Source of the DNA: an uncultured Oscillospiraceae bacterium
Lineage (GTDB): Bacteria > Bacillota > Clostridia > Oscillospirales > Ruminococcaceae
Assembly: GCA_902489475.1 (NCBI GenBank)
Contig: CABUAH010000001.1
Span: 25,919-89,918, forward strand
Direction of reading: 5' to 3'
DNA: 64,000 nt
Shown here: positions 1-64,000 of the stretch, in pieces
Layout of the letters: the number at the start of each line of letters is the position of its first letter
How positions within the stretch are numbered: the stretch's first letter is position 1
Translations under genes and position numbers: made by a program
Notes under the pieces: model-generated
The model's database searches: none
What the model saw: only the letters and a program-made list of their open reading frames with translations
Told to the model about the DNA's origin: nothing

Positions 1-404
1 AAAAGCTTTTAGATCTTTCTGAATTTAATGAAGCTGATGAAGACGGAAAGGCCTTCAAAATGACAAACGATCCGAGAGTTACAAGAATCGGAAGATTTAT
101 AAGAAAAACAAGCATTGATGAGCTTCCTCAGCTTGTTAATATTCTAAAGGGCGATATGAGTTTTGTAGGGCCTCGCCCTCCTATTCCTAGAGAGGTTGAA
201 GAGTATGACGAATATGAAACGCACAGGCTCGATATAAAATCCGGACTTACTTGTTATTGGCAATGTTCGGGGAGAAGCAACCTTTCGTTTGATGAATGGG
301 TTGCACTTGATATAAAGTACATAAATGAACAATCTCTAAAGACAGATATAAAGATACTTTTCAAAACCTTTGGCGCAGTATTTAAGGGTGATGGAGCAGT
401 ATAG
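1..404 (+). CDS. Bacterial sugar transferase, C-terminal catalytic domain (initiating phosphoglycosyl transferase, WbaP/CpsE-like); 5' end lies outside the window
   Basis: The frame is open from base 3. The translation DPRVTRIGRFIRKTSIDELPQLVNILKGDMSFVGPRPPIP...CYWQCSGRSNLSFDEWVALDIKYI carries the hallmark motifs of the PF02397 sugar-transferase family. Confidence 0.85.
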   Translation, partial: KLLDLSEFNEADEDGKAFKMTNDPRVTRIGRFIRKTSIDELPQLVNILKGDMSFVGPRPPIPREVEEYDEYETHRLDIKSGLTCYWQCSGRSNLSFDEWVALDIKYINEQSLKTDIKILFKTFGAVFKGDGAV

Positions 405-497
405 CGTAGAATATCTATCTGGTTTGAATTGTATGGAAGACGTCGGTTTTGCTGCGTACATATATTTCAAATAAAGTTTGGCTTAGCAATTATGATT

Positions 498-533
498 GAT
501 GTCCTGCGTAATATTTAGCAGAACATCTTTTTT
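498..533 (+). terminator. Rho-independent terminator after the sugar transferase
   Basis: A 10-bp stem gatgtcctgc/gcagaacatc (one mismatch) with a 10-nt loop is followed by a T6 run at 528-533. Confidence 0.6.
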
Positions 534-570
534 ATTTAAATTCTAATAAATAAATTTAAGGGTGAAGAAT

Positions 571-897
571 ATGACAAGGGACGAATTAATAGAATTTTTT
601 AAAACCTTTGAAAATTCGATAGTAGACCGTCCGTTCCCAGATGATGATATAAGCTTAGTGGCAAGACACAAAAGCAATAGGAAATGGTATGCGCTTGTGA
701 TGAGATTGGACGGTAAGGACATAGTTAATTTGAAATGTGATCCGTTGCAGTCTCAGTTTTTGAGAGATAATTTTGACGGAATTCGTGAGGCTTACCATAT
801 GAATAAGGTCCATTGGAATACAGTTAAACTTGAAAGCGATGTTGATGCAAGACTCATCAAAGAATTGGTATCTCATAGCTTTGAGCTTACTTTATAG
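571..897 (+). CDS. MmcQ/YjbR family DNA-binding protein
   Basis: The translation DRPFPDDDISLVARHKSNRKWYALVMRLDGKDIVNLKCDP...AYHMNKVHWNTVKL matches the YjbR/MmcQ fold signature. The ATG at 571 follows aagggtga; a GTG at 562 is an alternative start. Confidence 0.75.
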   Translation: MTRDELIEFFKTFENSIVDRPFPDDDISLVARHKSNRKWYALVMRLDGKDIVNLKCDPLQSQFLRDNFDGIREAYHMNKVHWNTVKLESDVDARLIKELVSHSFELTL

Positions 898-1012
898 AAT
901 CAGTTATAAATTGTGTTAATATTGCGGTTTTTGTCGTTTTTTACAAATAAAATGTAATTTGTTTTACGCAATGTAACGGCGTGTAGAAAAAAAGTCAAAA
1001 AGCGTTTTTTCG

Positions 1013-1050
1013 TTGACATATTGACTGATATATGATAAAATTTATATAAT
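1013..1050 (+). promoter_or_regulatory. Sigma-70/sigma-A type promoter(s) in front of the rhamnose block
   Basis: TTGACA (1013-1018), a 17-nt spacer and TAAAAT (1036-1041), with TG at 1033-1034. An overlapping second promoter is TTGACT (1021-1026), an 18-nt spacer and TATAAT (1045-1050). Confidence 0.5.
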
Positions 1051-1168
1051 GCGTTTAATATGCAATTGGAAATGTGGATTGGTGAACCCAGTTAAAAATT
1101 GACGATTGAGAGCTTTACTGCACAAGCAAAAAAGTGCATTAAAGCCTTTAAATAAACAGGAGATTGAT

Positions 1169-1438
1169 ATGGATAAATTTGCACCTTCGTTATTTTTATC
1201 TCAATCCTACGGGGATGCCTGGCAGGACTATATAAGAATGCTGACACACCCGAATTTTGCTTGTTGGGATTATGTCATTTTAACCGCATCCAACGAAAAG
1301 CAAGCGGTGGGTTTTCGTGAACAGATTGCTAAGCGTCAGAAGACGGGATTTTTACCGGATAAAACTCATTTTGCGGTTATTCCCGATCCTGAGGGCAAAC
1401 GAGTGGGAAGCGGAGGAGCAACATACAGGGCGTCATGA
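1169..1438 (+). pseudogene. N-terminal remnant of a fucokinase/fucose-1-phosphate guanylyltransferase (Fkp-like) gene
   Basis: AGGAG (1158-1162) precedes an ATG. The translation WDYVILTASNEKQAVGFREQIAKRQKTGFLPDKTHFAVIPDPEGKRVGSGGAT resembles the N-terminus of Fkp-type proteins, which are far longer than this. The ORF stops after about 90 codons. Confidence 0.55.
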
Positions 1439-1649
1439 AGCGTATTAAATTCTAAAGTGCAACTGTTATGACTTTTGGGCTGACGCTGAAGAAAGATAGT
1501 ACATTCTTTGGTAGTTTGGTCGTTAATGACTTAGATAAGTTCTAAAAAATGAGTTGTGATGCTATTGCTAATCAGTATGACAACAGTCTTGTGACGTAAA
1601 GCTTATACATGAGATATATTACAAAGTGGCTAAATTAAGGAGAAAAGTT

Positions 1650-2624
1650 ATGAAAGGGATTATTCTGGCTGGTGGTTCTGGTACTCGTTTGTATCCACTA
1701 ACGAAAGTAACTTCAAAGCAATTGCTTCCGATTTATGATAAACCGATGATCTATTACCCTATGTCTGTTCTTATGAATGCAGGCATACGGGATATTTTGA
1801 TTATTTCCACACCTCAGGACACACCACGATTTCAAGACTTGCTAGGTGATGGTCACCAGTTTGGTGTAAACCTCACTTACGCTGTCCAGCCTTCCCCGGA
1901 TGGACTGGCACAGGCATTTATTATTGGTGCTGACTTCATCGGTAATGATACTGTGGCGATGGTCTTGGGCGATAACATCTTTGCAGGTCACGGCTTGAAG
2001 AAACGTCTGAAAGCTGCTGTGAAGAATGCAGAAACAGGTAAGGGGGCCACAGTGTTTGGTTACTATGTGGATGATCCGGAGCGTTTTGGTATTGTGGAGT
2101 TTGACAATGACGGTAAGGCGATTTCTATCGAAGAAAAGCCTTCTCATCCGAAGAGCAACTACTGCGTGACAGGTCTCTACTTCTATGACAATCGAGTAGT
2201 AGAGTATGCAAAGAACTTGAAACCTTCTGCTCGTGGAGAACTGGAAATTACCGACCTTAACAGAATCTATCTGGAAGACGGTTCGTTGAATGTGGAATTG
2301 TTGGGACAGGGCTTTACCTGGTTGGATACTGGAACCCATGAGAGCCTTGTGGATGCAACAAACTTTGTGAAGACAATCGAGCAGCATCAGCATCGTAAAA
2401 TTGCATGTTTGGAGGAAATTGCATATTTAAATGGTTGGATTAGCAGGGAAGAAGTAATGAAAGAATACGAAGTCTTGAAGAAAAATCAGTATGGGCAGTA
2501 TTTGAAGGACGTTTTGGATGGAAAGTACCTTGATGTGATTCATGAGGGCATCATGGACTTTAAGAATAAATTGTCAAATCAACAAGAAACACATAATTTG
2601 AGAATAGAGGAAGAAAACACATGA
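1650..2624 (+). CDS. rfbA: Glucose-1-phosphate thymidylyltransferase
   Basis: [18 protein letters not shown]...[16 protein letters not shown]...GLAQAF...[25 protein letters not shown] precedes the ATG at 1650. The stop overlaps the next start (ATGA). Confidence 0.93.
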
Positions 2625-3694
2625 AAAAATATCTGATCACTGGTTGCGCCGGCTTTATTGGCTCCAACTTTGTTTACTACATGCTGAAGAAGTATGATGA
2701 CATCCTGCTGGTCAACCTGGACAAGCTGACCTATGCAGGTAATCTGGAAAACCTCAAGGGCGTGGAGGGAGATTCCCACCATGTATTCGTCCAGGGTGAT
2801 ATCTGTGACAAGAAATTGGTCACTTCTTTGTTCGAAAAGTACGATTTTGACTATGTTATTAATTTCGCAGCGGAAAGCCATGTGGATCGCTCCATTGCCA
2901 ATCCCGAAATCTTTGTCCAAACCAATGTCATGGGTACCGTGAATCTGCTCCAGAGAGCGAAAGAAGCCTGGTATGACGCTGCTACCAAGACGTGGAAAGA
3001 GGGAAAGAAGTATCTGCAGGTTTCTACCGATGAGGTCTACGGTGCGCTAGGGGCGGAGGGCTATTTTATGGAGACCACGCCAATCAATCCCCACAGTCCC
3101 TACTCTTCCTCTAAGGCTAGTGCCGACCATTTTGTGCAGGCATTCCATGACACCTATGGTATGCCCATCAACATAACCCGTTGCTCTAACAACTACGGTC
3201 CTTACCAGTTCCCGGAGAAGCTGATCCCACTAATGATTAACAACGTTAAGCATCATAAGCAGCTCCCTGTGTATGGTGACGGTATGCAGATTCGTGACTG
3301 GCTGTACGTGGAAGACCACTGCAAGGCCATTGATATGGTAGCCAATGGCGGCAAGATCGGTGAGGTCTACAACGTGGGCGGTCATAACGAGCGCCCCAAC
3401 ATTTTTATCGTCAAGACTATTATTGAGCAGCTTCACGGCCAACTGAAGGATGATGGTATTTCTGAGGATCTCATCAAGCATGTGGAAGATCGTCTGGGAC
3501 ATGATCGCCGCTATGGCATTGATCCGACTAAGATCAAAAATGATCTTGGCTGGTATCCGGAGACTCCCTTTGAAAAGGGTATTGTCTTGACCATCGACTG
3601 GTACCTGAAGCATGAGGATTGGATGAACAATGTGACCAGCGGCAATTATCAGAAGTACTACGAAGCCATGTATAAGGCGAAAGCAGGAATCTAA
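2621..3694 (+). CDS. rfbB: dTDP-glucose 4,6-dehydratase (copy 1, GC-richer)
   Basis: [12 protein letters not shown]...[10 protein letters not shown]...STDEVYG...[10 protein letters not shown]...FPEKLIPL...[13 protein letters not shown]. Confidence 0.93.
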
Positions 3695-3706
3695 AGGGTT
3701 GAGGTT

Positions 3707-5251
3707 GTGGGAAGAATGAAGTTTTTTGTAACTGGCGTCAATGGCCAGCTTGGCCATGATGTAATGAATGAATTGAATAAAAGAGGTCATGAGTGTGTCG
3801 GCTCCGATCTTGCAGGAGCCTATGCAGGCATTGCAGATGGTTCTGCTGTGACAACGATGCCCTATGTTGGTCTGGATATTACTGACAAGGCAGCGGTCAA
3901 GAAGATCATTACAGAGGTGCAGCCTGATGCTGTCATTCACTGTGCGGCGTGGACCGCTGTGGACATGGCCGAGGACGATGATAAGGTGGAGAAAGTACGT
4001 GCCGTCAATGCCGGTGGCACTCAGAATATCGCGGATGCTTGTAAAGCGGTAGACTGCAAGATGCTTTATTTGTCCACGGACTATGTATTTGATGGTCAGG
4101 GAACGAAGCCTTGGCAGCCGGACTGCAAGGACTATAAACCTCTGAACGTCTATGGCCAGACCAAGCTGGAAGGTGAGTTGGCGGTGGCAAACACGCTTGA
4201 GAAATATTTCATCGTCCGTATTGCATGGGTATTCGGTCTGAATGGCAAGAACTTCATCAACACCATGATCAATCTGGGTAAGACTCATAATGAAGTCCGG
4301 GTAGTCAACGATCAAATTGGTACGCCGACGTACACTCATGACCTCGTTCGACTACTGGTAGACATGTGCGAGACAGAGAGATATGGTTATTACCACGCAA
4401 CCAATGAGGGCGGCTATATTTCCTGGTACGATTTCTGCTGTGAATTTTATCGTCAGTATGGGTTGAGCACAAAGGTCATCCCTGTGACCACCGAGGAATA
4501 CGGTCTGAGCAAAGCTGCTCGCCCGTTCAACAGTAGACTGGACAAGAGCAAGCTGGTTAAGAATGGCTTTGAGCCGCTTCCGACTTGGCAGGATGCAGTT
4601 AGTCGGTACCTAAAGGAATCACAGCTTTTAGAGGGGATGAAGACAATGGGACAGATAAATGTGAAAAAGAATGTAGGCGGCATCGAGGGGCTGTGTGTGA
4701 TTACCCCGGCTGTACACGGTGATGCTCGCGGTTATTTCATGGAAACTTATAGCCAGAGAGATATGGAAGAGAACGGAATTAACATCAATTTTATTCAGGA
4801 CAACCAGTCCATGAGTACCAAGGGGGTGCTTAGGGGGCTTCACTTTCAGAAAAATTTTCCACAGACCAAGCTGGTTCGGGTGATTAAGGGTTCTGTGTTC
4901 GATGTGGCGGTTGACTTACGTTCTGGAAGTAGTACTTATGGCAAGTGGTATGGAATTGAGCTGACAGAGGATAATAAGAAGCAGTTTCTTATTCCAAAAG
5001 GTTTTGCGCACGGCTTTCTTGTACTCAGTGATACCGCTGAATTTTGCTATAAGTGTGATGACTTTTACCATCCAAATGATGAAGGCGGTATGGCTTGGAA
5101 TGACCCGGAAATTGGCATTCAGTGGCCGCAATTGAAGGGGGAGTATCATGGCACGGCAAGTGCTGAAGGGTATAGCGTAGATGGTATGTCACTTAATTTG
5201 AGTGAGAAAGATCAGAAGTGGCTTGGATTGAAAGATACATTCAAGTTTTGA
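3707..5251 (+). CDS. rfbD-rfbC: Fused dTDP-4-dehydrorhamnose reductase (N-terminal) and dTDP-4-dehydrorhamnose 3,5-epimerase (C-terminal)
   Basis: A single 514-codon ORF. The N-terminal half has RmlD motifs (FVTGVNGQLG, STDYVFDG, NVYGQTKLEGE). The C-terminal half has RmlC motifs (GDARGYFMETY, RGLHFQ, KLVRVIKGSVFDVAVDLR, PKGFAHGF). The start is GTG 3707 or ATG 3716. Confidence 0.85.
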   Translation: MGRMKFFVTGVNGQLGHDVMNELNKRGHECVGSDLAGAYAGIADGSAVTTMPYVGLDITDKAAVKKIITEVQPDAVIHCAAWTAVDMAEDDDKVEKVRAVNAGGTQNIADACKAVDCKMLYLSTDYVFDGQGTKPWQPDCKDYKPLNVYGQTKLEGELAVANTLEKYFIVRIAWVFGLNGKNFINTMINLGKTHNEVRVVNDQIGTPTYTHDLVRLLVDMCETERYGYYHATNEGGYISWYDFCCEFYRQYGLSTKVIPVTTEEYGLSKAARPFNSRLDKSKLVKNGFEPLPTWQDAVSRYLKESQLLEGMKTMGQINVKKNVGGIEGLCVITPAVHGDARGYFMETYSQRDMEENGININFIQDNQSMSTKGVLRGLHFQKNFPQTKLVRVIKGSVFDVAVDLRSGSSTYGKWYGIELTEDNKKQFLIPKGFAHGFLVLSDTAEFCYKCDDFYHPNDEGGMAWNDPEIGIQWPQLKGEYHGTASAEGYSVDGMSLNLSEKDQKWLGLKDTFKF

Positions 5252-5264
5252 GGAGAACTGATTC

Positions 5265-6506
5265 ATGCAGAAAAATCAAGAACAGCACGTATTTCTAGTG
5301 GGTGCAAAAAGCCTTGGTGCATACGGTGGATATGAGACTTTTATCAATAAATTAACTGAATACCATCAGAACAATAAAAAAATAAAATATCATGTAGCGT
5401 GTAAAGCAAACGGTGATGGCTGCATGAATCCCAAAAATACAGACGGTGCAGAGATTATTTCTGACTATGAGTTTGTATATCACAATGCAGAGTGCTTTCG
5501 GATTCATGTACCGGAGAAGTTGGGGCATGCACAAGCTATCTATTATGATATTATGGCTTTAAAAGAATGCTGTCGAATCATTAAAGAACAGGATATTCAG
5601 CATCCGATTGTATATATTATGGCTTGTCGTATTGGACTATTTATTAAGCATTTTTACAAGAAAATCCATAACCTCGGTGGTATAATTTACCTAAATCCCG
5701 ATGGACATGAGTGGATGAGAGCCAAATGGAGCGCACCTGTAAGAAAATACTGGAAGTTGTCAGAACAACTGATGGTTAAATGGTCAGATCTTGATATCTG
5801 CGATTCTATTAATATTGAAAAGTACATACACGAGCAGTATGACGGAAAAGGAATTAAAGGGAGAAATCCAACGACAACATTTATTGCGTATGGAGCAGAT
5901 TTAACCTTAAGCAAGGTGTCAGATAACGATGATAAACTTGTGAAATGGTATAAGGAAAAAGGACTGACTCCAAAGGAGTATTACCTTGTTGTAGGTCGAT
6001 TTGTACCGGAAAACTCTTTCGAAGTTATGATTCGTGAGTTTATGAATAGTAACAGCAAGAGATACTTTGCTATAATCACAAATGTAAATAACAAGTTTCT
6101 GAGTGAGTTGGAAGCAAAACTTCACTTCAGGAGTGATAAGAGAATAAAGTTCGTTGGTACTGTTTATGACCAGGAACTTCTTAAGAAGATCCGAGAAAAT
6201 GCATATGCATATTTTCATGGACACACAGTAGGAGGTACTAATCCGTCCCTTATTGAAGCATTAGGAAGCACAGATTTGAACTTGTTGGTTGATGTTGGTT
6301 TTAATAAAGAAGTAGCAGAAGATTGTGCTTTGTATTGGAGTCGTGATGATGGTGAATTGGCGAATCTGGTTAATTATGCAGATTCCATGAGTGTTGATGA
6401 TATTGCAGAGATGGGACGAAGAGCTAAGAAACGTGTAGCAGAAGAGTACACATGGGAAATAATCTGCCGAAAGTATGAAGATGCATTTTTTGGGTGGGGG
6501 AATTGA
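5265..6506 (+). CDS. DUF1972-type glycosyltransferase (rhamnosyltransferase-like, GT4)
   Basis: The N-terminal VFLVGAKSLGAYGGYETFINKL is typical of DUF1972 N-domains. The C-terminal GT1/GT4-like half contains HGHTVGGTNPSLIEAL. Confidence 0.7.
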   Translation: MQKNQEQHVFLVGAKSLGAYGGYETFINKLTEYHQNNKKIKYHVACKANGDGCMNPKNTDGAEIISDYEFVYHNAECFRIHVPEKLGHAQAIYYDIMALKECCRIIKEQDIQHPIVYIMACRIGLFIKHFYKKIHNLGGIIYLNPDGHEWMRAKWSAPVRKYWKLSEQLMVKWSDLDICDSINIEKYIHEQYDGKGIKGRNPTTTFIAYGADLTLSKVSDNDDKLVKWYKEKGLTPKEYYLVVGRFVPENSFEVMIREFMNSNSKRYFAIITNVNNKFLSELEAKLHFRSDKRIKFVGTVYDQELLKKIRENAYAYFHGHTVGGTNPSLIEALGSTDLNLLVDVGFNKEVAEDCALYWSRDDGELANLVNYADSMSVDDIAEMGRRAKKRVAEEYTWEIICRKYEDAFFGWGN

Positions 6507-6510
6507 GATA

Positions 6511-7716
6511 ATGAAGATATTGGCTATTCATAACTTCCACCGAAAAGGGTCAGCAAGCGGCGATGACCAGGTTTTTAAAAGCGAGACAACGTTGTTGGAA
6601 GAGCATGGTCACGAAGTAATTCGATATACTGTTGCAAATGATGAATTTGATAAGTCAGGGTTCATTGGGAAAGTTGCAGCAACATTTGGGATGCTGTGGA
6701 GTTTTAAGAATTACAAAAGAGTCAAAAAATTGGTCGAATCAGAAAAACCAGACATTGTACATATTCATACCTTTTTTCCACTGCTTTCTCCATCAGTACT
6801 GTATGCAGCCAAAAGGGCTGGTGCCAAGGTTGTAGCTACATTACATGATACAAGGTTTATTTGTCCTTGCGCAACATCACTACGAGGAACCGAACTGTGT
6901 AATCAATGCGGTGATGGAAACTATCTCCGCATGTGTAAATATGGATGCTTCAAGGGCAGTAAGCTGCAGAGCTTTATTATTGCATGTATTTTTACTTATC
7001 ACAGAATAAGAAAGAGTTTTTACAAGCAGATTGATCGATATATCTGCCTAAATGAGAATCAGATCCAGTTGCTGAAGAATATAGGATATGATGAGAGTAA
7101 AATTATAAAGAAATACAATTTTGTTCCAGATGTGGATGTGAATGTTGACATCGCATTATCAACGGAGCTTCCGGAGCGTTATGTTGTCTTCTACGGAAGG
7201 ATTGGAGAAGAAAAGGGAATTCGGATTTTGATGCAGATTTGGGATGAAATTCACGACATTCCGCTGGTGGTTATGGGAGGTGGCCCGTTAGAAGAGGAAT
7301 TTCGGAATTGGGCTGAGGAGAAAGAAAATGTGTTTTATTTGGGATATACGCAACATGACAAGTGCCTCAATATAGTAAAAAGATCTGAGTTTGTTGTTTT
7401 CCCAAGTATTTGGTATGAAGGCTGTTCGATGGTGGAAATTGAAACTGAAAGTCTAGGAAAGGGAATCATAGCAACAGATTTGGGCTTCTCTCAGGAATCA
7501 ATTGAGAATGGAGTCAATGGATTTAAAGTTCCTCTCGGCAGCGTTGAGGTTTTTTTACAAGCCATCCGTAGGCTGTGGGATGACCTGGAACAGATTGCCG
7601 CTATGGGAAAGAACGCAAGAATCGACTATGAAGCAAAGTATTTGCCGGAGGATAATTACCAACAAATTATCAGAATATATGACTATGTAGCCGATACCGA
7701 GAACAAAGAGGATTAG
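6511..7716 (+). CDS. Glycosyltransferase family 4
   Basis: MKILAIHNFHRKGSASGDDQVF...PDIVHIHTFFP...FYGRIGEEKGI...FPSIWYEGCSMVEIE (an EX7E-like region). The ATG at 6511 lies just after the upstream stop. Confidence 0.75.
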   Translation: MKILAIHNFHRKGSASGDDQVFKSETTLLEEHGHEVIRYTVANDEFDKSGFIGKVAATFGMLWSFKNYKRVKKLVESEKPDIVHIHTFFPLLSPSVLYAAKRAGAKVVATLHDTRFICPCATSLRGTELCNQCGDGNYLRMCKYGCFKGSKLQSFIIACIFTYHRIRKSFYKQIDRYICLNENQIQLLKNIGYDESKIIKKYNFVPDVDVNVDIALSTELPERYVVFYGRIGEEKGIRILMQIWDEIHDIPLVVMGGGPLEEEFRNWAEEKENVFYLGYTQHDKCLNIVKRSEFVVFPSIWYEGCSMVEIETESLGKGIIATDLGFSQESIENGVNGFKVPLGSVEVFLQAIRRLWDDLEQIAAMGKNARIDYEAKYLPEDNYQQIIRIYDYVADTENKED

Positions 7717-7754
7717 AAAGACAAATCATTCAAGCTTTGGAGGAAAATTGGAAA

Positions 7755-9095
7755 ATGTTATTGTTGGAAAAAGTATTTGAAATTATTAACAATAGCGGAT
7801 TGGAATATTGCATTCAGAATAAGTATGAAATGATGCCGGAAATGATTCCTTCGGACATCGATATGATGTACAAAGATGCAAGCGAGGAATTCCTAGATAA
7901 CTTGGTGAAGAGAATTGCAGATGAGACAGGATTGATAGTTACTCAAAAAATCTGTCAGGGGTATTTTGAGTATACGTATATCATCTCTTATCCGTGTCCA
8001 AAGGAATATTTTCAGTTGCAGTTAGACTTTTACAGAGCCATTTCTAGAAGAGGATATCTGAATATCATGTCTGCTGAGGAAATGTTGGAGAGTAGAAGAT
8101 TTTATAAATGCTTCTATATTCCAGATTCTTATGTTGAGTTCAAATATATGTGGATTCGGCGAACGATTAAACATGATATGAACATGGAACACATTGCGAT
8201 TGCGAAAGAGCTATATTCAAAAAGTCCGAACGAATATATTGAACGGCTGAAAAAGGACTTGGGTGCGGAAGTTGCTGAACTTGTACTTAAAATCATGGAT
8301 AAGAATGATGTTGAAATCTTTAACCGAAATTTCGAAGTATTTAACCGCTCAGCAAAGAGTGTATCTCGAAAAAATGCTACGCTGCCTGTTAGATTGAGAT
8401 ATGCGGCTTTTATGTTTGGAACAGTAATTCCTAAACGAGTATTCCACAAATGCGGTTTGTCTGTGGCATTTATTGCACCCGATGGTGCGGGCAAAAGTAC
8501 AGTAATTGAGCGTATAAAAGAAACGGTCAGTGGAAGCTTCTATGGAGTTAGTCTCTACTATATGCGTCCGCATTTGTTTAAAAATCTGGGACATTATAAT
8601 AAGTTGAATCCGACAGAGGAAGCTACATCAAATAACGACCCGCACGCTGTCATTTGTGATGGCCCATTCAAGTCGGCATTACGGTTCTTTTTTTACAATT
8701 TCGATTTCCTGTTAGGCACCATACTGAAAGTTAATCGTAAGAAAATTGCAAAGCAGTTAGTAATATTTGATCGATACTATTACGATTACTTTGCAGATAT
8801 GAAGAGATATAAGTATTTGCTTCCAAGCTGGTTCCCAGCGGCATTTGAATGGATGATACCCAAGCCTGATATGGTCTTCGTGCTAGAGGGTTCTCCGAAA
8901 GTATTGTATGCGAGAAAAAAAGAGCTCTCTATGGAGGAAATTGAAAAGCAGTGTACTGCGTTTCGCCAGTTGGCACAGAAAGAAAAGAATTTCTATTTAA
9001 TTGATGTCAACCGTGATGTCGATGTAATTGTTGATGAAATTACTACATTAATTTTGAAAGAAACAGAAAGAAAAACTAAAAAGATAATGAAATAG
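7755..9095 (+). CDS. Hypothetical two-domain protein: N-terminal nucleotidyltransferase-like region plus C-terminal P-loop (dTMP-kinase-like) domain
   Basis: The ORF is long and clean. IPSDIDMMY in the N-terminal part resembles an NTase acidic motif. A Walker A motif IAPDGAGKST is followed by FDRYYYDYF. GGAGG at 7739-7743 lies upstream. The function is not recognisable. Confidence 0.55.
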   Translation: MLLLEKVFEIINNSGLEYCIQNKYEMMPEMIPSDIDMMYKDASEEFLDNLVKRIADETGLIVTQKICQGYFEYTYIISYPCPKEYFQLQLDFYRAISRRGYLNIMSAEEMLESRRFYKCFYIPDSYVEFKYMWIRRTIKHDMNMEHIAIAKELYSKSPNEYIERLKKDLGAEVAELVLKIMDKNDVEIFNRNFEVFNRSAKSVSRKNATLPVRLRYAAFMFGTVIPKRVFHKCGLSVAFIAPDGAGKSTVIERIKETVSGSFYGVSLYYMRPHLFKNLGHYNKLNPTEEATSNNDPHAVICDGPFKSALRFFFYNFDFLLGTILKVNRKKIAKQLVIFDRYYYDYFADMKRYKYLLPSWFPAAFEWMIPKPDMVFVLEGSPKVLYARKKELSMEEIEKQCTAFRQLAQKEKNFYLIDVNRDVDVIVDEITTLILKETERKTKKIMK

Positions 9096-9147
9096 GTAGG
9101 TCTTCGCAAAAGATTGGATATTGTGGAAGTGTATTACGGAGTGGAGT

Positions 9148-10398
9148 ATGGCAGATAGAATGGATATACAAAAGACTTTTCTGGTTGTAGCTTATGCATG
9201 TGAACCCAATGAGGGTTCTGAGCCTGGCGTTGGGTGGAATTGGAGCATTGAGCTGTCAAAACATAACAATGTTATTGTAATTACACGGGAAAACAATCGG
9301 AAAAATATTGAAAAGGAATATTCACAGAAGAAATATCCGAATCTTCGATTTTGCTACTGCGATGTCCCCAAGTATCTTTCTTTGTGGAAAAAAGGGCAAA
9401 AAGGGATACACCTTTATTACTGTTTGTGGCAACTAGTTTGTTATCATCTGGCAAAAAAAATTATTAAAGAGCAGGGGATCGACTATGTTTTCTCTGTAAC
9501 ATTCGGAAACATCTGGATGCCCTCCTTCCTGCATAAGCTTCCGTGTAAGTTTATCTGGGGTCCTCTTGGGGGAGGGGAAGGTGTTCCGAGAAAATTGTGG
9601 TCTCATCTGCCTGTAAAACAAAGAATAATAGAATGGGTGCGCCATATAAATATGGTATTGCCAGTAACAAACCCTTGGAAAAATGCGGCCATTAAAAAGG
9701 CGTATCTTATTATTGTTAGAACCAAAGATACTTTGGCCTGCATTCCTTCTAAATATCATAGCAAGTGTCAGTTAATGATTGAAACCGGAGTTTCACAAAA
9801 AGATATTGAGTACTTTAAAAAAATTGAATCGATTCAGAATCAAGAGCTCAAGAATGATTATCTGATTTGTGGCAAAATGGTTCCATTTAAGATGTTTGAA
9901 TTAGCAATTGATGCCTTTGGAAATGCGAATCAGATTAATCAAACTTCCTGTCTGCATATTGTAGGCGATGGGCCTATGATGAATAGCTTACAAGATAGGG
10001 CCCAAAAATACGAAACACATAGGAATATTGTATTCCATGGAAAACTAAGTAGAGAGAAAACATTGGAAATAATGGCATCCTGTAAAGCACTGCTACTCAC
10101 AAGTGCTAGAGAGGGTGGCTCTTGGGTCATGTTTGAGGCAATGCTGTTGAAGAAGCCAATCATCTGCTTTGACTCATCTGGCATGGCAGTTGTCGTTGAC
10201 AATAAAATGGGATATCTAATTCCTGTCTGTGCATATCCGGAAGCGGTTGAACGCTTTAAACATGCCTTAGTCGATTGCTACCATCAAGATACTGCGAAAA
10301 TGGGTGGATATGCATATCTGAGGGTTACTCAGCAGTTCACATGGGAAGCAAAAGTAGAAGCTATGCTGAATTCATTAAAAGAACGTAAGATATATTGA
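9148..10398 (+). CDS. Glycosyltransferase family 4/1
   Basis: FLVVAYACEPNEGSEPGVGWNW at the N-terminus and HIVGDGP...FHGKLSREK...LLLTSAREGGSWVMFEAM at the C-terminus. GGAGTGGAG precedes the ATG at 9148. Confidence 0.7.
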   Translation: MADRMDIQKTFLVVAYACEPNEGSEPGVGWNWSIELSKHNNVIVITRENNRKNIEKEYSQKKYPNLRFCYCDVPKYLSLWKKGQKGIHLYYCLWQLVCYHLAKKIIKEQGIDYVFSVTFGNIWMPSFLHKLPCKFIWGPLGGGEGVPRKLWSHLPVKQRIIEWVRHINMVLPVTNPWKNAAIKKAYLIIVRTKDTLACIPSKYHSKCQLMIETGVSQKDIEYFKKIESIQNQELKNDYLICGKMVPFKMFELAIDAFGNANQINQTSCLHIVGDGPMMNSLQDRAQKYETHRNIVFHGKLSREKTLEIMASCKALLLTSAREGGSWVMFEAMLLKKPIICFDSSGMAVVVDNKMGYLIPVCAYPEAVERFKHALVDCYHQDTAKMGGYAYLRVTQQFTWEAKVEAMLNSLKERKIY

Positions 10399-10426
10399 TG
10401 GCTATGAGAAGGATTGTATAAAAATA

Positions 10427-10947
10427 TTGTTAATGTTGTATTATCTATTTTTTAGAAAGCTTTCTTATCAACCGATTCCCGGCTATAGACCGGGAAACAT
10501 ACTCAGAAGTTGGTGCATCTGGAAGCTATTTAAAAGGTGTGGCGAAAATATTGTGGTTAAGAGTATGGTATATTTTGGTACAGGAGAAAATATAGAAATT
10601 GGTGACTATTCACAGATTGGAATTAACCACAAAGTTGAGGAAGACCTAGTGTTGGTTACTCACGTGCTTATGGTACCGGATGTTATCATATATTCGTCCA
10701 GTCATGAATATAAAGGTCCTGATACTCCTGTTATGTTTCAGGGGGGGAGATAAAGAGAAGACCGGTTGTCATAGGGAACGATGTTTGGATTGGAACCAGA
10801 GTCATTATTATACTTGGAGTGCATATTGGTGACCACGTAATCATTGGAGCAAATTCTGTTGTTACACATGATATTCCAGGCTATTCCATTGATGCTGGTA
10901 GTCCGGCAAGGGTCGTTCGGAAGCGAAAAGAAGAAGTAAGGAGTAAA
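10427..10947 (+). pseudogene. Left-handed beta-helix (hexapeptide repeat) O-acetyltransferase, frameshifted at a G7 tract
   Basis: The first frame reads ...GENIEIGDYSQIG...SSSHEYKGPDTPVMFQGGR and stops at 10751. The protein continues in another frame as RRPVVIGNDVWIGTRVIIILGVHIGDHVIIGANSVVTHDIPGYSIDAGSPARVV. The break is exactly at ggggggg, 10741-10747. Confidence 0.8.
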
Positions 10948-10950
10948 TGT

Positions 10951-12087
10951 ATGAAGATATTGGCACTATATTTACCGCAGTTTCATGCCATTCCTGAAAA
11001 TGATGAGTGGTGGGGCAAAGGCTTTACGGAGTGGGTGAATGTAAAAAAAGCAAAGCCGCTGTTTGAAGGGCATTATCAACCAAGAACTCCCTTGAATCAG
11101 AATTACTACAATCTGCTGGATAATTCAGTTAAGAAGTGGCAAATCGATCTGGCGAAGAAGTATGGAATCTATGGATTCTGTGTCTATCACTATTGGTTTT
11201 CTGGTAAGAAGTTGCTTGAAAAGCCTATGGAGCAATATCTGGAAGACAAGTCTCTGGATTTTCCGTTTTGCTTTTGCTGGGCTAATGAGCATTGGAGCAA
11301 TGCTTGGGTCTCAGGGGAAAACAAGATCCTGATGGCTCAGAATTTTGAAGATAGAGAGGATTGGGACAATCATTTCTATTATATGCTGCCCTTTTTTATG
11401 GATGAACGGTACATCAAGGAAGATGGAAAGCCCCTGTATGTAATCTATTTACCCAATATCATTGGACCCTTGAATGAGATGCTGGACAGATGGCAGGAAC
11501 TAGCAAAACAGAATGGCCTGCCGGGAATAAAGTTTATTTCACAGAGTCCCTTCTGGCATTTGGATAAAAGCGTGGACAAGAGCAGGTTTGATTATGCTAT
11601 CGAGTTCCAGCCTTCCATGATTAACCATCTGGAAAAAGGAACAAAGAGTGCAATGTGGATTCGTATGAAAGTCAAACTGTCTCTGTTCCTTCAGAACAAA
11701 TTCCACATTTATATCAAGCTTCCTAAAAAAGAAGTTCATAAAAGTAGCTACGATGAAAAGTGGAAGCAGGTTCTGGCAATTCACCCACAGGACGATACCT
11801 GTTTTCCTGGCGCATTTGTTGATTGGGACAATACTCCACGGAAAGCAGAACGTGGAGATGTATATATTGGGGCTTCTCCGGAAAAGTTTAAACACTATTT
11901 TGACCTGCAGGTAAAGCATGTAAAGAAAGAGTATAAAACTGACTGGCTCGTCATGTTTGCCTGGAACGAGTGGGCTGAAGGTGGTATCCTTGAGCCTACA
12001 GAACGATATGGTACTGCATATCTTGAAGCAATTCGGGATGTGCTGATGGACAATGGAGAGTTTCCTACATGGGATGAGGGCAAGTGA
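10951..12087 (+). CDS. WbsX-like protein (glycoside hydrolase family 99-like domain)
   Basis: MKILALYLPQFHAIPENDEWWGKGFTEWVNV...YHYWFSGKKLLEKP...CWANEHWSN...WNEWAEGG matches the WbsX family (PF14307) signature. AGGAG lies 8 nt upstream of the ATG at 10951. Confidence 0.75.
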   Translation: MKILALYLPQFHAIPENDEWWGKGFTEWVNVKKAKPLFEGHYQPRTPLNQNYYNLLDNSVKKWQIDLAKKYGIYGFCVYHYWFSGKKLLEKPMEQYLEDKSLDFPFCFCWANEHWSNAWVSGENKILMAQNFEDREDWDNHFYYMLPFFMDERYIKEDGKPLYVIYLPNIIGPLNEMLDRWQELAKQNGLPGIKFISQSPFWHLDKSVDKSRFDYAIEFQPSMINHLEKGTKSAMWIRMKVKLSLFLQNKFHIYIKLPKKEVHKSSYDEKWKQVLAIHPQDDTCFPGAFVDWDNTPRKAERGDVYIGASPEKFKHYFDLQVKHVKKEYKTDWLVMFAWNEWAEGGILEPTERYGTAYLEAIRDVLMDNGEFPTWDEGK

Positions 12088-13148
12088 TGAAAATAGGAAT
12101 TTTGACCTTTCAGTTTGCCCATAATTATGGGGCCCTATTACAGACATATGCTTTGAAATGCTATCTGGATCAACTGGGACATAATGCTGTTGTTATCAAC
12201 TATATCCCGGATAAGCTGCGCAAGGAATACTCAATGAATCCCTTTGACTATTCTAGAAATCTCAAGGTTGTATTGAGTTTAGCGATGAGGAACTATCGAA
12301 GGAGAAAGCAGAACAGAATATTCATTCAGTTCCAGAGAAATGAACTCGGATTGGGTAAGGAAATTTTTACCGGAGATCAGCTTATTTCTGCTCTGAATGC
12401 CTGCGATATTGTATCCGTAGGCAGCGATCAGGTCTGGAATACTGGCATCACTGGAGAGATCAAGAGCTACTTTCTTGAAAAAGACGTAAATGTAAAGAAA
12501 CTCTCCTACGCAGCCAGCTTTGGTACGGATGAGATAAGTGAATTTCAGAAGAACGCATTAAATGAATGCCTTCCGCTGTTTTCAAAAGTATCTGTTAGGG
12601 AATTACAGGCACAGAGTTTATTGAAAATAAATGGTATTCAATCAGAACTGGTTTGTGATCCAGTGTTTTTGTTGGGCAAAGAGGACTGGGATGCTTTCGC
12701 AAGAAAGCCTGAATCAATGACAAATGCTCACAGATTCATTATGATTTACGGACTGTCTGGAAATAGTAATCTGGAAAAAGCCGCTACCTGCTATGCTGAA
12801 GCTGAGGGAATCCCAATGTATGTAATACATCCCACTGCCCAGAAGATGACAAATAAAGGAATCCACCTGATTGATGTAGGCCCAAGGGAGTTCGTGTGGC
12901 TGATACAGCACGCAGAAAAGGTGTACTCGAACTCTTTCCACGCCACTGCTTTTTCTACATTGTATGGAAAGACATTGGTATATGATTCTGTAAAGGGTCT
13001 TGGGAGCAGAGTAGCATCCCTGTTTCATTCTTTGGGGATGAATTTCTTTGATGGCGTAAATGAGTATAACCTTGGAAACATACTGGAAAGCAGTATTGTG
13101 GATTATGCTCAGACGGGCAAAAAGTTTCTATCGAAAACATTGATATAA
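12084..13148 (+). CDS. Polysaccharide pyruvyl transferase family protein
   Basis: MKIGILTFQFAHNYGALLQTYAL...VGSDQVWN...VRELQAQSLL...DPVFLL...SFHATAFS. The start overlaps the upstream stop (GTGATGA). Confidence 0.8.
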   Translation: MMKIGILTFQFAHNYGALLQTYALKCYLDQLGHNAVVINYIPDKLRKEYSMNPFDYSRNLKVVLSLAMRNYRRRKQNRIFIQFQRNELGLGKEIFTGDQLISALNACDIVSVGSDQVWNTGITGEIKSYFLEKDVNVKKLSYAASFGTDEISEFQKNALNECLPLFSKVSVRELQAQSLLKINGIQSELVCDPVFLLGKEDWDAFARKPESMTNAHRFIMIYGLSGNSNLEKAATCYAEAEGIPMYVIHPTAQKMTNKGIHLIDVGPREFVWLIQHAEKVYSNSFHATAFSTLYGKTLVYDSVKGLGSRVASLFHSLGMNFFDGVNEYNLGNILESSIVDYAQTGKKFLSKTLI

Positions 13149-13166
13149 TGACGAGGAGTACAGCGT

Positions 13167-14450
13167 ATGCAATTAGCGAATAAAAAGTATATCTTATCCA
13201 TTTCTGGGGGGAATATACTTACTTCACTGGGTGGAACTGAGAAGGTTATTATAACTCATCAGAAAATGTTTAATGCTTCTGGGATATCTTACGTCTATGT
13301 TTACCCAGTGTCGAAGAAAGTTGCGGGATTTAGGCTGTACCACTATTGGGGTGTCGTGATAGACGGAGAACCGGTGGGCATCTTCAAAACAAAGGGTCTG
13401 TTATCTTTCCTGAGTTGTTCCGAGAACGGCGATTATTTGCTGATGAAGGTACATATTCATCATTTTCGAGAGATCATGCTGGATCAGCTTTCAGAAATTC
13501 TGGATTACATCCGAGAAGCAGATGTTTTTTGCTATCTGCACGATTACTATCTGGTGTGTGATTCGTATACACTCAAGGATTCTTCGGATAAGTATTGCGG
13601 TTTTGGTGTGCCATCCCAGGAGAAATGCGGGAACTGTGCCTTTTGGACGCTCCATGAGCATGCAGAGAAAAGAAGAAAATTTATACTGAAGTACCTCGAT
13701 CGGATGGTATTCATCGCACCTTCGGAATGTCCTGCGGAGATTATCGGAGATTCCATTCCGGAGATCAGAAATCGGATTCGTGTTATTTACCACCAAAAGG
13801 CATTTGGCGAATACAAGGAAAATCGAGAGCCCTCTCCAGGAGAACCGTTAAAAGTCGCTTTTTGTGGACTTCCTATTCGAGCCAAGGGATGGCAAGATTT
13901 TCTATATGCAGCTGAGATTGCTACGCACAGGGGGGCACAGGTTCGATTCTATCATCTGGGAAAAAAAGACAAAGAATATGCGAACATTATCAATATCCCC
14001 GTTGGTTTCCAAAATGGGAGTAAAACGATGACTGAAATGTTACGCAAGTTGAATGTCGATTGTGTTATCCTGTGGTCTGGGTGGCCTGAAACCTACAGCT
14101 ATGTGTATTATGAGTGCTTTGCAGCAAACACGTTTGTACTAACGAACAATCTGAGCGGAAATATAGCAAAACAGGTGATCAAAAATGGCAATGGAATTGT
14201 ATTGTCGGGAAGGGAAGAACTGGCTGATCTGATATCTGATTCGGACAAGCTAAGAAATCTAGTTGAAGATTACAGGGGGCGTAGAGAATATGGTCCCCTA
14301 GAACTGATGGAAAATGATGAGATCATTGTATTGTCAATGAATGATGGAGTAACAATAGAACCCGTGATCTTCAAAGAACTAGGCATCAAAAGAAAACTTG
14401 TGGAGAAAGCCTACCTAGAGCATTTGAAAAACAAGTGTCGCGGTAGGTGA
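13167..14450 (+). CDS. Hypothetical protein, possibly a GT-B-like glycosyltransferase with a Cys-rich insert
   Basis: A clean 427-codon ORF. The Cys cluster is CYLHDYYLVCDS...YCGFGVPSQEKCGNCAFW. The C-terminal half (KVAFCGLPIRAKGWQDF...) is vaguely GT1-like. The family is not firmly recognised. Confidence 0.4.
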   Translation: MQLANKKYILSISGGNILTSLGGTEKVIITHQKMFNASGISYVYVYPVSKKVAGFRLYHYWGVVIDGEPVGIFKTKGLLSFLSCSENGDYLLMKVHIHHFREIMLDQLSEILDYIREADVFCYLHDYYLVCDSYTLKDSSDKYCGFGVPSQEKCGNCAFWTLHEHAEKRRKFILKYLDRMVFIAPSECPAEIIGDSIPEIRNRIRVIYHQKAFGEYKENREPSPGEPLKVAFCGLPIRAKGWQDFLYAAEIATHRGAQVRFYHLGKKDKEYANIINIPVGFQNGSKTMTEMLRKLNVDCVILWSGWPETYSYVYYECFAANTFVLTNNLSGNIAKQVIKNGNGIVLSGREELADLISDSDKLRNLVEDYRGRREYGPLELMENDEIIVLSMNDGVTIEPVIFKELGIKRKLVEKAYLEHLKNKCRGR

Positions 14451-14464
14451 ATTGAGGTAGGAAA

Positions 14465-15766
14465 ATGAAATACAACTTAGACTATATTGATGATCTCTTT
14501 CGGGATGAATTTATTACGCTTTCAGGAAGAAGCTACGCATACAGAGAAAACATTTATGCCCAGAAATATAGCAATGCTATTGTGCTTCCATTTCAGCCCG
14601 ATTTAAACTGCTCTACCAAGGGGACGGGAGGTGTCCTAGACGAAAACGGCCAATATGTCGATATTTCAGCAACTTTCCAGGAGAATCTCATGTCCTGCGG
14701 TTATGCATTGGAGCAAGGACCGAAATGCTATGATGAAACAGTGATTTATCTGGGCTATTTTATTATGCAGTGGGGACATTTTTTAGTTGATCTTGTCCCC
14801 CGTCTTTGGTTTTTTCAGCAGAATTATCATGGCGAAAAGTTGCTGATACTGACCAGTAACCGGAAATCAAGAATCAATGGAAATTTCTTAGAGTTGCTTA
14901 GTCTTTTTGGTATTACTGAGGACAAGATTCATTATGTATATGAACCAGAAAGATATAGTTGTATCATTGTTCCTGAAATGTCCATGGTTAGGCCGGTTTA
15001 TTACTCAAAACAATCTGAGGAGTTGTACCGCTACATCGTAGAGAAAGCGACGGCAACGAGAAGTTATCAAAAATATGACAAGATATATTTCTCTCGTTCC
15101 AAGCTGAAAAAGGCGGTTATGACGGAAATTGGAGAACCCGAGATTGAGCACATATATCGAAAAAACGGATACAAAATTATTCATCCTGAACGGTGTAGTT
15201 TTAAGGAATTAGTTTTTTATATTTCGAACTGCAAGGAGGTTGTCTCTTTATCTGGTACAATCCCGCATAATATCGTTTTTGCAAAACCAGATACCAAGGT
15301 TGTAATTCTCAATAAAACATATCGGATTAACACGATTCAGTTGATGTTGAATGCACAGGCGGGTATAAGCCCGATTTATGTAGATACAAATATATGCTTG
15401 TTCCCGGCTAGTCCTGGTTCAGGACCGTTCTGGATGGAGGTTGAGGATAACTTTATCCGATATGCAAAACAAAATGGATTGAAACTGCCAATGATGATTA
15501 CTTCTAAAAGCCGTATTGTTGAGTATTGCCGCAGACAAAAAAGGGCGAAGAGACTGAAGCAGTATGTGTTGATGTATGTGCGTCTCAGAGACCGTTATTT
15601 GGATATTGGTGGTTCCATAGTTGGCGCTGCAAGGCCAGATGAAAACTTTGAGGATAAGCCTATCTATTACTTCTACAGAGAAAAAGTGAAGGAAATCAAT
15701 ACAAATACCAATCTGATTAGCTTTTTGACTAACCTGTATCATTATGGAAAGGGGACGAGTAAATGA
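14465..15766 (+). CDS. Glycosyltransferase family 61 (DUF563) protein
   Basis: YFIMQWGHFLVDLVPRLW, IYFSRSK and LSGTIPHNIVF are typical DUF563/GT61 blocks. Confidence 0.6.
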   Translation: MKYNLDYIDDLFRDEFITLSGRSYAYRENIYAQKYSNAIVLPFQPDLNCSTKGTGGVLDENGQYVDISATFQENLMSCGYALEQGPKCYDETVIYLGYFIMQWGHFLVDLVPRLWFFQQNYHGEKLLILTSNRKSRINGNFLELLSLFGITEDKIHYVYEPERYSCIIVPEMSMVRPVYYSKQSEELYRYIVEKATATRSYQKYDKIYFSRSKLKKAVMTEIGEPEIEHIYRKNGYKIIHPERCSFKELVFYISNCKEVVSLSGTIPHNIVFAKPDTKVVILNKTYRINTIQLMLNAQAGISPIYVDTNICLFPASPGSGPFWMEVEDNFIRYAKQNGLKLPMMITSKSRIVEYCRRQKRAKRLKQYVLMYVRLRDRYLDIGGSIVGAARPDENFEDKPIYYFYREKVKEINTNTNLISFLTNLYHYGKGTSK

Positions 15767-17040
15767 TAGTTGAAAAGAAGACACTCAGGATCTATCTTGG
15801 GATGCTTTTGATTTGCTTGTTTGCTTTCACAACAGGTTTGCATCCTGTGTTGTTTGGGGGTCTGAACAATGCAATCCTTGTATTGCTCTTTGGCATTTTG
15901 CTGGTGTGGAACCAGAGAACAGGATTTCTTCATGATGGCATGGCGATATGGGCATGCATATTGGTCGCGATAATGCTATTTAATAACAAAGATAATCAAC
16001 AATTTGGAACTATTATGGTATATAATACACTGGCCTATATGTTGGCATGGTTGTTTTATATATTCACGCTGAGAGATAACAGGTGGCATAAGCCTTTTCT
16101 TAAACTGTGTATTTTGTTTGGGTTGTTTCATGCGGTGGCTACCTGGTTTTTCAAAATAGTACCAAGTTTTTATAGTGCAAATATTGTGCCACTTCTTGGA
16201 ACATGGGGTGATTCTGCTTTACGAGAGTTCCAGAATGGATGGGCTCCTGGTATTTCTCCGACATATAGCACAAACGCAGTATATATAGCCTTTGGATTCT
16301 GTACAGCAGTAGGTCTACTCATGAATGAATTTAGAACAAAGCGCTATATTCCAGTATTGATTTGCATCTCTGCATTGCTGTTAACCGGAAAACGGTCTCA
16401 GTTGATCGTATCTGTGTTTGCCTTTCTATTGATGTACTATCTCTATAATAGCGATAAGAAGACTACTAGGATTTTTAAGCTGTGCGGAATTGCTATTGTT
16501 TCACTTGTTATCTTCAATATTGCGTCACAGTTTGTACCTGAACTAGCGAACTTTATTAACAGATTCCGCCAAACTGCTGAAATGGGTGATGTAACACTCG
16601 GACGGGCAGCAAGGTTTGCTGAGTCGATGCAGATTTTCTTGAGCAATCCAATCTTAGGAATTGGATGGAACGGGTCGGCCTATTACTTTGAACAGTCGAC
16701 AGGAATTTTTATTAACGTCCACAATATTTATATACAGATTTTATGCGAAACAGGCATTATCGGAACAGTTTTTTACTTCACATTTTTCATATATAACTAT
16801 ATTATTGCGTGGCGAATGCTAAAACGGGTAAAACAATCTGGCTTTACAACATATGAAAAAGCAGAAATATGCGCGGCATTTATGATAGAAACCTTCACCT
16901 TGCTTTATGGTGTTACCGGCAACCCGATTTACGATTTTCAAACACTCTTTCCATATGTAGCATCCTGTGGGATAATTACGTATTATAACAGAAATATGAA
17001 CAAGATTAATTTCATTGAAGGGTTGCATAGTATTCACTAA
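15763..17040 (+). CDS. wzy: O-antigen polymerase/ligase-like membrane protein (Wzy)
   Basis: A polytopic hydrophobic protein. LLTGKRSQLI is followed by a large loop and IGWNGS...NVHNIYIQILCETGIIG, a Wzy_C-like block. The start overlaps the upstream gene (ATGA). Confidence 0.6.
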   Translation: MIVEKKTLRIYLGMLLICLFAFTTGLHPVLFGGLNNAILVLLFGILLVWNQRTGFLHDGMAIWACILVAIMLFNNKDNQQFGTIMVYNTLAYMLAWLFYIFTLRDNRWHKPFLKLCILFGLFHAVATWFFKIVPSFYSANIVPLLGTWGDSALREFQNGWAPGISPTYSTNAVYIAFGFCTAVGLLMNEFRTKRYIPVLICISALLLTGKRSQLIVSVFAFLLMYYLYNSDKKTTRIFKLCGIAIVSLVIFNIASQFVPELANFINRFRQTAEMGDVTLGRAARFAESMQIFLSNPILGIGWNGSAYYFEQSTGIFINVHNIYIQILCETGIIGTVFYFTFFIYNYIIAWRMLKRVKQSGFTTYEKAEICAAFMIETFTLLYGVTGNPIYDFQTLFPYVASCGIITYYNRNMNKINFIEGLHSIH

Positions 17041-17059
17041 TTTATAGGAGTATTGAATA

Positions 17060-18475
17060 ATGAAAGCAGATTACAAAAAACTAGGTAAGAACACGCTTTT
17101 ATTTGCATTAGGGAGTTTTACGCAAAAGGCAATGGCATTTTTGCTTGTGCCATTTTATACATATGTGCTGTCTACATCGGACTATGGAACGGCAGATTTG
17201 ATTATTATCATAAGCAGCATGATCTGGCCCTTGTTTACTTTATTGATTGACGATGCAGTGCTTCGCTTTTCCCTGGACAAAAATGAAAAGAAAGAACAGA
17301 TCATCAGTATTGGGTGCTATATTAATCTGTTCGGTTTCTTAATTATGCTGTGTCTGTCTCCCCTTGTATTACTAGTAAATGCATTAAAAGAATACTATCT
17401 GTTCTTTGTGTTGTACTACTTTACGTATTCTGTAAACAGTTTTTTCTCATATGCACTAAGGGGATTGGAGAAAACAAAACTGTTCTCGTTGACAGGTATT
17501 ATCTCCAGTTTCATTGCCATTTCCTGTAACCTGTTGTTCTTACTGGTGTTCAAGTGGGGGGTTCGTGGGTATCTGCTATCCTTTATTCTCTCCTATCTGG
17601 TTACTGGAGTCATACAGTTTGCTTTGGGAAAATTTGGGAAATATATTATTCCTCTCTCTGCTATCGATAAAGGCAAGCGGCGGGAAATGATTCGTTATGC
17701 GCTTCCGCTGATTCCGAATTCTATCAGCTGGTGGATCAGCAATTCATCTGATAAGCTGATTGTATCTTATGTGTGTGGTATTGCGGCAAACGGTATTTAC
17801 TCCGTAAGTTACAAAATACCATCACTAATTACGACATGTTCGAGTATTTTCTCCAACGCATGGCAGATATCTGCGGTAGATGAATTTGGCAGCGAGGAGA
17901 ATAGAAGGTATTTCAGTGATGTCTACTATAAATATTCCACGGTCTGTATGTTTCTGGTTACTGTGGTTATAGCGTTTAATAAGATGGTTTGCAGAGTTGC
18001 GTTTTCCAATGATTTTTATCAAGCGTGGAAATATGTGCCAATATTGCTTTACGCAGTAACATTTCAGATTATGTCTGGATTTTTAGGAACGATTTACACT
18101 ACATCCAAAAAGACAAAAATGGTCTTTGTATCTACAGTGATTGCAGCGTCGTCAAATATTATTCTCAACATCATATTTATTCCGTTATATGGAGGCGTTG
18201 GTGCAGCTTGGGCTACCTGTATCAGCTACATGATTGTGTGGATGATCCGAGTGGTTGATTCTCAGAAGATTATGAAGCTTTCAGTAAACTGGGGAAAAGA
18301 AATCGTTTGTAATGCGATTCTTTTAATTCAGGTTTGCATCGCCTGCACAGATGATAGTAAAGAATTCTGGGTTTCACTCATTCTAATGCTGGCGATTTTA
18401 TTCATCAAGAGAGATTTCATAAGGGACTTTACAATTCTCTTGAAACACATGATGCGCAAGATAGGGAAGAAGTGA
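17060..18475 (+). CDS. wzx: Oligosaccharide flippase (MOP/Wzx family)
   Basis: A hydrophobic protein of about 470 aa with many predicted membrane spans. N-terminal KNTLLFALGSFTQKAMAFLLVPFYT and later ALPLIPNSISWW are typical of polysaccharide-biosynthesis flippases. Confidence 0.75.
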   Translation: MKADYKKLGKNTLLFALGSFTQKAMAFLLVPFYTYVLSTSDYGTADLIIIISSMIWPLFTLLIDDAVLRFSLDKNEKKEQIISIGCYINLFGFLIMLCLSPLVLLVNALKEYYLFFVLYYFTYSVNSFFSYALRGLEKTKLFSLTGIISSFIAISCNLLFLLVFKWGVRGYLLSFILSYLVTGVIQFALGKFGKYIIPLSAIDKGKRREMIRYALPLIPNSISWWISNSSDKLIVSYVCGIAANGIYSVSYKIPSLITTCSSIFSNAWQISAVDEFGSEENRRYFSDVYYKYSTVCMFLVTVVIAFNKMVCRVAFSNDFYQAWKYVPILLYAVTFQIMSGFLGTIYTTSKKTKMVFVSTVIAASSNIILNIIFIPLYGGVGAAWATCISYMIVWMIRVVDSQKIMKLSVNWGKEIVCNAILLIQVCIACTDDSKEFWVSLILMLAILFIKRDFIRDFTILLKHMMRKIGKK

Positions 18476-18478
18476 TAT

Positions 18479-19603
18479 ATGAAAACAATATTCAAACGTT
18501 GTGATACGGGAATAAAATACTTGGAGATTCAAAATTCGGGAGGGAAAGTGTGGCTCGTTCCTTTTTCCAGCGTGAGAAAAGGGCTAGAGCTGTATCAGCC
18601 ATCCTCAAAGAAAGGGTATATTTTGAAAAAGTACCTTTCAGTGTTCAAATTCTTTCCTTTCGTAATCGATAAATTGAGAATTCATATTGCACACATTCAG
18701 ATAGACGTGAATTTTGCTCAGAGTATCAACGAGTTATTTGACAAAAAAGATATTCATTTCTCGATATTTCTTGGCACACCCGGAAGAGACAATAAACCGA
18801 CGATTCAAATGTATACATCCAGAGAAATACTAGGCTATTGCAAATATTCTGTCAATCCCAGAATATGTGATGCTTTTCGGAGAGAAGCGGAGTGCTTAGA
18901 ATATCTTCGACGAAAAGGTGTAAGGGCAGTTCCAGAGGTATTATTGCTTAAAGAAGTCGATGATGGACAGATAGTTTTTATACAGAGTACGGAAAAGCGT
19001 TTTGGTTCCTCTACGCAGCATGAGATTACGCAACAACAAATCAAATTTCTGCTGGATGTATCCGAAAAGACGCAGCAAAAATGTGAGTTTTCAGAAACAG
19101 ATTACTACAAATCTCTGCGTGATTTCAAGAAGAATCACCATAAGTTCCCTTTCGCTTATGACAAAGAGTCTGTCGAGAATTTGATAAAGATGATTGAGTG
19201 TGAGATGCAAAAAGTGAAGGCGTATGCCTTCTACCATGGAGATTTTACCCCTTGGAACACATATTTAACAGAAAAGGATAACTTAGAAGCTTTTGATCTT
19301 GAGTATTCGAAGTACACATATCCAAAGCTATTGGATATATTTCATTTTTTCACACAGGTCAAGTTGTATGAGAATAGTGAAAATGCAGATGAGATTTGGA
19401 AAGATTTCATAGAGATGTTTGTCCAGGGAAAGCTAAATACGCTATTTGAAAACGCCTATTTTAACTACATGCTGTACTTGGTGGATATTTTAAATCTTTA
19501 TCTAGAGAGGGATTATGGAGCATTCTCGAAGGAAACCACTGAGTTACTCAAGATACGTTATGAGTTGATGCTTCGCTGTTATTCAGTATATTTGGAGGGA
19601 TAA
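18479..19603 (+). CDS. Phosphotransferase family protein (APH/choline-kinase-like fold)
   Basis: The catalytic-loop-like YHGDFTPWN is followed by AFDLEYS. The size and position of these motifs fit the aminoglycoside phosphotransferase/choline kinase superfamily. The substrate is unknown. Confidence 0.5.
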   Translation: MKTIFKRCDTGIKYLEIQNSGGKVWLVPFSSVRKGLELYQPSSKKGYILKKYLSVFKFFPFVIDKLRIHIAHIQIDVNFAQSINELFDKKDIHFSIFLGTPGRDNKPTIQMYTSREILGYCKYSVNPRICDAFRREAECLEYLRRKGVRAVPEVLLLKEVDDGQIVFIQSTEKRFGSSTQHEITQQQIKFLLDVSEKTQQKCEFSETDYYKSLRDFKKNHHKFPFAYDKESVENLIKMIECEMQKVKAYAFYHGDFTPWNTYLTEKDNLEAFDLEYSKYTYPKLLDIFHFFTQVKLYENSENADEIWKDFIEMFVQGKLNTLFENAYFNYMLYLVDILNLYLERDYGAFSKETTELLKIRYELMLRCYSVYLEG

Positions 19604-19606
19604 TAC

Positions 19607-20560
19607 ATGAGCCGATTACGTGAAACAAGAGCATTTGCTGTAAAGCTAAAGAATAAACAGCAATTACAGAGCAGTTCATCAGGAGGTGCTTTTACAGCGA
19701 TTTCGGATGTGTTTTTAACCAACGGTGATGTTGTTATTTCTCCAATCTATAATTATGAAACATGTCAGACCGAATTTGAAATATATCAATCACCCAAGAA
19801 ACGTGATGAGGCTAGAGGATCAAAATATATGCAGTCATATCCTCTAAATATCTTCCGAGAAGCGGAAAAATGGTTGAGGAAGAATGACGGAAATTTACTT
19901 TTTGTTGGCGTTGGATGTCAGGCGGATGGCTTTCGAAAATTTTTAGAAGCACGTGGATTGCGAGATAGGGCTACGATTGTTGGAATAATTTGCCATGGAT
20001 CCTCCTCTCCAATGATATGGAAGGACTATGCCAAGGAAATGGGGAGCATTGCCAATCTGAATTTCCGAGACAAAAGAAATGATTGGCACAGACCAGTTGC
20101 TCATGCAGAAATTAATGGTAGAGAAAAGAGTGTTCAGGACTATCTTACCATTTTTTACAACAAATGCGCACTTCGGCCATCCTGTTATCAATGTCCATAC
20201 GCAACAACAGAAAGGAAAGTAGACTTAACAATTGGCGATTTCTGGGGCATCGAAAAAGCACTGCCAGATTTTGATACGTACGGAGGCGTTTCACTGGTTC
20301 TCGTTCACACTGAGAAGGGACTTGAAGTATTTGAGAAAGTTAAGAATGACGTCGAATGGAGAGAAAGCTCTGTAAGCGATTGCCTACAGCTAAATCTGAT
20401 TAAGCCTACAGATAGGTCGCCCCGGAGAGACGAGTTCTGGAACGATTACAAGACTAAGGGCATTCAGTATGTTCTGAAAAAGTATGCTCCCAAGCCGTCA
20501 CTAATAAGACGTATTGTCAGAAGAATAAAAGGATCTTTAAAAGGGCTGTTGAAGAGATGA
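19607..20560 (+). CDS. Coenzyme F420 hydrogenase/dehydrogenase beta-subunit-like protein (FrhB/FdhB-like), lacking the usual N-terminal 4Fe-4S domain
   Basis: AFAVKLKNKQQLQSSSSGGAFTAISD...FVGVGCQADG...RPSCYQCPYAT...DLTIGDFWG are typical blocks of the FrhB_FdhB family seen in glycan loci. Confidence 0.65.
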   Translation: MSRLRETRAFAVKLKNKQQLQSSSSGGAFTAISDVFLTNGDVVISPIYNYETCQTEFEIYQSPKKRDEARGSKYMQSYPLNIFREAEKWLRKNDGNLLFVGVGCQADGFRKFLEARGLRDRATIVGIICHGSSSPMIWKDYAKEMGSIANLNFRDKRNDWHRPVAHAEINGREKSVQDYLTIFYNKCALRPSCYQCPYATTERKVDLTIGDFWGIEKALPDFDTYGGVSLVLVHTEKGLEVFEKVKNDVEWRESSVSDCLQLNLIKPTDRSPRRDEFWNDYKTKGIQYVLKKYAPKPSLIRRIVRRIKGSLKGLLKR

Positions 20561-20565
20561 AAATA

Positions 20566-21495
20566 AGAGTATAGGTGCGCTAAAAACTATTTGTTCCATT
20601 TTTAATAGCGTGTATTCATATGCCTCCGAAGATTATCGGGGGGATATTGGATAGCATTGTGTAGAACTAGTGTTTCGATTTTTTTGATGATGTCCGGATA
20701 TTTCTATAATCAAGAGAGTGCAATAAAGCAAATACGGAAGGTTGCAATCCTATTTATTGAAGCAAACCTGATATATTGTGTGTGGAGTTATTTCTACGGT
20801 GTATTGTCAGATACTATTTCAATCATTAGTTTCGATAAGTTGCTTAAATATATTTTTTGAACGAATCACCGTTCTCGGGTCATCTATGGTATCTTGGAGC
20901 AGTTCCCTGTACTTAAATATTTATTTACTTACTCGAAAAATGAAAACTACACGAATAATCTACATGACAATACCTTTCTGTTGCTTTAGACATAGTATTT
21001 GGAAAGTATTCTATGCTGTTATTCAGGAGGAAATTTGACTATTTCCTTGTTCGGAATTGGCTGTTTGTTGGTATGTTTTTCTTTTCAATCGGCATGTTGA
21101 TGAACGAAAAGAAGCTACGAATTGGTTGGTGGGGAATACCAGTATTTACACTGACAACCATGCTTGAACGATTTCTGCTTGTAAGAAATGTGATTAATGC
21201 TGCAAGAGATCAGTATATCAGTACAATATTCCTGCCAATATCAGTGTTGAGCTTTGCGCTTGAATATAAAGGAAGTATAAACAACTGGTTAGCCCAAATT
21301 GGAAATCGGCTATCTGCATGGATCTATATCATACACCCATTTTTTGTAACATGCCTTACTTTTATCACAAGTAAAATCGGCATTCAGAAAGGTGGGGTAA
21401 GTTGGAGCTGTTTTTGTATTTGTGATATTTGTTGTATTTGTATATATTGCCGCAAAGATGATAAAAAAGTGCAATTGCGATATTTGAAAAGATGA
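20566..21495 (+). pseudogene. Acyltransferase family 3 (OafA-like O-acyltransferase) gene broken by several frameshifts
   Basis: Family-typical pieces lie in different frames: GALKTICSIF / FLIACIHMPP / RTSVSIFLMMSGYFY / FLNESPFSGHLWYLGA / LVRNWLFVGMFFFSIGMLM / SAWIYIIHPFF. At least four frame changes are needed to join them. Confidence 0.65.
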
Positions 21496-21541
21496 TAGAA
21501 GAAACAAAATAGTAAAAGAGTGTGACGGTGGAGTGATAAAC

Positions 21542-21739
21542 ATGGAAAAGAGGATTCCGATTTTATATAATAAAAAAGAAGAATGCTGTGGTTGTACAGC
21601 TTGCTACGCAATCTGTCCGAAAGAAGCAATCTTTATGGTAGAAGATGAAGAAGGCTTTGAGTATCCGCAAATCAATGAGAGTGAATGCGTTCGATGCTAC
21701 CAGTGTGTTAAGGTTTGTCCGTTAAGTCGAAGGAAGTGA
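21542..21739 (+). CDS. Stand-alone 2x[4Fe-4S] ferredoxin-domain fragment (the N-terminal module normally fused to FrhB-like proteins)
   Basis: CCGCTACYAICPKEAIFMVEDEEGFEYPQINESECVRCYQCVKVCP contains two CxxCxxCxxxCP clusters. GGTGGAG lies upstream. The ORF ends a few codons after the second cluster. Confidence 0.6.
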   Translation: MEKRIPILYNKKEECCGCTACYAICPKEAIFMVEDEEGFEYPQINESECVRCYQCVKVCPLSRRK

Positions 21740-21910
21740 AATAGTTGGTTCGGCATCACCTATAAGGAAGATAAAGAATAGGATGTTTAGAGCTTTAAGA
21801 AGCTGATACAGAATGGTGTGTACAGTGAAGAACTGTACAGTGATTTGTGAGAATGTGCTGGATTTATGAGCCAGTAGAATATGTTTTGAAGGGACATTGA
21901 AAGAAAAAGT

Positions 21911-22543
21911 ATGAATAGAAGAAAGTTACTGATTATCGTATGTACAGTTTTGCTTATGGCTTTGATTGACCTGTGTGCGTGGGCAGTATTTCGTATTTTA
22001 CTTTCGATAGGGGCAGAAACAGATTTTAGTGTTGAGTCACTTCGCTGGACAATGATTGGAGCGATAGGAAGTTGGATGGGATCTATATTTGGTGCTATTG
22101 CACTTGTCGTTTCATTATTTGCCCTATGGCTTCCGCAGAGAGTGAAAATTAAGGTTTCAGTTAGCACAGGATTTATGCTGAACCAGATCCCAGGAATTGA
22201 TAAGACCGATGCATATATAATTACGGTGAAGAATGTGGGAATGAAGTCAATTACAGTAAGCAATGTCTATCTTCATTTTGGAGATAGAAAGCAGGGGGAC
22301 ATTTTTGTTGGAATGCTGAATCAGAATTCTGTTTTGCAAGCTTTCACACCGACCTTCCCCAAACGATTAGATCAAGGGGAAGCTTTTGAATATTATTTGT
22401 TGAGAGATAAGCTGAATTCCGAACTGACTCATTATGAAGAGAAAATGCCTATTGACGCTCCATTTAGTATTCGTGTGGATGTAGTAACCAAGGGAAGTCA
22501 ATATTGTAAGACAAAATGGACGTTGAGAACGTTTATCGGTTAA
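21911..22543 (+). CDS. Hypothetical membrane-anchored protein
   Basis: Two N-terminal hydrophobic spans (LLIIVCTVLLMALIDLCAWAVF and IGAIGSWMGSIFGAIALVVSLFALW) are followed by a soluble domain. No family was recognised. It is preferred over the antisense ORF 21787-22263. Confidence 0.5.
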   Translation: MNRRKLLIIVCTVLLMALIDLCAWAVFRILLSIGAETDFSVESLRWTMIGAIGSWMGSIFGAIALVVSLFALWLPQRVKIKVSVSTGFMLNQIPGIDKTDAYIITVKNVGMKSITVSNVYLHFGDRKQGDIFVGMLNQNSVLQAFTPTFPKRLDQGEAFEYYLLRDKLNSELTHYEEKMPIDAPFSIRVDVVTKGSQYCKTKWTLRTFIG

Positions 22544-22549
22544 TGAGTT

Positions 22550-23644
22550 ATGCAGTTGAATTTAGGAAGCCCGCACTTATGTTTGAAATGCTCTGCGACC
22601 GTATCGGCTAAAGCTGCTGCGCCTTTCCCCGGTGAAGTTTATCCATTTCTGAACCACAGGAGAAATCCTGAAGATATAACCGGCGGAGCAGGATTTATCG
22701 GCTCCAATTTTATTTATCATATTTTGCATAAATATCCTGACTATAAGGTCGTTTGCATTGATAAGCTCACTTATGCCGGAAATTTGTCTACACTTGAAAA
22801 TGCGTTGAAGAATCCGAACTTTCGTTTTGCGAAGGCAGATATTTGTGACAAAATTGCTGTAGAAAAAATTTTTGACGAAGAGCGTCCTGATATTGTCGTA
22901 AACTTTGCAGCAGAATCACATGTGGACAGAAGTATTGAAAATCCATCTGTCTTTTTAAAAACCAATGTTTTGGGCGTGCAGGTTTTGATGGACGCTTGTT
23001 TAAAATACGGCGTTTCAAGGTTTCATCAGGTTTCAACTGATGAGGTGTACGGAGATTTGCCGCTTGATAAACCCGATATGCGTTTTACGGAAAATTCGTC
23101 TTTAAATCCGTCAAGCCCGTACAGCGCATCTAAAGCGGCAGCAGATTTGTTGGTACTTTCATATTACAAAACCTATGGTTTAAGTGTTAGCATAAGCCGT
23201 AGTAGCAATAATTTCGGACCGTATCAATTTCCTGAAAAGCTGATTCCGCTTATGATAAAAAATGCGCTTGAAAATAAGCCGCTGCCTGTTTACGGTGACG
23301 GAAAAAACATTCGTGACTGGATCTATGTGACGGATCATTGCAAAGCGATAGATCTAATAATTCATAGCGGTCGAGTGGGCGAGATTTATAATGTCGGCGC
23401 AAATAACGAAATGAGCAATATAAATCTAGTAAAGCTTATTTGCAAGGAACTTGACAAACCGGAGTGCCTGATAAGCTATGTTGAGGACAGAAAGGGACAT
23501 GACCGTAGGTATGCCGTTGACTCATCAAAGCTAAAAAGCGAGCTTGGCTGGAAAGCAGAAACAGATTTTTTATTTGGCTTTAAAAATACAGTCGATTGGT
23601 ACGTTAACAACCGTGAATGGTTGACAAATATTAGTGAAAAATAA
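22550..23644 (+). CDS. rfbB: dTDP-glucose 4,6-dehydratase (copy 2, host-like composition) with an aberrant N-terminus
   Basis: [12 protein letters not shown]...[10 protein letters not shown]...STDEVYGDL...YSASKAAADL...FPEKLIPL...GHDRRYAVDSSKL. The dehydratase homology begins only at about 22676. The 42 upstream codons to the ATG at 22550 look like no RfbB N-terminus. Confidence 0.8.
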   Translation: MQLNLGSPHLCLKCSATVSAKAAAPFPGEVYPFLNHRRNPEDITGGAGFIGSNFIYHILHKYPDYKVVCIDKLTYAGNLSTLENALKNPNFRFAKADICDKIAVEKIFDEERPDIVVNFAAESHVDRSIENPSVFLKTNVLGVQVLMDACLKYGVSRFHQVSTDEVYGDLPLDKPDMRFTENSSLNPSSPYSASKAAADLLVLSYYKTYGLSVSISRSSNNFGPYQFPEKLIPLMIKNALENKPLPVYGDGKNIRDWIYVTDHCKAIDLIIHSGRVGEIYNVGANNEMSNINLVKLICKELDKPECLISYVEDRKGHDRRYAVDSSKLKSELGWKAETDFLFGFKNTVDWYVNNREWLTNISEK

Positions 23645-23649
23645 AAATT

Positions 23650-23679
23650 CCCCTGAGAACATTTTAAAGCTCTCAGGGG
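23650..23679. terminator. Hairpin between the convergent rfbB copy 2 and trpA (bidirectional terminator candidate)
   Basis: A 9-bp stem cccctgaga/tctcagggg. On the minus strand it is followed by aattttt. Confidence 0.55.
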
Positions 23680-23706
23680 CTTGTCATATCCAAATATACT
23701 GTTAAT

Positions 23707-24492
23707 TTATATCGCACTTTTAAGGCTTTTTACAAATTTACCGACCTTGCCTGCTGAATTCTCACCGTACTCTTCGATAATTTTTTCTATTGCGTCTCCA
23801 ACAATTACTCCGTCACAGTATTTGGACATAATTGCCGCCTGTTCGGGAGTTGAAACGTCCAATCCAACACAAGCAGGACAGGATACGTTTTTATTTATCT
23901 GCAAGAAGAACTCTTCAAGGTCCGTTTCAAATTCTGTTTTTGTTTCCATGACCTTGAGAGGTGGAATGCAGTATAAAAATCCGTCGCTGTGTGAAGCTAT
24001 TGTAGCAATCCTGCCGTGGGAGGTTGGCGTAACAAAATTTATGCTGTAAATTCCGCGTTTTTCAGCATAGTCTATTATTTCATCACGCTCTTCAAAAGGC
24101 ATATCAGGAACGATTACTCCGTCAATTCGGGCATCTTTACAGTTCTTAAAAAACCGCTCTTTACCGTAAACAAAAAGTGTGTTCAAATACATCATCAGTA
24201 GCAGAGGTTTGTCGGTTTTTTGGCGCAAGCTTTTTACTAAATCGAAGATCATATCAAGTGTTGTGCCTTTTGAAAGTGAGCGAAGAGATGCTTTTTGTAT
24301 GCTTGGACTTTCGGCAATCGGATCGGAGAAGGGAACCCCGAGTTCAACTATATCGGCGCCGTTTTCAAACATTGAAAGCACAATTTCTTCTGTTGCTTTA
24401 ATGCTCGGATCGCCGGCTGTCACGAAAGTAATTAGCGCTTTTTTACCATTTGATTTTAGTGCTTCAAAGCACAGGTCTATTCTATTGTTCAT
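23707..24492 (-). CDS. trpA: Tryptophan synthase alpha chain
   Basis: [29 protein letters not shown]...[19 protein letters not shown]. The ATG at 24492 overlaps the trpB stop by 11 nt. The longer ORF starting at 24540 is unlikely. Confidence 0.9.
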
Positions 24493-25672
24493 AAATCTCA
24501 ACCCCCTTGTATTTTGCGACAGAGTATACATCCTTGTCACCTCGACCGGAAAGATTTATAACCAAAATCTGTTCCTTGTTCATTGTCGGTGCAATCTTTA
24601 ACGCTGCCGCAACAGCGTGAGCTGATTCTATCGCAGGAATAATACCCTCGATTCTGGATAAATATTCAAAAGCATTTACTGCTTCTTCATCGGTTATATT
24701 AACATATTCTGCCCGTTTTGTTTTGTGAAGATAAGCGTGTTCCGGACCTACTCCCGGATAGTCAAGTCCTGCTGAAATTGAGTATACAGGATCAATTTGT
24801 CCGTATTCGTTTTGCAAAAACAACGACTTCATTCCATGAAAAATTCCAACGCTGCCTTTTGTTATTGTTGCGGCGTGCTGTTTGGTATTAACACCTTTTC
24901 CCGCAGCTTCCGCTCCGACAAGTCTTACACTTTGATCGCCTATAAAATCGTAAAATGCACCGATTGCATTAGATCCGCCGCCAACGCATGCAACAATACA
25001 ATCAGGGAGTTTTCCTTCCGCCTCAAGCATTTGACTGCGTATTTCTTTAGAAATTATCTTTTGAAAATCTCTTACCATTTGAGGGTAGGGGTGAGGTCCC
25101 ATAACGGAGCCAATGCAGTAGAATGTTGAGTCAATATTTGAACACCAATCTCTCATAGCCTCGTTTATTGCGTCCTTGAGAGTTGCTGTTCCGCTGTCAA
25201 CGCCCGTCACCTTAGCACCTAAAAGATTCATTCGGTATACGTTTAGCGATTGACGTTTCATATCTTCGCTTCCCATGTATATCTCACATTCAAGTCCCAT
25301 CAGAGCACAAACCGTCGCTGTTGCAACACCGTGCTGACCTGCGCCTGTTTCAGCAATAACTCTCTTTTTACCCATTTTCTTAGCAAGAAGAATTTGTCCT
25401 AAGACATTGTTGATTTTGTGCGAGCCGGTGTGGTTTAAGTCCTCACGCTTAATATAAACTTTCGCACCGCCGAGGTCTATTGTCATTTTTTCAGCGTAAT
25501 AAAGCAAAGATGGGCGGTTTGCATATGTTTTATAAAGCTTTGTAAGTTCACTTGTAAATCCCGGGTCATTTTTGTATTTTTCATAAGCGTTGTTTAATTC
25601 GTTGACTGCGTTCATTACTGTTTCAGGAACATATTGACCGCCGAATTCACCGTATCTTCCGATTTTACCCAT
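24482..25672 (-). CDS. trpB: Tryptophan synthase beta chain
   Basis: [13 protein letters not shown]...[11 protein letters not shown]...[12 protein letters not shown]...GGGSNAIG. The ATG at 25672 has AAAGGA 8 nt upstream; the ATG at 25681 is the alternative. Confidence 0.93.
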
Positions 25673-25764
25673 GTTTTTCATCCTTTCTGACTGTTAATAT
25701 TATTTTTGTGTTTTAAGCGCATTTGCGGAGAAATGCTTAAGGCAGGAAATAGCTTTTTCTTTTT

Positions 25765-25866
25765 TCACCATCGACAAATCTGCAACGTATTCCATACTGT
25801 CGGATTCACCGTTCTTATAACAAGACGGTCGAATGGATAACCGTTAAAGCGTTTGATGTCTAACAT
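25765..25866 (-). CDS. Candidate 33-codon small ORF between the T-box terminator and trpB
   Basis: GGAGG (25876-25880 on the minus strand) lies 9 nt upstream of an ATG. The ORF encodes MLDIKRFNGYPFDRLVIRTVNPTVWNTLQICRW. It has no recognisable family and may be non-coding. Confidence 0.25.
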   Translation of the reverse strand: MLDIKRFNGYPFDRLVIRTVNPTVWNTLQICRW

Positions 25867-25895
25867 AACTTACAACCTCCGTTAAATTTTGCAAT

Positions 25896-26210
25896 AAAAA
25901 AAGCCTATCATCCATAAAGTCGTAAAGACTTTATGGGACGATAGACAAAATCCTCGTGGTGCCACCCATTTTCCCGATGTATAAACATCGGCTCATGAAA
26001 AGTACGCAACAGTAAACTGTATCAATACTCCTTTCCTTTAACGCAGAAAACACACGGCTAAAGATAATCTCAAAAAATTGATTTCACCAAGCTCCTCACA
26101 AATCCATTCACATAATTTCCGTATGTATCGGACTTCCACCGCCGCCGACTCTCTGTAACATCGTGAAAAAAGCTACTTACTTTTGTTCATAGGATTTAAT
26201 TTTATTGACT
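25896..26210 (-). promoter_or_regulatory. T-box leader (tRNA-Trp responsive) with intrinsic terminator
   Basis: Read on the minus strand: an AGAGAG box followed by GGTGGAA; a specifier loop GAA-UGG-A with the UGG codon at 26104-26106; the T-box sequence AAAATGGGTGGCACCACGAGG (25951-25972); and a terminator with 19-nt arms (25927-45 and 25903-21, two non-pairing positions) plus U7 (25896-25902). Confidence 0.85.
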
Positions 26211-26217
26211 TGAGTTT

Positions 26218-26246
26218 ATTATATGATGATTTTCAGCATTTGTCAA
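26218..26246 (-). promoter_or_regulatory. Consensus sigma-A promoter for the T-box/trpBA transcript
   Basis: On the minus strand: TTGACA (26241-26246), a 17-nt spacer and TATAAT (26218-26223). Confidence 0.65.
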
Positions 26247-26269
26247 TATATTTTTCAAAATATTTTATA

Positions 26270-27376
26270 TTACTGATTCATAAGATTTGCGACAAGCTCT
26301 GAGTTATCACCCGTGCTTGTGAACATACAGCAAGCAAACAGCACGTCTGTTGCACCTACGTTTTGACAAAACTCAATAGCGTTTATGTCAAAATATCTTA
26401 TATCGCAAACATAAATATGTTCAAACGACTGAGTTAAGAAAGGAACAAGTGCGTTTCCGAAGCTGTCTTTAAATATTACAAGAGTTCTTGAGTTTTGATT
26501 ATCTGTATCAATTTTTGCGATCTCTCTGTCATCGCCCAAGAAAGTGCTGTATGCGTTTTTCATTTCAAAGTCGTCAAAAAACAATATGCTTTCAACAGGA
26601 TTTGAAAAATGTGTATCATAGTAAGTGGTTTTTAATCTTTCTAAATTAGCCGGTTTATAATACGTGAATAGATCCGGGTTCTGCGCCAGCTCGTTTGAAC
26701 TTGCAAAGCCTTCAAGAGTACCGCAGAAGCCTTCATAATCAACTTTTGTGTATGTGGATAGGTCAGGGAACTGGTTTACAGAAGCCCTTTCGGCAAAAAC
26801 CCCGGCAGCATAATAAGCGCCGAGCGGCTGCCAATGGTGGTCAGTTCTAAAGTAAATGTATTCGTCCGAATGTTCTGCAAGCGTATTATAAATATCAACG
26901 TCGATTACATTTTTCAGCTGACTTTGAATGTTTCGTATGTTGTCATATTGGCTTGCAAACTCGCTTTCGTATTTTGTCGGAAGATAATACGAAAAAGCTG
27001 TCGGAATACACATATTGTATACATTTACTTTATCACCGAGCTTTTCTTTGTAAGTATTAAGAGTTTCAGCATATTTCGAGCCTTTTTCAAAGCTTCCTCC
27101 GTAAAGTTCAATAGCTCTTACGTCATTGCCCGTTCCGGTGATCATAACACCGTCATTTTGATATTCGCCCTTTGTGTCAACCTGCGGCTTCTTATTGTTC
27201 GGATCTGAGCTGTCGTCAGTTCCGGAATTATTGCCGTCCGATGATGAATCGCCGTTAGAATCGGATTGACTCGAAGAATCTTTTGGCGTGACAGCTGAAT
27301 TTTCGCCGTCATCGCATCCGACCATCATAGAAGTTGAAATAACAAGCGCTAACAATAATGCAATTGTTTTTTTCAT
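26270..27376 (-). CDS. DHHW family lipoprotein (AlgX/AlgJ-like SGNH fold)
   Basis: A lipobox LVISTSMMVGC, a Ser/Asp-rich linker, and the family-defining YFRTDHHWQPLGAYYAA. Confidence 0.75.
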   Translation of the reverse strand: MKKTIALLLALVISTSMMVGCDDGENSAVTPKDSSSQSDSNGDSSSDGNNSGTDDSSDPNNKKPQVDTKGEYQNDGVMITGTGNDVRAIELYGGSFEKGSKYAETLNTYKEKLGDKVNVYNMCIPTAFSYYLPTKYESEFASQYDNIRNIQSQLKNVIDVDIYNTLAEHSDEYIYFRTDHHWQPLGAYYAAGVFAERASVNQFPDLSTYTKVDYEGFCGTLEGFASSNELAQNPDLFTYYKPANLERLKTTYYDTHFSNPVESILFFDDFEMKNAYSTFLGDDREIAKIDTDNQNSRTLVIFKDSFGNALVPFLTQSFEHIYVCDIRYFDINAIEFCQNVGATDVLFACCMFTSTGDNSELVANLMNQ

Positions 27377-27417
27377 AATATTTTGTCTCCTTTTCTTTAT
27401 CTTTTTCTCTTTTTTTT

Positions 27418-27446
27418 AGTATAGCAAATACAAAAAGCTATGTCAA
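27418..27446 (-). promoter_or_regulatory. Sigma-A promoter upstream of the DHHW gene
   Basis: On the minus strand: TTGACA (27441-27446), a 17-nt spacer and TATACT (27418-27423). Confidence 0.5.
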
Positions 27447-27451
27447 CAAAA

Positions 27452-28042
27452 TCAGTAAGTAAATTTTGTTGCAGCAGGTCGAGTGCCGTCACGCACTAAA
27501 GTCTTTGTAGCAGTTGTTTTGATTTTTGTCGGTTCAAGAGCATTTACTTTTATAGTTATTACTGAGCCGTATACAGCCTTTGTGCCTTCTTTATGAGAAA
27601 TTGCGATAACAGAATCGTCACATGAGCCTTTCTTGCCCTCATAAACTACCTTGACTTCAAACCCTACAGACTGCAAAACAGTTTTTGCAACTTGATATGT
27701 AAAGTCAGAAACATAAGGAACTTCAGTATATCTCGTTCCTTTAGAAACGTAAACATCAACTATTGCTCCGGGAGATACCGAATCTCCTGCCTTTACACTC
27801 TGGTCAAAGATCAATCCCTTTTTAAATTCTGTCGAGTAATTTTCGATTGGGTTGAGCTTATACTCCAAAGCGTTTTTATTTGCATCTTCTAAAGTCTTGC
27901 CTGTAAGATCGGGCATGATTATATTTGCATACTCACTTTTGACAACCGAAAATTCGGGCGTCTTATAAAAGATTTCATCACATCCGCAAAGCGACATAAA
28001 TATTAGCAGAGCGGATAATGAGGCAATTATTTTTCTGATCAT
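27452..28042 (-). CDS. PASTA-domain lipoprotein
   Basis: A lipobox LIFMSLCGC followed by two PASTA-like repeats (PDLTGKTLEDANK...VDVYVSKG and VPYVSDFTYQVAKTVLQSVGFEVKVVYE...ITIKVN). Confidence 0.65.
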   Translation of the reverse strand: MIRKIIASLSALLIFMSLCGCDEIFYKTPEFSVVKSEYANIIMPDLTGKTLEDANKNALEYKLNPIENYSTEFKKGLIFDQSVKAGDSVSPGAIVDVYVSKGTRYTEVPYVSDFTYQVAKTVLQSVGFEVKVVYEGKKGSCDDSVIAISHKEGTKAVYGSVITIKVNALEPTKIKTTATKTLVRDGTRPAATKFTY

Positions 28043-28827
28043 TTTTTATCCTCTTTGATTAGAATTCTTATGGCTTCAATTGCACATTTAATAGCTCTTT
28101 GAGAATCATGAGTTATGTTGTCGGGAAGACCTTTGTTTGATCTTTCAACATTCCAAAGCGCTGTCAAAACACACGAGCATCTGACTCTTTTTACAAGTCC
28201 GATTGCAAAAATTGCCGCACATTCCATTTCACTTGCAAGACAGCCTGCTTTTAAATATGCATTCCAGCGATATTTTATATCCGATGCTACAGCGGATTCA
28301 TCGGGCTCAACCTCACCGTAAAAGCTGTCCTTTGAATGAACAACACCCAAATGATAACCGTTTCCGAAATCATCTGATGAAAGCTTTTCCGCAGCTTGCT
28401 TTAACGCTGAAACAACCTCAAAGTCCGCAACAGCAGGATAATCCGCAGTGAGATATTCATGGCTCGTGCCTTCACCTCTTACGGCAGCGGTTGCAATAAC
28501 CAAATCTCCGCCGATAACTTTAGTATCCATGCCTCCGCTTGTGCCTACACGGATAAAAGTATCCGCTCCGCATTTTATAAGCTCCTCGACAGCGATAGCG
28601 GAAGATGGTCCGCCTATTCCCGTTGAACATACAGTTACTTTTTCTCCGTCCAAGGTTCCCGTGTAAACATTATATTCACGGTTATAAGAAATCTGTTGTG
28701 CATTTTCAAGATATGCTGCAATTTTTTCAACTCTTCCGGGATCTCCGGGTAGAATTACATATCTTCCTATTTCGTCCTTTGTAGTGTTAATATGAAACTG
28801 TCTTTCTTGATCCATAATTGATGCCAT
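28039..28827 (-). CDS. udp: Uridine/nucleoside phosphorylase (PNP_UDP_1 family)
   Basis: LPGDPGRVEKIA...REYNVYTG...VCSTGIGGPSSAIAVEEL...RVGTSGG...SEMECAAIF. Confidence 0.7.
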   Translation of the reverse strand: MASIMDQERQFHINTTKDEIGRYVILPGDPGRVEKIAAYLENAQQISYNREYNVYTGTLDGEKVTVCSTGIGGPSSAIAVEELIKCGADTFIRVGTSGGMDTKVIGGDLVIATAAVRGEGTSHEYLTADYPAVADFEVVSALKQAAEKLSSDDFGNGYHLGVVHSKDSFYGEVEPDESAVASDIKYRWNAYLKAGCLASEMECAAIFAIGLVKRVRCSCVLTALWNVERSNKGLPDNITHDSQRAIKCAIEAIRILIKEDKK

Positions 28828-28846
28828 AAATTACCTCCTAAGGGTG

Positions 28847-29872
28847 CTAAAGCTTCATAATCAGTTTTTCGATATTTTCTTCCTTCGTAGCCCAGCTCGC
28901 ACAGAATCTGTAAGCGGACTCTTTTTCGCTGATCTTTTGAGATAGCTCAAATCCGAATTCGCATTTTAGCTCAAAAGCTTTATCATTGCTCAAAATGACA
29001 AACTGCTGATTTGTATAGGAATCGGCAAAAAGGGAATAGCCCTTTTTAATAAAAGCGTCTTTAAGCTTTAATGCAAGCGAAACTGCGTGCTTTGAAATTT
29101 CAAAATACAAATTATCGGTAAAAAGCTCGGCAAATTGAATTCCCAAAAGTCTTCCCTTTGCGAGCATACCTCCGCATTGCTTTATCATGTATCTGAAATC
29201 GGGCTTTAGATCGTCATTAGTTATGACAAGAGCTTCTCCGAAGAGCGCTCCGACCTTTGTTCCGCCTATGTAAAAAACATCGCATAAATTTTCAAGCTCA
29301 GTGGGTTTTATGTCGCACTTTTCACACGCAAGCCCATACCCAAGCCTTGCACCGTCGATGAACAAATATATTCCGCATTTCTTACAGGTTTCATATATAT
29401 CACAAAGCTCTTGCTTTGAATAAATTGTTCCTGTTTCAGTCGGGAATGATATATATGCCATTTTAGGCATAACGGTGTGTTCTTTCGATTCATCTGAAAT
29501 GTGAGAGATATAAAGCTCTTCTATTTGTTTAGCTGAGAGCTTTCCGTATTTGTTTGGAACGGCTATTACTTTGTGACCTCTTGCTTCGATCGCACCCGTT
29601 TCATGAACATTGATGTGACCTGTGTCCGGCGAGATAACGCCTTGATATGGCTTTAGTACAGACGTTATGACAGTTGTGTTCGTCTGTGTTCCGCCTACAA
29701 GGAAATGAATATCACTGTGAGTAAGAGAAAATGCAGCTTTAATTTTTTCTTTTGCTGTTTCACAGTATTCGTCTTGACCGTAGCCAATTGTCTGCTCCAT
29801 ATTTGTTTTCGTAAGGGCGTTTAAGATTTTCTCGTGACAGCCCTCTGTATAATCGCTTGTGAATAAAATCAT
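28847..29872 (-). CDS. Threonine aldolase / beta-eliminating lyase family PLP enzyme
   Basis: FTSDYTEGCHEKIL...GGTQTNT...FIDGARL...FYIGGTKVGALFGEALV, with a PLP-lysine context. Confidence 0.6.
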   Translation of the reverse strand: MILFTSDYTEGCHEKILNALTKTNMEQTIGYGQDEYCETAKEKIKAAFSLTHSDIHFLVGGTQTNTTVITSVLKPYQGVISPDTGHINVHETGAIEARGHKVIAVPNKYGKLSAKQIEELYISHISDESKEHTVMPKMAYISFPTETGTIYSKQELCDIYETCKKCGIYLFIDGARLGYGLACEKCDIKPTELENLCDVFYIGGTKVGALFGEALVITNDDLKPDFRYMIKQCGGMLAKGRLLGIQFAELFTDNLYFEISKHAVSLALKLKDAFIKKGYSLFADSYTNQQFVILSNDKAFELKCEFGFELSQKISEKESAYRFCASWATKEENIEKLIMKL

Positions 29873-30720
29873 TATTTTGCACTCTTTTCCATTTTCATTG
29901 ATATATCAAAGCATTTTACCGAATGAGTCAAAGCTCCTATTGAGATAATGTCAACGCCTGTTTCGGCAATGCTTTTTATAGTTTCTTCTGTTACATTTCC
30001 GCTTGCTTCAAGCAAGGATTTGCCATCACAAAGCTTTACAGCCTCTGCCATTTGATCGCAGGACATATTGTCAAGCATAATAAGCTCTGCACCTACCGAA
30101 AGAGCTTCGTTTACTTCGTCAAGATTTGTTGTTTCAACCTCGATTTTTACGGTGTGTCCCAAATGTTCACGCAGTGCGTTAACAGCATTTGTGATGCTGC
30201 CGTATGCGTCAAGATGAGTATCTTTGAGCATTGCACAGTCGGAAAGGTTGTATCTGTGGTTTTTTCCGCCTCCGACAGTAACAGCGTATTTTTGCAGTGA
30301 GCGAAGTCCGGGAAGAGTTTTTCTTGTATCGGCAACACTTGCCTTTGTGTCTTTTATCAATTCAACGCATTTGTTCGTTTGAGTAGCAATACCTGAAAGG
30401 TGCTGAACTAGATTAAGAGCAGTTCTTTCACCCTTTAACAGCGTTTTAACACTTCCGTGAATAACAGCGATTATGTCGCCTTTTTTAACCTTTTGACCGT
30501 CGCTTATCAAAATCTCGTACTGAATCGTGCTGTCCAAAAGTTCAAAAACTCTCATGGCTATTTCTATTCCGCACAAAACTCCGTCGTCCTTTGATACATA
30601 TCTTGCGGTTGACGTGAGGTTATCATCAATGAGATAATCGGTAGTAACATCGATATAGTTTATGTCCTCTTTTATAGCTCGTTTAATTATGTCATCAATT
30701 TCAAACTGCATAGGTTTCAT
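29872..30720 (-). CDS. nadC: Nicotinate-nucleotide diphosphorylase (carboxylating)
   Basis: IKEDINYIDVTT...GERTALNLVQHLSGIATQT...DTRKTLPGLR...KYAVTVGGGKNHR...IMLDNM. Confidence 0.9.
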   Translation of the reverse strand: MKPMQFEIDDIIKRAIKEDINYIDVTTDYLIDDNLTSTARYVSKDDGVLCGIEIAMRVFELLDSTIQYEILISDGQKVKKGDIIAVIHGSVKTLLKGERTALNLVQHLSGIATQTNKCVELIKDTKASVADTRKTLPGLRSLQKYAVTVGGGKNHRYNLSDCAMLKDTHLDAYGSITNAVNALREHLGHTVKIEVETTNLDEVNEALSVGAELIMLDNMSCDQMAEAVKLCDGKSLLEASGNVTEETIKSIAETGVDIISIGALTHSVKCFDISMKMEKSAK

Positions 30721-30725
30721 ATGTT

Positions 30726-31910
30726 TTATTTCCTTTCTTTCTGTTTGTCGTTTGAAAAATTAATTTCTATTACGTCGCTTGATTCTGTCTTTGCTTCGGT
30801 GCTGAGCTTTTCGTTTACACGTTCTCTGACAATTTTATATATTGTGGCGGCTAGAGGAACGGAAAATATCATTCCGAAGATTCCGAAAAGTCCTCCACCG
30901 ACAGTTACTGCTGCTAAAACCCATATAGACGGAAGCCCTACAGAATTTCCGACAACTCTTGTGTAGATCAAGTTTTCTTCAAGGATCTGAACAACAAGAT
31001 AGAAGGCTATGAAAATAATTGCTTTTATAGGGCTTTCGGTAAAAATCAGAAATGCTCCTATAATAGCTCCCAAGTATGCACCTACTATAGGAATCCAAGC
31101 TGTTATTCCAACGACAACTCCGGTTAAAAGTGCATAAGGAAAACCAAACAGCCACATACCGACGCCTATAATACAGCCGAGCAATACAGCGTCTGTACAT
31201 TGTCCGACAACAAAGCTTGAAAAAGTTTTATTAGCAATTGAAAGGTAATGACCCAACTTTTCGCCTTTATATGGATTATACGCTCTTAAAACTTTTTTAA
31301 ATTGTTTTATGAGCGTTTCCTTGTTGGCTAAAAGATAAATAGCAAATATAACTGCCACAACAGTTGTAACAATCACAGAAATCGTACCGGAAGCAATTGA
31401 GAATACACCGTCTAAAATTCCGGTAGCACCGCTTGTGATGAAGGAAGTCATTCTTGAGGCAATATCGCTCCAGTTTGATTTAGGTATGTCGCCGAGTCCG
31501 GATAAAAATGTATTTTCAAAATTCTTTTCAGTCCATTTCGCAAGATCTTCTACAAACAAAGGAATCTTTTCCCCAAGAAGTGAGATTGCTTTTACTATTT
31601 CAGGAACAATCAGAGATATAACGGCAAGAACTATCAGCAGCAAAAGTAAAATAGACGCAATAAGGCAAACAGGACGCCTTGTTTTTTGAACAATTCTCTT
31701 TTTTGACGAAGAAAAGTAAATTTTCTCAATCCTTGTTAACAAAATGTTAAGTGCAAATGCCAATATAAGTCCTAAAATAAGCGGAAACATTGCGTCATAT
31801 ATCATAACAACCAATCCGCCAAGCTGAGTGGAATACTTTATAAAAAGAATTATAACTACAAGCAGCACTCCGAAAAAAATAAGTCGTTTGTTTCTTTTTG
31901 AGATTTTCAT
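30726..31910 (-). CDS. AI-2E family transporter (PerM/YhhT-like permease)
   Basis: A polytopic membrane protein. C-terminal blocks PIVGAYLGAIIGAFLIF and YTRVVGNSVGLPSIWVLAAV are typical of the AI-2E/UPF0118 family. Confidence 0.8.
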   Translation of the reverse strand: MKISKRNKRLIFFGVLLVVIILFIKYSTQLGGLVVMIYDAMFPLILGLILAFALNILLTRIEKIYFSSSKKRIVQKTRRPVCLIASILLLLLIVLAVISLIVPEIVKAISLLGEKIPLFVEDLAKWTEKNFENTFLSGLGDIPKSNWSDIASRMTSFITSGATGILDGVFSIASGTISVIVTTVVAVIFAIYLLANKETLIKQFKKVLRAYNPYKGEKLGHYLSIANKTFSSFVVGQCTDAVLLGCIIGVGMWLFGFPYALLTGVVVGITAWIPIVGAYLGAIIGAFLIFTESPIKAIIFIAFYLVVQILEENLIYTRVVGNSVGLPSIWVLAAVTVGGGLFGIFGMIFSVPLAATIYKIVRERVNEKLSTEAKTESSDVIEINFSNDKQKERK

Positions 31911-31920
31911 AGATTTTTCC

Positions 31921-33435
31921 TTAATAATTGTTTAACTCATGCTCAACCCAGTTTTGAGTTTTAAGCTCAAGACTCTCCGTGGCAGTTTTGTTAGCTTCTG
32001 AGAGAATAATATATGCTACTGTTGCCAGCGACTTTGCCTCTGTGTAATCTTTGTCAACAGTAAAGTTCCCGTTTTCGAGCATTTCTTTGATTTTAATAAT
32101 TTCGTCAAAGCCGGAAAAGAGCTTTTCAATATTCGGCATTACGAAGTAAGCAGACTGCATAATGCTTCTTATGCGGGTGCGGATTCCTGTAGGTATATGC
32201 ACAGCGTCTTTGTTTTGTTTGAATTCGTATTCGCTGAAGCCTCTTTTCATTCCCTTTGCACGCTCATTGATAACCGTAGCGGCGTGCCTTGAGAAAACCA
32301 AAGCTTCCAAAAGAGAATTTGAAGCAAGACGGTTGTTTCCGTGAACTCCCGTGTGAGAACATTCTCCGCAGGCAAACAAATTATCTACAGTTGTTTCAGC
32401 TTTTTCGTCAACAGCAATTCCGCCCATAAGATAGTGCTGGCACGGGTAGATTGGAATTAAATCCTTAGTCATATCATATCCGGCTTCCAAAAGCTTTTTG
32501 TAAATCATGGGGAATCGATCTTTAATAAATGTCGGATCCTTGTGAGTTATATCAAGATAGAATTCGTTGCTGTTTGTACGCTGCTCTTCGAAAATTATTG
32601 AGTGGGATACAACATCTCTTGGGGCAAGCTCCAGTCTGTCGTCGTAGTTGTGCATAAACCTTTCACCGAAACAGTTCCTTAAATATGCACCTTCTCCTCG
32701 AACCGCTTCAGATATCAAAAAGCATTCTCTGGAATTTTTATCGTTAAAAGCAGTAGGATGAAATTGAATATAGCTTAGTCTGGAAATTTTCGCACCCATA
32801 TTATAAGCAAAGGCTATTCCGTCACCTGTGGCAATGGATGAGTTTGTAGTATATTCATAAACTCGACCGATACCGCCGGAAGCAAAAATGCTGAAATGCG
32901 AGTTATATGTGGTGTGAACGCCGTTTCTAAGCACATCAAATGAAAATCCGGTAGGCGTCTTTTTTACGTTGCACACAAGTGCGTTGTCGATAACATCTAT
33001 GTTTTTAAGTGTTAAAACAAAATTTCTCAGTTTCGTGGTGATCTCATCACCGGTCGAATCTTTGTGATGAAAGATTCGGTGCTTTCCGTGACCGCCCTCA
33101 AGGGTTCGGTGATAATCGCCGTTTGAAGTTTTATCAAAGTCTACTCCGAGGTTTATTATCTTCTCAATGTCAATGTGTGCTTCATTGACAAGAATAGTAG
33201 TTGTTTTAGGGTTGTTCTCAAAACCTCCTGCGACAAAAGTATCATGCTTGTGAAATTCAGGCGAATCATTGGGAGAGTTATAAACTCCTGCAATTCCGCC
33301 CTGCGCAAGGGAAGAGTTACACAGAGAAAGCTCTGCTTTTGAAATCAGCAAAACACGCAGGCGCTCAGAGAGGTTTATTGCTGAATAAAGACCTGCGACG
33401 CCGCTTCCGATAACTATTACGTCATAATTATTCAT
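31921..33435 (-). CDS. nadB: L-aspartate oxidase
   Basis: YDVIVIGSGVAGLYSA...AQGGIAG...HPTAF...LISEAVRGEGAYL...CGECSHTGVHGNNRLASNSLLE. Confidence 0.9.
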   Translation of the reverse strand: MNNYDVIVIGSGVAGLYSAINLSERLRVLLISKAELSLCNSSLAQGGIAGVYNSPNDSPEFHKHDTFVAGGFENNPKTTTILVNEAHIDIEKIINLGVDFDKTSNGDYHRTLEGGHGKHRIFHHKDSTGDEITTKLRNFVLTLKNIDVIDNALVCNVKKTPTGFSFDVLRNGVHTTYNSHFSIFASGGIGRVYEYTTNSSIATGDGIAFAYNMGAKISRLSYIQFHPTAFNDKNSRECFLISEAVRGEGAYLRNCFGERFMHNYDDRLELAPRDVVSHSIIFEEQRTNSNEFYLDITHKDPTFIKDRFPMIYKKLLEAGYDMTKDLIPIYPCQHYLMGGIAVDEKAETTVDNLFACGECSHTGVHGNNRLASNSLLEALVFSRHAATVINERAKGMKRGFSEYEFKQNKDAVHIPTGIRTRIRSIMQSAYFVMPNIEKLFSGFDEIIKIKEMLENGNFTVDKDYTEAKSLATVAYIILSEANKTATESLELKTQNWVEHELNNY

Positions 33436-33490
33436 AAAAATGACACGGCCTTTCTGTTTGTAGTGAAACTGTTTTTATAACCTAAGCGCA

Positions 33491-33580
33491 GATGTCCCCC
33501 GACTCTAAAGCGGCGGGTTCCATTTCAGAATTTAGTGGGAATTATAATCTCCCATTGAAACCCTGAGGAGCTAACGCTCC
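33491..33580. repeat. Copy A of a ~90-nt three-hairpin element
   Basis: It starts GATGTCCCC and contains GCGGCGG, a long central hairpin, GAAACCCT and the terminal hairpin GGAGC-taac-GCTCC. It is flanked by the 8-nt direct repeat AAGCGCAG (33484-91 and 33581-88). Confidence 0.5.
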
Positions 33581-33780
33581 AAGCGCAGGTTTCAATCAGA
33601 CGCCACACTCTGCTCCTTGCAAGCAAAGCAGAGCGTTGCTCCGATTTAAGTTAATAGTAATAATACCACATTTTTTTGAAAAATGCCATACTTTTATTGC
33701 TTTTTTATAAAAATTAAGTAAAAAACAATTTGAATAACAAAAAGGATTCTTCCAATGATTAAAGTAAATAACCGTGAACG

Positions 33781-33868
33781 GATGTCCCCGCCTTTTAGGC
33801 GGCGGTCATCTACGTTTTTCAGTAGGGGAGATAAATCTCCTACTGAAACCCTAAGGGGCTTCGCCCCT
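33781..33868. repeat. Copy B of the same element, in the same orientation
   Basis: It has the same block order (GATGTCCCC, GCGGCGG, central hairpin tttcagtagg..cctactgaaa, GAAACCCT, hairpin AGGGGC-ttc-GCCCCT). It is flanked by the inverted 7-mers GTGAACG and CGTTCAC. Confidence 0.5.
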
Positions 33869-33925
33869 CGTTCACTTGTTAAATGACGGGGCAGTGCCCC
33901 TTATTGAACCAACGGAGGATTTTTT

Positions 33926-35065
33926 ATGGATAATTTCAGCTTTTTAGACGCACATGAACGAATTCTTTCGCCGATGCAGGCTTACAAATTCGGGCTTGCT
34001 TTAGGTTCTTCTTTCAAGGATAAAAGTAAAATAGCAGTAGGCTTCTGTAAAAAAAGAGGATCGGATATTTATGCTTATTTGATTTCTTCAGCAATTTCTG
34101 CGTGTGGAAACGATTGTTATTTGATTCCCGATAGTGAGATGTATATGTCTGCATACGGTGCTTTCGCATTTTCAGCTGAGTGTTATTTACACATTTCGTT
34201 TGAAAGTCATGTAAGCGTGTGGGCAGGCGGAAAACTCGGAAGCGGACTCAGCAAGGATTTTTTATATGAGATAACCGAAAGGTATCATACGGAGCGCTTT
34301 GAGCCTGTTGCTCCTCACCTCAGCGGAAAGATTGAAATTGTGAATGAGGTTAAGAGCTTATATTCTTCTGATTTGAGCAGAAAGTTTAATAATATAAAAG
34401 GTATAAGAGCGCAGTTTAAAACATCATCTTCGCTTACAGCAAATCTATTTGATGAAATAATACGGGATAAAAATGATCTTAATGCAGAAGAGGTTGTGTT
34501 TAATTTTTCACTTGACTGCAAAAAAGTTTCTGCATACAGCGAAAAAACAGGATATGTATTTTATGAAACACTGTTGATGCTTGCTGCAAATATAGAGCTT
34601 GAAAACGGCGTGGAGGTTGTTGTGCCGAAATACTTCCCGTCTGCGGCAAATAAGCTTTCCGGCAGACTTTTACGCACCGAAGGCAGAGAAAGTCTTATAA
34701 TCGGTGAGCATAACAGATTTTTAACCGACAGTTTTTATCTTGTTTTGATGATTTTAGATTATATGGGTAAGAACAATTTCACTTTAAGCGATGCGCTTGA
34801 AGGTATTCCGAGAGTATATTTTTCTCAAAGGTATATTTATGCCGGGGAGGATTGCGAAGAGAAAATGAATAAAATGAAAACAGAGGGGTTCATTGACGAA
34901 AATTCAGAGTATGTCGGTGCGTTAGGAAAAGTGAGAACGAAGCTTGATAAAACAAAAAGAGGAATACTTCTTTTGGCAGACGCTTTAAGTTTTGAAGCAG
35001 CGGGTTCTCTTTGCGATGAGATAGAGAATTATGTCAATCGAATAAATCTTGACAAAGATGAATAA
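33926..35065 (+). CDS. Hypothetical protein, distantly phosphoglucomutase/phosphomannomutase-like (probably non-catalytic)
   Basis: The N-terminal layout (LSPMQAYKFGLALGSSF..KIAVGFCKKRGSDIYAYLISSAISACGNDCYLIP) resembles PGM_PMM domain I. I could not find the canonical phosphoserine loop. Confidence 0.35.
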   Translation: MDNFSFLDAHERILSPMQAYKFGLALGSSFKDKSKIAVGFCKKRGSDIYAYLISSAISACGNDCYLIPDSEMYMSAYGAFAFSAECYLHISFESHVSVWAGGKLGSGLSKDFLYEITERYHTERFEPVAPHLSGKIEIVNEVKSLYSSDLSRKFNNIKGIRAQFKTSSSLTANLFDEIIRDKNDLNAEEVVFNFSLDCKKVSAYSEKTGYVFYETLLMLAANIELENGVEVVVPKYFPSAANKLSGRLLRTEGRESLIIGEHNRFLTDSFYLVLMILDYMGKNNFTLSDALEGIPRVYFSQRYIYAGEDCEEKMNKMKTEGFIDENSEYVGALGKVRTKLDKTKRGILLLADALSFEAAGSLCDEIENYVNRINLDKDE

Positions 35066-35170
35066 AGTGGTATAATAATAGTTAATATTAATGGTCGGAA
35101 ACTTTTTCAGCGGTATTGATTTTCGTTTCTTTGCCGCAAAAAATCGAATGTTACATTCTTTTTATTATTT

Positions 35171-35217
35171 GCCCGAGCCTCTTAAATTTAGTTGTTGATA
35201 TGGCTCAGGGCTTTTTT
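35171..35217 (+). terminator. Terminator-like hairpin after the PGM-like gene
   Basis: Arms gcccgagcc/ggctcagggc (9 bp with one bulged base) and a 22-nt loop, followed by T6 (35212-35217). Confidence 0.45.
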
Positions 35218-35307
35218 GTTAACTCAAAACAATAATTAAAACACTTATGCACCGAACGGAAAAATGTGCAGGTGAACAGACAAACCGGAAAGGAAAGTAT
35301 TTTTTAT

Positions 35308-37281
35308 ATGAGCAAAAAATCAAATAGTTTTAACGCTAAATCAGAAAACACAGCGTTGAAAAGGGAGCGTAAGCGTAATTCGTTGAGCGGGATTAAAGAC
35401 GATGAGCTTACAGGTCTTTTGACTGTCGCTATGCCCAAAAAAGGCAGATCTAATGCAAAAAGTTCCGCTTCGTCAAAACAAAAGCAGGCAGAAGGTACTA
35501 AAAAGCAGACAAAATCATTGCCTGCAAGACAAAAAACAAGCCGTAAGCCGTCAACAGCGACAAATACGAGATCTGCTTCAAAAACTTCACAGAATTCACA
35601 GAGGAAAAATACTCCTAAGCGTTCTACTCCGCTTAAAATAATACCGCTTGGCGGACTTAATGAAATCGGAAAGAATATGACGGTAATAGAATGTGCAAAC
35701 GATATTTTTATTATCGACTGCGGACTTATGTTTCCCGATTCGGAAATGCTAGGCGTTGACCTTGTTTTGCCCGATTACACATATTTAGAGAAAAATGTTG
35801 ACAAGATAAGAGGAATCGTATTAACTCACGGACATGAAGATCATATCGGCGGACTTCCTTATTTCTTAAACAAGATAAATGTTCCTGTTTACGGAACAAG
35901 ACTTACTATCGGACTTGTCGAGGGAAAGCTTAAAGAGGCTGGTCTTTTGGGGAGCGTAAAGCTTTCAGTTGTAAAGCCGGGAGAAACCGTAAAGTTTGGC
36001 TGTATGGCAGTTGAACTTATACGAGTTAATCATTCTATTCCTGACGCTGTAGGTATGGCTATTTTTACGCCTGCCGGAATTTTGGTTCATACTGGTGATT
36101 TCAAAGTCGATTTTACACCTATCGAAGGAGGAACCATTGACCTTGCAAGATTTGCAGAGCTTGGAAACAGAGGTGTTTTGGCTCTTATGTCGGATTCGAC
36201 AAACTCTGAGCGTCCCGGATTTACAATGAGCGAACGCAAGGTCGGAGAAAGCTTCTCAAAGCTTTTTCAAAAAGCTGACGGGAAGAGAATTATAATAGCG
36301 ACTTTTGCTTCTAATATTCATCGTGTACAGCAGATAATCGACCGTGCAATAAAGGACGACAGAAAGGTTGCTGTTTCCGGAAGAAGCATGGTTAACGTAA
36401 TGCAAAAGGGAAGAGAGCTCGGCTATTTAAAATGTCCTGACAATATTTTAATAGATATTGAGGAAATAAATAAATATCCTCCTGAAAAGCTTGTTATAAT
36501 CACAACCGGAAGTCAGGGAGAGCCTATGTCTGCGCTTACAAGAATGGCAAGAAACGAGCATAGACAGGTATCTATAACACCGCTTGATTTTATAATTATT
36601 TCCGCAACGCCTATTCCTGGAAATGAAAAGGGTGTCACGAATGTTGTAAACAGCCTTATGAAGCTCGGTGCAGAGGTAATATACGAATCAATGTATGATG
36701 TACATGTTTCAGGACACGCTTGCCAAGAGGAGCAAAAGATGCTTCTTTCATTGGTAAAGCCGAAGTATTTTATTCCTGTTCACGGCGAGTATAAGCATTT
36801 GTCAAGACATGCACAAACTGCGAATTCTACCGGAATAGATTACAAAAATATAATTATTGCAGATTTGGGAAGCGTCATAGAAACAGATGGCGTTGACATG
36901 AGAATAACGGGTTCGGTAACTGCCGGCAAGGTTTTGGTTGACGGACTCGGCGTCGGAGATGTCGGAGTAATAGTTCTTCGTGACAGAAAGCATTTAGCGG
37001 AGGACGGACTTATAATTGCCGTTGCTGCAATTGACGGTGAAAATCGTACAATTATCTCAGGCCCTGATATAGTATCCCGTGGATTTGTATATGTGAGAGA
37101 AGCGGAGGAGCTTTTAGATGGAGCAAAGGATATATTGTATGACTGCCTCCAGAGCTGCCTTGACCATTCAGTTTATGAATGGAGCGTAATGAAGAACAAA
37201 ATGAAGGAATCGCTTTCAAATTACATTTATCAAAGGACAAAGCGAAGCCCTATGATACTTCCGATAATAATGGAAGTTTAG
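35308..37281 (+). CDS. rnj: Ribonuclease J with a long basic low-complexity N-terminal extension
   Basis: LKIIPLGGLNEIGKNMTVIE...LTHGHEDHIGGLPY...HTGDFK...HVSGHACQEEQK...PVHGEYKH. About 115 K/S/T/R-rich residues precede the metallo-beta-lactamase core. Confidence 0.9.
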   Translation: MSKKSNSFNAKSENTALKRERKRNSLSGIKDDELTGLLTVAMPKKGRSNAKSSASSKQKQAEGTKKQTKSLPARQKTSRKPSTATNTRSASKTSQNSQRKNTPKRSTPLKIIPLGGLNEIGKNMTVIECANDIFIIDCGLMFPDSEMLGVDLVLPDYTYLEKNVDKIRGIVLTHGHEDHIGGLPYFLNKINVPVYGTRLTIGLVEGKLKEAGLLGSVKLSVVKPGETVKFGCMAVELIRVNHSIPDAVGMAIFTPAGILVHTGDFKVDFTPIEGGTIDLARFAELGNRGVLALMSDSTNSERPGFTMSERKVGESFSKLFQKADGKRIIIATFASNIHRVQQIIDRAIKDDRKVAVSGRSMVNVMQKGRELGYLKCPDNILIDIEEINKYPPEKLVIITTGSQGEPMSALTRMARNEHRQVSITPLDFIIISATPIPGNEKGVTNVVNSLMKLGAEVIYESMYDVHVSGHACQEEQKMLLSLVKPKYFIPVHGEYKHLSRHAQTANSTGIDYKNIIIADLGSVIETDGVDMRITGSVTAGKVLVDGLGVGDVGVIVLRDRKHLAEDGLIIAVAAIDGENRTIISGPDIVSRGFVYVREAEELLDGAKDILYDCLQSCLDHSVYEWSVMKNKMKESLSNYIYQRTKRSPMILPIIMEV

Positions 37282-37288
37282 TTTAATT

Positions 37289-37393
37289 CGTAATGCATAA
37301 TGAGTAATGCGTAATTATGAATTGACAGTTGACAATGGAAAATGGATAATTAATTCGGAATGCGGAGTGCGGAATTCGAAATTAATGTATGTA
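37289..37393. repeat. Degenerate 7-nt periodic tract (about 15 heptads)
   Basis: cgtaatg cataatg agtaatg cgtaatt atgaatt gacagtt gacaatg gaaaatg gataatt aattcgg aatgcgg agtgcgg aattcga aattaat gtatgta. Confidence 0.5.
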
Positions 37394-37557
37394 AAAGATT
37401 GAATTTGAGGGTTTTATTATCCGCACATTTTCCTAGAATTGCTCTCAAAAAGCAAAAAATGCAGATGCAAGAAGTTAGAAAATTTGTAATCAGCGAGCAT
37501 TTGAGTTATTATAAATTATTCGGTACATTTTGTTCCGAATAAGGGAGGATTTAAACT

Positions 37558-39543
37558 ATGAAAAAGAAAGCGCAGATACCTTTAATAGCTGCGTTTATGT
37601 TGCTTTGCATATCGGCAGTGTTAACAGCAATTTATATAATTGCCGGAACCAGTGAAAGAAATATAGGAATTGCGTCATTAGTGATTGATGCAATAATGAT
37701 CCTGGTAATCTTGCTGTATTTCTTTGTTTCCGAAAGCCGAAAGCTGAGGTACATTGCGAAGATGTCGCATGATTTAAAGTATACTCAAAGAGAAACTCTT
37801 TACAACTTTCCGGCGCCTGTTTTGATTATAGACAACGACAGAACGGTAGTTTGGGTAAATGATCGTTTTTCAAGGGAACTTTTTGCGGAAAGCGATGCCT
37901 TCGGAATGAAAGTATCTGATTTGTTCTTTGTGAACTTTGATATGATGTTTCATGAGCAGGGAACGGTCGTTAAAATTCACGACAAATATTACGTTGCTAA
38001 GGCTACAAGGCCTGAAAAAGAAGTAAATGGCCTTATAATGATTTATCTGAATGATGAAACTGAATACAGAAAGCTACAGAACGAGCATATGCTTTCGCAT
38101 CCGTCTGTCATGATTATTTCAGTCGATAACTATGACGATGCACTTCAAAATTCAAGAGCGAGTGAAAAAAGTACGATTGTCGGAGAAATCGAAAGGCTCG
38201 TCGAGGATTTTATTGATTCTACAACGGGTATTGCAATAAATATTTCTTCTTCAAGGTTTGTTGTAGTAATTGAAGAAAGGCATTTAAGAAGCTGTATTGA
38301 AAATAAATTCGATATTTTAAATAAGGCGAGAGATATTTTAGTCGGAGGAAGCCAGCCTATAACACTTTCGATCGGAATCGGAAAGGATGCGGTTACTCTT
38401 TCTCAAAGCGAGGCATATGCAAGACAAGCTCTCGATATGTGTTTGGGAAGAGGCGGAGATCAGGTCGCAATCAAAAACGAATCAGGATTTGAGTTTTATG
38501 GCGGAGTTTCAAAGGGATATGAGCGGAGAACAAAGGTCAGAAGCCGTGTAATTGCAAATGCCGTTTCGGAAATTGTAAAAGAATCAGATACAGTATTCGT
38601 AATGGGCCACAAAAACGGCGATCTTGACAGCATAGGTTCAGCAACCGGACTTTGTGCGGCAATAAGGAATTTGGGAAAACAGTCGTTTGTGGTATGTGAT
38701 CTTGAGAATAATCTTGCGACGGTTATGATAAATCACATTAACGCCAACGAAAAGGATACCTACTACATACCGCCGCAAATGGCTATGTCGATAAAAACGG
38801 AAAAAAGCTCGTTGGTTATTGTAGATACGCACAATCCTGATATTTTAGACAGCACTGAGTTTTATAAAATGTTCGATAAAGTAATTGTTATTGATCACCA
38901 CAGAAGAATGGTAAACTCGGTTGACAATGCAGTTATATTTTATAATGAGCCGAATGCTTCATCCGCATCTGAAATGGTAGCAGAGCTTGTGCAATATTTA
39001 TCCGAGAATACCAGACTTGCACCTCACATTGCTGAGAGCTTGCTTGCAGGAATAATGCTCGATACCAAGAATTTTGTCATGAAAACAGGCGTAAGAACTT
39101 TTGAAGCAGCGGCATACTTGAAACGGCAGGGTGCAGATACGATTGCCGTCAAAACAATGTTTGCAACCCCTATTGACACGTATCGGGAGAAGTCAAAGCT
39201 TATAAACGAGGCTGAGATTTACGGCACTTGTGCAATAGCGGTAGGTGATGGCAACAACGATGCAGTTAGGCTTGCAGCAGCACAGGCGGCAGATGAGCTT
39301 TTGGGAATTACAGGAATACAGGCTGCTTTTGTGCTTTATGAAAGCAACGCAATGACTGCAATGAGCGCAAGAAGCATGGGAAATGTAAATGTTCAGGTTA
39401 TTATGGAAGCGCTCGGCGGAGGCGGACATCACAATATGGCAGGAACACAGGTGAATATGAAGCTTAATGCAGCAAAAGAAAAGCTTAAAGAAGTGCTTTC
39501 TGAAAATGTTGAAGGATATTCTGAAAGAGTTAAGGAGAATTAG
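37558..39543 (+). CDS. gdpP: GdpP-type c-di-AMP phosphodiesterase (membrane, PAS-like, degenerate GGDEF, DHH/DHHA1)
   Basis: Two N-terminal transmembrane spans. DHH motifs [12 protein letters not shown] and VIVIDHHRR, plus DHHA1 [10 protein letters not shown]. The conserved gdpP-rplI-dnaB gene order is present. Confidence 0.8.
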
Positions 39544-39545
39544 AT

Positions 39546-39995
39546 ATGAAGGTTATATTTTTAAAAGACGTAAAAGGATCGGGTAAAGCCGGCGAGATAA
39601 AAAATGTTGCGGACGGATATGCAAGAAATCTTTTGCTTGCAAAAGGACTCGCAGTTGAGGCAACAAACAAAAACTTAAACGAGCTTAAAGGAAAGCAGGA
39701 ATCTGCTCAGCACAAAAAGGATGTTGAAAAAGCGGATAATGAACAGGTGAAGAATGCTTTAAACTCAAAGACGGTAGTAATAAAAGCAAAGGCCGGAAAC
39801 GGAGGAAAGCTTTTCGGTGCAGTTACTCCGGCATTTATAGCGCAGGAGATTGAAAAGCAGTATGGAGTAAAAATAGATAAGAAAAAAATCTCGTTAAAGG
39901 GCGGAGATATAAAAACCTACGGGGATTTTGAAGCAGGAGTAAAACTGACGCAGGGTGTTTCTTTCTCGGTTAAAGTATCAGTTAGTGAAGAATAA
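39546..39995 (+). CDS. rplI: 50S ribosomal protein L9
   Basis: [36 protein letters not shown]. Confidence 0.95.
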
Positions 39996-40016
39996 ATCAT
40001 TTGAGGGAAGTATATA

Positions 40017-41360
40017 ATGGATTTTGTATCGGATACAGGTTACTCGCAGCTTCCTGTTAGCTTGGAAGCTGAGCAAACCGTTCTCGGAGGAGTATTAATA
40101 GACTCAAGAACGGCTCTGCCGATAGTAATAGAACGTGTTAAGGCTGACTTTTTCTACAGTGAACAGCATAAGTCTATTTTTGCTATAATGCAGAGGATGT
40201 TTACGTCAAATCAAAATGTCGATATTCTAACTGTTGCAAACGAGGCCCAGAGAATGGGTGTGTTTGAAACGGAGGCAATGGCAAGAACATATCTTAAGGG
40301 AATGGCGGAAAGTGTTCCAAGCGTTTCAAATATCGACAGTTATTGTGACATTTTAGAGGAAAAATACTATTTGCGTTCCTTGATAATTGCATCTAGGGAG
40401 ATAATCGACAATGCACAAAATTCTTCTTTGGATGCAAAAACTCTGCTTGACAGTGCCGAACAGAAAATTTACGATATAAGAAAAGGCAAGGACGCAGAGG
40501 GACTCATAAAAATTGAGAGTATTATTTTGGACTCGTATCAGCATCTTCAGCAGATAACGGGCGAGGATAAGGATAAATATTTAGGTGCTAAAACCGGATT
40601 TTCAAAGCTCGACCAAATTACAAGCGGACTTAACAAATCCGACCTTATTATAGTTGCAGCAAGACCGGGTATGGGAAAATCTGCATTTGCGCTCAATGTC
40701 GCTACTAATATGTGTAAAAGAAGCAATAAGGAAGTTGCGATATTTTCTCTTGAGATGGGTAAGGAGCAGATGGTTACCCGTATGCTTTCGAGCGAATCTT
40801 TAGTCAGCAACGGAGTTTTGCGTTCGGGAAATCTTGAGGTAGAGGACTGGAATAAGCTCGCTGAAGGTGCGGCTTCTCTTTCGGAAATGCCTATATTTAT
40901 TGATGACACGGCAGGAGTTACCGTGCCACAGATGAAAGCAAAGCTTCGACGAATGAGAAATTTGGGACTTGTTGTTATCGACTATCTCCAGCTTATGGAG
41001 AGTGCAAACAAACATTCAAACAGAGTTACCGAGGTTTCGGAGATCACAAGACAGCTAAAGCTAATGGCAAAGGAGCTTAATGTTCCTGTAATATGTCTTT
41101 CACAGCTTGCCAGAGGTCCTGAGAACAGACAGGATCACCGGCCTATGCTCGCCGATTTGCGTGAATCCGGTTCTATCGAGCAGGATGCAGATATTGTTTT
41201 GTTTTTGTACCGTGATGGATATTACAATGAGGAGATTGAAAATCAAAGCGAAGCTGAATGTATAATATCCAAAAACCGACACGGTGAAACGGGAACGGTA
41301 AAGCTTGCATGGCTTGGTGAATACACGCTCTTCAGAAGTCTTGATAACACGGTAAGATAA
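40017..41360 (+). CDS. dnaB: Replicative DNA helicase
   Basis: LEAEQTVLGGVL...ARPGMGKSAFALN...FSLEM...VIDYLQLM...LSQLARGPE...DLRESGSIEQDAD. Confidence 0.95.
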   Translation: MDFVSDTGYSQLPVSLEAEQTVLGGVLIDSRTALPIVIERVKADFFYSEQHKSIFAIMQRMFTSNQNVDILTVANEAQRMGVFETEAMARTYLKGMAESVPSVSNIDSYCDILEEKYYLRSLIIASREIIDNAQNSSLDAKTLLDSAEQKIYDIRKGKDAEGLIKIESIILDSYQHLQQITGEDKDKYLGAKTGFSKLDQITSGLNKSDLIIVAARPGMGKSAFALNVATNMCKRSNKEVAIFSLEMGKEQMVTRMLSSESLVSNGVLRSGNLEVEDWNKLAEGAASLSEMPIFIDDTAGVTVPQMKAKLRRMRNLGLVVIDYLQLMESANKHSNRVTEVSEITRQLKLMAKELNVPVICLSQLARGPENRQDHRPMLADLRESGSIEQDADIVLFLYRDGYYNEEIENQSEAECIISKNRHGETGTVKLAWLGEYTLFRSLDNTVR

Positions 41361-41421
41361 AATTTTACAGCACCGTCTGAATAATTCACTCGGTGCTTAA
41401 TGTGTTTTAAAAGGAGTTTTT

Positions 41422-42750
41422 ATGCTTTTAGATAAAGTATATGAGTTTTTGGTAAAAAACAATATTTTTTCAAGCGGTGACAGAATTCTCGTAGCTTTGT
41501 CGGGAGGTGCTGACAGCACTGCTTTACTTTCTGTTTTATGTTCTCTTAAACAAAAGCTCAGAACGGAAGTATCTGCGCTTCATATGAATCATAATCTTCG
41601 GGGAGAGGAAAGTGTTCGTGATGAGGAATTTTGCAGGGATTTGTGTAAGAAGCTTGGCGTAAAGCTTACGGTCGTAAGTGAGGACGTATCAAGGTTTTGC
41701 AAAGAAAATTCTCTTTCGACCGAAGAGGGAGCAAGAATTCTGCGCTACCGTGCGCTTGAGGGTGAGCCGTGCGACAAGATAGCAACGGCACATACTTTGA
41801 ACGATTCCTTTGAAACCTGCCTTTTTAATCTTGCAAGAGGAACGGCACTCAAGGGCTTGACGGGAATTTCTTGTAAAAGAGGAAAAATAGTGCGTCCGTT
41901 TATTGAGGTCACAAGAGCTGAGATAGAGGAGTATCTTTCACAAATAAATCAGAATTATGTAACCGATTCCACTAATCTGACAAATGATTATAAGCGAAAT
42001 TTTATACGGCATGAGATCGTGCCGAAAATGCTCACGGTAAATCCTAAAGCGCTTGAAAATTTCAAAAATACAGCCAATGCTTTAAACAATGACGAGGAGT
42101 TTTTAAAAAGCTATACGGAGAAAGTGTTTGGAAGCATAAAGCTTGAAAAGGGATACTGTACAGAAAAAATTTTGAAGGAATCTCCTGCTGTTGTAAACCG
42201 AATAGCTGCGATGATTTTAAATGAGAATGATATAGAAGTAAGTACAAATCGCATAAACGATTTAAAATGTACGATGGTAAAGGGGAAAAAAATAAATCTT
42301 TTAAAGAATGTGTACAGCTTCCTCAATGCAAACGGAAATTTAACAGTCGGAGAGAGCGAGGAGCTTTCTTGGATTGCTGTCGAGAAAAGCATAGAGTTAA
42401 ATAAAGCGGAAGATTTTTTTGATAAGAGAGTGTTAATTAAAACGTCATGTGAAAATGAATTTAATACATTGTTCACAATGTTTGAACTGGACTGTGATAA
42501 AATTAAAGGCAGCATTGTTTTAAGGAACCGAAAAAGCGGGGACAAGGTGAAGTTTTTGCGTCATCAGCATACAACGCTTTTAAAAAAAGCGTACAGCAGT
42601 AAATTAGAACCGCAGCAAAGGATAAATAATGTTATTTTGAGCGACAGCGAGGGAATAATATTTGTTGAGAATTTTTCAGTAGCAGATAGAGTTCGGGTGG
42701 ATGAAAACACAAAAAACAAAGCTTATGTTATAATTGAAAAGAATTGGTAA
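41422..42750 (+). CDS. tilS: tRNA(Ile)-lysidine synthetase
   Basis: The PP-loop ILVALSGGADSTALL, and ATAHTLNDSFET. Confidence 0.85.
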   Translation: MLLDKVYEFLVKNNIFSSGDRILVALSGGADSTALLSVLCSLKQKLRTEVSALHMNHNLRGEESVRDEEFCRDLCKKLGVKLTVVSEDVSRFCKENSLSTEEGARILRYRALEGEPCDKIATAHTLNDSFETCLFNLARGTALKGLTGISCKRGKIVRPFIEVTRAEIEEYLSQINQNYVTDSTNLTNDYKRNFIRHEIVPKMLTVNPKALENFKNTANALNNDEEFLKSYTEKVFGSIKLEKGYCTEKILKESPAVVNRIAAMILNENDIEVSTNRINDLKCTMVKGKKINLLKNVYSFLNANGNLTVGESEELSWIAVEKSIELNKAEDFFDKRVLIKTSCENEFNTLFTMFELDCDKIKGSIVLRNRKSGDKVKFLRHQHTTLLKKAYSSKLEPQQRINNVILSDSEGIIFVENFSVADRVRVDENTKNKAYVIIEKNW

Positions 42751-42885
42751 CAAATATCATATGATTATCACAATAATATATTATATTGAGCGTGGCGATT
42801 TTGCCGATGAGTTAGATAATCCGATTTGTTTATTAAAACGAAAAATTATTATGTGAATAAATGAAATAGAAAAAGGAGTGGAAAG

Positions 42886-44775
42886 ATGAAAGGTAACAAA
42901 AACAAAAGCTTACTTGTATATCTTTTAGTTTCAGCCGCTGTGATTTTCGGACTTGTATTTTTACTTAATAACATTTCAAGTCCTAAAAACAGTGATGTAA
43001 AGTATTCGGAGGTTTTGGCGCAATTCGATGAACTTAAGGTTTCGGAATTTGAACTTGATCTCGGAAGCGGAGAGCTTAAGTATACTCTTAAAGACGACGA
43101 CGTTTCAAAGCTCCGTTCGGGACAGTATGCGCATACTTATAAAGTGCCGTCGGTAACTGCTTTTTACAACAGATTGTTTAATGAGAGCTATGACTATCAG
43201 AAGCTTTATAATGCAGAAAACGAAGATAAACCTTTGAAGATGAATATGATAGAGGTTAAGGATAATAGCTTTTGGTTAAGTCTTTTGCCTACAATTTTGA
43301 TTCTGGGATCAATGATCTTGCTGTTTGTGCTTATGATGAAAAGTCAGGGGAGCGGTAAAATCGGTGGATTCGGAAAATCAAATGCCAAGCATCATTTAAA
43401 TACGGGGAAGAAGGCTACCTTTGCTGATGTTGCGGGAGCTGATGAGGAAAAGGAAGAGCTTAAGGAGATAGTAGATTTCCTTAAAAATCCTAAAAAGTTT
43501 GATGCAATCGGCGCAAGAGTTCCTAAGGGAGTTTTGCTTATGGGACCTCCGGGAACAGGTAAAACCCTTTTGGCGAGAGCAGTTGCAGGAGAAGCGGGAG
43601 TGCCGTTTTTCTCAATTTCAGGTTCTGATTTCGTTGAAATGTTTGTCGGTGTCGGAGCTTCAAGGGTAAGAGATCTTTTCGGAGAGGCAAAGAAAAATGC
43701 ACCTGCTATCATATTTATAGACGAGATTGATGCGGTAGGACGTCAAAGAGGAGCAGGACTCGGCGGCGGACATGATGAAAGAGAGCAGACTTTAAACCAG
43801 CTCCTTGTTGAAATGGACGGATTTGCTGGTAATGAAGGAATTATAGTTATGGCGGCAACAAACCGACGTGACATTCTTGATCCTGCGCTTTTGCGTCCGG
43901 GTAGATTTGACAGGCAAATTTTAGTTTCTTATCCTGATGTAAAGGGAAGAGAAGAGATATTAAAGGTCCATGCAAAGAACAAACCGTTAGCTCCTGATGT
44001 TGATCTTAAGACTATTGCCAAAACAACAGTCGGATTTACGGGAGCTGACCTTGAAAACCTTATAAATGAAGCGAGCCTTTTGGCTGCTAGAAACAACAGG
44101 AAAGCGATAACAAAGGAGGATATGGAGGAAGCGTCCATTAAAGTTATTGCAGGACCTGAGAAGAAGTCAAAGGTAGTTACGGAAAACGAAAAGAAGCTTA
44201 CCTCTTATCACGAAGCAGGTCATGCGATCTGCACATATTATTGCAGCTCTCAGGATAAGGTTCATCAGGTTTCTATTATCCCAAGAGGAATGGCAGGAGG
44301 ATATACCCTTTCGCTGCCTGAAAAGGATAAATCCTTTGTTTCTAAGAATGAGATGAGAGAAAATATAGTCGTTTTACTTGGCGGACGAGTAGCTGAAAAA
44401 ATTGTTTTAGACGATATTTCAACAGGTGCATCAAATGACCTTGAAAGAGCTACTTCGACTGCAAGAGATATGGTTACACGGTACGGATTTTCCGATAATC
44501 TCGGTCCTGTGGTTTACGGACATGATGAGTCGCAGGTTTTCTTAGGAAGAGATTATGCCGGAGGAAATCATTATTCCGAGGCTATAGCCGCTCAGATAGA
44601 TAACGAGATAAGAGATCTTATAGAAAGCTGTTTTGAGGACGCTGAAAAGCTGTTAAGAGAGCATATCGACAAGCTCCACGATGTTGCAAGATACCTGTTT
44701 ACGCATGAGAAGATTGACGGAAACGAGTTTGAAGCAATAATGGAAGGAACGCTTTCTGCTGATAATGAAGAATAG
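42886..44775 (+). CDS. ftsH: ATP-dependent zinc metalloprotease FtsH
   Basis: [23 protein letters not shown]...[11 protein letters not shown]...the zinc site HEAGHAI. Confidence 0.95.
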
Positions 44776-44798
44776 ATAGACTCACGATAATTTAACAG

Positions 44799-44823
44799 GG
44801 CGGACAGATCAGTCCGCCTTTTG
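44799..44823 (+). terminator. Rho-independent terminator after ftsH
   Basis: A ggcggac-agatca-gtccgcc hairpin followed by tttt. Confidence 0.65.
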
Positions 44824-44849
44824 CTTTGCGGTTATAATTTCGGAATGCC

Positions 44850-44878
44850 TTTACAATTTACAAAAACTGTGCTAGAAT
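44850..44878 (+). promoter_or_regulatory. Sigma-A promoter upstream of metA
   Basis: TTTACA (44850-55), a 17-nt spacer and TAGAAT (44873-78), with a TGn extended -10 (tgc). Confidence 0.45.
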
Positions 44879-44913
44879 ATCAATATTCCCCAAAATAGAA
44901 AGGAGTGAGGATT

Positions 44914-45831
44914 ATGCCTATTAAAATACCAAACGGGCTTCCTGCGTTTAAAACGCTTGCTGAGGACAGAATTATGGTCATTGATGACGAAAGAGCAACT
45001 CATCAGGATATAAGACCGCTTGAAATAGCAATCCTCAATCTTATGCCGAAAAAGATTGAAACCGAAACACAGCTTTTAAGGCTTTTGAGCAATACGCCTT
45101 TACAAATAAATATCGAGCTTTTACAGACGGCGAGCCATGATTCAAAAAATACGCCTCAAGAGCATATGTTTAAGTTTTATACAACCTTCGATAAAATAAA
45201 GTATAGATATTTTGACGGACTTATAATAACAGGAGCTCCGGTTGAACAGATTGAATTTGAGGATGTGGATTACTGGAACGAGTTGTGCGAGATAATGGAA
45301 TGGAGCAAATCTCACGTTTATTCCACAATACATATTTGTTGGGGTGCACAGGCAGGACTTTTTTATCATTACGGTATAAAAAAGTATCCGCTTGACAAAA
45401 AGATGTTCGGAGTTTTTAAGCATAAGGTTTTAAATCCAAGACATCCTATTCTAAACGGATTTGACGATATATTTTTGGTGCCTCATTCAAGACATACTGA
45501 GGTTAGAAGAAGTGACATTGAAAAAATACCTGAGCTTGAAATACTTGCGGAATCGGATGCTGCGGGAATTGACATTGTCGGAGATAAGTCGATGAGAAGA
45601 TTCTTTATCTTCGGACACCGTGAATACGATAAGAGAACATTGGCAAACGAGTATTTCAGAGATTTAGAAAAAGGGCTGCCGATAGATATTCCGATTAATT
45701 ATTTTCCTGATGATAATCCAAATAATAAACCTCTTCATACGTGGATTTGTCACGCAAACTTAATGTTTTCAAACTGGCTCAATTTCATAGTATATCCGGG
45801 AACGCCGTTTGATTTGACAGAAATAAAGTAA
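44914..45831 (+). CDS. metA: Homoserine O-acyltransferase (MetA family)
   Basis: [11 protein letters not shown]...[20 protein letters not shown]...GLIITGAP...[13 protein letters not shown] lies 8 nt upstream of the ATG at 44914. Confidence 0.9.
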
Positions 45832-45840
45832 GTTATGTAA

Positions 45841-45871
45841 AACAGTCGAGATTTTTTTCGGCTGTTTTTTT
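45841..45871 (+). terminator. Rho-independent terminator after metA
   Basis: An aacagtcg/cggctgtt stem (one G-U pair) followed by a T run at 45867-45871. Confidence 0.65.
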
Positions 45872-45927
45872 ATGCTGTAAAATACAAAAGTCAAAGATAA
45901 CTTCTTGTATTTTGTAAAAAGCCGCCT

Positions 45928-45960
45928 TTGACAAAATTCTTTTATACATCGGTTTATAAT
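45928..45960 (+). promoter_or_regulatory. Candidate spoIIE promoter with a 21-nt spacer
   Basis: TTGACA (45928-33) and TATAAT (45955-60) are separated by 21 nt. TTTGACA overlapping the -35 is one mismatch from a reverse 0A box (TTCGACA). Confidence 0.35.
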
Positions 45961-46024
45961 AAAAATAGCTTTCCGCATAAAGAGAAAAAAACGGAAAAAT
46001 TTTAAAAAGACAGGTGTGTAGGAA

Positions 46025-48292
46025 ATGTTAAAAATGGAGACAACTTTAAAAAACACGGAAAAACTGCGCAGCTTTTCCATTGCAGGAATAACGATGATTT
46101 TAAGCTTCATCGCAACGGGAGGAGAGCTGTTTAATTATCCGTCACCGGTAAATGTAATAATAGCGGCGCTGAGCGGGAATTACGGTGTTTTTTCACTTGC
46201 GGCGTCGTTTTTGTCGTACATAATAAACGGAAATGTTTTTGAAGGAATAATTAATCTTTGCTCGATAGCAACTGTTATAGCAATAAGGCTCGTTGCCGGT
46301 CATTCGGAAAAAGCACCGCCTGCTGCATCAGCCCTTATGCCGGCAGCATCGTATATTTTATATTCTGCGATTATAAGCCTTGTATCAAACAGCGAGCTGG
46401 ATGCTGTGCTTTACAGGTTGTTAAGCGCTTTTTTGATCTTTTCAATAACATATTCCGTACAGGTGTGCTTTGAAAAGTATTTAGACGACGGAATGCTTGA
46501 AATGAACGGAAGAGCAGGCGTTATGATAGCGCTTATTTTTGTGATGTCCGTTTCGACTCTTTCAAGCGTATCAATTCTCGGAATTAATTTAGGAAGAGCA
46601 GTAGGCGTTGCCGTAATGCTGTTTGCAGCAAATAAATATAAATATATCGGCGGAGCGATTTACGGAGCGCTTTGTGCGGCAGGAATAATAATAAGCTCGC
46701 CTGATATGGCAAAAAACACGCTTCTTTTGGCACTCGCAGGACTTATATGCGGAGCATTTTCTTCACTTGGAATTGTTGCCGTTGTGATTTCGCTTATCGT
46801 AAGTATTTTAGGCGGTATTTTTATAATGGGAACAAATGCCGACTCCTTTAAGCTTCTTGCAGATATTATTGTGGGTGCAGTTATGTATTTGTGTTTGCCG
46901 GATAATAAGATCCTCTCTGCCTTCAGATTGGTAGGAGGAAAGCACAAATCGCCTGAACTCTCATGTCAAACGGCTGCGTCGAGGCTTGAATTTGCCTCGA
47001 AAAATATAAACGTCATAAGAGATCAGATACTGACCGTTACGGAAGCGCTTGAAAAGAAAATTGAACCGCCCGATTTATCAAAGGAGGTTCGTGTTTGCGT
47101 ATGCAGAGATTGCAGCAGATTTGCGTCGTGCTGGGAACATAATGCGCCGAGCGTAAAGAGTGCTTTTTTGCAGCTTTCCATGCGTGCTAATTTAAACGGA
47201 GCGATAACACTCGAAGATATACAAAACAAACACAGCAGCTGCTGTAAAAAAGAGGTGCTGATGAGCTCGTTTAATATGTTGTATATGAGTCTTCAGTACG
47301 AGCAGGACAGAAAGCATAGAATGAGCGAATTAAGAGAGCTTTTGTGTTCACAGCTGAAAATCATGTCGCAGCTTTTTGAAGATCTTTCGGACGATACAAG
47401 ACAACTCAATAAGATAGATGCAATTCTTTCGGACAGCATTGCGGATATTGTGTACAGGCAAGGAATTAAAAGTGCCAAAATATGTGCCTATATAGATTCG
47501 TCTAACAGACCAAGAGTTGAAATCTTTCTGCCCAAAAACGCAAAGCCTGACCTTGTGAAGCTTACCGTCGATATAGGTGAGGCGGCTTGTGCGGATTTCG
47601 ATTTACCTGTAGTAAGCACTGCTGAAAACATGAAGAAGCTTGAGTTTTCAACAAGACCGTATTATTCGATTGAATGGGATGTTTTATCAACAAGCGCTGT
47701 ATTCGGCGATTATTCAGGTGATTATTATGAGTTTATAAAAACCTCTTCAAATAGGCAGTTTATTGTTTTATCTGACGGAATGGGAACGGGAAAAAACGCA
47801 AGACTCGATTCGATGTTTACAGTAAATCTTGTGACAAGACTTCTTACCGGTGGTGCATCTGCTTCTACGTCAGCTGCAATTATAAATTCGGTCTTGAGAG
47901 TAAAAAGCTGGGAGGAGAGCTTTGCTACCCTTGATATAGCAGATATAGATTTATCAACCGGTGCATTGAGCGTTTTAAAATGCGGTGCGGCGCTTAGCTA
48001 TCTTATAAGGAAAGGAAATATAACGGTTTTGGATGCAAAAACCTTTCCGCTCGGAATTTTATCCTCTGCTACTCCCGAAACAGTCAGCATAAAGCTTGAA
48101 AGAGATGATATTTTGCTTTTGTGTTCTGATGGAATATCGAGAAGAGAAATTGAGAATGCTGTTTCAAATAAAAAATCGATAAACAAAAGATCCCCGAAAG
48201 AGATAATAAGAATGATAACAGAAGAGATAAGTCTTAAAAAAACGAATTCAAAGCCGGATGATGTAACAGTGATTGCTGTTAAGATAATTTGA
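46025..48292 (+). CDS. spoIIE: Stage II sporulation protein E (membrane PP2C phosphatase)
   Basis: A long N-terminal polytopic region, a central regulatory region and a C-terminal PP2C/SpoIIE domain (GDYYEFIK...VLSDGMGTGKNARLDS...LLCSDGI...DDVTVIAVKI). Confidence 0.85.
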   Translation: MLKMETTLKNTEKLRSFSIAGITMILSFIATGGELFNYPSPVNVIIAALSGNYGVFSLAASFLSYIINGNVFEGIINLCSIATVIAIRLVAGHSEKAPPAASALMPAASYILYSAIISLVSNSELDAVLYRLLSAFLIFSITYSVQVCFEKYLDDGMLEMNGRAGVMIALIFVMSVSTLSSVSILGINLGRAVGVAVMLFAANKYKYIGGAIYGALCAAGIIISSPDMAKNTLLLALAGLICGAFSSLGIVAVVISLIVSILGGIFIMGTNADSFKLLADIIVGAVMYLCLPDNKILSAFRLVGGKHKSPELSCQTAASRLEFASKNINVIRDQILTVTEALEKKIEPPDLSKEVRVCVCRDCSRFASCWEHNAPSVKSAFLQLSMRANLNGAITLEDIQNKHSSCCKKEVLMSSFNMLYMSLQYEQDRKHRMSELRELLCSQLKIMSQLFEDLSDDTRQLNKIDAILSDSIADIVYRQGIKSAKICAYIDSSNRPRVEIFLPKNAKPDLVKLTVDIGEAACADFDLPVVSTAENMKKLEFSTRPYYSIEWDVLSTSAVFGDYSGDYYEFIKTSSNRQFIVLSDGMGTGKNARLDSMFTVNLVTRLLTGGASASTSAAIINSVLRVKSWEESFATLDIADIDLSTGALSVLKCGAALSYLIRKGNITVLDAKTFPLGILSSATPETVSIKLERDDILLLCSDGISRREIENAVSNKKSINKRSPKEIIRMITEEISLKKTNSKPDDVTVIAVKII

Positions 48293-48471
48293 TATACTTG
48301 TTCTCTGACAAAATTTGTTATTTTGCGTTATTCAAATGCAATTCATCCAAAAGTTTTCCGCCGTTTTTCTGTTAAAGCTTTTTTAGAATACATATTGTGG
48401 AAATTTATTGTAAAATTGCACAAATTTTCATGTTAATTTATGTGCGATTTGGAAAATATGAATAAATACTA

Positions 48472-48500
48472 TTGCAAATGGCGGTGAAAAGATGTAGAAT
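48472..48500 (+). promoter_or_regulatory. Sigma-A promoter upstream of the glg operon
   Basis: TTGCAA (48472-77), a 17-nt spacer and TAGAAT (48495-500). Confidence 0.45.
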
Positions 48501-48533
48501 ATATATAATAACAAAAAGTATGGAGGAATGGGT

Positions 48534-50528
48534 ATGTCCGATAATCAAAGCAACAACTATGATTTTCCAATTATGCTTTTTCACGAGGGAACAAATTATA
48601 AAACAGGCGATTTTTTAGGTTCTCATGAGGGTGAGCTTGACGGAAAAAATGGGCACTTTTTCAGAGTATGGGCACCTCATGCGAAATCGGTCAGCGTAGT
48701 CGGTGATTTTAATAACTGGGACGAAACAAAAAATGTAATGTCACGTCTTGTTGACAACCAGATTTGGGAGTGTTTTATTCCGGGTCTTAAAGAATATGAT
48801 TTGTACAAATATTGCATAACCACAAGCGATGGAGAAAAGCTATTTAAGGCTGATCCTTACGGCGTGCATATGCAGGTTCCGCCCGGAACAGCTTCTAAAA
48901 TTTATTCGGTTGACGGTTTTAAATGGACTGACTCTGAATACATTGAAAAAAAGCAGAAGAAAAATATATATAAAAGTCCTATGAACATTTATGAGGTTCA
49001 TTTTAATTCGTGGAAGCAATATCCTGACGGCAACTTTTACACATATGATAAGTTTGCTGAAGAAATGATACCTTATATAACGGAGATGGGTTATACTCAT
49101 ATTGAGTTTATGCCTCTTTCGGAATATCCGTTTGACGGCTCTTGGGGCTATCAGCAGATGGGATATTTTGCTCCTACATCGAGATTTGGAACGCCAAAGG
49201 ATTTTATGAAAATGATAAATGATTTTCATAATGCCGGAATAGGTGTGATCCTCGATTGGGTTCCTGCTCATTTCCCTAGAGATGCGGCAGGACTTGCGGA
49301 TTTTGACGGTTCTGCGTGTTATGAGTATTCCGACTGGCGAAAGGGAGAACATAAATCTTGGGGAACAAAGGTATTTGATTACGGGAAAAACGAGGTCGTT
49401 TCTTTCCTTATTTCAAATGCAGTTTACTGGCTTGAAAAATACCACATTGACGGATTGCGTGTTGACGCAGTAGCGTCTATGCTCTATCTTGATTATGATC
49501 GAAGGGACGGCGAATGGCTTCCAAACATTAACGGCGGAAATGAAAATCTTGAGGCTATTAAATTTTTCAAAGATCTCAATTCAGCTGTATTTGAAAGATT
49601 TCCAAATGCACTTATGATAGCAGAGGAATCTACGGCATGGCCTATGGTTACTAAGCCTGCAAGTGACGGTGGACTCGGTTTCAACTTTAAGTGGAATATG
49701 GGCTGGATGAACGATATGCTAAAGTATATGTCGCTTGATCCTATCCATAGGGCTTTTCACCACAACGCTTTGACATTCTCATTCTTTTATGCGTTTTCCG
49801 AGAATTTCGTGCTTCCTATTTCTCATGACGAAGTAGTTCACGGAAAGGGTTCTTTAATTAACAAGATGTTTGGCGATACCGACCAAAAGTTTGCACAGGC
49901 AAAGGCATTTCTCGGCTTTATGATGGCGCATCCGGGAAAGAAGCTTTTGTTTATGGGCAGTGAGTTTGCTCAGTTCCGTGAATGGGATTATGAAAACGGA
50001 CTTGAATGGTTTATGATCGACGAATATGAGAATCATAGAAATTTTCAAAAATTTGTTAAAAACCTAAATAAGTTCTACCTTGATAATTCGCCACTTTGGG
50101 AGATAGATTTTTCGTGGGAAGGCTTCTCGTGGATTTCAAATGATGATTACACTCAGAGTATTATTGTATTTAGGCGTATTGATGATTCGGGAAATGAAAT
50201 TATAGTTGTATGTAATTTCGTGCCTGTGTCAAGAACCGGATACAGCTTCGGAGTGCCGTATAAGGGAACATACACCGAAGTTTTCAATACTGCGTCTGAT
50301 GTCGGAAAACCGTATCTTAACAAGAAAGTAAAGAGCAAGGCGGTTCCTATGCACGGATATGATAATTCTATAACTATTGATATTCCTGCTTATTCTACAA
50401 TGTATTTTAAATACGAAAAGCCGAAGCCAAGAGCAAAAAAGGCTGCGGCTGCAAAAGGCACAAAGTCAGTGCAGAAAAAGACGGCGTCAAAAGAAACTAA
50501 AAGCGCTAAAAACAAAAGTGAAAAATAA
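48534..50528 (+). CDS. glgB: 1,4-alpha-glucan branching enzyme
   Basis: [21 protein letters not shown]...[12 protein letters not shown]...[12 protein letters not shown]...AEESTAWP...[15 protein letters not shown] lies 7 nt before the ATG at 48534. The tail is Lys/Ala-rich. Confidence 0.95.
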
Positions 50529-50555
50529 ACTATTAATAAATTAGGCGGTGATCTG

Positions 50556-51764
50556 ATGATTAACAAAAAAGAAATTGTTGCAATGCTTTTGGCAGGCGGA
50601 CAGGGAAGCCGTTTGTACGCACTTACCAAACAGATTGCAAAGCCAGCCGTACCTTACGGCGGAAAGTACAGAATAATTGATTTTCCACTATCAAACTGTA
50701 TTAACTCCGGAATTGACACGGTAGGCGTGCTCACCCAATATCAGCCATTAGCGATGAATGACTATATTGGAAACGGTCAGCCATGGGATCTTGACCGAAA
50801 CAACGGAGGAGTTCATATTCTTGCTCCGTATCAGTCTCAAAGAGGTGCTGAATGGTATGCCGGCACGGCAAATGCCATTTATCAGAATCTTTCTTTTATG
50901 GAAAGATATGATCCGGAATATGTTGTAATTCTTTCCGGTGATCATATCTATAAGATGGATTACAGCGAAATGCTCAAATACCACAAGGAGAAAAATGCTG
51001 ACTGTACGATTGCAGTTTTGGACGTTGACCTTGAGGAAGCTTCACGTTTCGGAATTATGTTTGCAAAAGATGACGGGGAGATATATGACTTCGTTGAAAA
51101 ACCGAAAGAGCCTAAGAGTACGCTTGCGTCTATGGGAATTTATATTTTCTCATTCGATGTTTTGAAAAAGTATCTTACAGAGAACGAAAATGACAAGCGT
51201 GAGGACAACGCAAAGGACTTTGGAAAAGATATAATCCCTATGATGCTTGCCGACAACAAACGTCTTTTCGCATATCGCTTTGAGGGATACTGGAAAGACG
51301 TAGGAACAATCGACAGCTTGTGGGAAGCAAATATGGATCTTATAAATCCAAACATTCCGATAGACTTGTATGATCCTACATGGAAGATTTATTCGAGAAA
51401 TCCGGTATTGCCTCCGCAGAGCATCGGAAAGAATGCAAAAATTCAAAACTCGATGGTGACAGAAGGCTGTGTTATTGACGGAACGGTTGATTTTTCAATG
51501 ATCTCGGACGGAGTTACTATTGAAAAGGGAGCAACCGTAACTGATTCGATTTTGATGCCGGGAAGTGTTGTAAAATCGGGTGCAGTCGTTGAGTATGCGA
51601 TTATCGGCGAGCGCTCTGTAATCGGTGAGAATGCAAAGGTCGGCGCAAGACCTGAAAATGTTGAGAACAGGGACGAATGGGGAGTTGCTGTTGTCGGACA
51701 TGAAATAACAATTTCTGACGGAGCTGTTGTTGCGCCAAAAGAAATTGTAGGCGAAAATAAGTAA
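50556..51764 (+). CDS. glgC: Glucose-1-phosphate adenylyltransferase
   Basis: [16 protein letters not shown]...[26 protein letters not shown]...[10 protein letters not shown]...FVEKPK...WKDVGT. Confidence 0.95.
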
Positions 51765-51777
51765 GGAGGGAAAAGAT

Positions 51778-52905
51778 ATGTCAATTAATATGAAAAATGT
51801 TTTGGGAATCGTGTTTGCAAATATGCACGATATGACTGTCGAATCCCTTACTCAAAAAAGAACTATGGGTTCGATCCTTTTCGGTGGAAGATACAGACTT
51901 ATTGATTTTCCGCTGTCAAACATGGTAAACAGCGGTATTACAAATATCGGTGTTGTAACAAAGCACAATTATCAGTCGCTTTTGGATCATATGGGAAACG
52001 GAAGGTCGTGGGATCTTTCTAGAAAGAACGGAGGACTTCACATTCTTCCTCCTTTCGGAAATAATGAAAGCACTCTTTACAGAGGACGGCTTGAAGCCTT
52101 GTACGGTGCAATAAGCTTTATAACACACGCTCCGCAGGAGTATGTTGTAATGAGCGACTGTGATGTAATAGCAAATATTGATTTCAGACCGATCGTTTCT
52201 TTCCATGAAAAGAGCGGAGCTGACATAACTGTTGTGACAAGCACAGGAAAGCTCAATTCCTATGAAACAAAACAGGGAACCTTTATGACAGTTGACAGTC
52301 AGGGAAGAGTTCAGGAGGTTTTGATTCACAGCGGTCTTGAGGGAACAGGAGCTTTAAACCTTAATATGTACGTTGTTAAAAAAGATTTCCTCGTTGACAT
52401 AATCATGTCATATACGGCAAAGGGAATGTATAGCTTTGAAAGAGATGTTTTACAGGCTAAGAAAAACGAGCTTAAAATAATGGCATATGATTATCAAGGA
52501 TATTACAAGCAAATTTGCAGTATTCTCTCTTACTTTAACGCAAACATGGATCTTTTGGATGTTAAAAATTCAAAGGAGCTGTTTAACAGGAATCATCCGA
52601 TATACACAAAGCTTAAAGATAATGCTCCGTCAAAATACGGACTTGACAGCAAGGTTACTAATTCGCTTATTGCGGACGGATGTGTGATAGACGGCGAGGT
52701 TGAAAACTGTGTACTGTTCAGAGGCGTAAAAATAGGTAAAGGTTCTGTTGTTAAGAATTCTATTCTTATGCAGGATACTGTTGTTGGAGAGAATACAACA
52801 ATTGACTATGCAATAACAGATAAAAACGTTGTTGTAGGTGATAAGAGAAGTCTTTCAAGCTCAGAGAGCTTTCCTATATATGTAGCTAAGGACGCAAAGG
52901 TTTAA
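51778..52905 (+). CDS. glgD: Glucose-1-phosphate adenylyltransferase subunit GlgD
   Basis: A GlgC paralogue lacking the GGxGxRL loop (LFGGRYRLIDFPLSNMVNSGI...). It sits directly after glgC, as in Firmicutes glgCD pairs. Confidence 0.85.
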   Translation: MSINMKNVLGIVFANMHDMTVESLTQKRTMGSILFGGRYRLIDFPLSNMVNSGITNIGVVTKHNYQSLLDHMGNGRSWDLSRKNGGLHILPPFGNNESTLYRGRLEALYGAISFITHAPQEYVVMSDCDVIANIDFRPIVSFHEKSGADITVVTSTGKLNSYETKQGTFMTVDSQGRVQEVLIHSGLEGTGALNLNMYVVKKDFLVDIIMSYTAKGMYSFERDVLQAKKNELKIMAYDYQGYYKQICSILSYFNANMDLLDVKNSKELFNRNHPIYTKLKDNAPSKYGLDSKVTNSLIADGCVIDGEVENCVLFRGVKIGKGSVVKNSILMQDTVVGENTTIDYAITDKNVVVGDKRSLSSSESFPIYVAKDAKV

Positions 52906-52984
52906 TATATCGGTATATGTTTCACCCATCTTGATGGAAGAAGTATATATTGCTGGTTATTAGACGTAAAAATTATAGGCAAAG

Positions 52985-53017
52985 GCTTCATCAAATACTT
53001 GCGTTGATGAAGCTTTT
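52985..53017 (+). terminator. Perfect 10-bp hairpin plus T4 between glgD and glgA (internal attenuator/terminator candidate)
   Basis: gcttcatcaa (52985-94) pairs with ttgatgaagc (53004-13) and is followed by tttt. A TATGAT hexamer with an upstream TGT follows immediately. Confidence 0.4.
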
Positions 53018-53060
53018 GTGTTATGATATGGTTAATGAGAAAAAAAGGGGAATGTGTTTT

Positions 53061-54482
53061 ATGAATATTTTATATACAGCATCAGAGGCTCTCCCTTATA
53101 TCGCTTCGGGCGGACTTGCAGATGTTGCGGGATCACTTCCGGCAGCAATTAACGCACAGGGACATGATTGCAGGGTTGTAATTCCATTGTACGGACAGAT
53201 TAAGCAAGAGCTAAAAGACGGTCTTACTTTTTTGACGAACTTTACTGTACCTGTAGCTTGGAGAAACCAATACTGCGGAGTTTTTGTTGGGAATGTAAAC
53301 GGAGTTACCTACTATCTTTTGGATAATGAATATTACTTCGGAAGAAACGGTCTTTATGGATTTTATGATGATGCGGAGAGATATGTTTTCTTCTCCCGTG
53401 CGGTATTGGAGCTTATTCGTTATATTGACTTTAAGCCAAATGTTATAAACGCAAATGACTGGCAGACCGCATTAGTTCCCGTTTACTACGATATATTTTA
53501 CAGATATCAATCGGGCTACGAGGATATAAAAACGGTATTCACGATCCATAACATTCAGTATCAAGGAAGATACGGACTTGATCTTATCGGAGATATTATG
53601 GGAATTCCGCTTTATCATACTGATTTGCTTTCGTATGACGGAGATGTGAACTTTATGAAGGCTGCAATTGAGGTGGCTGATAAGGTTACAACCGTTTCGC
53701 CGACATATGCTTGGGAGATCTTAGATCCTTGGTATTCCCATGGTCTTGACAGAGCGCTCGCAGGAAAGCAATACAAGCTTTGCGGCTTCTTAAACGGAAT
53801 CGACCAAAATATTTACAATCCTGAAACTGACCCGATCATAGCAAGAAATTATGGACTTAAGGATAAATCCGGCAAAAAGGTTTGTAAAAGAGCTTTATGT
53901 GAGGAAATGGGAATTGTTCCGGGAAAAGAGCCTGTTATCGGAATTGTTACAAGATTTGTTTCTCATAAGGGACTTGACCTCATAAAATATGTCTTTGAGG
54001 ACATTGTTAATTTAGGATATAAGTTTGCAATATTGGGAAGCGGCGAAAAGATTTATGAAGATTTCTTTACTGAAATGAGCTACCGTTATCCTGACAGAGT
54101 AGGCGTAAAGATAGGCTTTATTCCTGCCCTTTCTAAGAAAATTTATGCGGGTGCGGATATGTTTTTAATGCCGTCGCAAAGCGAGCCTTGCGGACTTGCA
54201 CAGATGATTTCTCTCAGATACGGCACAATTCCTATCGTAAGAGAAACAGGTGGTCTTAAAGACTCGATTCAGGACGCAGGCGATCCAAACGGACAGCTTA
54301 TGGGCAATGGATTTACATTTAAAACCTACAATGCACATGATATGCTTGATGCTTGTGCAAGAGCGAGAGGATATTATGACAATAAGATGAAGTGGGGAAG
54401 ACTTGTAAATAATGCATTTAGACAAGACTTTAGCTGGGAAAAATCAGCGAAGCTTTATATCGGTTTATACGAAAATATGTAA
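53061..54482 (+). CDS. glgA: Glycogen synthase
   Basis: MNILYTASEALPYIASGGLADVAGSLP...NDWQTAL...PSQSEPCGLAQM...RETGGLKDS. The ATG at 53061 has AGGGGA 8 nt upstream. Confidence 0.93.
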   Translation: MNILYTASEALPYIASGGLADVAGSLPAAINAQGHDCRVVIPLYGQIKQELKDGLTFLTNFTVPVAWRNQYCGVFVGNVNGVTYYLLDNEYYFGRNGLYGFYDDAERYVFFSRAVLELIRYIDFKPNVINANDWQTALVPVYYDIFYRYQSGYEDIKTVFTIHNIQYQGRYGLDLIGDIMGIPLYHTDLLSYDGDVNFMKAAIEVADKVTTVSPTYAWEILDPWYSHGLDRALAGKQYKLCGFLNGIDQNIYNPETDPIIARNYGLKDKSGKKVCKRALCEEMGIVPGKEPVIGIVTRFVSHKGLDLIKYVFEDIVNLGYKFAILGSGEKIYEDFFTEMSYRYPDRVGVKIGFIPALSKKIYAGADMFLMPSQSEPCGLAQMISLRYGTIPIVRETGGLKDSIQDAGDPNGQLMGNGFTFKTYNAHDMLDACARARGYYDNKMKWGRLVNNAFRQDFSWEKSAKLYIGLYENM

Positions 54483-54591
54483 CAGAAAGTCGGGGAATGG
54501 TTTCTTCGCTTAAATAAAACGGCTTATAGAAAAAGAAAGTGCCGAAAAATAATATTAAATTGAATAGTTTAGCTCTATTGTGACAAAACTG

Positions 54592-54636
54592 AATACAAAT
54601 AGCCCGAATTGGTCGGGCTGTTTGTATTACTTTTTT
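54592..54636 (+). terminator. Rho-independent terminator after glgA
   Basis: A 16-bp stem aatacaaatagcccga/tcgggctgtttgtatt (one mismatch) followed by T6 (54631-36). Confidence 0.7.
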
Positions 54637-54649
54637 AGGAGACGTTGAA

Positions 54650-56089
54650 ATGAGAAGGTTTTTAAAAAGAGCTGTGAGCGGTATTATAACCTTGGCTATG
54701 GTGCTGTCTGTAAGCGCTGTGCTGCCGGCAAATGCGGCTGAAGGCGGAACAATGATAGAAATAGTTAAGGAAAAGCAGGTCGTTGACAGCATGACTTACA
54801 ACGGAAAAACTATCTACGCTATTTATCATCCTATTGATAAGCTTTCAAGTGAGGAAGTATTTTCCGATGAAGTTTACTCGTGTGCGGCACTGGTAAAAAA
54901 GTTTTATAAATCGGTTTTTTCTATTAATATGGATTGGCTTATGCCCGGAAATGATCCTACAGCATTAAACGCTGAATTTGTAAAAACATCGTCCCCAAAG
55001 GTCGGAGATATTTATATGTCAAACAATCATTGGGCAATTGTAAAAAAGGTGAGCGGTTCCAAAGTTACCTTGTTTGAGCAAAATTGGTGTTGGCTTGGCG
55101 GTGAAAAAGGAAAAACAACTTATGCTCAATACGGAAGATGCGTTGATACTAAGGCGCTTGATAAGAGCATCGGAGAAACTTTTTATACTGTTAAAAAAGG
55201 CAGCACGAATTTACTGCCGTCAATTTCAGAAATCGCTATAAAGATTGGAGTTGTTACTAACTTCAGAGCGGCGTCTATTGCAGAGACAAGCATAAAATTG
55301 GCTTGGGATAAGGTAACCGGTGCAGACGGATATATAGTATACAAATTTGATGAGCGCATAAAAACTTGGGTGCGGCTGATAAAGACAGCCTCCGCATCCA
55401 CCACTACATATACAGTTTCAAAACTCAGCGCAGGAACTACATACAAATTTGCTGTAAGGGCATACAAAAATGTTAACGGCAACGCAGTGGCAAACTCAAC
55501 CTTTCCTACAGTAGCTGCCACAACTCTGCTTAATAAAGTTACAGGCTTTGAAGCGCCGATTGTTTCCTATTCGGCAGTAAAACTAGCATGGAATAAGGTT
55601 CCTAATGCCGACGGATATATTGTGTATAGGTATGACAATGCGAAAAAATCATGGGTGAGAATTAAAAAGACTATAACTTCGGATAATGCATATATTGCAG
55701 GTAAGCTTTCAAGCGCTACTGCATATAAATTTGCTGTTAAAGCGTATAGGACCGTAAACGGCAAGGAAATTACAAGTTCATCTTTCCCACAGATTGAAAC
55801 TGTTACGAAGCTTGCACCCGCAAAACCGTCAGGTCAGCTTGTTGGGAAGCATACAGTTAAAACTGCATGGGAAAAGGTTCCGAATGCAGGCGGGTATATA
55901 GTTTATAAGTACAACAACTCAAAGAAAAGCTGGGAGAGAACGGGTAAAACAACCACGTTGAGCCATACATACAGCAATCTCGCAAGCAATGCAAGCTATA
56001 AATTTACAGTTAAGGCATATAAACAGATGAACGGAAAAGAAATTACCAGCACAAGCTTTACGCCTGTTTCGGTTAAGACGAAAAAATAG
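54650..56089 (+). CDS. Secreted protein: CHAP/NlpC-like cysteine-peptidase-type domain plus three fibronectin type III repeats
   Basis: A signal peptide (ITLAMVLSVSAVLPANA). A Cys/His pair in YSCAALVKKFY and NNHWAIVKKV. Then three ~90-aa repeats with (L/T)AW(D/N/E)KV..A.GYIVY(K/R).....K.W..........Y....L...(T/A/S)YKF.V(R/K)AY. Confidence 0.65.
   Translation: MRRFLKRAVSGIITLAMVLSVSAVLPANAAEGGTMIEIVKEKQVVDSMTYNGKTIYAIYHPIDKLSSEEVFSDEVYSCAALVKKFYKSVFSINMDWLMPGNDPTALNAEFVKTSSPKVGDIYMSNNHWAIVKKVSGSKVTLFEQNWCWLGGEKGKTTYAQYGRCVDTKALDKSIGETFYTVKKGSTNLLPSISEIAIKIGVVTNFRAASIAETSIKLAWDKVTGADGYIVYKFDERIKTWVRLIKTASASTTTYTVSKLSAGTTYKFAVRAYKNVNGNAVANSTFPTVAATTLLNKVTGFEAPIVSYSAVKLAWNKVPNADGYIVYRYDNAKKSWVRIKKTITSDNAYIAGKLSSATAYKFAVKAYRTVNGKEITSSSFPQIETVTKLAPAKPSGQLVGKHTVKTAWEKVPNAGGYIVYKYNNSKKSWERTGKTTTLSHTYSNLASNASYKFTVKAYKQMNGKEITSTSFTPVSVKTKK
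55250..56086 (+). repeat. Three tandem ~275-290 nt coding repeats (Fn3 modules)
   Basis: The units start near 55250, 55538 and 55811. Nucleotide similarity is visible, for example gcttgggataaggtaaccggtgcagacggatatatagta, gcatggaataaggttcctaatgccgacggatatattgtg and gcatgggaaaaggttccgaatgcaggcgggtatatagtt. Confidence 0.6.
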
Positions 56090-56131
56090 AGTGGTATGTG
56101 CACGGTGTGTGTATGTTGATAAAACAAAAAA

Positions 56132-56180
56132 GAATACCCAATGAAAAGAAGTCGTATACTTTCTTTCACTGGGTATTTTT
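56132..56180. terminator. Long imperfect hairpin between convergent genes (bidirectional terminator)
   Basis: gaatacccaatgaaaagaag...ctttctttcactgggtatt followed by ttttt. It lies between the stop at 56089 (+) and the ispE stop at 56220 (-). Confidence 0.55.
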
Positions 56181-56219
56181 ATGCTTATAATTTTCTGCTT
56201 CAAAACGGTAATTATATTT

Positions 56220-57098
56220 CTAATCGTCCAATAAAACTCCGTATGAAACAGGTTCAGTGATGCTGACAAACGGAAACTTGTCCTTAAGCTCTTTGAAAGC
56301 CTTTTCAGCAGTGCTTTTGCGTTTGAAAAGCCCGAAAACAGCACTTCCGCTTCCGGTCATCATTGATCCAAGTGCACCGTTACACGAAAGAGCGTTTTTC
56401 GGCTCGTCAATCACATCTCTCGGCGTAATGAATTCCAATATATTAAACATATTCTTTGAAAGCTTTTTGATACTGCCCTGCGCAATGGAATCCAACAACT
56501 TGTTTTGCTTGAAGTTGGTGTTAATATGCATACTGTCATAACGCTTGTATGCAGCTTCAGTAGGGGATAAAACATCTGATTTTACTATAACTGCATGGAA
56601 GTTAATTAGAGGAATTAACGGAGTTAGCTTTTCACCGATTCCCTCACAGAGAACAGTTCCTCCTGTTAAGCAAAACGGCACATCAGCTCCGATTCTTTCG
56701 CCGATTTTTAATAGTTCTTTTTTTGAAAAATCCAGGTCATAGAGTTTGTTAAGCGCAATAAGCGTAGCGGCTGCATCAGCACTTCCGCCGCCAAGTCCTG
56801 CACCGTGCGGGATTTTCTTTTCAATGTGAATTTTTATTCCGCCAAGAATTTCTTTTTCAGATTTCTCAAAAAGCTTTGCCGCAGCTTTATATACGATGTT
56901 TTTGTCATCTGTCGGAATGCTTTCGTCATCGCACGTTATAAATATTCCTTTATCATCACACTTTTCAAATCTCAATATATCATGCAGAGAAATGCTTTGC
57001 ATAATTGTTGAAAGAAGATGATAACCGTCCTCACGAACTCCGGTTATATCGAGCGATAAATTTATTTTTGCATAAGCCTTTGCGGTAATCTTATTCAT
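56220..57098 (-). CDS. ispE: 4-diphosphocytidyl-2-C-methyl-D-erythritol kinase
   Basis: AKAYAKINLSLDITGVREDGYHLL...KKIPHGAGLGGGSADAAA...TGSGSAVFG. Confidence 0.9.
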   Translation of the reverse strand: MNKITAKAYAKINLSLDITGVREDGYHLLSTIMQSISLHDILRFEKCDDKGIFITCDDESIPTDDKNIVYKAAAKLFEKSEKEILGGIKIHIEKKIPHGAGLGGGSADAAATLIALNKLYDLDFSKKELLKIGERIGADVPFCLTGGTVLCEGIGEKLTPLIPLINFHAVIVKSDVLSPTEAAYKRYDSMHINTNFKQNKLLDSIAQGSIKKLSKNMFNILEFITPRDVIDEPKNALSCNGALGSMMTGSGSAVFGLFKRKSTAEKAFKELKDKFPFVSITEPVSYGVLLDD

Positions 57099-57101
57099 AG
57101 T

Positions 57102-58277
57102 TTATCCCTTTTTAAGTTCATCTAAAAATTCTTCGATGCATTTCAAAGCGATTTTCAAGTGTTTTAGTGAGTAAGCATACGAAACTCTTATAAAGCCTTC
57201 ACCGCAGTCACCGAAAGCATTTCCGGGAATTACTGCGACTTTTTTTGAGTACAAAAGCTTTTCACAAAATTCTTCACTTGAAAGTCCCGTGGATTTTATA
57301 CACGGAAATACATAAAACGCCCCTTCAGGAGTAAAGCAGTTAAGCCCAAGCTTGTTAAAGCCGTCAACCACAAATCTTCTTCGCATATCATATTCCGCAA
57401 CCATCATTTTAACGTCGTTCATACAGCTTTGAAGACCCTCTATTGCAGCATACTGAGATACTGTAGGAGATGACATAATAGCGTATTGATGAATTTTTAA
57501 TATCTGAGAAACAATTTCTTCAGGGCCGCATAAATATCCAAGTCGCCAACCTGTCATTGCAAAGCCTTTGGAGAATCCGTTTATTAAAAGCGTTCTTTCT
57601 CTCATTCCGTCAATTTCTACAATAGATGTGTGTTTTTGACCGTATGTAAGCTCTGCGTATATTTCGTCTGACAAAATGACTATATTTGTTTCTCTCAGTA
57701 CTTCAGCAATCTGTTCCAAATCTTCTCTTGTCATAATCGCACCTGTCGGATTATTAGGAAAAGGAAGAATAAGAGCCTTTGTTTTATCAGTGATCTTTTC
57801 CTTAAGAGCGCTTGCTGTGAGTTTAAAATTATCTTCTTGCTTAGTTTCTATGATAGAAACTGTACCGCCGCAAAGCTCAACTATCGGACGGTAACAAACA
57901 AAGGATGGCTCAACAACCAAAACCTCATCGCCCGGCTCTATCATAGCACGAATTGACAAGTCAATAGCTTCCGATCCGCCTACGGTGACAATAATCTCAC
58001 TTTCACTGTTATAGTGTGTATGAACAGCATTTTCTATGTATTTTGAAATTCCGGCTCTCAAATCCGCAAGACCGGCATTTGCGGTATAAAAGGTTTTTCC
58101 CTTTTCAAGAGCTGTAATAGCAGCTCGCCTTATAGGCCAAGGCGTTTGAAAGTCCGGCTCACCAACGCCTAGGGAAATTGCTCCCTCCATCGTAGCGGCA
58201 ATATCAAAAAACTTTCTGATCCCTGAAGGCTTCATCTCACGAGTTGCTTTGTTTAAAATCTTATCGTAATCCATCAT
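57102..58277 (-). CDS. Class I/II PLP-dependent aminotransferase
   Basis: LGVGEPDFQTP...PNNPTGA...NGFSKGFAMTGWRLGY...IRVSYA. Confidence 0.85.
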   Translation of the reverse strand: MMDYDKILNKATREMKPSGIRKFFDIAATMEGAISLGVGEPDFQTPWPIRRAAITALEKGKTFYTANAGLADLRAGISKYIENAVHTHYNSESEIIVTVGGSEAIDLSIRAMIEPGDEVLVVEPSFVCYRPIVELCGGTVSIIETKQEDNFKLTASALKEKITDKTKALILPFPNNPTGAIMTREDLEQIAEVLRETNIVILSDEIYAELTYGQKHTSIVEIDGMRERTLLINGFSKGFAMTGWRLGYLCGPEEIVSQILKIHQYAIMSSPTVSQYAAIEGLQSCMNDVKMMVAEYDMRRRFVVDGFNKLGLNCFTPEGAFYVFPCIKSTGLSSEEFCEKLLYSKKVAVIPGNAFGDCGEGFIRVSYAYSLKHLKIALKCIEEFLDELKKG

Positions 58278-58750
58278 GGGCTGACAAACCCTCTCTCGTC
58301 AACAATTTCATCGCTTAAATCAACGCCGTTGTCTTTATATTTCTTTAAAACAAAATGAGTTGCAGTTGATAAGATTCCGTCAAGCGGAGCAAGTCGCTGA
58401 GACACAAAAAGCGAAACGTCCAAAAGAGTTTTTCCTTTTACGGTAACTCCAAGATCGTATGCGCCCGACATGAGCCATACGTTTTCAACCTCCTCATACT
58501 GTCCGACCGCTCTGGCAATTGCATCAAAACCGCTTTGTGCTTTCGGTGAAACCTTTAGTTCAATGTATGCGGTAACAGGGCTTGAATCAGCCTGTTCGTT
58601 CAGTACTGCGCTGTAGCCTTTGATAACGCCTTCCTGTTCAAGCTTTTCAATTTCTTCGTTAATCTCTTGTTCGGTTTTTCCAAGTAAAACCGCAAGCTCT
58701 GCACTCGGAGTGCGGGCATTTCTTTTTAATAGCTTTAAAAGCGAATCCAT
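58274..58750 (-). CDS. Lrp/AsnC family transcriptional regulator
   Basis: An N-terminal HTH (LLKLLKRNARTPSAELAVLLGKTEQEI) and a C-terminal RAM-like domain. The stop overlaps the aminotransferase start. Confidence 0.85.
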   Translation of the reverse strand: MDSLLKLLKRNARTPSAELAVLLGKTEQEINEEIEKLEQEGVIKGYSAVLNEQADSSPVTAYIELKVSPKAQSGFDAIARAVGQYEEVENVWLMSGAYDLGVTVKGKTLLDVSLFVSQRLAPLDGILSTATHFVLKKYKDNGVDLSDEIVDERGFVSP

Positions 58751-58843
58751 ATTTATGCCTCCTTGAAAATTGTTATTTTAAATTATACAACAATTTGTAT
58801 TTTCCGTCAATAGAAAAGATTCGGGCAGTTATTTTATAGACCA

Positions 58844-58872
58844 AACCGGCACAAGAAAATCTCGTGCCGGTT
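58844..58872 (-). terminator. Hairpin downstream of the XRE gene
   Basis: An aaccggcac/gtgccggtt stem. On the minus strand it is followed by tttgg, which is a weak U tract. Confidence 0.4.
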
Positions 58873-58881
58873 ATTACTTAA

Positions 58882-59097
58882 TTATTCATCAGTCCTATTT
58901 AGGATGTAATCAATTGAAACCCCATGAAAATCTGCAAGTTTAATTAACATTTCTGTGGAAATGTCAACCTTTCCCCGTTCATAATCACTGTAAACTCTTT
59001 GACTGCAATGCAAAACCTGAGCCATTTCAGTCTGAGTCATATCCTTGTATTCACGCAGTTCTCTAATCCGTTTGTACATTTTCATCACCGATAACAT
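58882..59097 (-). CDS. XRE-family helix-turn-helix transcriptional regulator
   Basis: IRELREYKDMTQTEMAQVLHCSQRVYSDYERGKVDISTEMLIKLADFHGVSIDYIL. The exact start is uncertain because there are several in-frame ATGs. Confidence 0.75.
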   Translation of the reverse strand: MLSVMKMYKRIRELREYKDMTQTEMAQVLHCSQRVYSDYERGKVDISTEMLIKLADFHGVSIDYILNRTDE

Positions 59098-59121
59098 TAT
59101 ACCACGTTTAATAGTTAAGAC

Positions 59122-59150
59122 TTGACATTTAGCGGAGAATTCGCTAAAAT
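59122..59150 (+). promoter_or_regulatory. Near-consensus sigma-A promoter with an inverted repeat in its spacer (operator candidate)
   Basis: TTGACA (59122-27), a 17-nt spacer and TAAAAT (59145-50). The spacer holds the inverted repeat TTAGCG-n7-CGCTAA. Confidence 0.55.
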
Positions 59151-59198
59151 AATTTTAAAAATAAAGATTTAACGATGACAGGGACAGGAGTGTTTAAA

Positions 59199-59384
59199 AT
59201 GTTAAAAATACAAAAGGGTTATTAAACTGTCAGTAAAACATTCAGAATGCCGAAGCACTTAGTACAGGGGCTTGATAAATTAGCTTATAGAAACGGAATT
59301 TCACTAAATAACCTAGTGACGCAGTGTTTAAATTTTGCATTGCAGGAAATTAATTCAGAAGATGCAGATGAGATTGATGATTAA
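59199..59384 (+). pseudogene. Ribbon-helix-helix (CopG/Arc-like) protein gene interrupted by an in-frame TAA at codon 9
   Basis: AGGAG lies 8 nt before the ATG at 59199. The translation is MLKIQKGY-stop-TVSKTFRMPKHLVQGLDKLAYRNGISLNNLVTQCLNFALQEINSEDADEIDD. The beta-strand/helix pattern of RHH proteins spans the stop at 59223-25. Confidence 0.5.
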
Positions 59385-59390
59385 ATAAAA

Positions 59391-59417
59391 AACACGGAAT
59401 TATTTATCTTCCGTGTT
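59391..59417. terminator. Hairpin between the convergent RHH remnant and the HPr-like gene
   Basis: A 9-bp stem aacacggaa/ttccgtgtt, flanked by A and T runs. Confidence 0.5.
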
Positions 59418-59425
59418 TCAGTCAA

Positions 59426-59656
59426 TTATTCAACGATGAATCTTTTGATTTCCTTAAGAAATTTATCGGCATCGTCAGTATGAGCAACAAGCTCAATTTT
59501 GTTGGAAAGGTCAAGGCTGAAAATACCCATGATTGACTTAGCGTCAACAGCATATCTTCCCGAAACAAGATCGACATCAAAGTCGTACATAGTTACTGTG
59601 CTAACGAATTCCTTAACATCGGCGATTGACTCGAGTAAAATATTTGTCTTTACCAT
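59426..59656 (-). CDS. HPr-family domain protein lacking the His15 phosphorylation motif
   Basis: 76 aa. DAKSIMGIFSL matches the HPr Ser46 region (KSIMG). No GLHARPA-type His15 loop is present at the N-terminus. Confidence 0.6.
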   Translation of the reverse strand: MVKTNILLESIADVKEFVSTVTMYDFDVDLVSGRYAVDAKSIMGIFSLDLSNKIELVAHTDDADKFLKEIKRFIVE

Positions 59657-59778
59657 AATTAGTTCCTCCTCAAAATAATTAGATTTAAGAAGACCCGTAG
59701 GAATTCTTGCAGAGTTTTCCTCTACACTTACAATATAGCATATAAAATTTTTTTGTCAACACTATTTCTGTAAAAAAA

Positions 59779-59807
59779 TTGAAAAATCCAAAGATTTGTT
59801 GTATACT
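59779..59807 (+). promoter_or_regulatory. Sigma-A promoter upstream of mtaB
   Basis: TTGAAA (59779-84), a 17-nt spacer and TATACT (59802-07). Confidence 0.4.
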
Positions 59808-59901
59808 ATTTAAGAGCTGCATAAATAATGCTAGTGTTTTGTGAATAATGCACAAGTTTAAACAGATGATTTTGTGCAAATAAGTTATTGAGGACTTAAT
59901 A

Positions 59902-61248
59902 ATGAATATTTTATATATGAATTTTGGCTGTAAAGTAAACTCATATGAGCTTGAAGCGATAAAAGAATACGCTGAAAAGCGGGGGCATACTGAAGCTTGC
60001 AATATTGAGTCGGCGGATGCAGTTATAATAAACACCTGTACGGTCACAAGCGAGGCAAGCAGAAAGTGCAAAAATGCCGCAAAGTCAGTAAGACTTCATA
60101 ACCCAAAGTGCTGTATTGCTCTTATCGGATGTCTGACTCAGGTTTTTAACCGGAGAATTTTAAACGAAAGCTTTTTTGATGTTGCGGTTGGGAACAAAAA
60201 TAAATTGTGTGTGATAGATCATATTGAAGAATTTTTAAAGACCGGGGAAAAAATAAATAGTATAGATGAGTTTTCTTCATGCGACAGTTTTGAAAATATA
60301 ACTACTGAGAAAAGCGAGTCTAAAACAAGAGCAGTTTTAAAAATAGAAGACGGCTGTAATATGTTTTGCTCGTATTGTATTATTCCGTATGCAAGAGGAC
60401 GGGTGAGAAGCAAAAGCCTTGAGGATATAAAAAAGGAAGCAAGCGCACTCAGCCTTAACGGACATAGAGAAATTGTGCTTGTCGGAATAAATCTTTGCTG
60501 TTACGGAAGAGATCTTAAATATACTTCGCTGTCAGATGCTGTAAGGGTCGTCAATGATATATCGGGTATTGAAAGAATTCGCTTAGGCTCACTTGAACCC
60601 GAAATGCTTACAGATGAGGAGATAGCAAGTCTTAAAAGCTGTGAAAAGCTTTGCGGACATTTTCATTTGTCGTTGCAAAGCGGATGTGACAAAACTTTAA
60701 AGGCGATGAACAGAAGATACACTGCAAATGATTACAGAGAGCTTGTGAAAAAGCTTAGAGCTGAGTTTGAAAACGCATCGATTACGACAGACATAATGGT
60801 TGGATTTCCCGGTGAAACGGAGGAGGATTTTAAAGAGTCACTTGATTTTGTAAAAGAGATCGGATTTGCGTCTGCCCATGTTTTCCCGTATTCGGTTAGA
60901 GAGGGAACAAGGGCGGAGAAAATGGACGGTCAGCTTCCTCAAAGCATAAAAAAGCAAAGAGCTGCAATTATGCGACAAGCGGTAAAAGAAAGCGAGAAGA
61001 AGTTCTTGAATTCACAGGTTAAAACGCTTTCAAAGGTGATTTTTGAGCGTGATGAAGGGCTTTTATATCATCACGGACACACGGAAAATTATACACCGGT
61101 AAGAGTGCTTAAAAGAAATGATAAAAATAATTTGCATAAAAAAAGTTTTTATGTTAGAATAATGGGAGCAGAGAGTGATTTTTGTGTTGGAGAAATTGAG
61201 GACGAGAGTTTTTTAGCATTACAGACCGAAAATGAATTCTCAAAATAA
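59902..61248 (+). CDS. mtaB: Radical-SAM methylthiotransferase, MtaB-like (tRNA t6A37 methylthiotransferase)
   Basis: NFGCKVNSYELEA...INTCTVT...the radical-SAM cluster EDGCNMFCSYCIIPYARG...GFPGETEEDF...and a TRAM-like C-terminus. Confidence 0.8.
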   Translation: MNILYMNFGCKVNSYELEAIKEYAEKRGHTEACNIESADAVIINTCTVTSEASRKCKNAAKSVRLHNPKCCIALIGCLTQVFNRRILNESFFDVAVGNKNKLCVIDHIEEFLKTGEKINSIDEFSSCDSFENITTEKSESKTRAVLKIEDGCNMFCSYCIIPYARGRVRSKSLEDIKKEASALSLNGHREIVLVGINLCCYGRDLKYTSLSDAVRVVNDISGIERIRLGSLEPEMLTDEEIASLKSCEKLCGHFHLSLQSGCDKTLKAMNRRYTANDYRELVKKLRAEFENASITTDIMVGFPGETEEDFKESLDFVKEIGFASAHVFPYSVREGTRAEKMDGQLPQSIKKQRAAIMRQAVKESEKKFLNSQVKTLSKVIFERDEGLLYHHGHTENYTPVRVLKRNDKNNLHKKSFYVRIMGAESDFCVGEIEDESFLALQTENEFSK

Positions 61249-61292
61249 TTTAAGGAAAAACAAAAGCATATATTTTGAAGGGAGTTTTATAA

Positions 61293-64000
61293 ATGTCAGT
61301 TTATCGAATTTATGCAGAAAAAAAGCCGGGCTTTGACGTTGAGGCAAAGTCGCTTCTAGGCGGTATAAAAAATGTTTTGGGCATTAAAGCGCTTGAAAAT
61401 GTAAGAATTATTAACCGTTATGACGCACAGGGCTTGACGGAGGAGAGCTTTAAGCTTGCCGTACCGGTTGTTTTTTCAGAGCCTGCGGTAGATGTTGTTT
61501 ACAGCGAGCTTCCAAAGCTTTCTGAGGACGAGCATATTATTGCTGTTGAGTATCTTCCGGGTCAGTTTGATCAAAGAGCCGACTCTTGTGCACAATGTAT
61601 ATCTCTTCTTACGGGAGGAATGCGTCCGAATGTCAGAAGTGCAAAAATAAACATCTTTAAGGGCGAGCTTGATAATGACGATCTTGAGAAAATAAAACAT
61701 TATATAATAAACCCTGTTGAGAGCCGAGAAGCAGAGCTTAAAAAGCCTGATACACTTGATACTGATTATGTAATTCCTGATAAAGTTGATACTGTTGAAG
61801 GATTTATATATGCTTCGGATTCTGAGCTAAAGGATTATATCAGCCAGATGGGACTTGCTATGGATTTCGATGACATCAAGTTTTGTCAGGCGTATTTCAG
61901 AGATAACGAGGGCAGAAATCCTACAATAACAGAGGTCAGAATGATAGATACATATTGGTCTGATCACTGCCGTCATACAACATTTTCAACAATTATAGAC
62001 GATACCGAGATAAAAGCACCGTATATTGAAGATACATTTAACGACTATGTAAAAACAAGAAGAAGCCTATATGCAGGAAGAAAAGACAAGCCGATGACGC
62101 TCATGGACTTAGCTGTGATAGGTGCAAAGAGGCTGAAAAAAGAGGGGCTTTTAGATGCTCTTGACGAAAGTGAAGAGATAAACGCTTGCTCGGTAAATAT
62201 CAAAGTTGACGTAAACGGCGAAGAGCAGGACTGGCTTTTGATGTTTAAAAATGAAACTCACAACCACCCTACTGAAATTGAGCCTTTCGGAGGAGCGGCA
62301 ACCTGTCTTGGCGGAGCTATAAGAGATCCGCTCTCAGGAAGAAGCTATGTATACCAGGCGATGAGAGTGACCGGTGCGGCAAATCCTTTAGTGCCTTTTG
62401 AGGATACTATTCAGGGTAAGCTTCCGCAGAGAAAAATCACTGTCGGTGCAGCACAGGGATATTCTTCTTACGGAAACCAGATAGGTCTTGCAACGGGTCA
62501 TGTAAGTGAGATATATCATCCGGGATATGCTGCTAAAAGAATGGAGATAGGTGCGGTAATTGCTGCGGCACCTAAAGAAAATGTAAGAAGAGAACGTCCG
62601 GAGCCGGGAGATGTTGTAATTCTCCTCGGTGGAAAAACGGGACGTGACGGCTGCGGCGGAGCAACGGGTTCTTCAAAATCGCACACTCTTGAATCACTTG
62701 AAACCTGCGGGGCTGAGGTTCAAAAAGGTAACGCTCCTGAGGAAAGAAAGCTTCAGAGGTTGTTTAGAAATCCTGAAGTTACAAAGATGATCAAGCGCTG
62801 TAACGATTTCGGTGCAGGTGGAGTTTCCGTTGCAATCGGAGAGCTTACGGACGGACTTATTATAGACCTTGATTCAGTAACAAAGAAATATGACGGACTT
62901 GACGGAACCGAGCTTGCAATTTCCGAATCTCAGGAGAGAATGGCGGTAGTTATTGCAAGAAGCGATGTTGAGAAATTTATGGCAAAAGCGGCTGAGGAAA
63001 ACCTGGAGGCAACACTCGTTGCGGTAGTGACAGACGACAGCCGTCTTAAGATGAACTGGAAAGGCAATGAGATCGTTAACCTTTCAAGAGAGTTTTTGAA
63101 TTCAAACGGAGCTGAAAAGCATACTACAGTATCCGTGCCTGCTCCGGTATTTAACAATAGCGAGGAAATCGATGATTCCGTTGACAAGTGGGAAGCAATG
63201 ATTTCAAATCTCAATATATGCTCGCAAAAAGGACTTGTAGAATATTTTGACTCAACAATCGGTGCAGGAACAGTTTTAATGCCGTTCGGAGGAAAATATC
63301 AAAACACGCCTACACAGGCGATGGCTGCTAAGATTCCTGTTTTGGGCGGAGATACAACAACTGCTTCCGTAATGGGTTGGGGATTTAATCCGTTCTTGTC
63401 GGAGCAAAGCCCTTATCACGGTGCAATGGCAGCGGTTATAGAATCTGTTGCAAAGGTAGTTGCAACAGGCGGAAGCTATAAGGAGTGCTGGCTTACTTTC
63501 CAGGAGTATTTTGAAAGAACACAGGAAAACCCTGAAAGATGGGGAAAGCCTTTTGCGGCTTTGTTGGGTGCGTTCAAGGCACAAACGGAGCTTGGCTGTG
63601 CTGCAATAGGCGGTAAGGATTCGATGAGCGGAACATTTGAAAAAATAGACGTTCCTCCAACGCTTGTTTCTTTTGCAGTTTCAAAAACCTCTTGCTATAA
63701 CGTCGTTTCTCAGGAGTTTAAAAAGACAGGAAGCAAGGTTATTCTTATCCGTCCTGAATACGATGAAAACAACTGTCCTGTTTGGGAGAGCATAAAGAGT
63801 GTATTTGATAAGGTTGAAGCGCTTATAAAAGAGAAAAAAGTTTTGTCTTGTTGGAGCGTAGCATACGGAGGAGTTTCCGAGGCTATTGCAAAGATGTCGT
63901 TCGGAAATAAGATAGGCTTTAAGTTTACTTCTACGCTTACCCCTAAGGAGCTTTACAGAGCTTGCTACGGAAGCTTTGTAATTGAGCTTGATGAGGGCGT
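61293..64000 (+). CDS. purL: Phosphoribosylformylglycinamidine synthase, large single-chain type; 3' end lies outside the window
   Basis: It is not in the ORF track because it has no stop within the window. ATG 61293: MSVYRIYAEKKPGFDVEAKSLL...TYWSDHCRHTTF...ETHNHPTEIEPFGGAATCLGGAIRD...GGKTGRDGCGGATGSS...NDFGAGGVSVAIGEL. Confidence 0.9.
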   Translation, partial: MSVYRIYAEKKPGFDVEAKSLLGGIKNVLGIKALENVRIINRYDAQGLTEESFKLAVPVVFSEPAVDVVYSELPKLSEDEHIIAVEYLPGQFDQRADSCAQCISLLTGGMRPNVRSAKINIFKGELDNDDLEKIKHYIINPVESREAELKKPDTLDTDYVIPDKVDTVEGFIYASDSELKDYISQMGLAMDFDDIKFCQAYFRDNEGRNPTITEVRMIDTYWSDHCRHTTFSTIIDDTEIKAPYIEDTFNDYVKTRRSLYAGRKDKPMTLMDLAVIGAKRLKKEGLLDALDESEEINACSVNIKVDVNGEEQDWLLMFKNETHNHPTEIEPFGGAATCLGGAIRDPLSGRSYVYQAMRVTGAANPLVPFEDTIQGKLPQRKITVGAAQGYSSYGNQIGLATGHVSEIYHPGYAAKRMEIGAVIAAAPKENVRRERPEPGDVVILLGGKTGRDGCGGATGSSKSHTLESLETCGAEVQKGNAPEERKLQRLFRNPEVTKMIKRCNDFGAGGVSVAIGELTDGLIIDLDSVTKKYDGLDGTELAISESQERMAVVIARSDVEKFMAKAAEENLEATLVAVVTDDSRLKMNWKGNEIVNLSREFLNSNGAEKHTTVSVPAPVFNNSEEIDDSVDKWEAMISNLNICSQKGLVEYFDSTIGAGTVLMPFGGKYQNTPTQAMAAKIPVLGGDTTTASVMGWGFNPFLSEQSPYHGAMAAVIESVAKVVATGGSYKECWLTFQEYFERTQENPERWGKPFAALLGAFKAQTELGCAAIGGKDSMSGTFEKIDVPPTLVSFAVSKTSCYNVVSQEFKKTGSKVILIRPEYDENNCPVWESIKSVFDKVEALIKEKKVLSCWSVAYGGVSEAIAKMSFGNKIGFKFTSTLTPKELYRACYGSFVIELDEG

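What the first reader, a model, noticed from the sequence alone, without database searches (positions are those of the whole stretch)
10427..12087. G7 tract frameshifts a hexapeptide-repeat O-acetyltransferase; G8 would restore it, and the restored frame runs without a stop into the WbsX-like gene
The acetyltransferase reads normally up to ...PVMFQGG and then hits a stop at 10751. Its conserved continuation (RRPVVIGNDVWIGTRVII...PARVV) sits in a different frame. The break coincides exactly with ggggggg at 10741-10747. Adding one G gives cag ggg ggg gag ata aag aga aga ccg gtt..., a seamless Q-G-G-E-I-K-R-R-P-V-V-I-G-N-D-V-W junction. Homopolymer slippage in glycan-modifying genes is a classical phase-variation mechanism, so this could be an ON/OFF switch for O-acetylation of the polysaccharide. 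In addition, no stop codon separates the acetyltransferase frame from the WbsX-like ORF. That ORF has its own AGGAG and an ATG at 10951. In the ON state the cell would therefore make either an acetyltransferase-WbsX fusion or tightly coupled products.
Basis: partly seen in the sequence, partly recalled or inferred. Interest (0 to 1): 0.7.

Follow-up and report, generated by a model that had tools for sequence, protein, structure and literature searches.

The report
Decaying phase-variable capsule acetyltransferase gene
A sugar O-acetyltransferase gene in a gut bacterium's capsule locus is broken at a run of seven Gs that acts as a length-variable on/off tract in sister strains, but this copy carries further lesions and is most likely a dying relic rather than a working switch.

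Summary
G7 lies at 10741-10747, the reading frame breaks there with a stop at 10751-10753, and G8 opens a 553-codon frame running into the WbsX-like gene.

The tract is a hypermutable site in this gene family. Intact sister alleles carry G8 at the same codons (QGG). Sister loci from other metagenomes carry G7 or G9 by DNA, and G6 or G11 as inferred from protein sequences. One G7 locus and one G8 locus differ by that single G over 5,355 bp.

The window's own lineage shows only G7, in the window and in all five loci read (L001-L005); at least four of these are from samples other than the window's. The 0-of-about-10-contigs count for G8 is weak evidence, because ON alleles are also rare in sisters.

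The window's copy has other damage:
- Codon 6 of the native frame is TAA, and most members also have a 1-nt deletion there.
- The stop codon is lost (TAA to AAA) and a base is inserted. Together these create the in-frame link to WbsX.
- Four residues conserved in 95-100% of homologues are replaced, two of them Gly to Val.
- The branch N:S ratio is 24:13, against 8:16 for the closest sister.

No natural acetyltransferase-WbsX fusion was found. Verdict: a former contingency gene stuck OFF and decaying. It is a known kind of mechanism in a less-studied group, gut Clostridia.

The parts
10404..10421 (+). Remnant of the native start: ATG AGA AGG ATT GTA TAA (MRRIV*). It is homologous to sister MRRIEQ..., with CAA changed to TAA at codon 6 (10419-10421).
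   Evidence: Alignments with four sister alleles and with L002.
10420..10424 (+). A5 run. Sisters and L002 (same lineage) have A6. The 1-nt deletion puts the native ATG out of frame with the gene body.
10427..10753 (+). N-terminal fragment of the LbH O-acetyltransferase (108 aa from TTG 10427; ATG at 10433). It contains the putative catalytic His (SSSHEY) and ends QGGR then TAA.
   Evidence: It is 100% identical to database proteins P0011 and P0121, and no longer version exists. LacA alignment.
10741..10747 (+). G7 homopolymer covering the two GGG Gly codons of the QGG loop. G8 is the in-frame length.
10748..10750 (+). AGA, three extra bases relative to the closest intact allele (L090: G8-TAAAGAG). 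The net difference from L090 is +2 nt.
10747..10944 (+). C-terminal part of the acetyltransferase in the other frame (EIKRRPVVIGNDVWIG...SPARVVRKRKEEVRS). It holds the hexapeptide coils that by homology bind acetyl-CoA.
10945..10950 (+). AAA TGT, the former stop and spacer. Sisters read TAA TT here. A T>A change and one inserted base remove the stop and put the acetyltransferase frame in frame with WbsX.
10939..10943 (+). AGGAG Shine-Dalgarno sequence of the WbsX-like gene, lying inside the acetyltransferase tail.
10951..12087 (+). Intact WbsX-like gene (378 aa, PF14307) under purifying selection.
   Evidence: branch N:S 10:35.

Best explanation
The feature is a LacA/Maa/WcaF-type left-handed beta-helix sugar O-acetyltransferase gene. 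It sits inside a Wzx/Wzy-type polysaccharide locus of an uncultured gut Oscillospiraceae-like spore-former.

In this gene family the Gly-Gly loop after the catalytic His is encoded by a G8 run that slips during replication. G8 gives the full 176-183 aa enzyme. G7 gives QGG then a stop. G9 or G6 gives a missense tail. G11 gives an in-frame extra Gly. In sister strains this works as an ON/OFF contingency tract for O-acetylation of the polysaccharide.

The window's lineage is caught at G7 and has stayed there long enough to accumulate unrelated damage:
- a nonsense codon six codons after the native ATG;
- a further 1-nt deletion in an A-run;
- loss of its stop codon;
- replacements of beta-helix turn Gly and Pro residues.

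It is therefore a pseudogene, the relic of a phase-variable gene. WbsX is translated from its own AGGAG/ATG, and the apparent fusion frame is an accident of decay.

What is shown: the tract polymorphism, the lesions and the relaxed constraint. What is inferred: that sister alleles switch reversibly within clones, that the substrate is the locus's polysaccharide, and that the window copy has no function.
For: Tract behaviour in the family:
- Intact sister alleles have G8.
- A G7 locus (L093) and a G8 locus (L100) show 0 mismatches and 1 gap over 5,355 bp.
- The G7 protein P0142 is listed in 175 index blocks, on contigs with 16-44x coverage. The G8 protein P0145 is on 13 contigs. G9, G6 and G11 forms also occur.
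- GGG makes up only 9.1% of 937 Gly codons in the window, yet GGG-GGG is kept in five alleles that differ by dS 0.45-1.8.
- Distant homologues (39-59% identity, 80 loci) have no G run at this site.

Decay of the window copy:
- All six sequences of the window lineage read at the DNA level (the window and L001-L005) are G7. No full-length or fusion protein at about 100% identity exists.
- The native frame has TAA at codon 6 in both sub-lineages, and an A6 to A5 deletion in most.
- The stop is lost by TAA to AAA plus one inserted base.
- The window branch has N:S = 24:13, against 8:16 on the L090 branch (Fisher p = 0.02). The neighbouring WbsX shows 10:35 against 6:27.
- P to S, G to V, G to V and P to L replacements fall at columns conserved in 95-100% of 106 homologues.

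Independent losses of the same gene elsewhere:
- C. symbiosum-type loci keep only a 157-nt relic.
- L119-type alleles are broken by an A6 to A5 deletion.
Against: - Only about 10 contigs of the window allele exist. ON alleles are a minority in sisters too (roughly 1 in 10), so 0 of 10 is weak evidence for a locked state.
- The body of the gene has no internal stop once G8 is supplied.
- Translation could re-initiate at ATG 10433, 12 nt after the TAA.
- dN/dS on the branch is about 0.5, not 1.
- The count of deviations at conserved columns (4 of 36) is within the family range (mean 1.5, maximum 6).
- Reversible switching within a clone was not observed, because no reads were available.
Confidence: 0.65

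Rival explanations
1. Active switch. The window allele still toggles G7 (OFF) to G8 (ON). ON cells start at ATG 10433, or re-initiate after the MRRIV mini-ORF, and make an acetyltransferase-WbsX fusion or a processed product that O-acetylates the polysaccharide.
For: - G8 opens a 553-codon frame with no internal stop.
- The same tract varies in sister lineages.
- OFF dominates in sisters as well, so the absence of ON in about 10 contigs is not decisive.
- The catalytic His is retained.
Against: - The native frame has a nonsense codon and there is no Shine-Dalgarno sequence before 10433.
- The stop is lost only in this lineage.
- No natural Hexapep-WbsX fusion was seen among the top 120 acetyltransferase relatives, the best 150 WbsX relatives, or 10 candidates with N-terminal extensions.
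- Gly to Val changes fall at two beta-helix turn positions that are conserved in 95-100% of homologues, and the branch N:S ratio is raised.
Confidence: 0.2
2. The frame break did not arise by tract slippage. An allele whose eighth G had mutated to A (G7-ATA, in frame, as in L117: QGGIERRP) then suffered a GA dinucleotide duplication at the tract's 3' edge (G7-A[GA]TAAAG). On this view G7 is not an OFF length. This concerns only the origin of the break and is compatible with the pseudogene verdict.
For: - The window is +2 nt relative to L090 (CA-G8-TAAAGAG against CA-G7-AGATAAAGAG).
- L117 shows that a G7-ATA in-frame allele exists.
- The G8-restored window protein is one residue longer than all 17 aligned homologues.
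Against: An equally parsimonious path exists: an in-frame AGA insertion plus a -1 slippage. No ancestor sequence is available to decide between them.
Confidence: 0.3
3. Recoding. The G7 allele is decoded to full length by -1 ribosomal slippage on G GGG GGG, or by RNA-polymerase stuttering on the G run, so G7 is a low-expression state rather than OFF.
For: - G_GGG_GGG formally fits the X_XXY_YYZ pattern.
- In sister G7 alleles a stop (TAG) follows the tract directly, a context known to favour P-site slippage (my own knowledge).
- G7 is the commonest state in sisters.
Against: - There is no stable downstream structure (z-scores +0.04 to +1.5).
- Intact relatives encode the protein in one frame with G8.
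- The prevalence of G7 is expected from length-dependent slippage rates alone.
- The window copy has additional lesions.
Confidence: 0.03
4. Homopolymer sequencing or assembly error: the true sequence is G8.
For: Homopolymers are error-prone on some platforms.
Against: - G7 is found in the window and in all five loci read, from ENA and Logan. L002-L005 are from other samples, and L002 differs from the window by 14 SNPs.
- The truncated protein is recorded on 10 contigs.
Confidence: 0.01

Closest known systems
NeuO, the phage-borne phase-variable polysialic-acid O-acetyltransferase of E. coli K1 (PDB 3JQY; PMC13001214)
   Same: It belongs to the same hexapeptide-repeat superfamily (E 2e-11 to sister P0156). 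It modifies a capsule by O-acetylation. It is switched ON and OFF by repeat-number changes within the coding sequence.
   Different: NeuO uses heptanucleotide repeats at the 5' end (my own knowledge), not a poly-G run in the loop after the catalytic His. It is carried by a prophage in Proteobacteria. The copy studied here is decayed.
Poly-G/C contingency genes in Campylobacter jejuni capsule and LOS modification loci (review PMC8355987), and Neisseria meningitidis capsule O-acetyltransferases OatC and OatWY (PDB 2WLC)
   Same: Intragenic G/C homopolymers of about 8-11 nt toggle glycan-modifying enzymes by slipped-strand mispairing. OatWY is also a hexapeptide acetyltransferase (E 7e-8).
   Different: Those organisms carry many such tracts genome-wide. 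Here the host is a low-GC gut Clostridia commensal with a single G run of 7 or more in 64 kb. Reversible switching within a clone has not been shown.
LacA/Maa/WcaF/WbbJ family of sugar O-acetyltransferases (PDB 1KQA, 3SRT)
   Same: These are the best sequence matches. LacA gives E 1e-22 over residues 38-174 and includes the catalytic His and the C-terminal coils. NCBIfam hits are to LacA, WcaF and WbbJ, all below their cut-offs.
   Different: No equivalog model is reached and the substrate is unknown. The N-terminal roughly 35 residues (LYYLFFRKLPYQPIPGY) are specific to this clade.
Streptococcus pneumoniae capsule O-acetyltransferase genes inactivated by repeat or indel mutations (wciZ in 15B/15C, wcjE in 11A/11E; my own knowledge, not checked here)
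   Same: A Gram-positive capsule acetyltransferase is recurrently switched off by small indels, giving serologically distinct variants. Irreversible loss also occurs.
   Different: Those genes belong to different acetyltransferase families and use different repeat types.

Membership tests
Hexapeptide-repeat (LbH) sugar O-acetyltransferase, LacA/Maa/WcaF-like | Hexapeptide repeats detected above the Pfam gathering score | tested here: met
   PF00132 at 41.6 bits (cut-off 27) on the G8-restored sequence.
Hexapeptide-repeat (LbH) sugar O-acetyltransferase, LacA/Maa/WcaF-like | Homology to solved members across the catalytic His and the C-terminal acetyl-CoA-binding coils | tested here: met
   Sister P0156 against LacA 1KQA gives E 1e-22 over residues 38-174. 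The window keeps SSSHEY.
Hexapeptide-repeat (LbH) sugar O-acetyltransferase, LacA/Maa/WcaF-like | One uninterrupted ORF with its own start and stop | tested here: not met
   There is a frame break at G7, TAA at native codon 6, and the stop codon is lost.
Hexapeptide-repeat (LbH) sugar O-acetyltransferase, LacA/Maa/WcaF-like | Acetyl-CoA-dependent O-acetylation of a sugar | not testable with these tools
   Needs a biochemical assay.
SSR-mediated phase-variable (contingency) gene | Homopolymer of at least 7 nt inside the coding sequence whose length sets the reading frame | tested here: met
   G7 at 10741-10747. G8, G5 and G11 are open; G6 and G9 are closed.
SSR-mediated phase-variable (contingency) gene | Tract-length polymorphism among otherwise identical sequences | tested here: inconclusive
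   Met in sister lineages: G7, G8 and G9 occur, and L093 and L100 differ only by one G in 5,355 bp. Not met in the window lineage: the window and all five loci read are G7, and there is no ON protein in the database.
SSR-mediated phase-variable (contingency) gene | The rest of the gene is intact and under purifying selection, so that ON is functional | tested here: not met
   The window branch has N:S 24:13 against 8:16 (p = 0.02). There are four replacements at columns conserved in 95-100% of homologues, a nonsense codon and a lost stop.
SSR-mediated phase-variable (contingency) gene | Reversible, high-frequency switching within a clonal population | not testable with these tools
   No reads or cultures were available.
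Natural acetyltransferase-WbsX fusion protein | Homologues encode Hexapep and WbsX domains in one polypeptide | tested here: not met
   The top 120 acetyltransferase relatives are all 250 aa or shorter. In the best 150 WbsX relatives the best-scoring match starts at query residue 37 or later, mostly 58-72, i.e. at or near the WbsX part. Ten candidates with N-terminal extensions carry other domains or none. Sisters have TAA plus a 2-nt spacer.
Programmed -1 ribosomal frameshift site | Slippery heptamer plus a conserved downstream stimulatory structure, with the shifted arrangement conserved in relatives | tested here: not met
   The heptamer is formally present. No structure is found (z-scores +0.04 to +1.5). 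Intact relatives are in a single frame.

The most novel reading that the evidence does not exclude
The poly-G tract is a working contingency switch shared by related capsule loci found in the window's Oscillospiraceae-like host and, for the flanking genes, in Lachnospiraceae. In the window lineage a single G7 to G8 slip would switch on O-acetylation and also convert WbsX into a bifunctional acetyltransferase-WbsX fusion. One slippage event would then remodel two glycan enzymes.
Probability: 0.1. Interest if true: 0.55.

Novelty: new member of a known kind. Interest (0 to 1): 0.3.

Why it matters
Homopolymer-driven ON/OFF switching of capsule O-acetylation is textbook in Neisseria, Campylobacter and E. 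coli K1. In three full-text searches of the paper library I found nothing that describes it for gut Clostridia commensals.

The sister-locus data are a clean metagenomic signature that such a contingency tract exists in these bacteria: identical 5-kb loci that differ only in G7, G8 or G9. They also show that the acetyltransferase is repeatedly turned off or lost.

For the window itself the practical message concerns annotation. The two ORF fragments are a pseudogene, and the fusion frame should not be annotated as a protein.

Tried and rejected
- Genome-contig scan with the family alignment. It was useful only to show that distant homologues lack the tract.
- JGI metagenome pattern scan. It gave six stretches, one of them spurious (L113). 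It produced no census but did reveal the G7-ATA in-frame allele L117.
- Fusion search with window:10747-12084. No Hexapep-WbsX fusions were found.
- RNA folding downstream of the tract. No structure was found, so programmed frameshifting was set aside.
- Deviation count at conserved columns. The window is not an outlier by number (4, against mean 1.5 and maximum 6), only by the kind of change, so I do not lean on the count.
- The apparent split in L111 is caused by scaffold Ns, not a frameshift.
- Literature searches found nothing on poly-G switching in gut Clostridia capsule genes.
- Sequencing error was rejected because independent assemblies agree.

Full report
OBSERVATION

- GGGGGGG occupies 10741-10747.
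- ORF 10427-10753 (TTG start; first ATG at 10433) reads ...SSSHEYKGPDTPVMFQGGR and stops at TAA 10751-10753.
- The conserved continuation EIKRRPVVIGNDVWIGTRVIIILGVHIGDHVIIGANSVVTHDIPGYSIDAGSPARVV lies in the frame of ORF 10819-12087.
- Replacing G7 with G8 (or G5 or G11) gives one open frame of 553 codons ending at 12087. G6 and G9 do not.
- The restored N-terminal protein matches Pfam Hexapep (E 8e-11). The downstream ORF, starting at ATG 10951 behind AGGAG 10939-10943, matches Glyco_tran_WbsX (E 8e-127).

A lone G7 in 64 kb is not improbable in itself. Dinucleotide shuffles give a mean of 1.4. What matters is where the run sits and how it behaves in relatives.

NOT AN ARTEFACT

The exact WbsX protein is found on nine public contigs, and five loci were read (L001-L005). 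All five carry G7 with identical flanks.
- L001 is 100% identical to the window over 13.1 kb and is probably the same sample.
- L002 differs by 14 substitutions and one indel.
- L003-L005 differ by one substitution each.

The truncated protein is recorded on 10 contigs in total (P0011 and P0121).

WHAT THE GENE IS

The closest full-length relatives are stand-alone proteins of 176-183 aa at 75-80% identity.
- The nearest solved structures are LacA (1KQA, E 1e-22) and maltose O-acetyltransferases. The alignment covers the catalytic His (SSSH here) and the C-terminal coils.
- NCBIfam gives sub-threshold hits to LacA, WcaF and WbbJ.

The gene sits in a Wzx/Wzy-type polysaccharide locus. The order is GT4 glycosyltransferases, a 446-aa protein with a weak thymidylate-kinase-like match, GT1, the acetyltransferase, WbsX, a pyruvyl transferase, GT61, Wzy and a flippase.

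The rest of the window is chromosomal: RNase J, DnaB, FtsH, SpoIIE, GlgA/B and NadB. DnaB is 87% identical to a 'Ruminococcus sp.' MAG protein and about 69% identical to Oscillospiraceae MAG proteins. The host is therefore an uncultured gut spore-former of that group.

THE TRACT IN RELATIVES

DNA of sister alleles shows that the intact genes read CA-G8-TAGAGAGAAGACC (QGGVERRP: L006, L007, L100-L106) or CA-G8-TAAAGAGAAGACC (QGGVKRRP: L090-L092). The same alleles also occur with other tract lengths:
- G7 gives QGG followed directly by TAG (115-117 aa products). Examples are L093-L099. P0142 is listed in 175 index blocks, on contigs with 16-44x coverage.
- G9 occurs in L008 and L009.
- Proteins imply G6 (P0125) and G11 (P0153 and P0155, in frame with one extra Gly).

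L093 (G7) and L100 (G8) have no mismatch and a single gap, the G, over 5,355 bp.

Two observations argue that the run is maintained rather than accidental. GGG is the rarest Gly codon in the window (9.1% of 937), yet GGG-GGG is retained in five alleles that differ by dS 0.45-1.8. Eighty more distant homologues (39-59% identity) have no G run at this site.

This is the expected signature of a slippage-prone contingency tract, with G8 as ON. Reversible switching within a clone remains inferred, because no reads were available.

THE WINDOW'S OWN COPY

Relative to the closest intact allele (L090) the window reads CA-G7-AGA-TAAAGAG, a net +2 nt. Two two-step histories fit equally well:
- an in-frame AGA insertion followed by a -1 slip; or
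- a G to A change at the eighth G followed by a GA duplication. An in-frame G7-ATA allele (L117, QGGIERRP) does exist.

Either way G8 restores the frame, giving QGGEIKRRP. That is one residue longer than all 17 aligned homologues.

No ON version of this allele exists in the protein collection. A 175-aa or 553-aa protein at about 100% identity would have topped the list. The only 100% match is the truncated fragment. This is weak evidence on its own: ON alleles are roughly a tenth of sister contigs, so 0 of about 10 is unremarkable.

The stronger evidence is the other damage.
1. The native start (ATG 10404, homologous to MRRIEQK... of sisters) now reads MRRIV then TAA. Codon 6 is TAA in both sub-lineages (window and L002), where sisters have CAA. 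The window, L001, L003 and L004 also have A5 where L002 and all sisters have A6. The gene body can start only at TTG 10427 or ATG 10433, and neither has a Shine-Dalgarno sequence.
2. Sisters end AGGAGT-TAA-TT-ATG. The window reads AGGAGT-AAA-TGT-ATG. A T>A change destroys the stop, and one inserted base puts the acetyltransferase frame in register with WbsX.
3. With three outgroups, the window branch carries 24 non-synonymous and 13 synonymous changes, against 8 and 16 on the L090 branch (Fisher p = 0.02). WbsX next door shows 10:35 against 6:27.
4. Among 106 full-length homologues, the window alone has P to S, G to V, G to V and P to L at columns that are 96%, 100%, 95% and 98% conserved. The two glycines are the turn residues of consecutive hexads. 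The number of deviations (4 of 36) is not extreme. It is the kind of change that is notable.

THE GENE IS EXPENDABLE ELSEWHERE TOO
- C. symbiosum-type loci, including isolate assembly GCA_002814175.1, keep the flanking GT and WbsX genes. Only a 157-nt relic remains between them, stitched from three acetyltransferase fragments.
- L119-type alleles (at least 12 contigs) have an eroded tract (CAA-G6-ATA) and are broken by an A6 to A5 deletion in LFKKCG.

THE FUSION IDEA
- All of the top 120 acetyltransferase relatives are 250 aa or shorter.
- An exhaustive HMMER search with the acetyltransferase tail plus WbsX found 42,337 relatives. In the best 150, the best-scoring match begins at query residue 37 or later, mostly at 58-72, which is at or near the WbsX part.
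- Ten candidates with N-terminal extensions carry Laminin_G_3, methyltransferase or Gly_transf_sug domains, or nothing, and never Hexapep.

The continuous frame is best read as a by-product of two lineage-specific mutations in a gene no longer under selection.

RECODING

G_GGG_GGG formally fits a slippery heptamer. No stable downstream structure exists in the window, L093 or L090 (z-scores +1.48, +0.86 and +0.04). Intact relatives encode the protein in a single frame. I give this reading about 3%.

CONCLUSION

The poly-G run is a real contingency tract in this acetyltransferase family, with G8 as ON. The window's copy is most likely a former phase-variable gene stuck at OFF and decaying (confidence about 0.65). 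A still-functional switch is the main rival (about 0.2).

Compared with known systems, it works like NeuO, OatWY and the Campylobacter poly-G capsule-modification genes (PMC13001214, PMC8355987; NeuO and OatWY are distant superfamily relatives). It fails the membership features that require an intact, selectable ON state.

It is a new member of a known kind, in a group (gut Clostridia) where three full-text searches found no report of this kind of switching.

Noticed in passing
window 13206-13211, 13930-13935, 17556-17561, 20638-20643: All four G6 runs of the 64-kb window lie on the + strand within 13.2-20.6 kb, in or just past the polysaccharide locus, which is transcribed on that strand. There are none in the remaining roughly 43 kb. 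Two are in the 427-aa unknown protein, one is in the flippase, and one lies about 80 nt past the last locus ORF. They could be further slippage-prone sites.
   Followed up: partly
window 11043-11049; L096 about 3143: The A7 run near the 5' end of WbsX is A6 in one sister metagenome contig (L096), which splits WbsX into 47-aa and 331-aa ORFs. This is a single observation and could be real or an error.
   Followed up: partly
window 10420-10424 against L002 about 5470: The A-run just after the native start is A5 in the window and A6 in L002, which is the same lineage. This is a second homopolymer polymorphism inside the same pseudogene.
   Followed up: yes
L107-L111 (e.g. L108 2844-3000, GCA_002814175.1 PDDG01000002.1): [Clostridium] symbiosum-type loci carry a WbsX in the same 90%-identity cluster as the window's, in the same gene order. 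The acetyltransferase is reduced to a 157-nt relic made of three joined fragments. The window's host is Oscillospiraceae-like by its DnaB, so this locus segment seems to be shared across Clostridia families.
   Followed up: partly
L118-L122 (e.g. L119 2340-2881): Another allele, on at least 12 contigs, has the poly-G eroded to CAA-G6-ATA (in frame). It is broken instead by an A6 to A5 deletion in the LFKKCG codons.
   Followed up: yes
window 7755-9095 and 13167-14450: Two conserved locus proteins have no clear family. One is a 446-aa protein with only a weak C-terminal thymidylate-kinase-like match. The other is a 427-aa protein with no Pfam or NCBIfam hit.
   Followed up: no
L016 3510-3520 (Ruminococcus sp. 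MAG, 51% homologue): A G11 run sits at the 3' end of a distant homologue of the acetyltransferase (...RNAGGGVLKM...). This is a different site from the QGG loop and may be another independent homopolymer in this enzyme family.
   Followed up: no
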